Shown here: piece after piece, positions 1 through 32,000 of the stretch
Position numbering within the stretch: position 1 is the first letter of the stretch
Layout: every line of letters begins with the position of its first letter
From: Cenarchaeum sp.
Lineage (GTDB): Archaea > Thermoproteota > Nitrososphaeria > Nitrososphaerales > Nitrosopumilaceae
DNA: 32,000 bases
NCBI GenBank assembly: GCA_965200655.1
Contig: CBDAUQ010000001.1
Location: 150,276-182,275, forward strand
Direction: 5' to 3'
Position numbers and translations under genes: made by a program
The notes under the pieces: generated by a model
The model's input: the letters and a program-made list of their open reading frames with translations, nothing else
The model's database searches: none
Told to the model about the DNA's origin: nothing

Positions 1-133
1 TTATGGCAAACCCCTTTTTGACGTCGATGTCCTTGAAGACGATGATCATCTCGAGCGACTGCTTGAAGTTGCGCTTTTCCGACGACCCCTTTGCCTTGCG
101 GACCATCTCGGCCAGCTCGCCCTCGCTTACCAT
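1..133 (-). CDS. rpl1: 50S ribosomal protein L1, N-terminal part (gene runs off the left edge)
   Basis: The minus-strand translation from ATG (133..131) reads MVSEGELAEMVRKAKGSSEKRNFKQSLEMIIVFKDIDVKKGFAI. This matches the conserved archaeal L1 N-terminus (..A...pRNF.QS.E....LK.ID..k). It is under 60 aa, so it is absent from the ORF track. Confidence 0.8.
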   Translation of the reverse strand, partial: MVSEGELAEMVRKAKGSSEKRNFKQSLEMIIVFKDIDVKKGFAI

Positions 134-154
134 GCGCGCGCCGCCCGCGGCGCC

Positions 155-164
155 TATTTTAAAG
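155..164 (-). promoter_or_regulatory. TATA-like box for rpl1 (CTTTAAAATA on minus strand), about 27 nt upstream of the ATG
   Basis: This AT-rich octamer sits in otherwise >70% GC DNA. Its centre lies about 27 nt from the start codon, the same spacing seen at many other genes in this window (leaderless pattern). Confidence 0.45.
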
Positions 165-223
165 GGTGTGCGGGGCGCGAGGGCGGCCCGGCCCGGCCCG
201 GTCCGGCCCGCCGCCGATGCCGC

Positions 224-248
224 GGCCCCGCGCATAAGTTCAGGTCCC
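224..248 (+). repeat. 8-bp target-site duplication GGCCCCGC (224..231) plus left terminal inverted repeat GCATAAGTTCAGGTCCC (232..248) of IS element 1
   Basis: The exact reverse complement of 232..248 occurs at 3415..3431. The 8-mer GGCCCCGC abuts both ends directly (224..231 and 3432..3439). Confidence 0.85.
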
Positions 249-287
249 TAGGCGTGCCTGCCCCACACGGCCGCCCGGGACGCGCCG

Positions 288-393
288 GCGCCGAGGGCGA
301 TGCTCGGCGCGGCCAGGGGCCGCCGGGGCCGCCGCCGGCGGCGCCGAGGGCGATGCTCGGCGCGGCCAGGGGCCGCCGGGGCCGCCGCCGGCG
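288..393. repeat. Perfect 53-bp tandem duplication (2 units: 288..340 and 341..393)
   Basis: The unit GCGCCGAGGGCGATGCTCGGCGCGGCCAGGGGCCGCCGGGGCCGCCGCCGGCG is repeated head-to-tail without mismatch. Each unit contains the hairpin GCCGAG-ggcgatg-CTCGGC. Confidence 0.9.
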
Positions 394-488
394 GCGGCGG
401 CAGTTGGTGTAGAACGCATGACAAGCAGGTCAAAGACAGCTGACCACGCCGTTGTTGGTCGGGGGCGGGGCGTAGCGGGCGAAGCGAC

Positions 489-3107
<2,619 letters not shown>

Positions 3108-3414
3108 CCAATCCGCCCCCGACTGGGGTTTGACCGATCCGCCGATCGGCCCCCTCCGGCCGCCCCTCCCCAGCCGTTTCGGCCCCCTCCCGCCGAACGC
3201 GCCGCCGCGAAGAGGCCCAAAGGCCCGAATGGGGCCGGCATGCCGCGCTCCTGCCACTGCACGGGACGGCCGCGGGCCGCCCTGCGCGGCGCCATCATGC
3301 AGGATGCGGGCGATCCCTCCCCCCTCCGCATCCGCCATCCCTGGCCGCATCCCATGCATCGCCCCTCACGGGGCGGCCACCACGCCGCCCCTCGTTCAGG
3401 CGTTACCTAGGTAG

Positions 3415-3439
3415 GGGACCTGAACTTATGCGGCCCCGC
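3415..3439 (+). repeat. Right terminal inverted repeat (3415..3431) plus 8-bp target-site duplication GGCCCCGC (3432..3439) of IS element 1
   Basis: GGGACCTGAACTTATGC is the exact reverse complement of 232..248. The flanking 8-mer is identical to 224..231. Confidence 0.85.
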
Positions 3440-3490
3440 CGCCGGCGCCTGCCCGCTAGCTATTTATTCAAAAATCGGCCCCGCCGCGCC

Positions 3491-3889
3491 GTGCCGGTTG
3501 CAAGAAAGCACATGAGGGAGCGCGACGAGGCGTCGAGGCGCAGGCCAAAGTTCGTGCGCCCCGAGAGCTGGCGGTACGTGCGGCTCGAGACGACGTGGCG
3601 CAAGCCAAAGGGCATCGACAACCACCAGCGCAAGCAAAAGAGCCGCGGGCGGCCCGGCATCGTAAAGGTGGGGTACGGCGGCGCCAGGCTGACGAGGGGC
3701 CTGCACCCGTCGGGGTACACCGACAACCTGGTCCACAACGTGGCCGGGCTCGACGGCCTGGACCCCTCCCGCGACGGCGTCCGCATCGCGCACGGCGTCG
3801 GCAGGCGCAAGCGCATCCAGATCGCCTCCGAGGCGGTCTCGCGCAAGCTCAAGGTGTTCAACGCGAGGGTGACGCCGGTTGGTAGTTAA
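3491..3889 (+). CDS. rpl32e: 50S ribosomal protein L32e
   Basis: RPKFVRPESWRYVRLETTWRKPKGIDNHQRKQ...GYGGARLTRGLHPSGY...RIAHGVGRRKR matches the L32e signature. GTG 3491 lies about 26 nt downstream of a TATA-like box (TATTTATTCAAAAAT, 3461..3475). The alternative start is ATG 3512. Confidence 0.85.
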   Translation: MPVARKHMRERDEASRRRPKFVRPESWRYVRLETTWRKPKGIDNHQRKQKSRGRPGIVKVGYGGARLTRGLHPSGYTDNLVHNVAGLDGLDPSRDGVRIAHGVGRRKRIQIASEAVSRKLKVFNARVTPVGS

Positions 3890-4523
3890 CCTGCGGGCAA
3901 AAAAGAGGCTCGCCTCGCGCGTGACGGGCGTCGGCGTGCACCGCATCTACTTTGACCCCGAGCACCTCGGGGACATATCCGACGCGATCATGCGCAGCGA
4001 CATACGCAGCCTCGTCTCGGCCGGCAAGATCCGCATAAGGCCGATAGTGGGGACGTCCCGCGGCAGGGCCCGCCGCAAGAGGCTGCAGCGCTCAAAGCGC
4101 GGCACAAAGGCGGGCTCAAAGCACGGGCGCGCCGGCGCGCGCATCGGCAAAAAGCAGGTGTACGTCAAAAAGGTCAGGGCGCTGCGGCACCTGCTAAAGG
4201 TGGCAAAGGACAGGGCCGAGATCACCAACCCCGAGTTTTGGATGCTGTACAAAAAGGTCGGCGGCAACACGGTCCGCAACAAGGCGCACCTGCGGCTCTT
4301 GATCGGCGAGGTAAAGGCGGGCAGGCCCGCCGTGGGGGACGACGCGCCTGGGGGCGCCCCCGGGCCGGCCGGGGCCGAGGCCCCGCCGCCCGTGGACGCG
4401 GGGGACGCCGCCCCGCCGCCCGGGGGCAGTGCGGGTGGAGACGGGGATGGCGCCGCCGGCATCGCCGGGGCCGAGACCTCCGCGGACGACGATGCCGGCG
4501 ACGGCGGCGGCGGCAGGGCCTAG
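3879..4523 (+). CDS. rpl19e: 50S ribosomal protein L19e with a long acidic G/A/P/D-rich C-terminal tail
   Basis: NLRAKKRLASRVTGVGVHRIYFDPEHLGDISDAIMRSDIRSLVSAGKIRIRP...RGRARRKR...GSKHGRAGAR is the L19e pattern. It follows L32e as in archaeal r-protein clusters. The last ~65 aa are low complexity. Start TTG 3879 overlaps the rpl32e stop. Confidence 0.85.
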   Translation: MVVNLRAKKRLASRVTGVGVHRIYFDPEHLGDISDAIMRSDIRSLVSAGKIRIRPIVGTSRGRARRKRLQRSKRGTKAGSKHGRAGARIGKKQVYVKKVRALRHLLKVAKDRAEITNPEFWMLYKKVGGNTVRNKAHLRLLIGEVKAGRPAVGDDAPGGAPGPAGAEAPPPVDAGDAAPPPGGSAGGDGDGAAGIAGAETSADDDAGDGGGGRA

Positions 4524-4744
4524 CGCGGCCCCGCGAGTGCGAACGCGCCCTTTTGCGTTATGCCAAAAACCCGGGTACGATCGGGCGGCGGCCGGCAGGG
4601 CGCCACGCGGCAGCGCGCCTCATAGAACGGCCGCCTGCGAACGCGCGGGTCCTTCCCTGGGGCGCGTGCCAGTCCGGGCGCCGGCCCGGCGGAGCCCCGT
4701 GCCTTTGGCGCGGCAGCCTTTTGGGCGGGCGCCGCCTGCGGGGC

Positions 4745-5137
4745 CTAGCGCCCCTCTGTCCCTGCCCGCGCGCCGCCGGCGGCGCCGCCGGCGGGCCGGG
4801 CCGCTTTGCGCCGCGCCGGCGCGGCCCCCGCGAACCTGAACCTGGCCCGCCCCCCGTCGAACCCGACGATCCTGCCGTCGCCGCCGACCTCGACTCCCTC
4901 CCTCCTGAGCATGGCCGCCTTCGAGTCCGCTCCGTACATGTACCCGCCGATATGCCCGTCCGAGCGCACGACCCTGTGGCAGGGGACTATGCCGGGGTGC
5001 GGGTTGGCCGCCATCATGCGGCCGACGGCGCGCTGGCCGTTCTCGATCCCCGCCGCCCTCGCAAGGTCGGCGTACGTGACGACCGCGCCGCGCGGCACCG
5101 AGCACAGGGCGGCATAGACGCGCTCGGCGGGGCTCAC
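4745..5137 (-). CDS. ogt: Methylated-DNA-protein-cysteine methyltransferase family protein (short, DNA-binding/active-site domain only)
   Basis: VVTYADLARAAGIENGQRAVGRMMAANPHPGIVPCHRVVRSDGHIGGY contains the PCHRV active-site motif. GTG start 5137 forms a GTGA 4-nt overlap with the dtdA stop (5134..5136). The upstream part of the 348-aa track ORF is an off-frame overlap with dtdA. Confidence 0.8.
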   Translation of the reverse strand: MSPAERVYAALCSVPRGAVVTYADLARAAGIENGQRAVGRMMAANPHPGIVPCHRVVRSDGHIGGYMYGADSKAAMLRREGVEVGGDGRIVGFDGGRARFRFAGAAPARRKAARPAGGAAGGARAGTEGR

Positions 5138-6006
5138 GCGCGGACGACCTCCAGCCCTGCGGACTCTAGCATGCCGAGCACCCTGCGCTTGTGCCCGCCC
5201 AGGCCCTTTGCGTCGACCAGGGCCGCGTCGACGGGGGCGTTCCTCTCGAGTATGTGCGCGAGCATTTCCTCGTCGAGGAATTCGAGGGCGTGCCTGGGCA
5301 CCACGGTGCCGAGGTCGTACCTGCCCCGGACGACGGCGTCGGTGAACCTCTTGGGGTAGTGGGTCCCGCCCAGGCAGACGGCGCGCGGCGGCCGGCCCCG
5401 CCCCCCCGCCGCTGCCGCCGCCGCCGCCCCGCCCGCGACAGACTCGGCGGCCCGCCTGGCGATCCCCGCGACCGACGCGCACAGCGCATCGTCGGTCCAC
5501 TGCGCCTCGGTCGTGCCGACCTCGACGAACACCGAGGGGCGCTCCAGGTCGGTCGGCCCGTGGTGGGTCGCCTCGATCGTTATCTCGAACCCTCCGAACC
5601 CTGCCCTGGCCTCGTGGAGCAGCCTCATGTACGCGCCGTGCATCTCGGGGTACGGCACGGCCACCTGCCCGTCGCGCCCGCCCAGGGCGGCGGGCCCAAA
5701 GTTGCCCGTCGAGTGGCATGTCAGGGCCGGAACGCCCGACCTTGCCGCGTGCCTGGACAGGAACACGAACCCCGAGTACCTCTCGCCCCACCCCTCGCCC
5801 GACCCGGCGCCGAGCCAGTCGGCCGACACGACGGGATCGTCGCTGACGAGCACGTCAAAGGCGGGCCCCCTGTACAGCCTGCCCCTGCCCGTGGCCCCCT
5901 CGTCCTCGGCCATGCCGGATGCGAGGCTCTCGGCCATGCGCAGGCCGGCCGGGTCGCCCGCGTGCGCAGCGAAGAGGTCCACGTGCAACGGATATAAGCG
6001 GCCCAT
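5134..6006 (-). CDS. dtdA: Archaeal-type D-aminoacyl-tRNA deacylase (DTD2)
   Basis: FLSRHAARSGVPALTCHSTGNFG and IEATHHGPTDLERPSVFVEVGTTEAQW are the characteristic DTD2 blocks. The start is taken at ATG 6006 (MGRLYPLHV). It contains an Ala/Gly-rich insert. Confidence 0.8.
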   Translation of the reverse strand: MGRLYPLHVDLFAAHAGDPAGLRMAESLASGMAEDEGATGRGRLYRGPAFDVLVSDDPVVSADWLGAGSGEGWGERYSGFVFLSRHAARSGVPALTCHSTGNFGPAALGGRDGQVAVPYPEMHGAYMRLLHEARAGFGGFEITIEATHHGPTDLERPSVFVEVGTTEAQWTDDALCASVAGIARRAAESVAGGAAAAAAAGGRGRPPRAVCLGGTHYPKRFTDAVVRGRYDLGTVVPRHALEFLDEEMLAHILERNAPVDAALVDAKGLGGHKRRVLGMLESAGLEVVRA

Positions 6007-6021
6007 ATCAAGCTCGCCCGC

Positions 6022-6195
6022 TTGAAACCAAAGCAGACGCTCAAGAACATGGTCAACACGATGAAGATGGCCAAAAAGTCCGACAAGGACGACTACATGC
6101 AGCACCTGCGGCTCGTCCTGCTCGGCATTGGCGGGGTCGGGACGATCGGATTCATCATACAGTTCGTCTTCTCCGTCGCGACGTACGGCACGTAG
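6022..6195 (+). CDS. secE: Preprotein translocase subunit SecE / Sec61-gamma
   Basis: The translation ..MVNTMKMAKKSDKDDYMQHLRLVLLGIGGVGTIGFIIQFVFSVATYGT* has the KKP-x-x-EY-like motif followed by a single TM helix, typical of archaeal SecE. It is too short for the ORF track. TTG 6022 lies about 27 nt from TATA ATATAAG (5992..5998). The alternative start is ATG 6049. Confidence 0.75.
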   Translation: MKPKQTLKNMVNTMKMAKKSDKDDYMQHLRLVLLGIGGVGTIGFIIQFVFSVATYGT

Positions 6196-6393
6196 GGCGC
6201 GCCTAGGGTGCCGCCCGCGCCGCGGCGGGCCTCTCCCTGACCGCCCGACTAGCGCACCTGTTCCCGCGCCGCCGCCCGCCCGCCCGCCACGCTTGACGGG
6301 CTTTGCAAGGTGACGGCCCGCCCGCCCCGCCTCTGCCCTGGGCTGGTGAGGCTGGGGGGCCGCGGCTGGCCGGCGGCAGGGGCGCCCTGCGAG

Positions 6394-6651
6394 CTACGTG
6401 CCGGCAAGCGGCGGGCCGTCGGGCCCTGCAACGGCCGACACGGCGGCCAGCACGAGGATCAGTCCGGGATAGGCCGCCAGGCTGATCACGCCCAGCCACA
6501 GGCAGCGCCTTGCCTTGTGCACGTCGTCGTAGCGCAGCGCAAAGTAGTAGAGTATCCCGCCGCCGAACAGTACGGAGTACACGTACCACCACCTGCTTCT
6601 CGGCTTTAGGTGTCCGTCCCGCGCGGCCGCGCCGTCGGGGGGGCCGCTCAC
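6394..6651 (-). CDS. Small predicted membrane protein (2 TM), hypothetical
   Basis: GTG 6651 forms a GTGA overlap with the stop of the upstream gene (6648..6650). The product contains WWYVYSVLFGGGILYYFAL and LWLGVISLAAYPGLILVLAAVSAV hydrophobic spans. No family was recognised. Confidence 0.45.
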   Translation of the reverse strand: MSGPPDGAAARDGHLKPRSRWWYVYSVLFGGGILYYFALRYDDVHKARRCLWLGVISLAAYPGLILVLAAVSAVAGPDGPPLAGT

Positions 6652-7832
6652 GGGCGGTCGACGATCCTGTTCCGCCTGCATTCCACCTGCGCCCGCCGAC
6701 GCGCGAGGGCCACGCCCGCCGCCACTGGGGCGGCGACGTAGAGGCCGGCGTTGAGCGCAATGACGGCGATGCCCAGGGCGAGCACCTGCGCCTCCGAGCC
6801 GTCCTCGGCAAGCGACATTATGGACAGGGATGCGAGCATTGGCGTAATGAGCAGGCGGACGGCCTCGCGCACGGCCGGCACCTCGCGCTCCATGTCGGCC
6901 ACTGCCGGCGCGAACGCATAGTACGCCGCGTTGAACCCCGACATGAACGATGCGCCGGACGCGGTTCCCATTACCGTGCCGTCGCGCAGCTCGCGCAGCA
7001 TTTGCACCTGCGGGGCGAGCTCGGTTCCGTGCGCGGCCGTCGCCACGAGGCAGCTGCCGGAGGACGTGTCGGGCGCGGCCACGCACTGCCCGTCCTTTTC
7101 GACCGTGCCGGGGCCGCAGTTCAGGTCCGGCTTGACGTCGACGCAGCGCCCGTCCTCGAGCGTCTGGCCGGTTGGGCACGTGGGGGCGGCCGGCTCGGGC
7201 TCCTCGGCCACGCACTTTCCATCCTCTTCGACCGTGCCGGGGCCGCACTCAAGCTTTGGGGCGGGAGGCGGCGGAGGGGGAGGGGGCGGCGTTGCCGGCT
7301 GCGGCGGAGGGGTCGGGGCGACCGGCTGCGGCGGAGGGGTCGGGGCGACCGGCTGCGGCGGAGGGGTCGGGGCGACGGGCTCGGGGGGAGGAGTCGGGGC
7401 GACCGGCTGCGGGTCGGGGGCGACGGGCTCGGTCGTCCCCGTCCCGTCGTCGTCGCCCGAAAAGAACGCAAACGTCGCACTGGCCTTTTGGGCCGAGTAC
7501 TGGGCGCGCACCTCGTAGTCGCCGCTGCTCTTCCAGTTGGGGCCGTCGGCGATTATCGAGGCCGTGTATGATCCGTCGCCGGCCGGCGTCGCCTGGCTAA
7601 TGCCGACAATGTTGCCGACGGGGCTCATGATCCTGATCGTAACGCTGTGCAAAAGCGTGGGGTCGATATTGCGGACCGCGCCGGTGATGGTTATCGTGTC
7701 GCCCTTTACGTACCGATCCTCGACGACGATCGACAGCGGCTCCTGCGCCTCGGCGTCGCCGGCCGCCGCCGCGCACGCGAGCGCAACGGCCGCGACGCTG
7801 GCCAGTGCAAGATGTCCCGCCTTTGCACGCAT
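6648..7832 (-). CDS. Secreted/cell-surface protein: signal peptide, beta-rich N-domain, proline-rich linker, three Cys-hairpin repeats, conserved C-terminal membrane-anchoring module
   Basis: The N-terminal signal-like segment is MRAKAGHLALASVAAVALACAAAAG. The linker has (PVAPTPPPQ)n repeats. The Cys repeats are CGPGTVEEDGKCV / CPTGQTLEDGRCV / CGPGTVEKDGQCV. The C-terminal block is CLVATAAHGTELAPQVQMLRELRD...FMSGFNAAYYAFAPAVA plus a hydrophobic tail. I recall this C-terminal pattern from thaumarchaeal surface proteins but cannot verify it. Confidence 0.7.
   Translation of the reverse strand: MRAKAGHLALASVAAVALACAAAAGDAEAQEPLSIVVEDRYVKGDTITITGAVRNIDPTLLHSVTIRIMSPVGNIVGISQATPAGDGSYTASIIADGPNWKSSGDYEVRAQYSAQKASATFAFFSGDDDGTGTTEPVAPDPQPVAPTPPPEPVAPTPPPQPVAPTPPPQPVAPTPPPQPATPPPPPPPPPAPKLECGPGTVEEDGKCVAEEPEPAAPTCPTGQTLEDGRCVDVKPDLNCGPGTVEKDGQCVAAPDTSSGSCLVATAAHGTELAPQVQMLRELRDGTVMGTASGASFMSGFNAAYYAFAPAVADMEREVPAVREAVRLLITPMLASLSIMSLAEDGSEAQVLALGIAVIALNAGLYVAAPVAAGVALARRRAQVECRRNRIVDRP
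7295..7425. repeat. 27-bp tandem repeats (3 exact plus degenerate units) encoding the PVAPTPPPQ linker
   Basis: CCGGCTGCGGCGGAGGGGTCGGGGCGA occurs at 7295, 7322 and 7349, followed by diverged copies. Confidence 0.85.
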
Positions 7833-7858
7833 TGCTAACGCCCGCCGACCCCGCTAGG

Positions 7859-8140
7859 TATTTAAATATTGGCTAGGGGCCGCCAGGTTGTAGCATCTAA
7901 AAGTCGTGCACCGACCACCCACTCTACTCACACCAGCACAATGCCTAACTGCTCGTCCGTGACAGTGCGCCCCCGTCGGGGGCATCCTGCGGGCGCAGGC
8001 CGCGCGGGCGTCTCGCCCTAGCCGGGCGGCATGTGGCACTTTTCACAGCTGTATCCCCCGCGAGCCGATCTGTGGGGCCCTTGGCCCCTCCAGTGGACGG
8101 GCCGCTACGGTAAAGCGGCCCCAAGGCTGGTCGCACCTGG
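7859..8140 (+). repeat. Paralogous module A (TATA-like box plus ~250 bp), homologous to 9962..10250
   Basis: Blocks shared with module B: AAATA..GGCT, GTAGCATCTAAAAGTCGTGCAC, an identical 24-mer GGGGGCATCCTGCGGGCGCAGGCC (7978..8001), GGGCGTCTCGCCCT, CCGCGAGCC.ATCT.TGGGG, CCTTGGCCCCTCC and GCTGGTCGC. Confidence 0.8.
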
Positions 8141-8881
8141 CTGGACCTGCCGCGTTCCCGCCGTGCCCACGCCTCTACTGACCCGTCTTTTGGCCTCAGT
8201 CGCCCTGTCGTCCGCCTTTGACCCGTGCATGTCCTGTGCGGGATGTGTATCCCGCGCCGCGCTCAGCGTGCCTTCCATGCGGGCCGCGCCGGCCCTGCGC
8301 CGCGAGCGCGGCAGGCCGGCTGCCGCGCCGTACTCGCGGCGCCCTGCAGGCCGCCCGACGGCCTGCCCATGGGCAGCGGGAATCAGATGTCGGCTGGCCA
8401 GCGGTGGCGGTGCCGGCCCACAGGGCTGCGCCCGCCCGGCCTTGACGCCCGTCGACTCGGCAATCTGCGCGTTGGCCGTCTCGCCTTTGCCTTTTGGCGC
8501 GCAATCCATGCAGCCTTTGACCCGTCGGGCCCCGTCGCCGCCCTGACATTCCGGACGTCGATCTGCCGCACTTCCGTCGCGCCTCGGGGACGCCCCCGCA
8601 CCCGACATGTCCGCCCCGGGGACGTCCTCCGCCGAGGGCCGATGCTCTAGCGCGGCCGATCTCGCCTCGCCCCGCCCCGTGCATGTCCAGATCGCCGTAC
8701 GCACCCGCCCCGGCCCCCGCACCCAGACGCCCTCATTTCCATCGAGTTGCTCCCGCCGCCGGTTCCGCGCACGAGCGCGCGCGGGGGTGTGTGTGCACGA
8801 CTTTTGGGATTACACATTTGGGATGACCGAGGCATCGCCAGCCCCCCGCTAGGTTTAAGCGGGGGCCGTCGGACGGCGCCC

Positions 8882-9385
8882 GTGGAAGGCAGGCGCGTCC
8901 ATCTCGACACGTGGGCGATCATGGAAGTGTTAACCGAAGGCAAGCATGCGGATCGCGTCGAGTCCATACTGCGCCGGAGCGGCCCGGGCTCCTACTCGCT
9001 TGTCACCTCGCAGGTCTCGCTCGGCGAGGCGGCCGCCGTGATACTGCGGCGCGGGCCCGGCGCCGAGCGCATGCTCAAGGGGATGATCGCCCTGCTTTCG
9101 GACTGCAGGGTCGAGCCGGGCCGCTGCATGCCGCCCCTAGACGCCGGCGTGCTTGATGTCGTCCAGGATCTGGCTCGCACAGCCCCCCGCCTAGACATGA
9201 CCGACAGGGTCGTGCTCGCCCACGCCCTGGCCGATCCCGACTCTTCGTTTCTGATAACAAAGGATCGCAAGATCCTCAGCAACAGCACCAAGGTTGGCCG
9301 GTACGAGAAAAAGGCAAGAATGCAGGGATTGCGAAACACCAGGCTCAGGATTGTCGATCCAACCGAAACATACCCCGCCTTTTGA
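8882..9385 (+). CDS. PIN-domain protein (VapC-like ribonuclease), no adjacent antitoxin recognised
   Basis: The conserved acidic positions are in order: VHLDTWAIMEVL (D), SLGEAAAV (E), MTDRVVLAHALA (D), FLITKDRKIL (D). Start GTG 8882 is in frame. A/T-ending codons are enriched in the 3-prime half. Confidence 0.7.
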   Translation: MEGRRVHLDTWAIMEVLTEGKHADRVESILRRSGPGSYSLVTSQVSLGEAAAVILRRGPGAERMLKGMIALLSDCRVEPGRCMPPLDAGVLDVVQDLARTAPRLDMTDRVVLAHALADPDSSFLITKDRKILSNSTKVGRYEKKARMQGLRNTRLRIVDPTETYPAF

Positions 9386-9866
9386 CCTCGTCGAACGCGT
9401 CGTCTACGGCGCCGTGGCTGCGGTACATCCGGTCCTTTAGCATGTCCTTTATGTCTTGGAGGCTCTCCCTGTATTCTATGTTCGCGTCGAGCAGCGAGAC
9501 CGCCGCGCACATCCACTCGGCGCTCCTGCCGGACACGAGGTTGAGGAACTCGGCGGCCCTGAACCGGGATGGCATGTCCGGCGCGGCCGCCCTGTACACG
9601 CCGGCGTCCTCGTCGGAGAGCCTGTAGATGCCGTCGGCCATCTCGTCCGAGCACGGCCCGTTGCTGAACGCCGCGAACTCGAACCCCATGTCGTGGCCAT
9701 AGTACAGGGCCAAAAAGGCGCACTGCTCGATCCTGTCGACGACGGCGAGGCCCCCCTCGCCCGCGGGCAGCGGCGGGCCGAACTCGACGACCCCGTTGGC
9801 GGCCAGGAACTTTATGAAGCGGGCCAGCGGCGGCAGCATCTCGGGGCGCGCCTTCATGCCGATCAT
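9345..9866 (-). CDS. Hypothetical protein (weak resemblance to the DUF4065/Panacea-type antitoxin-associated domain)
   Basis: The start is taken at M (9866 or 9857). The segment AVVDRIEQCAFLALYYGHDMGFEFAAFSNGPCSDEMADGIYRL loosely follows the lKLqKLlY...f.aw.yGPvs..ly pattern. It converges on the PIN gene and overlaps it by 41 nt. The family assignment is tentative. Confidence 0.4.
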   Translation of the reverse strand: MIGMKARPEMLPPLARFIKFLAANGVVEFGPPLPAGEGGLAVVDRIEQCAFLALYYGHDMGFEFAAFSNGPCSDEMADGIYRLSDEDAGVYRAAAPDMPSRFRAAEFLNLVSGRSAEWMCAAVSLLDANIEYRESLQDIKDMLKDRMYRSHGAVDDAFDEVKRRGMFRLDRQS

Positions 9867-9961
9867 GTCAAGGCGCTCGGCGCGCGACAGGGTCGTGCTC
9901 TGCTGGACGCGGGCGGGAAACTCCACCGCAGAAATGGACACGCAGGCCCCTCTGTGCGTTG

Positions 9962-10250
9962 CCAAATAAGGCTTTGCATGCGGCGCCCCGGCGTAGTATC
10001 CCAAAGCCGTGCACTCGCCCCGCACCTTCCTGCTTGCGCCTGTGCAGGTTGCCTGGCCGCTCGTCCGCTGCCGACCCCCCTGGGGGCATCCTGCGGGCGC
10101 AGGCCACGGCGGGCGTCTCGCCCTCGTCGAGCGACATGCGGTCCCTCTCGTAGCTGTACCGCCCCGCGAGCCTATCTATGGGGTTCCTTGGCCCCTCCGA
10201 GTAGAGCGGGCCGCCTGCGGCGAAGCGCCCCACAGCTGGTCGCGTCTCGA
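9962..10250 (+). repeat. Paralogous module B (TATA-like box plus ~260 bp), homologous to 7859..8140
   Basis: It has the same ordered blocks as module A, including the identical 24-mer at 10082..10105. The TATA-like CCAAATAAGG (9962..9971) is centred about 27 nt before the conserved GTAGTATC (9993). Confidence 0.8.
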
Positions 10251-10318
10251 AATCCGATGCGAGGCCATCCCCCCGCCGACCACCGCCTGCGGCGAAGCGC
10301 CCCACAGCTGGTCGCGTC
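10211..10318 (+). repeat. Exact 36-bp direct repeat, 72-bp period (10211..10246 and 10283..10318)
   Basis: CCGCCTGCGGCGAAGCGCCCCACAGCTGGTCGCGTC occurs twice. Module A carries a single diverged copy (about 8100..8135). Confidence 0.9.
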
Positions 10319-10563
10319 CGGTGGCCGCCGGGGAAGGCTTGGCCCCGGAGGAGGCAGGCGGCGCTCGATCTCCCCGTGGACGCGCCCGGCCTTGCCGCTG
10401 GCCTGCGGGCGGCGCACCCCTGCCGCGGCGCGCCGTGCGCCGAGGCGCTCGGGCCCCGCCTCAAAGGCCGCCTGCCCGCGGCCGCGCCCGCCGCCCCGGG
10501 GGATCGGGCCGCCGCGCCCGCCGCCCGTTGAAGACCAATATACGATCGGCGCGGCGGCAACGC

Positions 10564-12042
10564 ATGGCCGGCGGCGCGGCATCCCCGGCGCCCCGCCGCG
10601 GGCCCCGCGCGGGGCCGGCCCAGCCGCCGTTTTCCCGCCGCACGTCTGTGCTGCGCATGTCGCTTGCCGCCATAGCCTCCGCCTTTGCCGTCGAGACGGC
10701 GATCGGCGCGTCGTACGGGAGCCTCGCCATTATGACGGACGGGGCGCACGCCCTGCTCGACTGCGTCGTCGTCGCCGTCCTGCTCGTGTCGGTCCGCATG
10801 GCATCGAGGCCGCCAGACGCGAGGCACACGTACGGGCACGGCAAGGTCGAGTCGCTCGGCGGGCTGCTCGGCGGCGTCGCAATGCTTTTCGTGGCCGCCT
10901 TTTTCGTGTACGAGGCGTCGGCGCGCCTCGCCGCCTCGGCCGCGCCCGCCGCCGAGCAGGCCGTTGCCGCCGCCCCCGCGGCGGCGCTGCCGCTCCTTGC
11001 GGCCGGCGCGTACGCGCTCGCCGTCGCCGCGTTCCGCATTGCGATCGTCGGCAGGGCCGTCCGCAGGGCGGGCGGGGCGGCCCTCAGGGCCGAGCTGTAC
11101 CACGCCATGATGGACGCCGGCTCGACGGGCCTGGCCATGGCCGGCGTGGCCCTGTCGGCGCACGGCCACGCGCACGGCGACTTTGCCGCCGCGCTCGCAC
11201 TCGGCGCGCTGCTCGCCGCCCTCAGCGCCAGGCTCGTGCACGGGTCGGCCAAGGACCTCGTGGACACGGTCTCGCCCGACACGGTCTCGGCCGTGCGCAG
11301 GGCGGCCGCGTCGACGCCGGGGGTCGTCGGCACGGGCGCCGTCATGGTCCGCACCTCTGGCGGCACCGTGTTCGCCGACGTCACGGTCAGGCTGCGAGGC
11401 GATGCGAGCTTTGGGAGGGCCCACGCCATAAGCGCCGCCGTCGAGTCGAGCATATCGGGGGCCGTGCACGGCGCCGAGGCGACCGTGCACTTTGAGCCCG
11501 CGTGGGAGGCAGTCCCGCGCGACGCGAGGATACACGAGATCGCCTCGTCCGTCGAGGGCGTGCGCGACGTGCACAACGTCAGCACGCACTCGTTCGGCGG
11601 GCGCTCGTACTCGAGCCTCCACGTAATGGTCGACGGGTCGATGCCCCTGTCCAGGGCGCACGCAATGTCGGACGCCATAGAAGAGTCCATCGTGTCCGAG
11701 TTTCCGGACACGGGGCACGCCACGGTGCACATCGAGCCGCGCGCCGAGGCGCTCGCCGAGGCCGACGAGGGGCCGGCCGGGGGAGGAGGGGGCGCCGCGG
11801 GCAGGGACGCCGAGATACGCGCCATCGCCGGCGCGCATCCGCGGGTCGTCCGGGTCGGCAGGGTCGCGTCGTTCGCGTTCAAGGGCGCGCTAAAGGTCGA
11901 CGCGGACTGCGCGTTCGACGGGTCGCTGCCGGTGCGCGACGTGCACGACATGACCGCCGAGATCGAGCGGGACATCAGGGCCCGGTTCGCCGGAGCCCTT
12001 GTCACCGTGCACCCCGAGCCCGCCCTGCCGGACAGGCCCTAG
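10564..12042 (+). CDS. Cation diffusion facilitator (CDF) family metal efflux transporter with three tandem cytoplasmic C-terminal domains
   Basis: The TM domain shows SLAIMTDGAHALLD (TM2 metal site) and YHAMMDAGSTG (TM5 HxxxD-like). It is followed by three consecutive CTD-like units, each ending ..ATVHFEPA / ..ATVHIEPR / ..LVTVHPEP. ATG 10564 lies about 24 nt downstream of CCAATATACG (10535..10544). The alternative start is ATG 10657. Confidence 0.8.
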   Translation: MAGGAASPAPRRGPRAGPAQPPFSRRTSVLRMSLAAIASAFAVETAIGASYGSLAIMTDGAHALLDCVVVAVLLVSVRMASRPPDARHTYGHGKVESLGGLLGGVAMLFVAAFFVYEASARLAASAAPAAEQAVAAAPAAALPLLAAGAYALAVAAFRIAIVGRAVRRAGGAALRAELYHAMMDAGSTGLAMAGVALSAHGHAHGDFAAALALGALLAALSARLVHGSAKDLVDTVSPDTVSAVRRAAASTPGVVGTGAVMVRTSGGTVFADVTVRLRGDASFGRAHAISAAVESSISGAVHGAEATVHFEPAWEAVPRDARIHEIASSVEGVRDVHNVSTHSFGGRSYSSLHVMVDGSMPLSRAHAMSDAIEESIVSEFPDTGHATVHIEPRAEALAEADEGPAGGGGGAAGRDAEIRAIAGAHPRVVRVGRVASFAFKGALKVDADCAFDGSLPVRDVHDMTAEIERDIRARFAGALVTVHPEPALPDRP

Positions 12043-13394
12043 GCGAGTATGCTCGTCAGGTACATGACGGCCATGCCGGCCGCAATGCCGGCTGCCGCCG
12101 GCGCGGTCGGGAACGCCCCCGCGCCCCCGCCCTCCTCTACACCCATCGACCTCACCCACGCGAGGACCGCGTACGCGACCTGGAATATGGCGCCGATCCC
12201 GACGGACAGGAACGCGATCGCCGCGATCGGCGAGTACGCAAACCCGCCTATCCACGCCCCGAGGATGGCCGGCGCGCCGGCTATCGCGCCGAGGCCGGCA
12301 AGGCGCGGGACGAGGCGCGCCGCGGCAAGGGCGCCCCCGCCGCCCCTGCCCCCGCCGCCCCGCCGCCCCGCCGCCCTGGCGACCGGGGCTGCAATCGCCA
12401 CGCCCTCGGTCGTGTTGTGCAGGGCAAAGCCGACTATCAGGAACGCGCCGAGGGCCGCCTGCCCGAGGACGACGGCCGCGCCGATCGCAAGCCCCTCCCC
12501 CAGGTTGTGCAGGCCGATGCCGACGGCGATCATGAGGGCGATCGCCATGGGGCTTGCAGCCCTGCGGCCGGCCCGGACCTCCCCCCCTCCGCCGCCAGCC
12601 CCCGCCCCGGCCCCCGCCCCCGCCCCCGCCCCGGCCGCCGCGCCGGCCATGCGGCCGGCCGCCGCGTGGAGCGCCAGGAACGAGGCGGCCGCCACGGTCG
12701 CGATCAGCAGCAGCCCGTTGAGGCCGCCGGAGAGGCTCTCGGCCGATATGGCCGCGGCCTCCTCGGCCGCGTCGATCCCCAGGAACAGCAGCAGGCCCGC
12801 CGTAAGCGACAGGAGGAAGGCGTACGCCCGGCCGCGCATGCGCGCCATGAACGGCAGCCACAGCATGCCGACGAGCACGGGCACGATGCCGACGTACGCG
12901 CCGACCAGGGCGAACACGGCGAACAGGTCGGCCGTGGGCTCGGGCGTCGGCGCGGCCGCCTCGACTGCCCTCTCGAACCGCGTGCCGTCGTCGACCGTAA
13001 CGCCGACCCTGTACGGCTCGCCCGCGTTCCAGTCGAACGGTATGCGCACGACGGCCGACTCGAGCCTCCCGAGGTGCCTGTCCGGCTCGATCGCCGCGGG
13101 GTGAACCCTGTCGTTGACATCCGCGACGGCCACGCTGACGGGGATCGGCCCCGTGTTGCGCACGGTCGCCCGTATCTCGCCGTCGGCAAAGCCGACCTGC
13201 TCGATCGCCAGCTCGGGCAGGGCCGTGCCGAGGTCGAGCGCATCGGTCGCCGGCCCGAGCAGGTACGCGGCCATGAGGGCCACGGCTGCGAGGGGGGCCA
13301 GGCCGCCGGCCGCGGTGGCGGCGCGCCGCCGCCAGCGGGCGCCGCCGCGGCCGCCCCCGCCCGCCCCGCGCGCATCGGCCCGCGGCTCAGCCAT
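12039..13394 (-). CDS. ZIP-family metal transporter with an N-terminal extracytoplasmic domain
   Basis: GIGLHNLGEGLAIGAA and GFALHNTTEGVAIAAP are the paired ZIP HNxxEG metal-site motifs. There is an N-terminal TM plus a ~130-aa beta-rich domain and a (GA)n loop. The start overlaps the stop of the upstream copper-oxidase gene by 8 nt, so the two form an operon. Confidence 0.8.
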   Translation of the reverse strand: MAEPRADARGAGGGGRGGARWRRRAATAAGGLAPLAAVALMAAYLLGPATDALDLGTALPELAIEQVGFADGEIRATVRNTGPIPVSVAVADVNDRVHPAAIEPDRHLGRLESAVVRIPFDWNAGEPYRVGVTVDDGTRFERAVEAAAPTPEPTADLFAVFALVGAYVGIVPVLVGMLWLPFMARMRGRAYAFLLSLTAGLLLFLGIDAAEEAAAISAESLSGGLNGLLLIATVAAASFLALHAAAGRMAGAAAGAGAGAGAGAGAGGGGGEVRAGRRAASPMAIALMIAVGIGLHNLGEGLAIGAAVVLGQAALGAFLIVGFALHNTTEGVAIAAPVARAAGRRGGGGRGGGGALAAARLVPRLAGLGAIAGAPAILGAWIGGFAYSPIAAIAFLSVGIGAIFQVAYAVLAWVRSMGVEEGGGAGAFPTAPAAAGIAAGMAVMYLTSILA

Positions 13395-14484
13395 ATCCGC
13401 CCGCCGCCCCCGTGCCGCCTTTTTCGCCCACTGCGCCCCCCTCCTCCCCGCCGTCGACCAGGAACAGCCCCGTCCACCCCTTTTCGGAGAACTCGACCTT
13501 GTGGGCGTGGAAGAGGTACCGGCCGGGATAGTCGTACGTGAACTCCATTATGCCGCGCTCGGTCTGCGAGAGCGTCACCATGTCGGTGTAGAACGACGGG
13601 ACGGTGTCCGTCCCCGTCGGGTAGTAGTGGTACAGGTTGCCGTGGAGGTGGAAGTTGTTGATCGGGTCGAACTCGACCATGTTCACGACGTACACCCTGA
13701 CGAGCGAGCCGGCGTCTATCCGTATGGGGTGGTGCTGGTAGTAGAACGGGACGGTGTTGGCCGCGTAAAAGTTGTTCTCGCCGTCAAAGTCGGTGTCGAG
13801 CCCGTTGAGGACCATGACCATCTCGTCGGCCGGCGGCCGGCCCTCCCGCGGGTCGACGATGTACACGCCGTACAGGCCGTGCGCAATGTGCTCCTCGAGC
13901 GGCATGATGTGGCAGTGGTACGGGTGGACGCCGACCGGCTCGGCGAGCCACTCGTACGTGAACCTGCCGCCGGGCCCCACCGTCTCGAATACCCCGTCGA
14001 AGCGGGCCTCGTGTATGCCGTGGAAGTGCATCGTGTGCGGCTTTGACCCGTTGTTGAAAAAGTGGATGCGGACGGTGTCCCCCTCGGTCGCGCGTATGGT
14101 GGGGCCCGGAACGGTCCCGTTGAACGTCCACGCGTTGTAGAACACGCCGGGCGCGACCTCCATGACGCCCCTGTCGTCGGCCACGATGGTGTACTCGCGC
14201 AGGACGGTGCCGTCGCCGAGGTCCGTCACGGCCCCGTACTCGAACGAGCGGAGGTACTCGTCGGGGTCGAACTCGACGGTCTGCGGCACGTACACGGGGT
14301 CGAGGACCTCGCCGGTGGTGCGCACGACGGCGCCCGTGTGCGTCACGAACGTGCGCTCGCCGGCGTCGGCCGCGGCGTCCGCGCCGGGGGCCGGCGGCGG
14401 GCCGGCGGCCATGGCTGCCAGGGCGGCCGCGGCGGCGGCCAGGGCGGCCGCGGCCATGCACGCCTGCCTGCGGGTGGGGGCCAT
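13387..14484 (-). CDS. Two-domain multicopper oxidase, NirK-like (copper nitrite reductase family)
   Basis: The signal-like N-terminus is MAPTRRQACMAAAALAAAAAALAAMA. Copper-ligand blocks are HTMHFHG (HxxxxH), PYHCHIMPLEEHIAHGLYG (His-Cys...His), FHLHG and LFHAHKVEF. The size (365 aa) fits two cupredoxin domains. The substrate cannot be assigned from sequence. Confidence 0.7.
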   Translation of the reverse strand: MAPTRRQACMAAAALAAAAAALAAMAAGPPPAPGADAAADAGERTFVTHTGAVVRTTGEVLDPVYVPQTVEFDPDEYLRSFEYGAVTDLGDGTVLREYTIVADDRGVMEVAPGVFYNAWTFNGTVPGPTIRATEGDTVRIHFFNNGSKPHTMHFHGIHEARFDGVFETVGPGGRFTYEWLAEPVGVHPYHCHIMPLEEHIAHGLYGVYIVDPREGRPPADEMVMVLNGLDTDFDGENNFYAANTVPFYYQHHPIRIDAGSLVRVYVVNMVEFDPINNFHLHGNLYHYYPTGTDTVPSFYTDMVTLSQTERGIMEFTYDYPGRYLFHAHKVEFSEKGWTGLFLVDGGEEGGAVGEKGGTGAAGGYG

Positions 14485-14593
14485 GGCCGGCGGGCGCGGC
14501 GGGGCGATTTTAAAGTTAGCCCAGGCTAAATTTGTTGTGCGGGGCTAACTTTTTGGGCGCGACGCTTTTAGGGGGGCCGCCGCACGCGCCGGC
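14485..14593. promoter_or_regulatory. Divergent promoter region with two TATA-like boxes (ATTTTAAAG 14507..14515 for the minus operon; CTTTTAGG 14565..14572 for the plus gene)
   Basis: Each box is centred 25-27 nt from its start codon (14484 minus, 14594 plus). The remaining DNA is GC-rich. Confidence 0.5.
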
Positions 14594-15133
14594 ATGCTCT
14601 CGGCGGGCGCAATGCTGGCCATAGTCGGCGGGCTGGTCGCCGCCGGCCTGGCCCTGTCGTTCTACGGCTCGTCGATCATAACAGGCGGCCTGGAGCAGCA
14701 GGCGGGCCTTGTCGGCGGGCCGGACGGCGCGCCCGTGTCCGTCTCGGCCGAGCTGGGGGCGGGCGCCTCCGCCGCCGGCGCCTCGCGCGGCGTGTTCGTC
14801 GTGCAGGTGATGGACCCCGGCGCGGGCGCCGGCGTGTCCGCGAGGGTGCTCGGGCCATCGGGCGAAGAGCTCGCGTTCGAGCGCGTGGAGGGCGACTCGC
14901 ACGAGGGGTACTTTGACATCGGGGATGCGGGCGCGTACACGCTGCGCGTCGACGGGGACGGCCAGGGGGAAACGGAGGTGCTCGCCGTCGTCGGCGCCCT
15001 GCCGGGAACGGAAAAGATCGCCGTCGGGGTCACCGGATTCTACCTGATAGTGGCAGGGCTGGTCGGCATGGGCGCCGTCGGGGTCATTGCGATGCGCGCC
15101 AGGTCGCGGCGGCGAAGGGAAGGGGGCCCGTAG
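14594..15133 (+). CDS. Hypothetical membrane protein (N- and C-terminal TM helices flanking a ~120-aa extracytoplasmic domain)
   Basis: TM helices are MLAIVGGLVAAGLALSFYG and VTGFYLIVAGLVGMGAVGVIAM, followed by an RRRR stop-transfer. Codon bias is typical of the core genome. No family was recognised. Confidence 0.55.
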   Translation: MLSAGAMLAIVGGLVAAGLALSFYGSSIITGGLEQQAGLVGGPDGAPVSVSAELGAGASAAGASRGVFVVQVMDPGAGAGVSARVLGPSGEELAFERVEGDSHEGYFDIGDAGAYTLRVDGDGQGETEVLAVVGALPGTEKIAVGVTGFYLIVAGLVGMGAVGVIAMRARSRRRREGGP

Positions 15134-15137
15134 CCCG

Positions 15138-15515
15138 TCAGTTGAGGAACCCGTCGAGCTTTGCAAGGCCGTCGACGGCGGACTCGTAGTTTTCGTCGCG
15201 CTCCATGACGGCGGCAAGCCTTGCCGCGTCGGCCTCGTACACGGCGCCGCCGCCGCCGGCCGGATCTTCCCGCCGCGCGACGTAGCCGAGGCCGACGAGC
15301 CGCGAGAGGCGCGACTCGACGTCGCCGGGGGGCGCGCCGGACCTGGCGGCCAGCTCGGAGAGCGCAAGGGGGCCGGCCTCTAGCTCGGCTAGCAGCACGG
15401 ACACGTCGGGGTCGAACAGGCTGGCGATCACGGCGTCGCGCCCGTCGCCGCCGGGCTCGGCGTCGACCGATCCCGGCGCCCCCTCCTCCATGCGGGCGGT
15501 CTTTGCGCGGGCCAT
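15138..15515 (-). CDS. Winged-helix (ArsR-like) transcriptional regulator
   Basis: DVSVLLAELEAGPLALSELAARSGAPPGDVESRLSRLVGLGYVARRE is an HTH plus wing pattern. The start is ATG 15515 (or 15491). The upstream 130 aa of the track ORF is R/P/A-rich and was not included. Confidence 0.6.
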   Translation of the reverse strand: MARAKTARMEEGAPGSVDAEPGGDGRDAVIASLFDPDVSVLLAELEAGPLALSELAARSGAPPGDVESRLSRLVGLGYVARREDPAGGGGAVYEADAARLAAVMERDENYESAVDGLAKLDGFLN

Positions 15516-15983
15516 AAAGCCGTTGCCGCGGCAGGCAGGGGCGCCGCGCTCGAGGCCTGTCGACGGGCGCCGTCCGGCGTGTTCGGGCGGCGTGCCGGGG
15601 CGCGCAGGGTGGGGGATACGCGGCCAGACGTGGCCGTTGCTGCCGCCGCCGGCCGCGCGCTCGAGGCCTGCGGACGGCCGCCGGCAGGCTTGTGTAACCG
15701 ACGAGCGGCCGTCAGCACGCGGCTCCGTGCCGGGCCCGACAGGGCGGCGGCGCCCGCCTGTTCGGGCCGCCGCCCGCGCGCGGCAGGCATGCCGGCGGCC
15801 GCCGCCCGGTCCATGGCCGCCGCCACGGCCGCTGCCCGTGCCGGCGGCCGCCGGCGGGGGCCTTGGGGCTTGGCGGCTTGCGTCCGGCATGCGGGCGCCC
15901 TGGCGCACGGCATGCACATGGCCGCATCTCCGGCGCCGTGCCGCTGGATGGTTAATAAGAAATCGACTAATTGTTATTAATCT

Positions 15984-15992
15984 TTAATATAG
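15984..15992 (+). promoter_or_regulatory. TATA box TTTAATATA about 26 nt upstream of the NHL-repeat gene start (GTG 16014)
   Basis: It lies in the only AT-rich stretch (15951..15992) within several hundred bp of >70% GC DNA. Confidence 0.5.
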
Positions 15993-16013
15993 CCGCGCTT
16001 CCGGCCGTGGGGA

Positions 16014-19000
16014 GTGGGCGCCGCGCTGACGGTTGCAGTCATGGCGGCGGCGGCCGTTGCCGCGGCCGCGTCGGGGCTGCCGGCGGCGGCCGCTCAGGTG
16101 GGGGGGACGCCCGCGCCCGCGCCGGTATCTGAACGGCCCGTGTTTGCTTTCGAGTTCAAGCATGGGCTGGTCACCGGCAATTTTTCCAGCATTGGCGGTG
16201 TCGCCTTCGGCCCCGGCGGGATCATGGCCGTGGGCGACTTTCACAAGGACCGCGTCATGGTGTTTCACGCCAACGGCACGCTTGCCTATCAGATCGTATC
16301 GGAGGAGGAGGAGGAGGACCACGACCACGACCACGGCGACGACCACGGCGACGAGTCCGGAGCGCATGAAGAAGAGGAGGAGGACCACGCCGTGTTTGAC
16401 GGCCCTGAAGGCATCGCCTTCGGCCCCGGCGGGATCCTGGCCGTGGCCGGCCGCTGGAACAGCCACGTCCTAGTGTTCCACGCCAACGGCACGCTTGCCT
16501 ATCAGCTGGGATCGGAGGATGACCACGACCACGACCACGACCACGCCCCCGGCGACACTAGTTTTCATCCTGACGATCTTGGCCCCGGCGAGTTTGACGA
16601 ACCTATTGGCGTCGACTTCGGCCCCGGCGGGATCCTAGCCGTGGTCGACTCTGGCGAGGACCGCGTCCAGGTGTTCCACGCCAACGGCACGTTCGCACAT
16701 CATGTCGGAGCGGACAGGTCGGGCGACGACAGGTATGGACTCGCTGTCGACGTCGACTTCGGCCCCGGAGGGATCATGGCCGTGTCTGACTATTACAACG
16801 ACCGCGTCCAGGTGTTCCACGCCAACGGCACGTTCGCACATCATGTCGAAACAGGCCGGTATTCGTTTCCCCGCGTCGTCGCCTTCGGCCCCGGAGGGAT
16901 CATGGCCGTGGCCGGGCACGACAACCGCGTCCGTGTGTTCCACGCCAACGGCACGCTCGACCACCAGTTTGGATCGGGGGGGAGCGGCCCCGGCGAGTTT
17001 AATCTTCCCTCCAGCATCGACTTCGGCCCCGGCGGGATCATAGCCGTGGGCGAGCTGGGCCAATATGGCAAGGCGCGCGTCCAGGTGTTCCACGCCAACG
17101 GCACGTTCGCCTACCAGGTCGGACCGGAGTGGCGGGGAGGCCTCAGCGAGTCTAGTATTCTCTACAGCGAGTTTAGCCTTCCCTACAGCGTCGACTTCGG
17201 CCCCGGAGGGATCATGGCCGTGGCCGACTCTCACAACGACCGCGTCCAGGTGTTCCACGCCAACGGCACGTTCGCCTACCAGATCGGATCGGTGGGCGGC
17301 GCCCAGCCCGGAGAGTTTCGGTATCCTAATGATGTCGCCTTCGGCCCGGGCGGGATCCTGGCCGTGGCCGACGCCGGCAACTACCGCGTCCAGGTGTTCC
17401 ACGCCAACGGCACGCTCGACAAGCAGGTCCAATCGCACGTGGGGTGGTGGGCCGCCCCCGGCGGATCATTTTGGGATCCCGCGGGCGTCGCCGTCGGCCC
17501 CGGCGGGATCCTGGCCGTGGCCTACGGCAACAACCGCGTCCAGGTGTTCCACGCCAACGGCACGCTCGACCACCAGTTCGGATCGGGAGGCAACGGCACC
17601 GGCGAGTTTAACGGCCCTGCCGACGTCGCCGTCGGCCCCGGCGGGATCCTGGCCGTGGCCGACGCCGGCAACAACCGCACCCAGGTGTTCCACGCCAACG
17701 GCACGTTCGCACATCAGTTCGGATCGAACGGATCGGGCCCCGGCGAGCTTTGGCTTCCCCGCGGCGTAGCCTTCGGCCCCGGCGGGGCCATGGCCGTGGC
17801 CGACACTAGCAACAACCGCGTCCAGGTGTTCCACGCCAACGGCACGCTCGACTACCAGTTCGGATCGCGCGGATCGGGCCCCGGCGGGTTCCGTCTGCCC
17901 TACGGCGTAGCCTTCGGCCCCGGCGGGGCCATGGCCGTGGCCGACACTAGCAACAACCGCGTCCAGGTGTTTCAGATGTCGATGCTAGCGCGCGATGCGC
18001 CGGCCGTGGCCGACAGAGCGCTAGCGGCCGCTGAGTACGTCGAGGGGGAGGCGCGCGATGCGCCGGCCGTGGCCGACAGAGCGCTAGCGGCCGCTGAGTA
18101 CGTCGAGGGGGAGGCGCGCGATGCGCCGGCCGTGGCCGACAGAGCGCTAGCGGCCGCTGAGTACGTCGAGGGGGAGGCGCGCGATGCGCCGGCCGTGGCC
18201 GACGGCGCCATCGCGGCCGCTGAGTACGTCGAGGGGGAGGCGCGCGATGCGCCGGCCGTGGCCGACAGAGCGCTAGCGGCCGCTGAGTACGTCGAGGGGG
18301 AGGCGCGCGATGCGCCGGCCGTGGCCGACAGAGCGCTAGCGGCCGCTGAGTACGTCGAGGGGGAGGCGCGCGATGCGCCGGCCGTGGCCGACAGAGCGCT
18401 AGCGGCCGCTGAGTACGTCGAGGGGGAGGCGCGCGATGCGCCGGCCGTGGCCGACAGAGCGCTAGCGGCCGCTGAGTACGTCGAGGGGGAGGCGCGCGAT
18501 GCGCCGGCCGTGGCCGACAGAGCGCTAGCGGCCGCTGAGTACGTCGAGGGGGAGGCGCGCGATGCGCCGGCCGTGGCCGACAGAGCGCTAGCGGCCGCTG
18601 AGTACGTCGAGGGGGAGGCGCGCGATGCGCCGGCCGTGGCCGACGGCGCCATCGCGGCCGCTGAGTACGTCGAGGGGGAGGCGCGCGATGCGCCGGCCGT
18701 GGCCGACGGCGCCATCGCGGCCGCTGAGTACGTCGAGGGGGAGGCGCGCGATGCGCCGGCCGTGGCCGACGGCGCCATCGCGGCCGCTGAGTACGTCGAG
18801 GGGGAGGCGCGCGATGCGCCGGCCGTGGCCGACGGCGCCATCGCGGCCGCTGAGTACGTCGAGGGGGAGGCGCGCGATGCGCCGGCCGTGGCCGACGGAG
18901 CGCTCGCGCAGGCTGGGCGCGACGGCGGGGAGGCGCGCGATGCGCCGGCCGTGGCCGACGGCGCCATCGCGGCCGCTGAGTACGTCGAGGGGGAGGCGCG

Positions 19001-19841
19001 CGATGCGCCGGCCGTGGCCGAGTCGGTCAGTACATCTGATGTCCACGGCACCAGCGGCGACGGCCCGCCGCAGGCGGATCCGGGGACGGGAACGCCCGGC
19101 GACGGCCCGCCGCAGGCGGATCCGGGGACGGGAACGCCCGGCGACGGCCCGCCGCAGGCGGATCCGGGGACGGGAACGCCCGGCAACGGCACCAGCGGCG
19201 ACGGCCCGCCGCAGGCGGATCCGGGGACGGGAACGCCCGGCAACGGCACCAGCGGCGACGGCCCGCCGCAGGCGGATCCGGGGACGGGAACGCCCGGCAA
19301 CGGCACCAGCGGCGGCGACGGCCCGCCGCAGGCGGATCCGGGGACGGGAACGCCCGGCAACGGCACCAGCGGCGACGGCCCGCCGCAGGCGGATCCGGGG
19401 ACGGGAACGCCCGGCAACGGCACCAGCGGCGACGGCCCGCCGCCGCCCGCCGGCCCATTCACATGCTCGGTAAGGCTTGGGTTGGCTGACTTGGAGGTGA
19501 CGGTAGGGCAGGGCGAGTACTCGCGGGCCGTCCGGCAGTATCTAATCAACTCGGGCTCGCTGGCGTTCGCAAGTGTGGGGCTCGATGCGACCCCGTGGCG
19601 GTTCAGTTTTGACGGCGGCTCAAGGGCGGGTGCGGATCTGCCGGCCAGTGTAACCGAGGTGCTCGATCATGCGGCGGGCGGAGGCTATGTGCCGCTTGCG
19701 GACGGGGTGGCCGTTGGCCGCGGGCTCGCGGGCGGGGACGTGTCTCAGCTGTCGTTTCGCGTGAACCTGTCCGCGCATGGCGATGCGCGGGGCATTATGG
19801 CCCAAAACGTGACATATCTAGCCGAGTGTGTTCCGCCGTAG
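16014..19841 (+). CDS. Large secreted NHL-repeat protein (12 blades, so two predicted six-bladed beta-propellers), with two tandem-repeat arrays and an unassigned C-terminal domain
   Basis: The signal-like N-terminus is AALTVAVMAAAAVAAAASGLPAAAAQ. There are twelve repeats of the form G(V/I)(A/D)FGPGGI(L/M)AV.D..N.RVQVFHANGT(L/F). His/Asp/Glu-rich loops are EEEEEDHDHDHGDDHGDESGAHEEEEEDH and EDDHDHDHDHAPGD. These are followed by 16x 21-aa repeats, 7x GDGPPQADPGTGTP repeats, and a ~130-aa C-terminal domain. Confidence 0.85.
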   Translation: MGAALTVAVMAAAAVAAAASGLPAAAAQVGGTPAPAPVSERPVFAFEFKHGLVTGNFSSIGGVAFGPGGIMAVGDFHKDRVMVFHANGTLAYQIVSEEEEEDHDHDHGDDHGDESGAHEEEEEDHAVFDGPEGIAFGPGGILAVAGRWNSHVLVFHANGTLAYQLGSEDDHDHDHDHAPGDTSFHPDDLGPGEFDEPIGVDFGPGGILAVVDSGEDRVQVFHANGTFAHHVGADRSGDDRYGLAVDVDFGPGGIMAVSDYYNDRVQVFHANGTFAHHVETGRYSFPRVVAFGPGGIMAVAGHDNRVRVFHANGTLDHQFGSGGSGPGEFNLPSSIDFGPGGIIAVGELGQYGKARVQVFHANGTFAYQVGPEWRGGLSESSILYSEFSLPYSVDFGPGGIMAVADSHNDRVQVFHANGTFAYQIGSVGGAQPGEFRYPNDVAFGPGGILAVADAGNYRVQVFHANGTLDKQVQSHVGWWAAPGGSFWDPAGVAVGPGGILAVAYGNNRVQVFHANGTLDHQFGSGGNGTGEFNGPADVAVGPGGILAVADAGNNRTQVFHANGTFAHQFGSNGSGPGELWLPRGVAFGPGGAMAVADTSNNRVQVFHANGTLDYQFGSRGSGPGGFRLPYGVAFGPGGAMAVADTSNNRVQVFQMSMLARDAPAVADRALAAAEYVEGEARDAPAVADRALAAAEYVEGEARDAPAVADRALAAAEYVEGEARDAPAVADGAIAAAEYVEGEARDAPAVADRALAAAEYVEGEARDAPAVADRALAAAEYVEGEARDAPAVADRALAAAEYVEGEARDAPAVADRALAAAEYVEGEARDAPAVADRALAAAEYVEGEARDAPAVADRALAAAEYVEGEARDAPAVADGAIAAAEYVEGEARDAPAVADGAIAAAEYVEGEARDAPAVADGAIAAAEYVEGEARDAPAVADGAIAAAEYVEGEARDAPAVADGALAQAGRDGGEARDAPAVADGAIAAAEYVEGEARDAPAVAESVSTSDVHGTSGDGPPQADPGTGTPGDGPPQADPGTGTPGDGPPQADPGTGTPGNGTSGDGPPQADPGTGTPGNGTSGDGPPQADPGTGTPGNGTSGGDGPPQADPGTGTPGNGTSGDGPPQADPGTGTPGNGTSGDGPPPPAGPFTCSVRLGLADLEVTVGQGEYSRAVRQYLINSGSLAFASVGLDATPWRFSFDGGSRAGADLPASVTEVLDHAAGGGYVPLADGVAVGRGLAGGDVSQLSFRVNLSAHGDARGIMAQNVTYLAECVPP
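17988..19020 (+). repeat. 63-bp in-frame tandem array: 16 full units plus one partial unit, near-identical at nucleotide level, with two unit types
   Basis: The unit GCGCGCGATGCGCCGGCCGTGGCCGAC[AGAGCGCTAGCG|GGCGCCATCGCG]GCCGCTGAGTACGTCGAGGGGGAG encodes ARDAPAVAD(RAL|GAI)AAAEYVEGE. Reading R = DRALAAA and G = DGAIAAA, the unit order is R R R G R R R R R R G G G G g* G. The unit g* is a diverged unit (DGALAQAGRDGGE). Confidence 0.95.
19047..19440 (+). repeat. Second in-frame tandem array (42-60-bp units) encoding (GNGTS)GDGPPQADPGTGTP x7
   Basis: The core GGCGACGGCCCGCCGCAGGCGGATCCGGGGACGGGAACGCCCGGC is repeated 7 times, with or without the AACGGCACCAGC spacer. Confidence 0.9.
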
Positions 19842-20417
19842 CCTTGCGGCCGGCCCGGTCCATGGTTGCCGCCTGTTCGGAGCTCCCCGGCTGGCGGGCT
19901 TACGGGGCTTACGATCTTGCGCCTGCCGGGCACCCCGGCGCCCGCATGCCGGTGCGGGCTTGAGGGCTTGTCGATTTCTACACGTTTGGGCCGCGCCGTC
20001 GATGGGGCGCCCGCCGGCTTGAGGGTGCCCGCGGCGGCCGGCCACTCGTTGTCATACACGTGCATGACGTTTGGGCCGCGCCCGCGCCGCCCGCCGGCCG
20101 CGCCGCGGGTCTGCTGCCCCGCCGCCCGCCGGCCGCCGCTCCGCACTGCCGCTCATCTGGGGCGCCTGCCGCGGGTCTTGCCCCGCCGCCCCGCTTGAGG
20201 GTGGCGCGCCGCCCGCTGACGGCCGCCCGGCCCGCATGGGGCGGCCTGGCATGTGCGAGGAAAAGATAAACCCATTCTACGGAAAAAGTGGCTTGGAGGG
20301 GCGCCGGCGCCTACACGTCTCTAAACGCAATACGTGCTCGGACGAGCCCGATTTCGTTACTCGGCGAGGGCTGGCGGCGGGCGGGCATTCAGGTTTAGCC
20401 GCAGTGACAGGCGCCAC

Positions 20418-20523
20418 GGCCCGTACGGCCACGGGGTCGGGGACGGGCGGGTTCAGCCAGTTCGGGGCCTGCCTGGCCCGGCCCGGTGCTGGCCCGTACG
20501 GCCACGGGGTCGGGGACGGGCGG
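20418..20523. repeat. Exact 33-bp direct repeat (20418..20450 and 20491..20523)
   Basis: GGCCCGTACGGCCACGGGGTCGGGGACGGGCGG occurs twice, 73 bp apart, at the 3-prime end of the AbrB-like ORF. Confidence 0.9.
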
Positions 20524-20791
20524 ATCCGGCCGGCCCTGTGCGATCGGAACGGCCGGGCGCCGGGCCACGCCCCTCCGCGGCCTGGCCCCTGCCCGGCACG
20601 ACCATGACGCTGCCGCCGGACACCTTGAAGGTGATGCTGTCCTTGAGCCCCAGCAGGTCGGCGACGGGCTTTGGAATTGTGCTCTGGTAGCCCCTCCCCT
20701 CCACATAGTTTACGCCCACGGTAAACTCGGTGGCATCTCTCTGCCATCTTCCGCACACGGGTCCCCCCTGCGGGGCCCGCTTAAAAACCAT
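20453..20791 (-). CDS. AbrB/SpoVT-like (swapped-hairpin) domain protein with a low-complexity C-terminal tail
   Basis: The N-terminal ~65 aa read MVFKRAPQGGPVCGRWQRDATEFTVGVNYVEGRGYQSTIPKPVADLLGLKDSITFKVSGGSVMVV. They contain the ..IPK.v...LgL..gD.i.f pattern of AbrB-type regulators and antitoxins. The remaining ~45 aa are G/R/P-rich and run through the 33-bp repeats. The true stop and the status of the tail are uncertain. Confidence 0.5.
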   Translation of the reverse strand: MVFKRAPQGGPVCGRWQRDATEFTVGVNYVEGRGYQSTIPKPVADLLGLKDSITFKVSGGSVMVVPGRGQAAEGRGPAPGRSDRTGPAGSARPRPRGRTGQHRAGPGRPRTG

Positions 20792-20981
20792 AGAACTATC
20801 GTAGATTAGCACGGGACGGCCGGCCAGCGGCGCGGACGGACGGACGGACGGCGGTATCCCGCTGCCAAGGGGCGGGGGGCCGGGAGGCGGGGGTGGAATC
20901 CTTGGCAGGATCCCCGCCCAGCCCTTCCCGCAAGCGCGTCTACGCCCTCGTGGCGACGACCGGGGGCTGGGTAGGCGCGTG

Positions 20982-23527
20982 GTGAGTGTTTACATGCCCC
21001 CCTCCAGGCGCCGGAGGGGAGGGGCTGACCGTTCGATGACCAGGAACGGGATTACACTGTCCCGTTGGCGCCCGGTAGTCTATAGGAGGGGGCGGGTCAG
21101 GCCGCGGCTACCGGGTTCCGCGGCCCCCCGGCTGGCGGCGGGCCGGGCCCGCTCGGCGCCGCGGCGGGGGCGGCGCGGGCGGTAGCGGGATGCGGGGGTT
21201 GCACGTCGGGCAGGCTCTTGGCGGCCTTCCCGGGGGCGGCCTTCCCGGGGGCGGCCGATGCCGCAAGGCGCCTCTGGCTCTTCCTCGGGGCGCTTTGGGG
21301 CGCCGCGCCGCCGCCGCCGCGCCGCGCCTTCCCGGCTCCGCACGCGGTCGGCATCCGGGCATCGGCCGCCTCGGGCGGAACCGCGGGATCCGGCCGCGCG
21401 GGATGCGCGCCGGACGGCCGACTCCACCCGGCGGGCATTGCGCCCCGGCCGGGCGCGCCGCGCGCCCCCGCCCTCTCGCCCTCGGCCCGGACCTGCGCCC
21501 ACTCGCCCCGGGCTTTACTCCCAGGGCCGCCCCAATTTCGTGGAAGGTATCCAGGCCCTTGTTGAGCCACGTATTGCGGCACCCCTTCCCGTCAGAGTAC
21601 CTCTCCTGCCGGGCGCGCTGACGAGCATCGGGCTCGAGCCCCTGTCCCTCACAAACTCGCGCATCCCCTGCTCCGACTTGTGGGTCGTGGCCATAAGGCC
21701 GGGGCGGATGATGCACTCGACCGTGCCGTCGGCGGCGCCCCGGATCCTGTTGGCGACGCGCCGGAACCCCGCCTTGTCGAGCCCCTCCGCGATGCCGAGT
21801 ATGCGCGCCTTGTACGCCGCGGCCTTGTCCCCCATCGTCGGGTCGGGGAACGCGCCGCCCGTGTGGCCGGCGGCGCACGCGCGCACCTCGGCGAGCGTGC
21901 CGCTGAACCTTTCGTGCAGGACGGCCGCGGCCGGGTCGCCCGTCATTGCCGCCTTTTCCGTCTCGCGCACCTCGTGGGCGTGGTCGCGCTGCCGGGCGCT
22001 GCAGTGGTCGTAGTTGGGCAGGCCGTCGGCGGACGTGCCGGCCCCGACCCTGTCCGGAAAGCGGTTCTTTAGGACGGCGAGCCCGCGCGACGGGACGGCC
22101 CAGACGTTCACGTTCCCGCCGCTGTCCTGCGCGCGGTGGATGTACCCCCTGCGGGCCTTGCGCCTGCCGCCGCCGCCCTTTTTCCCCCTGCCCTTCCCCG
22201 CGCCCGCGCCCGCATCCCCGGGCTGCGCGTGCCCGAGCCGCCATGCGACCGGCAGCGCTGCCGCCGCCCCCGCCGCCCCCGCCGCCCCCGCCCCACCGGA
22301 CATCTCCCCGCTTGCGCGCCTCTCCTCCATCCTCCTCCCCGCCTCCGCCTCCTCCCTCTCCGCCTCGGCGTCCCCGTCCCTCACCATCATCTTGTGCACG
22401 CACTCGTCCATCTCGCCGTAGTCGCGAAGGGCGTCCATGTCCTGGCGTATCATGCTGGCCGGCCAGGCCAGCGCGTCGTTGGCCGCGTCGACAATCGCCG
22501 CCGCGGTCGCCCTGGTCATGGGGATCCCGAGAAGGCGCCCGCCGACCTTTGCGAGCATGCCAAGGCTGCAGTAGGTGTCGTACCGGATGTTCCAGATGAG
22601 CGCCGCCGTCCGCGGGCTCGCCCACGTCTTCCTCAGCGTCCCGTCGCGCGGCGCGTCGACCCGCGCCCCGCAGTCGTTGCATACCATGTCGTGCATTACA
22701 AGGCTCCTGCGCGACACGATTATCTTTTCGATGTCGACGACCTGCTTGGCTAACGTGTGCCTCTCCGACAGGTTGCGGCCGTGGCACCTGCCGCACTCGA
22801 ACGGGCGGCGGTGCTCGCCGGGCCTGTTCGTCTCCAGCTTGCGCGCCGCGCCGGGGTGGCCCACGGCCCGGCCCGGCGGCCGCCAGTCGAGCTGCCACGC
22901 GTGCAGCGCCTCGATCGCCTTTTTCCGGTGGTACTCGGCGGTCCACGTGCCGGTGCGCGGCGGGGAGTGGGGGCTGTTGTGGCACGCGTCACTCGCGGCC
23001 GGCCTCTTGTTGTCGGCGGCCAGGGCGGCATTGCCAGCCTCCAGCATCCTGATTCTTTCGTCGCGCTCGCCGATCTCGGCGGCGTGGACGGCCTCCCTCC
23101 TTTTGATCTCGGCGGCGTGCTCCGCTGATCCTCCTCCAGCTTGGCCTCTAGCTCCTCTATCCTGCCGTTCGCCGCGGCCAGCTGCTCGTCCTTTTCGTCC
23201 AGCTCTTTGCGCAGGCTCTGGTTCTCGACGACAACCCCCACGAACTTTTCGCGCATGATGACCAGGTCCGACCTTGCCAAGACGGCGCGGCGCCAAAGGC
23301 CCCCATATAGCCTTTGAGGCCCGTGCGGCGGCGGCGCAGCGGCCGGCCGGCAGGCCCCACTGCCCCGCCGCAACCCGCCTAGGCCTGCCGTCGTCCAGGC
23401 CGCAGCCGTGCCGCGCGTCCCAGGGGGGCGGCAGGCAAGTCTCGCCGGGGCCCGCCAATGCGTGACTCGCCTAGATCCGCCGCCCCTGTGACGCCCGCCC
23501 CTACGTGGGGGGCACCTAAACACTCAC
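20982..23527 (-). mobile_element. Second IS66-like element (2546 bp), probably decaying
   Basis: It has imperfect 21-bp terminal IRs (19/21). The left IR is GTGAGTGTTTACATGCCCCCC (20982..21002). The right IR is GGGGGGCACCTAAACACTCAC (23507..23527), the reverse complement of GTGAGTGTTTAGGTGCCCCCC. The GTGAG.. terminus resembles the GTAAG.. ends of IS66 elements. No matching 8-bp flanks are present (GGCGCGTG vs GGTATTTG). It encloses a frameshifted TnpC-like ORF. Confidence 0.65.
21515..23256 (-). pseudogene. IS66-family TnpC-like transposase, frameshifted (or requiring a -1 frameshift) and diverged at catalytic blocks
   Basis: The coiled-coil N-terminus (MREKFVGVVVENQSLRKELDEKDEQLAAANGRIEELEAKLEEDQ, start 23256) lies in one frame. 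The rest follows in the -1 frame from about 23125: AEHAAEIKRRE...FECGRCHGRNL...MVCNDCG...GEMDECVHKM...GYIHRAQDSGGNVNVWAV...SADGLPNYDH...DHAHEVRE. A ~70-aa low-complexity insert follows the DEC block. The CWxH block is replaced by RDHAH. Confidence 0.65.
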
Positions 23528-23552
23528 GGTATTTGGGTCATCCCTCCGCTTG

Positions 23553-23700
23553 GCCTGGGGGAGGGGAAGGGGGGGGGGGCGGGAACACGGCTACGGACGG
23601 TCGCCCTTCAAAATGCTGGCCATGTCGATCCTGTTACCATGTAAGGCAACATGAGACACGGTGGGCACTGCTGGCGGGGGGGGGGGAGGGGAAGGTGGAG
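23553..23700 (+). repeat. Pair of G-rich motifs sharing an AGGGGAAGG core, each with an 11-nt G homopolymer (23569..23579 and 23676..23686)
   Basis: The motifs are CTGGGGGAGGGGAAGGGGGGGGGGGCGGG and GGCGGGGGGGGGGGAGGGGAAGGTGGAG, about 105 bp apart. They sit immediately outside the right IR of IS element 2 and upstream of the low-GC cassette. Both satisfy a G3+N1-7 x4 quadruplex pattern. Confidence 0.85.
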
Positions 23701-23866
23701 CGGCGCGTCCTAATGCGACCGCATATGACCTAGTCCCTAGCTCGCCCAAGTGAACGACGCTAGGGCTTCCGATAACAATAAAAACGGCCCATGCGCGCCT
23801 GCGCGACATGGTGGGCTTGTACGGTATGGGTGCGCCCGGATTCGGGGGTCGCTAACATTGAGCGAC

Positions 23867-24262
23867 ATGGGAGTGATCGGCACTAACTTGTACCTCGCCA
23901 CAAAACTGCTTGGGCGGTACGACTTGGCTCTAGAGTCCATCAGATCGCGCGGCGGCTCCGTGGACCGCCCAGACGAGGTCAAGAGCATCCTTGCTGTACT
24001 TGACCCGCTCAGCCGCCACCTGCGTGGCATGACCTACTACGCCCTGGGCGTCAACGCCGAAGAAATGTCCAAATTCCTGCGCCTCCGTCACCGCGAAGAT
24101 TGGCCAAGTGCAAAAGACGGCATACTCTCCGTGGCGTCAAGGCTTGAAAAAGGCGGCGGCAAAGTAGCCCTCTCCGGCGGTGACCTGCCGATCTTAAACG
24201 ATGTATCCGACGCTCTTGACAACGAGTGCTCGTCTCTGTTCAAGGAGACGCGTAGGCGATGA
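23867..24262 (+). CDS. Hypothetical protein (131 aa), first gene of a low-GC two-gene cassette
   Basis: ATG 23867 (MGVIGTNLYLATKLLGRYDLALESIRS...) was chosen over the GTG 23750 track start. The protein is predicted mostly helical. No family was recognised. The stop overlaps the start of the next gene (ATGA at 24259..24262). A/T-ending codons are frequent, unlike in core genes. Confidence 0.55.
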   Translation: MGVIGTNLYLATKLLGRYDLALESIRSRGGSVDRPDEVKSILAVLDPLSRHLRGMTYYALGVNAEEMSKFLRLRHREDWPSAKDGILSVASRLEKGGGKVALSGGDLPILNDVSDALDNECSSLFKETRRR

Positions 24263-25437
24263 GCTCCACGTACTTGAGATTCATCATCCGCGAGCAGATT
24301 GACAAGATACGGGTCCTAAAGGACGAAATTCCTTGTCGCCCGGGGCATGCGGCCTTGGATCGCTTGGCCGACACGTGCAAGGGCAGGTTGGAAGAACAGT
24401 CGCTCCTGCTCGGGCAGGCCGGTGCCTTGCTTGACGGCGACAGCAACGGCGCTCGCATCGGCATGGTGCTAAGGGCCGTAAAGCGTTGTGCCAGGGTCGT
24501 AGGCGATATAGAGGGGTACGGCATGCCACCGTTGCACTGCCGGTCAGAGCAGGCGATATTTCTCAACGATGTCGTGTACGCGATGCACAACGAAGTAGGC
24601 CTGCCGTTTCCATGTCCGGCGGTGTCATGCACGTCAAACGAGTATTATTTTACGCACCCTGTCACCAACACCGTGTACGTCCCGCTTTCAGAGGCCGCGT
24701 TCTTGTTGCACATGCCAGACTTTTATCACGAGTTGGGCCACCTCCTACTTGCTCACTCCTACGAGACGGAGTGGATCCCTATATTAGCCGGCATGGCCGA
24801 TGCAGTCGAGGCTATTGACGACTACTATCTGCAACATACGCTGAGGATGAAGAGCGAGTCGGCGCCCACACCTGTCCAGGATGGCGTGAAGTGGATGTGG
24901 TCTAGGTGGAAGCACGTTTGGATTCAGGAGGCGTTTTGTGACCTTTTCGCCCTGTTTGCGGCTGGGCCCGCATACGCGTACTCCAACCTACACTTGGTGT
25001 CCAAGATGGACCTGAACATATATGAGCTTAGTCTACTGGCTGAGCAGGATCACCCTTCCGGTGAGGCTAGGATGCGGTTGCTTGACGCCGGGATGCATCT
25101 CCTTGAGCACGAGCGCGAGGCAGGGCATGTCAGGGAAGAGTGGAACGCGTTAGCACATTTTTGCGGTGATCCTCCACCAGAATACGCCCACGCTTTTCCG
25201 TCCGGCTTGATCCGCGAGGTTGCCGCGTCCATACTTCCAGCGTTCGGGAAGGCGGGCCTGCGCGGACACGCAAGCGGAGACGGAGCGGCCGTTGCCGCCC
25301 TTCTGAACGATGCTTGGCGAGGCTTTTGGCGCGATGGGGGCGGCGGCTTTCGGGATCTGGAAAATACGCTGATTTCCAAGCTTGCGGAGGTGGTGCATAG
25401 CGGCGCCGCGGCATGCCAGAAGCGGGCGCCGGACTAG
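24259..25437 (+). CDS. Predicted gluzincin-type zinc metallopeptidase-like protein (HExxH ... E), family unassigned
   Basis: HELGH lies at aa 157-161 (nt 24727..24741). The downstream segment W-K-H-V-W-I-Q-E-A-F-C-D-L-F-A-L-F-A-A-G-P (E224, nt 24928..24930) resembles the WLNEGFA third-ligand helix of MA-clan peptidases. The N-terminal ~150 aa are unassigned. GC is lower and codon usage is atypical for the window. Confidence 0.6.
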   Translation: MSSTYLRFIIREQIDKIRVLKDEIPCRPGHAALDRLADTCKGRLEEQSLLLGQAGALLDGDSNGARIGMVLRAVKRCARVVGDIEGYGMPPLHCRSEQAIFLNDVVYAMHNEVGLPFPCPAVSCTSNEYYFTHPVTNTVYVPLSEAAFLLHMPDFYHELGHLLLAHSYETEWIPILAGMADAVEAIDDYYLQHTLRMKSESAPTPVQDGVKWMWSRWKHVWIQEAFCDLFALFAAGPAYAYSNLHLVSKMDLNIYELSLLAEQDHPSGEARMRLLDAGMHLLEHEREAGHVREEWNALAHFCGDPPPEYAHAFPSGLIREVAASILPAFGKAGLRGHASGDGAAVAALLNDAWRGFWRDGGGGFRDLENTLISKLAEVVHSGAAACQKRAPD

Positions 25438-25560
25438 CACTTCCTTGCCGGCCGGCCGCCGGCCCGCGGTAGGCCGCCACCTGTTGCGCTCGCCGCGCCC
25501 CGGCCGCGGCTGGGCCTGCACCCGTCAATCTTTTTAAGCGCGCCCCCGGCGGCGCGCGCC

Positions 25561-26607
25561 GTGACTAGGGCCGCGGCCGCGCAGGCGCTTGGGTACGAGT
25601 GCAGCCGCCGCGGCCCGCGCCAGGCGTACTACCGCCCTCTCCGCTCGCGGGCGGAGGCGACGTTCGCGCAGGCCGTCGCCGAGGGCCTCTGCCGGCCTGC
25701 CCCGCGCAAGGCCCTCAGCCCGAGGTTCTTCTACGACGACCGCGGCTCGGCCCTGTTCGAGCGCATATGTGAGACGCCCGAGTACTATCTTACCAGGGTC
25801 GAGACGGGCATACTGGCGGCCGCGGGCGGGGAGATTGCCCGCGCCGCCGCGGCCTCTGCCCCCGCCGGGCGGGTCAGGCTGGTCGAGCTCGGCAGCGGCT
25901 CGTCGCGCAAGACGCGCCTGCTCCTCGACGCGCTAGCGTCCGTGCAGGACCGCACCGAGTACGTCCCGATCGACGTCTCGGACGTGATGCCGGCTAGCTG
26001 CGGCGCGCTCGTAGGCGAGTACGACGGGCTGACCGTGACGGGGGTCGTCGACGCGTACGGCGGCGGCCTCGAGTTCGTCAGGGGGCTTGGCGGCTCGGCG
26101 AACCTGGTCGCGTTCCTGGGCTCGAGCTTTGGCAACTTTGACGCGGCCGACGGCGCCGACTTCCTCTCCGTCCTGCGCGCCTCGATGCGCCCCGGCGACG
26201 CATTCCTGGCTGGGCTGGACCTGGTCAAGGACCGCAGCGTCCTGGAGGCGGCCTACGACGACGCGGGGGGCGTGACGGCCGAGTTCAACCTCAACATGCT
26301 CCGCAGGATAAACTCCGAGCTCGGCGGCGACTTTGACCTGTCGCGGTTCGAGCACTCGGCGCGCTACGACGCCGCCGAGCAGCGCGTCGAGATGCGCATA
26401 CGGTCGCTCGGCCGGCAGCTCTTCGAGGTCGCCGGGGCGGGCCTCGCGGGCGTGATCGGCGACGGCGAGACGATACACACCGAGAACTCGCACAAGTACA
26501 CGCTGCCGCAGATACGGGCCATGCTCGGCGGCGCCGGCCTGCCCGTCAGGCGCATCTGGACGGACCCGGCCGGCGCGTACGCGCTGGTGCTGTGCGGCGC
26601 GGCCTAG
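25561..26607 (+). CDS. egtD: L-histidine N-alpha-methyltransferase (EgtD family, ergothioneine pathway-type SAM methyltransferase)
   Basis: The characteristic EgtD blocks appear in order: PRFFYDDRGSALFERICETPEYYLTRVE, LVELGSGSSRKTRLLL, YVPIDVS, FLGSSFGNF, GLDLVKD...AYDDAGGVTAEFNLNMLRRIN, TENSHKY. GTG 25561 lies 27 nt from TATA TCTTTTTAAG (25529..25538). Confidence 0.8.
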   Translation: MTRAAAAQALGYECSRRGPRQAYYRPLRSRAEATFAQAVAEGLCRPAPRKALSPRFFYDDRGSALFERICETPEYYLTRVETGILAAAGGEIARAAAASAPAGRVRLVELGSGSSRKTRLLLDALASVQDRTEYVPIDVSDVMPASCGALVGEYDGLTVTGVVDAYGGGLEFVRGLGGSANLVAFLGSSFGNFDAADGADFLSVLRASMRPGDAFLAGLDLVKDRSVLEAAYDDAGGVTAEFNLNMLRRINSELGGDFDLSRFEHSARYDAAEQRVEMRIRSLGRQLFEVAGAGLAGVIGDGETIHTENSHKYTLPQIRAMLGGAGLPVRRIWTDPAGAYALVLCGAA

Positions 26608-26917
26608 CGTGCGGCCGCCGCATGGACCGGCGGCGCGCCCGCATGCCGGGCGGCAATTCGCGGGTCCGCGTGCCCGTATGCGGGATGCAGCGGCCCCTGC
26701 CTGCCCGGCGCCGCCGGCGAGGGACGGGAAAAAGGCGATCGGGCGCGAGGCTGGAAGGCGATGCGGCGCGGGGGCAGATGCATCCCGGCAGATGGATTGG
26801 GCGGCCCGGCGCATTGTGCGGACTCGGGCGAGGCCGGCCGCCCGCTTGGCGGCTTGCGGGGGGGCGCCATGCCGCCCTGTCTTTGCTTCTTCCTGCCGAC
26901 CGCAAACCGTGCGCAGG

Positions 26918-27274
26918 CTACCGGAATGGTATTTCTTTCTCGATCCTGTCTAGCACTTCGGCGGCATGCTTGCGCTGGGAGTCGCTTACCCTGAACCCCT
27001 CACAGTATCGCGCCCGCATGCTCATCAGGTAGAGGCTTTTGTAGTCCTTGCGCACTTGGGGCAGTTCCTGCTCGACCATCTCCTTTCTTTCGAAGTGGTT
27101 CTTGGGGGATTGCCCGGTTCGCACGGCGAGCCAATAGTTGATCTTGTGCAGTGCAGAGTAAAAGATCATGGTTACCTTCCAGTCGGCCAGATCGTCGTGA
27201 TTTGCATCAAGGCGCTCATAGACGCGCCTGTTGTACTCGCTCTGCTGCCTGAACCACTCCGTCTCCCTGCTCAT
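26918..27274 (-). CDS. HEPN-like all-helical protein (putative toxin component), tentative
   Basis: The 118-aa sequence carries DWKVTMIFYSALHKINYWLAVRTGQSPKNHFERKEMV...LYLMSMRARY. This follows the general HEPN helix layout (aromatic-rich helix, a ..G..pk.H.. turn, and a C-terminal R..Y). It has a 4-nt ATGA overlap with the upstream gene and A/T-rich codon usage. The assignment is by pattern only. Confidence 0.4.
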   Translation of the reverse strand: MSRETEWFRQQSEYNRRVYERLDANHDDLADWKVTMIFYSALHKINYWLAVRTGQSPKNHFERKEMVEQELPQVRKDYKSLYLMSMRARYCEGFRVSDSQRKHAAEVLDRIEKEIPFR

Positions 27275-27612
27275 AGTCCCGTCTCCCGCACATAGATTGT
27301 CTTGTAGCCTCCTAAGATGCCATCCGGCATGTCGGGGCCGTCTTGGATTGCTAGCGGACTGATCATGCGATCGGGTATTTCGTCCTCGATCTCTATTCCC
27401 TTGCTGGTGAGCTCGTCAATGGTTGTGCCGACCGTGCCGGGGTCGTCGTCGTGTATGACTAGTATAGTCACCTCCTGCCCGTCGTCCCTGTACCCGACTC
27501 TCGAGACGTAGCCCAAGCTGCATATTTTTTTGGCGATAAGAGACTCTAGCCTTGACACCTGTAGTGTGGACAACGAGATGGCCCGCTCCTGCCCCCCTAT
27601 AACTCTAGGCAT
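27271..27612 (-). CDS. Hypothetical protein (113 aa), upstream partner of the HEPN-like gene; possible degenerate minimal nucleotidyltransferase
   Basis: The start is ATG 27612 (MPRVIGGQERAISLS...). The helix-strand-strand segment LESLIAKKICSLGYVSRVGYRDDGQEVTILVIHDDD is only loosely MNT-like, with no clear GS...D.D motif. It is translationally coupled to the downstream gene. Confidence 0.4.
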   Translation of the reverse strand: MPRVIGGQERAISLSTLQVSRLESLIAKKICSLGYVSRVGYRDDGQEVTILVIHDDDPGTVGTTIDELTSKGIEIEDEIPDRMISPLAIQDGPDMPDGILGGYKTIYVRETGL

Positions 27613-27807
27613 CCGCGCTGCCGCGGTCGCGGACGGCGGGCTGGTCGGCACACGCGGCGCGGCCGTCGCACAGGGCGCAACCGGAAGGCGGCATCTGGCG
27701 GGCGCTGGCTCGGCGCGGCGGGCGCGCCCTCCGGCCGGCGCCGGCCCTGCCGACGGGCCCGCATGTTGCACGCAAGTGATTTATAGATACGCTGCCGCGC
27801 CCCCGCA

Positions 27808-29385
27808 TTGTCCGGCAAGAGGATAGTCCTGACGGCCGACCGGAGCCTCATGACCAACTACAGGGGCAACTTCCTGTACGGGTTCATAGCGTGCGGCCCG
27901 TACGAGGTGCTCCCCGAGTGGGTCTTTGACAGGGTGTTCTGCCCCGCCGTCGAGACCGACCCGACCACGGGCGAGGCAAAGGTCGCCCAGGTGGGCCTGC
28001 GCCGCGTCGAGGGGGCCCTGCTCCAGGGGTACTCGCGCGACGAGGTGTTCGTCGCCAACCCCGACCACCTCGAAAAGTCGATAGGGCCGGGCACAAAGGT
28101 CGTCGGCATCAACGTGATGGACCCCCTCGGCATGGCGCCCGTCACGACCACGATGTCGCCCGAAAAGCTCTCGTACGTGGCCATGAAGTTCAAGCGCATG
28201 TGCGCAAAGATAATCCAGCTAAAGAAGCGCCACGACTTCCACGTCGTCGTCGGCGGCAACGGCGCGTGGGAGCTCGCAAAGCCAGACCGCATGCGCGTGC
28301 ACGGCATCGACACGGTCGTCGTCGGCGAGGCAGACGAGCTCGCCCTCGACCTGTTCAACGACCTCGAGAGGGGCGATGCGCCCGAGCTCATGCACTGCTT
28401 TGTCAAGAACATACAGAACATTCCGGCCATACGCGGCCCGACCGTCAACTCGCTGATCGAGGCCATGCGCGGGTGCGGCCGCGGCTGCGACTTTTGCGAC
28501 GTCAACAAGCGCTCGAAAAAGGACCTGCCCCTCGACAGGCTGCAGCGCGAGGCCAAGATAAACCTCGACTATGGGTTCGACTCGATATGGCTTCACTCGG
28601 ACGAGATGCTCCTGTACGGGTGCGACAACCGCGACTTTGTGCCGAACCGGGACGCCATTACCGAGCTGTGGAGCGGGCTGAAGGGCCTCGGCGCCAACTT
28701 TGTCGGCACGACGCACATGACGTTCTCGGCCGTCGCGGCCGACCCCGAGCTCATGCGCCGCATATCCTCGATAAACCGCCAGCACGAGACCGGCAGGTGG
28801 CTCGCGACCAACCTGGGCATCGAGACGGTCTCGCCGAAGATGGTCAAAAAGCACCTCGGCGTCAAGACGCGCCCGTTCGCCGCCGACGAGTGGGGCAGCG
28901 TCGTGCGCAGGGGCGCCGAGATACTCAACGAGAACCACTGGTTCCCCGCCGCGACGATCATCATCGGGTGGCCCGACGAGACGCCCGAGGACGTGCAGGA
29001 CACGATACAGATGATGGGCGACTTTAGGGCCATGGACTTTAGGGGGCTGGTCGCGCCGCTGCTGTACCAGGACTTTGGGGAGCGCAACTCGATGCACTTT
29101 GGCAACCTCAACGAGGCGCAGTTCACGCTGTTCTGGCGGTGCTGGGAGAACAACCTGCGCGTCATCAACGACATCATACCGATCATCCTGCGCAACAAGA
29201 CGTACGGGCCGCCGATGAAGCTGTTCATGTACGGGATCATAAAGGCCGGCACATGGGCGATAATGAGGTACCTGCGCGGCCTGTGCAAGGACCTGTTCAA
29301 CGGCCGCACGCCCGACGAGATCGTCGACAAGTACGCCCGGGCGCGGTCGGTCTCGGCGCCGAGGATCGAGACGAAAAAGCTCTAG
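27808..29385 (+). CDS. Radical SAM enzyme with an N-terminal Rossmann/B12-binding-like domain
   Basis: The CxxxCxxC cluster CGRGCDFC lies at aa 223-230 (nt 28474..28497). An N-terminal ~200-aa alpha/beta domain (KRIVLTADRS..., HVVVGGNGAW, TVVVGEAD) precedes it. TTG 27808 lies about 25 nt from TATA ATTTATAGAT (27779..27788). The architecture is shared with archaeal class-B-like radical SAM enzymes. The specific reaction is unknown. Confidence 0.75.
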   Translation: MSGKRIVLTADRSLMTNYRGNFLYGFIACGPYEVLPEWVFDRVFCPAVETDPTTGEAKVAQVGLRRVEGALLQGYSRDEVFVANPDHLEKSIGPGTKVVGINVMDPLGMAPVTTTMSPEKLSYVAMKFKRMCAKIIQLKKRHDFHVVVGGNGAWELAKPDRMRVHGIDTVVVGEADELALDLFNDLERGDAPELMHCFVKNIQNIPAIRGPTVNSLIEAMRGCGRGCDFCDVNKRSKKDLPLDRLQREAKINLDYGFDSIWLHSDEMLLYGCDNRDFVPNRDAITELWSGLKGLGANFVGTTHMTFSAVAADPELMRRISSINRQHETGRWLATNLGIETVSPKMVKKHLGVKTRPFAADEWGSVVRRGAEILNENHWFPAATIIIGWPDETPEDVQDTIQMMGDFRAMDFRGLVAPLLYQDFGERNSMHFGNLNEAQFTLFWRCWENNLRVINDIIPIILRNKTYGPPMKLFMYGIIKAGTWAIMRYLRGLCKDLFNGRTPDEIVDKYARARSVSAPRIETKKL

Positions 29386-29466
29386 CGGCGGCGGGAGTGG
29401 CGGGAGTAGCGTCGTGCGCTGGCTTGCGGCGGGGCAACGGCGGCAGCGGCAGCCCGCCCCTGCCGG

Positions 29467-29796
29467 TCAGCCGTCCATCTGGGCCAGGGCGGAGTCTGCG
29501 ATGGTGTTGCGCTTTGGAGTGAGCGCGATAAAGTAGTTCTTGTCGGCCCTCTCGACCGAGTCGACCTTTTTGTACGACATGCCCTGCACGTCGAACTCGT
29601 AAATGCCTGGCTCCATCTCGCCCTTTGCGTATATCATGAGGTACGTGTCCGTCTTGCCCTGGCCGATTGGTATGAACGACATTACGTACCCCTTGTACGA
29701 GTTGACCGGCATGGTGTTCTTCATGGGCGGGGAGGCGGCCGACATGTACAGGAACACATCCTCTATGGTGGCAAACTCCTCGTACTCTACATTCAC
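29467..29796 (-). CDS. Hypothetical protein (109 aa)
   Basis: The composition is protein-like (MNVEYEEFATIEDVFLYMSAASPPMKNTMPVNSYKGYVMSFIPIGQGKTDTYLMIYAKGEMEPGIYEFDV...). It has lower GC than its flanks and converges on the radical SAM gene. No family was recognised. Confidence 0.55.
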   Translation of the reverse strand: MNVEYEEFATIEDVFLYMSAASPPMKNTMPVNSYKGYVMSFIPIGQGKTDTYLMIYAKGEMEPGIYEFDVQGMSYKKVDSVERADKNYFIALTPKRNTIADSALAQMDG

Positions 29797-30229
29797 GCTA
29801 CCGCGCCGGATGCAGGTAATAATAACCTAGGCGGCGGCCCCCGCCGGCGGCATGCGCGGATCCCTGCCCCGTGCGGACGGGCGCTGGCAGCGGCCGCGCC
29901 CCGCACTGCCACCCCCCACATGAGCGCGGCGCCGGTTGCGCGGGGCCGCCGCCGGCCCGCGCGATCGGGCGCCTGGCGCCTGTCGGCCCCGATGCCGTGC
30001 CCGGAACAGGGCCGCCGCCGGCCCGCGGCCGGGGCGCCGCGCAGGGCGCCCTGGGCGGCGATGCGCGGCGCCTGCGCACGGGCGCCCAGCCCGCCTGCGC
30101 CCGCCCAGGCCAATCCGGCACCCCGCCTGCGGAGGGGGGGGGGGGCGGAGGAGACGGGCGGGCGCCGCCGCGCCGCCGCCGGGATCTTTGCCCGCCGCCC
30201 CTTAGACTTATAGGCGCCCCGTATTTGCA

Positions 30230-30877
30230 TTGCCCGTGGGCCGCCGCAAGACCCAGAAGATAATCCGATCCATGCCTAGGAACGCGACAGAGGGGCAGTG
30301 CCCCCTGTGCAGGACGATAGGCCGGCTGTACATTACCGGCAGGGTCGGCCGCGAGCGGGCCAAGTGCCCCGCGTGCAACCAGACGTTCGTCGTGCCCGAG
30401 GTGGGCCCCGCCAGCGTCGTGGCCCCCACCGGCGAGTCGCACCTGTTCGCGATCCGCACCACCGGGGGCCAGGAAAAGATCGTCATGAACTCGCTCGAGG
30501 CCAAGGCCAAGGCGAGCCAGCTCAACGTAAAGTCGATCCTGCTCGTCGACAACCTGCGCGGGTACGTGGTCATCGAGGCCGGCGACCCGAGCGCCGCCTT
30601 CCAGGCTGTCGACGGAGTCAGGCACATACGAGGCCAGCTGCGCGGCGAGCTCGAGTTCAAGGACATCGAGGGGTACCTGATCAAAAAGTCGACCGTCACG
30701 TCGCTCGCAAAGGACCAGGTCGTCGAGATCACCGGGGGGCCCTTCAAGGGCATGCGGGCCACGATCACGCGCATCGAGCACGAAAAGGAAGAGGCGACGG
30801 TCGTCCTCCTCGAGGCGGCGTACCAGATGCCCGTCACGGTCGACGCCAACTACCTCAAGATTGCGCCGACCGTGTAG
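30230..30877 (+). CDS. spt5: Transcription elongation factor Spt5 (NusG homologue) with an N-terminal zinc-ribbon extension
   Basis: The NGN domain is HLFAIRTTGGQEKIVMNSLEAKA...LRGYVVIEAGD...VRHIRG. The KOW domain is LAKDQVVEITGGPFKGMRATITRIEHEKEEATVVLLEAAYQMPVTV. They are preceded in frame by CPLC-x18-CPAC. TATA ACTTATAGG (30206..30214) places a likely transcription start near GTG 30236. Start candidates are TTG 30230, GTG 30236 and ATG 30272, all upstream of the Cys pairs. Confidence 0.8.
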   Translation: MPVGRRKTQKIIRSMPRNATEGQCPLCRTIGRLYITGRVGRERAKCPACNQTFVVPEVGPASVVAPTGESHLFAIRTTGGQEKIVMNSLEAKAKASQLNVKSILLVDNLRGYVVIEAGDPSAAFQAVDGVRHIRGQLRGELEFKDIEGYLIKKSTVTSLAKDQVVEITGGPFKGMRATITRIEHEKEEATVVLLEAAYQMPVTVDANYLKIAPTV

Positions 30878-31069
30878 GCCGGCGGCGCATGTGGCGGGGC
30901 CGCCCCGTAGCCCTCCCGAAAAACCCGCACGATGCCCTGCCCGCCGCGTTCGCTCCGCTGCGGGGCCCGCCGCGCCCCGCCGCACGCGGATGCCTCCCCC
31001 GACTCGGTCGGGGGAGGGGGGCAGGAGTGCGGCTTGCGCACAAAAGAACCGCATCTACGCTGGGCACTG

Positions 31070-31894
31070 TTACGGCCCTGCGGTCCAATCGTGCATAGTG
31101 CCCCAGGGGCTTGGCGGCCGCGAGCCGCGGGCGGGGCTCGGGGCCTGCGGGCGTGCCCAACTGTGGATGGCCTCCCCGGGATTCGGCGGCAGGCTTGGCA
31201 GCGGGCTTTGCCCGCCGTAGTACACTCCGTACGCCCTGCGCGCCGCATCCCTCACTGCGCCCGCAAACTCCGCGTCAGAACCGCCGTACCGCAGCTCTTC
31301 CGGGTCTGGCGCCACTAGCACGCCGCCCTGCGGGCCGGCGATCACGCCGCCGGGCCCTGCGCCGGCGGACGTCCCGGGGGCCACCTCCCTGATCCGCACG
31401 CCACCCAAGCTGTCGACCACGGCGGCAAACTCCTCGCCGCGCCTGCACACCCCGAGCGCCGCTGCGTCCTCGATCGCGTTTTCCAGCTGCAGCAGGCACA
31501 TGCCCGTGTCGGAGCCGAGCCGGCCGTGCTCCACCGTCCGGTACCCGATGGCCATGTACAGCCGGTACATGATCGCCACGGCCGGCAATGCATGCCCCGC
31601 CGTCCCTCCCCTCTGGCCTGGCGGCGGGCGCGCCGGGGCGCCGCCGCCACCGCGTCCCCCCTCCCTCGCCCTTTTGCTGCTTTCCGGCGCTAGCCCCGCC
31701 GCGCCCGCCGCCTTGCCCCCATTCTCCCCGGGAGCGCCAGGCGTGCCGGCTGCCGGCCGCGCCGCCGCGCCGAGGCTGGGGCGCATGGGAAACCTGCACG
31801 GGTGCATGCGCGACACCGTCCACGCCCCGAGGGGGCCGACGTAGAGCGACTGCGGCGCGACGAACCTGCCCGACATTGAGGCGGGCGCGAGCAT
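31070..31894 (-). CDS. Hypothetical protein with an internal G/A/P-rich low-complexity insert
   Basis: ATG 31894 is the first possible start after the in-frame stop at 31943..31945. Protein-like segments are MLAPASMSGRFVAPQSLYVGPLGAW and AIMYRLYMAIGYRTVEHGRLGSDTGMCLLQLENAIEDAAALGV...DPEELRYGGSDAEFAGAVRDAARRAYGVYYG. The 3-prime ~45 codons may be a spurious extension. No family was recognised. Confidence 0.4.
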   Translation of the reverse strand: MLAPASMSGRFVAPQSLYVGPLGAWTVSRMHPCRFPMRPSLGAAARPAAGTPGAPGENGGKAAGAAGLAPESSKRAREGGRGGGGAPARPPPGQRGGTAGHALPAVAIMYRLYMAIGYRTVEHGRLGSDTGMCLLQLENAIEDAAALGVCRRGEEFAAVVDSLGGVRIREVAPGTSAGAGPGGVIAGPQGGVLVAPDPEELRYGGSDAEFAGAVRDAARRAYGVYYGGQSPLPSLPPNPGEAIHSWARPQAPSPARGSRPPSPWGTMHDWTAGP

Positions 31895-32000
31895 GATCCC
31901 CCCGTAGCCTAGCGTCTTGCCGAGGACGTATAGGCCCTCAGGTTATCAAGATCCTCTGGCCCGTGGGTCAATTTTAGCTCACCCGCCAGATTAAACCGCC

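Follow-up and report, generated by a model that had tools for sequence, protein, structure and literature searches.

The two genes and their surroundings

The window (the whole 32-kb stretch of DNA that was analysed) carries on its plus strand two overlapping, translationally coupled genes, here called SMALL and LARGE, with a short row of candidate signals 5' of them. The features are as follows.

23569-23579 and 23676-23686: two G11 tracts upstream of the pair.
23754..23855, plus strand: recognisable relic of an Argonaute (pAgo) C-terminus, 33 codons reading TTLGLPITIKTAHARLRDMVGLYGMGAPGFGGR, then TAA; the stop lies 2 nt 5' of the SMALL start.
23777..23784, plus strand: AT-rich box AATAAAAA, inside the relic and about 75 nt 5' of the SMALL start; candidate archaeal TATA element.
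23844..23848, plus strand: GGGGG, 10-14 nt 5' of the TTG start; candidate Shine-Dalgarno-like element.
23858..24262, plus strand: SMALL, 134 aa from TTG 23858 (131 aa from ATG 23867); soluble, five helices.
24259..25437, plus strand: LARGE, 392 aa; soluble, mostly helical zincin-like protein of an unnamed family. The ATGA overlap with SMALL is 24259-24262.
24727..24741, plus strand: HELGH (HExxH), aa 157-161 of LARGE, in predicted helix 153-165; all 72 aligned sequences keep H157, E158 and H161.
24928..24942, plus strand: EAFCD (ExxxD), aa 224-228 of LARGE, in predicted helix 204-235; E224, F226 and D228 are invariant.
25048..25077, plus strand: DHPSGEARMR of LARGE; H265 is invariant and P266, R271 and M272 are near-invariant.

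A sequence-only reading of this DNA had noted the two genes with their ATGA overlap and two G11 tracts before them, and had taken the composition to be foreign; our measurements agree. The GC content of 23750-25437 is 58.6%, compared with a mean of 70.4% (standard deviation 3.9) for same-size segments across the stretch. It is the fifth lowest among 607 such segments, of which the minimum begins at 23701, and GC3 is 0.69 in SMALL and in LARGE against 0.83-0.94 in the neighbouring Pfam-supported genes. Next to the pair lie genes for an EgtD-like methyltransferase and a radical-SAM protein, neither of them a defence gene, and Rfam and tRNA scans of the 32-kb window gave no matches. What was not borne out was the description of 21.5-23.5 kb as a decaying IS66-like element whose right inverted repeat lies about 240 bp from the pair. 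The ORF there has no Pfam match at E<=1, including DDE_Tnp_IS66 and zf-IS66, no matching inverted repeat was found, and BLASTP against a true IS66 transposase (489-3107) gave E 0.32.

Two existing annotations of SMALL differ in length, 131 aa versus 134 aa. The earlier reading had adopted 131 aa; its ORF is right, but the start is most likely TTG 23858, with a product beginning MSDMG. We prefer this start because MSDMG fits the family N-terminus MSxxGL and because the pattern NTG-AGC-G.C-ATG is common to all eight stand-alone copies, i.e. those found without the operon described below. No family had been recognised for this small protein, and our searches against Pfam, NCBIfam, PADLOC and PHROGs likewise gave no matches; none of its 111 homologues has a family annotation. 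The AlphaFold2 model (pLDDT 91.5) has five helices and no significant Foldseek match in the PDB. The top Foldseek rows are HEPN-domain proteins, but a HEPN assignment was rejected given E-values of 0.26-0.8 and no conserved Rx4-6H motif. No column of SMALL is invariant in 30 diverse members, and L117 alone is invariant in 66 members. We propose that SMALL is a non-catalytic adaptor or regulator.

The word index gives 134 homologues of LARGE, and at E<=1e-3 the family counts 1,966 cluster representatives. The AlphaFold2 model of LARGE (pLDDT 95.6, pTM 0.93) is mostly helical: four helices form an N-terminal region of 115 residues, a small beta-sheet precedes the active-site helix, and the C-terminal half is helical and distinct. 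The alignment of 72 sequences has 19 invariant columns, including H157, E158, H161, E224 and D228, and all 19 residues are kept in the window copy. From these motifs LARGE is predicted to be a zinc metallopeptidase in which E224 would be the third zinc ligand, D228 the Asp that orients a His, and H265 might serve as the transition-state-stabilising His. The gluzincin-type signature that had been suggested for this protein is strictly conserved as HExxH...ExxxD in the 72 members, and the third-ligand feature of gluzincins, an ExxxD on a later helix, is seen in LARGE at the level of sequence and secondary structure only. The EAxxD pattern is also present in thermolysin, ACE and neprilysin. The earlier reading had the motifs and approximately the spacing right (about 65 residues; EAFCD begins 63 residues past HExxH), but had called the spacing unusual. 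It is not, since the corresponding distances are about 59 residues in neprilysin and about 76 in ZMPSTE24.

No match was found for the window LARGE in Pfam, NCBIfam, PADLOC or PHROGs. Pfam searches with the 72 members gave only noise (two touch Peptidase_M48 at E 0.05), a LARGE profile search of PDB sequences gave only coiled-coil noise, and Foldseek found nothing significant in the PDB or BFVD. PADLOC-DB 2.0, run on SMALL and LARGE of the window and on their orthologues in locus L004, returned GajB alone at chance level (E 0.008-0.02). A CHAT domain is fused to LARGE in two homologues (P0119 and P0278), and a third (P0301) has a weaker match at E 2.4e-4, below Pfam's cut-off. SMALL and LARGE nonetheless each represent a real protein family.

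The Argonaute operon and its relic

The relatives of the pair are found in a five-gene operon, which reads from 5' to 3': an HTH gene, a Cas4-like nuclease, a PliAgo-type Argonaute, SMALL and LARGE. The pAgo gene lies directly 5' of SMALL-LARGE on the same strand in 74 of the 79 evaluable genome loci, which come from more than 12 phyla, and 4-bp overlaps are the usual gene junctions. Where LARGE is intact, SMALL almost always stands directly 5' of it, a few rows being left unscored by the automatic gap test. The two genes occur together in all related loci that were examined, and the two-gene unit is conserved. In three loci (L046, L069 and L082) the pAgo C-terminus is fused to SMALL as a single ORF. 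The pAgo of the operon matches the PADLOC model pAgo_II (E 1e-242 and 3e-302), and its closest solved structure is PliAgo, 7R8F (E 9e-120); the nuclease matches Aga_Cas4-like_Nuc (E 8e-94). The HTH gene is the 5' start of nearly all the operons, and the one tested, from L004, resembles CapH (PADLOC E 3e-12). Cultured bacteria among the hits with a five-gene operon include Pedobacter yonginense KCTC 22721, Algoriphagus pacificus, Roseivirga seohaensis, Spirosoma endophyticum, Calothrix PCC 7103 and Lacibacter MH-610. The genes 3' of LARGE vary (IlvD, PIF1 helicase, subtilase, R-M methylases and, in Dehalococcoidia, a PD-(D/E)XK nuclease), which rules out a universally conserved sixth gene.

The defence-type context suspected earlier is also seen among the relatives, which sit among anti-mobile-element defence genes: GmrSD, type I R-M and nSTAND in L004; genes for a reverse transcriptase, an HNH protein and a Zeta toxin in L006; a type ISP R-M gene in L001; and a REase_II-like gene in L003. 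Bacterial loci almost never have the pair without the Argonaute operon. The exceptions include L023 and L062, which are HTH-SMALL-LARGE, and L068, which adds a 66-aa nuclease/pAgo chimera relic; the deletions of upstream genes in these three loci are independent events. The pair is no isolated new cassette but makes up the 3' half of the operon that encodes the PliAgo-type Argonaute and the Cas4-like nuclease.

The window copy falls into a high-GC clade, apparently of archaeal, Cenarchaeum-like Nitrososphaeria, where the pair stands without the operon genes at the locus. In a neighbour-joining tree (no support values) this stand-alone clade is monophyletic and sister to a mainly archaeal pAgo-linked clade. 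The GC content of the pair is below that of its own flanks in all seven stand-alone loci measured. Inside the clade LARGE has a dN/dS of 0.18-0.34 and SMALL one of 0.19-0.64, and the pair is under purifying selection. More than 60 distinct clusters at 90% identity were found, with identity levels typical of the clade. Stand-alone loci also contain orphan copies of SMALL and N-terminal fragments of a truncated LARGE, at the following positions.

L001, 10022-10513: orphan or truncated copy.
L008, 8354-10004: orphan or truncated copies.
L088, 2578-3704 and 6843-7346: orphan or truncated copies.

The 32-kb window has no pAgo, nuclease or HTH genes, the relic being the only significant match. For HTH in the window and the other stand-alone loci, HMM searches gave no match at E<=0.01 and tblastn gave only chance-level hits (E>=0.15). 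The relic itself was matched at 23766-23846 by four of four archaeal-clade pAgos in tblastn (E 0.019-0.64), and it is the best six-frame match of a 50-column HMM of the pAgo C-terminus, with a domain E of 5.5e-4. The next-best matches of this HMM lie 33-51 nt 5' of SMALL in L003, L089 and L008 (twice), and L001 has a weaker one 48 nt 5' of SMALL, i.e. the relic is present in the window and five other stand-alone copies. The relic reading frame of L003 and L008 ends in a stop that shares 4 nt with the start of SMALL, the same arrangement as at intact pAgo-SMALL junctions. By its similarity to these proteins, 23754-23855 is recognisable as a relic of the C-terminus of a PliAgo-type Argonaute.

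The relic may also supply the expression signals. The (A/T)TAAAA core of the AT-rich box is kept in seven of the eight stand-alone copies, the eighth (L009) having TTATAA, in otherwise GC-rich DNA and with dS>1 between copies; this box is a candidate archaeal TATA element and might be the promoter of the pair. The G run at 23844-23848 is kept in all eight copies and may act as a Shine-Dalgarno-like element.

Possible function of the pair

The pair is what survives, at the 3' end, of an Argonaute operon, and on balance it probably acts as an inherited zinc peptidase effector of that defence system, under the control of an adaptor. The module originated as the 3' half of an operon of an XRE-type HTH regulator gene, a Cas4-like PD-(D/E)XK nuclease, a PliAgo-type DNA-guided RNA-cleaving Argonaute, SMALL and LARGE. 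In the lineage of the window the upstream genes were deleted with about 30 Argonaute C-terminal codons left, and from the TATA-like box of this remnant the pair is probably transcribed on its own. This ancestry, the conservation, the coupling of the genes, the catalytic-type motifs and the purifying selection rest on the sequence data, and the peptidase activity, the contacts of SMALL with LARGE and with Argonaute, the defence role and the substrate are proposals. SMALL would bind LARGE and, in the ancestral operon, dock it onto the Argonaute; recognition of foreign nucleic acid would then license LARGE to cleave a protein target, as an immune effector or as a signalling step. In the stand-alone form SMALL may be a regulator or sensor of LARGE, alone or with an Argonaute encoded elsewhere. 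Against this reading stand the lack of a peptidase family HMM match, the absence of Argonaute, nuclease and HTH genes from the window, and the non-defence neighbours. Moreover, PliAgo-type Argonautes are themselves catalytically active nucleases (Lisitskaya 2022, PMC9360449). A separate effector is not obviously needed by them.

An autonomous toxin-antitoxin or immunity-like pair is a rather unlikely alternative, in which LARGE would be a toxic protease, SMALL its neutraliser and the Argonaute link secondary, an addiction or abortive-infection add-on. The layout resembles that of type II systems, with a co-inherited small upstream gene overlapping LARGE by 4 bp. SMALL evolves faster and is almost without invariant residues, the genomic contexts vary, the GC content of the pair is low, and the orphan SMALL copies and truncated LARGE fragments resemble orphan immunity arrays, although this likeness is suggestive only. 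But in the three fused loci it is the Argonaute and not LARGE to which SMALL is joined, no toxin-antitoxin or PADLOC model matches, and the rarity of the bacterial pair outside the Argonaute operon is unexpected for a freely mobile module. This alternative also overlaps with the adaptor reading, since SMALL could be an inhibitory adaptor. We find it improbable that LARGE works like the regulatory proteases of the ImmA/ImmR and CapP/CapH pairs, cleaving the XRE-family HTH repressor after a stress or infection signal and so turning the operon on. The leading position of the HTH gene, its CapH-like copy in L004 and the retention of HTH-SMALL-LARGE in the three bacterial loci that lost pAgo and nuclease would fit. 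Yet the window and all stand-alone archaeal loci have no HTH gene while purifying selection on the pair persists; Peptidase_M78/ImmA (PF06114) is matched at E<=1 by none of the 72 members; SMALL is left without explanation; and the HTH gene may have been kept merely as a promoter-proximal regulator.

It also seems improbable that LARGE is no peptidase at all and that its HExxH/ExxxD site serves another hydrolase activity or a structural metal, aiding the Argonaute in, e.g., guide or target handling. LARGE matches no peptidase family in sequence or fold, its partner Argonaute is already an active nuclease, and the known helpers of that Argonaute are nucleases. However, an HExxH and a later-helix EAxxD after a small beta-sheet form the canonical gluzincin arrangement, and the recurrent fusion to CHAT protease domains suggests a proteolytic theme. 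A non-functional remnant, decaying after destruction of the Argonaute operon, is highly improbable. The loss of the upstream genes down to a relic and the truncated copies in related loci are what such decay would leave, but both ORFs of the window are intact with every invariant LARGE residue in place, dN/dS is well below 1 among copies at dS around 1 or more, the promoter-like and Shine-Dalgarno-like elements are conserved upstream, and the many clusters keep clade-typical identity levels.

Beyond the inherited-effector reading favoured above, we speculate, as a doubtful but possible extension, that the PliAgo-type Argonaute is the sensor of a protease arm and so the Argonaute equivalent of the CRISPR Craspase. 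SMALL would tether to it a new zinc metallopeptidase family, sometimes extended by a caspase-like CHAT domain, and RNA recognition directed by the guide would set off the cleavage of proteins at specific sites and then a further response. The sponge-associated Nitrososphaeria would have separated this arm from the Argonaute. With a promoter gained from the 3' end of the Argonaute gene, it would have diversified into a conflict module that is present in several copies and triggered independently.

The pair points to a so far unstudied link between Argonautes and proteases, and the strict metallopeptidase signature of LARGE together with its operon link gives a testable hypothesis of an Argonaute-to-protease pathway. 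Within the operon SMALL and LARGE are conserved to the same degree as the Argonaute, SMALL is sometimes fused to it, and the pair can persist without it. The two families are defined here without a Pfam, NCBIfam, PADLOC or PHROG model, LARGE with about 2,000 cluster representatives, and are currently missed by defence-system annotators. Operon decay is also cleanly illustrated here, since a deleted gene has left behind its 3' end, which appears to supply a promoter.

Comparison with known systems

The PliAgo-group operons probably correspond to the APACE2 class of Bobadilla Ugarte et al. 2025 (PMC12094033), the ACE2 assignment of the nuclease being by length (311-325 aa) and PADLOC model, not by tree. 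Of the operon partners, the text passages of that paper and of Lisitskaya 2022 discuss only the nuclease and the regulator, and the coverage in these sources concerns the Argonaute itself and, for another clade, the Cas4-like nuclease. RNA-targeting PliAgo-type Argonautes are under development as tools and their natural function is described as unknown (Lisitskaya 2022). Table S3 of Ryazansky 2018 lists operons '2, 60, 98', of which og_98 may be the SMALL or the LARGE family. Literature searches on Argonaute-associated metalloproteases and on APACE2 follow-ups found nothing relevant. Compared with these 'D-R' long-A operons, in which homologues of both window proteins lie directly 3' of pAgo, the window lacks the pAgo, nuclease and HTH genes and keeps the pAgo relic.

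Thermolysin, neprilysin and ACE share with LARGE the HExxH helix, the later EAxxD helix, the preceding small beta-sheet and an extra conserved His. LARGE differs from gluzincins in having no HMM or significant Foldseek match to them and in its own N-terminal four-helix region and distinct C-terminal half, and the helical oligopeptidases are larger than its 392 aa. The ImmA/IrrE/CapP proteins (Peptidase_M78) are likewise HExxH proteins in mobile or defence contexts, and the bacterial operons start with an XRE/CapH-like HTH gene. The analogy to ImmA/IrrE drawn by the sequence-only reading is nevertheless unsupported, given the missing family match and the missing HTH partner in the window. The bacterial operons moreover have two large genes between HTH and LARGE, and an obligatory small partner is foreign to the ImmA/CapP scheme.

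SPARTA, SPARSA and SPARDA (APAZ) and the long-B BPAN, BPAS and BPAM systems (Song 2023, PMC10620215) also combine an Argonaute with a separate effector, and their adaptor domain is sometimes fused to pAgo, as SMALL is in three loci. Catalytic activity is lost in these Argonautes, and NADases, nucleases or membrane proteins serve as effectors, whereas here an active RNA-cleaving Argonaute is joined by a candidate metallopeptidase; SMALL is unrelated to APAZ. Identity with the long-B systems was rejected, as these have a different nuclease (RecB2, og_15) and inactive Argonautes while the Argonaute of the SMALL-LARGE operons is PliAgo-like.

The type III-E Craspase consists of gRAMP/Cas7-11 and the TPR-CHAT protease Csx29, which cleaves Csx30. 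Craspase and CalpL/CalpT/CalpS have no sequence or fold relation to LARGE, their proteases being caspase-like or Lon while LARGE is zinc metallopeptidase-like, and an activation of LARGE by target binding is entirely hypothetical. The likeness is one of concept, i.e. a guide-directed sensor, a protease and a small non-catalytic partner, and the CHAT-fused LARGE homologues and SMALL-fused Argonautes are further points of likeness to both systems.

Gene pair and protein families

The sequence-only reading described a low-GC cassette of two genes beside a decaying IS66-like element. We found the pair on the forward strand with the ATGA overlap (24259-24262) as described, but the decaying element upstream was not confirmed on checking.

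23750 (GTG) or 23867 (ATG)-24262, forward strand, SMALL, the small partner
24259-25437, forward strand, LARGE, the 392-aa zincin-like partner

The low GC and deviant codon usage proposed for the pair also hold. Its GC content is 58.6% against a mean of 70.4% (sd 3.9) for windows of the same size over the 32 kb, the lowest of which begins at 23701. GC3 is 0.69 in both genes versus 0.83-0.94 in the Pfam-supported neighbours, i.e. the EgtD-like methyltransferase, IS66 transposase, NHL-repeat protein, multicopper oxidase and radical-SAM protein. The window has three G11-G12 tracts (23569-23579, 23676-23686 and 30134-30145); the first two are the G11 tracts of that reading, and lie in the stretch that separates the upstream ORF from the low-GC islet. 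SMALL probably starts at the TTG at 23858, giving 134 aa, because the resulting N-terminus MSDMG fits the family N-terminus MSxxGL and NTG-AGC-G.C-ATG is common to 8/8 stand-alone copies (pairs without an adjoining Argonaute). In the source annotations it is 131 or 134 aa long.

Neither protein has a match in Pfam, NCBIfam, PADLOC or PHROGs, yet each is a member of a genuine protein family despite the absent curated models. A word-indexed search retrieved 134 LARGE homologues, and an exhaustive HMMER scan 1,966 cluster representatives at E<=1e-3, including 331 at E<=1e-30. The alignment of 72 members (27-67% identity) has 19 invariant columns, including H157, E158 and H161 of HExxH, E224 and D228 of EAFCD (an ExxxD motif), G236-P237-A238 and H265. 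The AlphaFold2 model (pLDDT 95.6, pTM 0.93) runs from four N-terminal helices through a three-stranded sheet (121-140), the HExxH helix (153-165), an inserted helix and the E224 helix (204-235) to a helical C-terminal half, an arrangement that we take to be that of thermolysin-, neprilysin- and ACE-type gluzincins. The spacing from HExxH to the glutamate had been considered unusual; its 63 residues fall inside the known range. Foldseek gave no significant structural neighbour of LARGE; the minigluzincin selecase matched only locally and ZMPSTE24 only weakly. The profile search of PDB sequences was empty, as was Pfam over all members.

The SMALL model consists of five helices (pLDDT 91.5). No residue is invariant among 30 diverse members and only L117 is among 66, and no significant fold match was found, so we read SMALL as a non-catalytic partner. 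Hydrophobic segments are evident in neither protein; both are soluble, acidic to neutral.

Argonaute operons in other genomes

We annotated 80 genome loci (79 evaluable) and several metagenome loci using HMMs built for the purpose. SMALL lies immediately 5' of LARGE in nearly all loci with an intact LARGE, a few rows being left unscored by the automatic gap test, and the commonest junction is a 4-bp overlap. Of the 79 evaluable genome loci, 74 have the pair as the last two genes of an array on one strand, in the order HTH, PD-(D/E)XK nuclease, ~800-aa Argonaute, SMALL and LARGE. The hosts are Bacteroidota, Acidobacteriota, Chloroflexota, Planctomycetota, Cyanobacteriota, Pseudomonadota, Verrucomicrobiota, Latescibacterota and other bacteria, plus archaea of several lineages. 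The PADLOC model matching the Argonaute is pAgo_II (E 1e-242 and 3e-302), that matching the nuclease Aga_Cas4-like_Nuc (E 8e-94); the closest solved structure to the Argonaute is PliAgo (7R8F, E 9e-120).

Argonautes of the PliAgo group were shown by Lisitskaya et al. 2022 (PMC9360449) to be active nucleases that cleave RNA under DNA guides, and a Cas4-related nuclease and an HTH regulator were noted there as sharing a conserved operon with them. Such non-cyanobacterial systems are named APACE2 and left uncharacterised by Bobadilla Ugarte et al. 2025 (PMC12094033). Neither paper, in the text available, discusses SMALL or LARGE, and we found no characterisation of them in the wider literature. 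Table S3 of Ryazansky 2018 has long-A operons "2, 60, 98" (HTH, Cas4, unknown), a set that may include SMALL or LARGE.

Argonaute and SMALL share a single ORF of 923-933 aa in three loci, two of Acidobacteriota and one of Planctomycetota, and these ORFs look like natural fusions.

L046 7209-10001, pAgo-SMALL ORF
L069 7209-9980, pAgo-SMALL ORF
L082 6909-9710, pAgo-SMALL ORF
L080 9992 onward, LARGE homologue of 609 aa with a C-terminal CHAT (caspase-like) domain

The LARGE homologues P0119 (L005 6001-7872) and P0278 likewise end in a CHAT protease domain, and P0301 shows one more weakly. Three Dehalococcoidia loci (L067, L083, L086) keep the same five components reordered as HTH-pAgo-SMALL-LARGE-PD-(D/E)XK nuclease, with the nuclease now downstream, and the genes neighbouring the operons are often defence genes. 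The two kinds of fusion, the reordered set and the defence neighbours together link the pair functionally with Argonaute and proteolysis.

Some loci have further features. The 755-aa LARGE of L077 carries an extension without a Pfam match. In Pedobacter and Mucilaginibacter (L027, L047, L058) LARGE is followed by a related gene of ~400 aa, which in L027 encodes a subtilase (Peptidase_S8). On the IMG/VR viral contig L090 (7048-8417), two genes upstream of the terminase large subunit, a 134-aa ORF with no detectable relationship to SMALL overlaps by 4 bp the gene of a 322-aa protein with the core HEMGH...EEIFCDLFA...GPAY (hhalign probability 97.5% to the LARGE profile).

Stand-alone clade and Argonaute relic

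No Argonaute, nuclease or HTH gene was found in the window. The window and L091, L001/L002, L003, L008, L009, L088 and L089 form a monophyletic stand-alone clade of high-GC genomes (67-70%). The best-named relative is a MAG of Cenarchaeum sp., and archaeal genes (LSM and ribosomal L37e) are found in L001/L002. The sister of the clade in the NJ tree (no support values) is a mainly archaeal Argonaute-linked clade including Nitrososphaerales, Archaeoglobus and Bathyarchaeia. The GC of the pair is below that of its flanks in 7/7 stand-alone loci measured and its neighbourhood differs at every locus, which is consistent with a set of accessory genes that moves laterally. Restriction genes lie near two stand-alone loci; the window's own neighbours are non-defence genes.

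Directly upstream of SMALL, the frame 23754-23852 reads TTLGLPITIKTAHARLRDMVGLYGMGAPGFGGR, followed by a stop codon.

23754-23855, relic of an Argonaute C-terminus
23777-23784, conserved AT-rich box AATAAAAA, within the relic, ~75 nt before the SMALL start codon
23844-23848, conserved GGGGG run just 5' of the SMALL start

The peptide aligns with the final ~30 residues of the nearest pAgos (..SRLPITxKMNDIRLREIAGEY..), and four pAgo queries independently match this position (E 0.019-0.64). For an HMM of pAgo C-termini the window relic is the top six-frame match (domain E 5.5e-4); the next-best come from L003, L089 and L008 (twice), 33-51 nt upstream of SMALL, and L001 has a weaker one at 48 nt. 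The relic frame of L003 and L008 runs into the SMALL start with its stop, a 4-nt overlap like that of intact operons. Each of these scores is weak taken singly, but position, strand and frame coincide repeatedly, making a convincing case for a relic. The same process is seen in independent bacterial deletions: L023 and L062 are HTH-SMALL-LARGE, and in L068 a 66-aa ORF (9399-9599) joining the N-terminus of the Cas4-like nuclease to the pAgo C-terminus is apparently the scar of a clean internal deletion, after which HTH-SMALL-LARGE remained.

The DNA alignment of the eight stand-alone upstream regions shows both elements to be conserved; the AT-rich box is a putative archaeal TATA box and the GGGGG run a putative Shine-Dalgarno-like site. 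Such roles would explain why it is recognisable as a peptide across copies with dS>1. This, and the coincidence of its I-K codons with the conserved ATAAAA box, suggest that the 3' end of the deleted Argonaute gene was retained as a promoter.

Some stand-alone loci show turnover resembling orphan-cassette arrays, with tandem partial duplications (SMALL and the first ~55 LARGE codons) and orphan SMALL genes.

L008 8354-11256; L088 2578-3704 and 6843-7346; L001 10022-10513, partial duplications or orphan SMALL
26918-27274 and 27271-27570/27771, minus strand, second low-GC pair, just beyond the EgtD-like gene, present in L091 too

This second pair (55-64% GC, 4-bp overlap, products of 118 and ~100 aa) has no significant Pfam match and none in PADLOC or PHROG, and may represent a further small module, accessory or TA-like. 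CTTTTTAAGC at 25530-25539, ~25 nt upstream of the GTG start (25561) of the EgtD-like gene, would fit an archaeal TATA box of a leaderless transcript or else a T-run terminator for the SMALL-LARGE pair. Elsewhere in the window, a 63-bp unit is repeated in 17 tandem copies (17862-19169) within the gene of the 1,275-aa NHL-repeat protein (16014-19841), and a long GAGCCC (Glu-Pro) run (2204-2743) lies within the IS66-family transposase gene (489-3107).

Function of the pair

The stand-alone pair is most likely functional, since it retains all the invariant LARGE residues, dN/dS within the clade is low (0.18-0.34 for LARGE and 0.19-0.64 for SMALL, with dS near saturation) and over 60 distinct 90%-identity clusters show identity levels typical of the clade. 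That the two genes are a dead remnant seems very improbable to us. We consider it somewhat probable that SMALL binds LARGE, a predicted zinc metallopeptidase, as its non-catalytic partner, and was linked to Argonaute ancestrally. In the ancestral operon SMALL would connect LARGE with Argonaute, so that target recognition would govern proteolysis; in the window's lineage the module would operate without a cis-encoded Argonaute.

An autonomous pair of the toxin-antitoxin type, to be set against the fusions and operons that tie it to Argonaute, is unlikely. We give still less credence to an ImmA/CapP-like protease with the HTH repressor as its substrate, and the same small chance to a non-peptidase role of the LARGE metal site. 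The partnership of SMALL with a LARGE peptidase remains our preferred reading. The low-GC pair of the window is more than an isolated cassette: its two unannotated families make up a conserved, unstudied arm of a known Argonaute system, which the window has as a derived stand-alone form.
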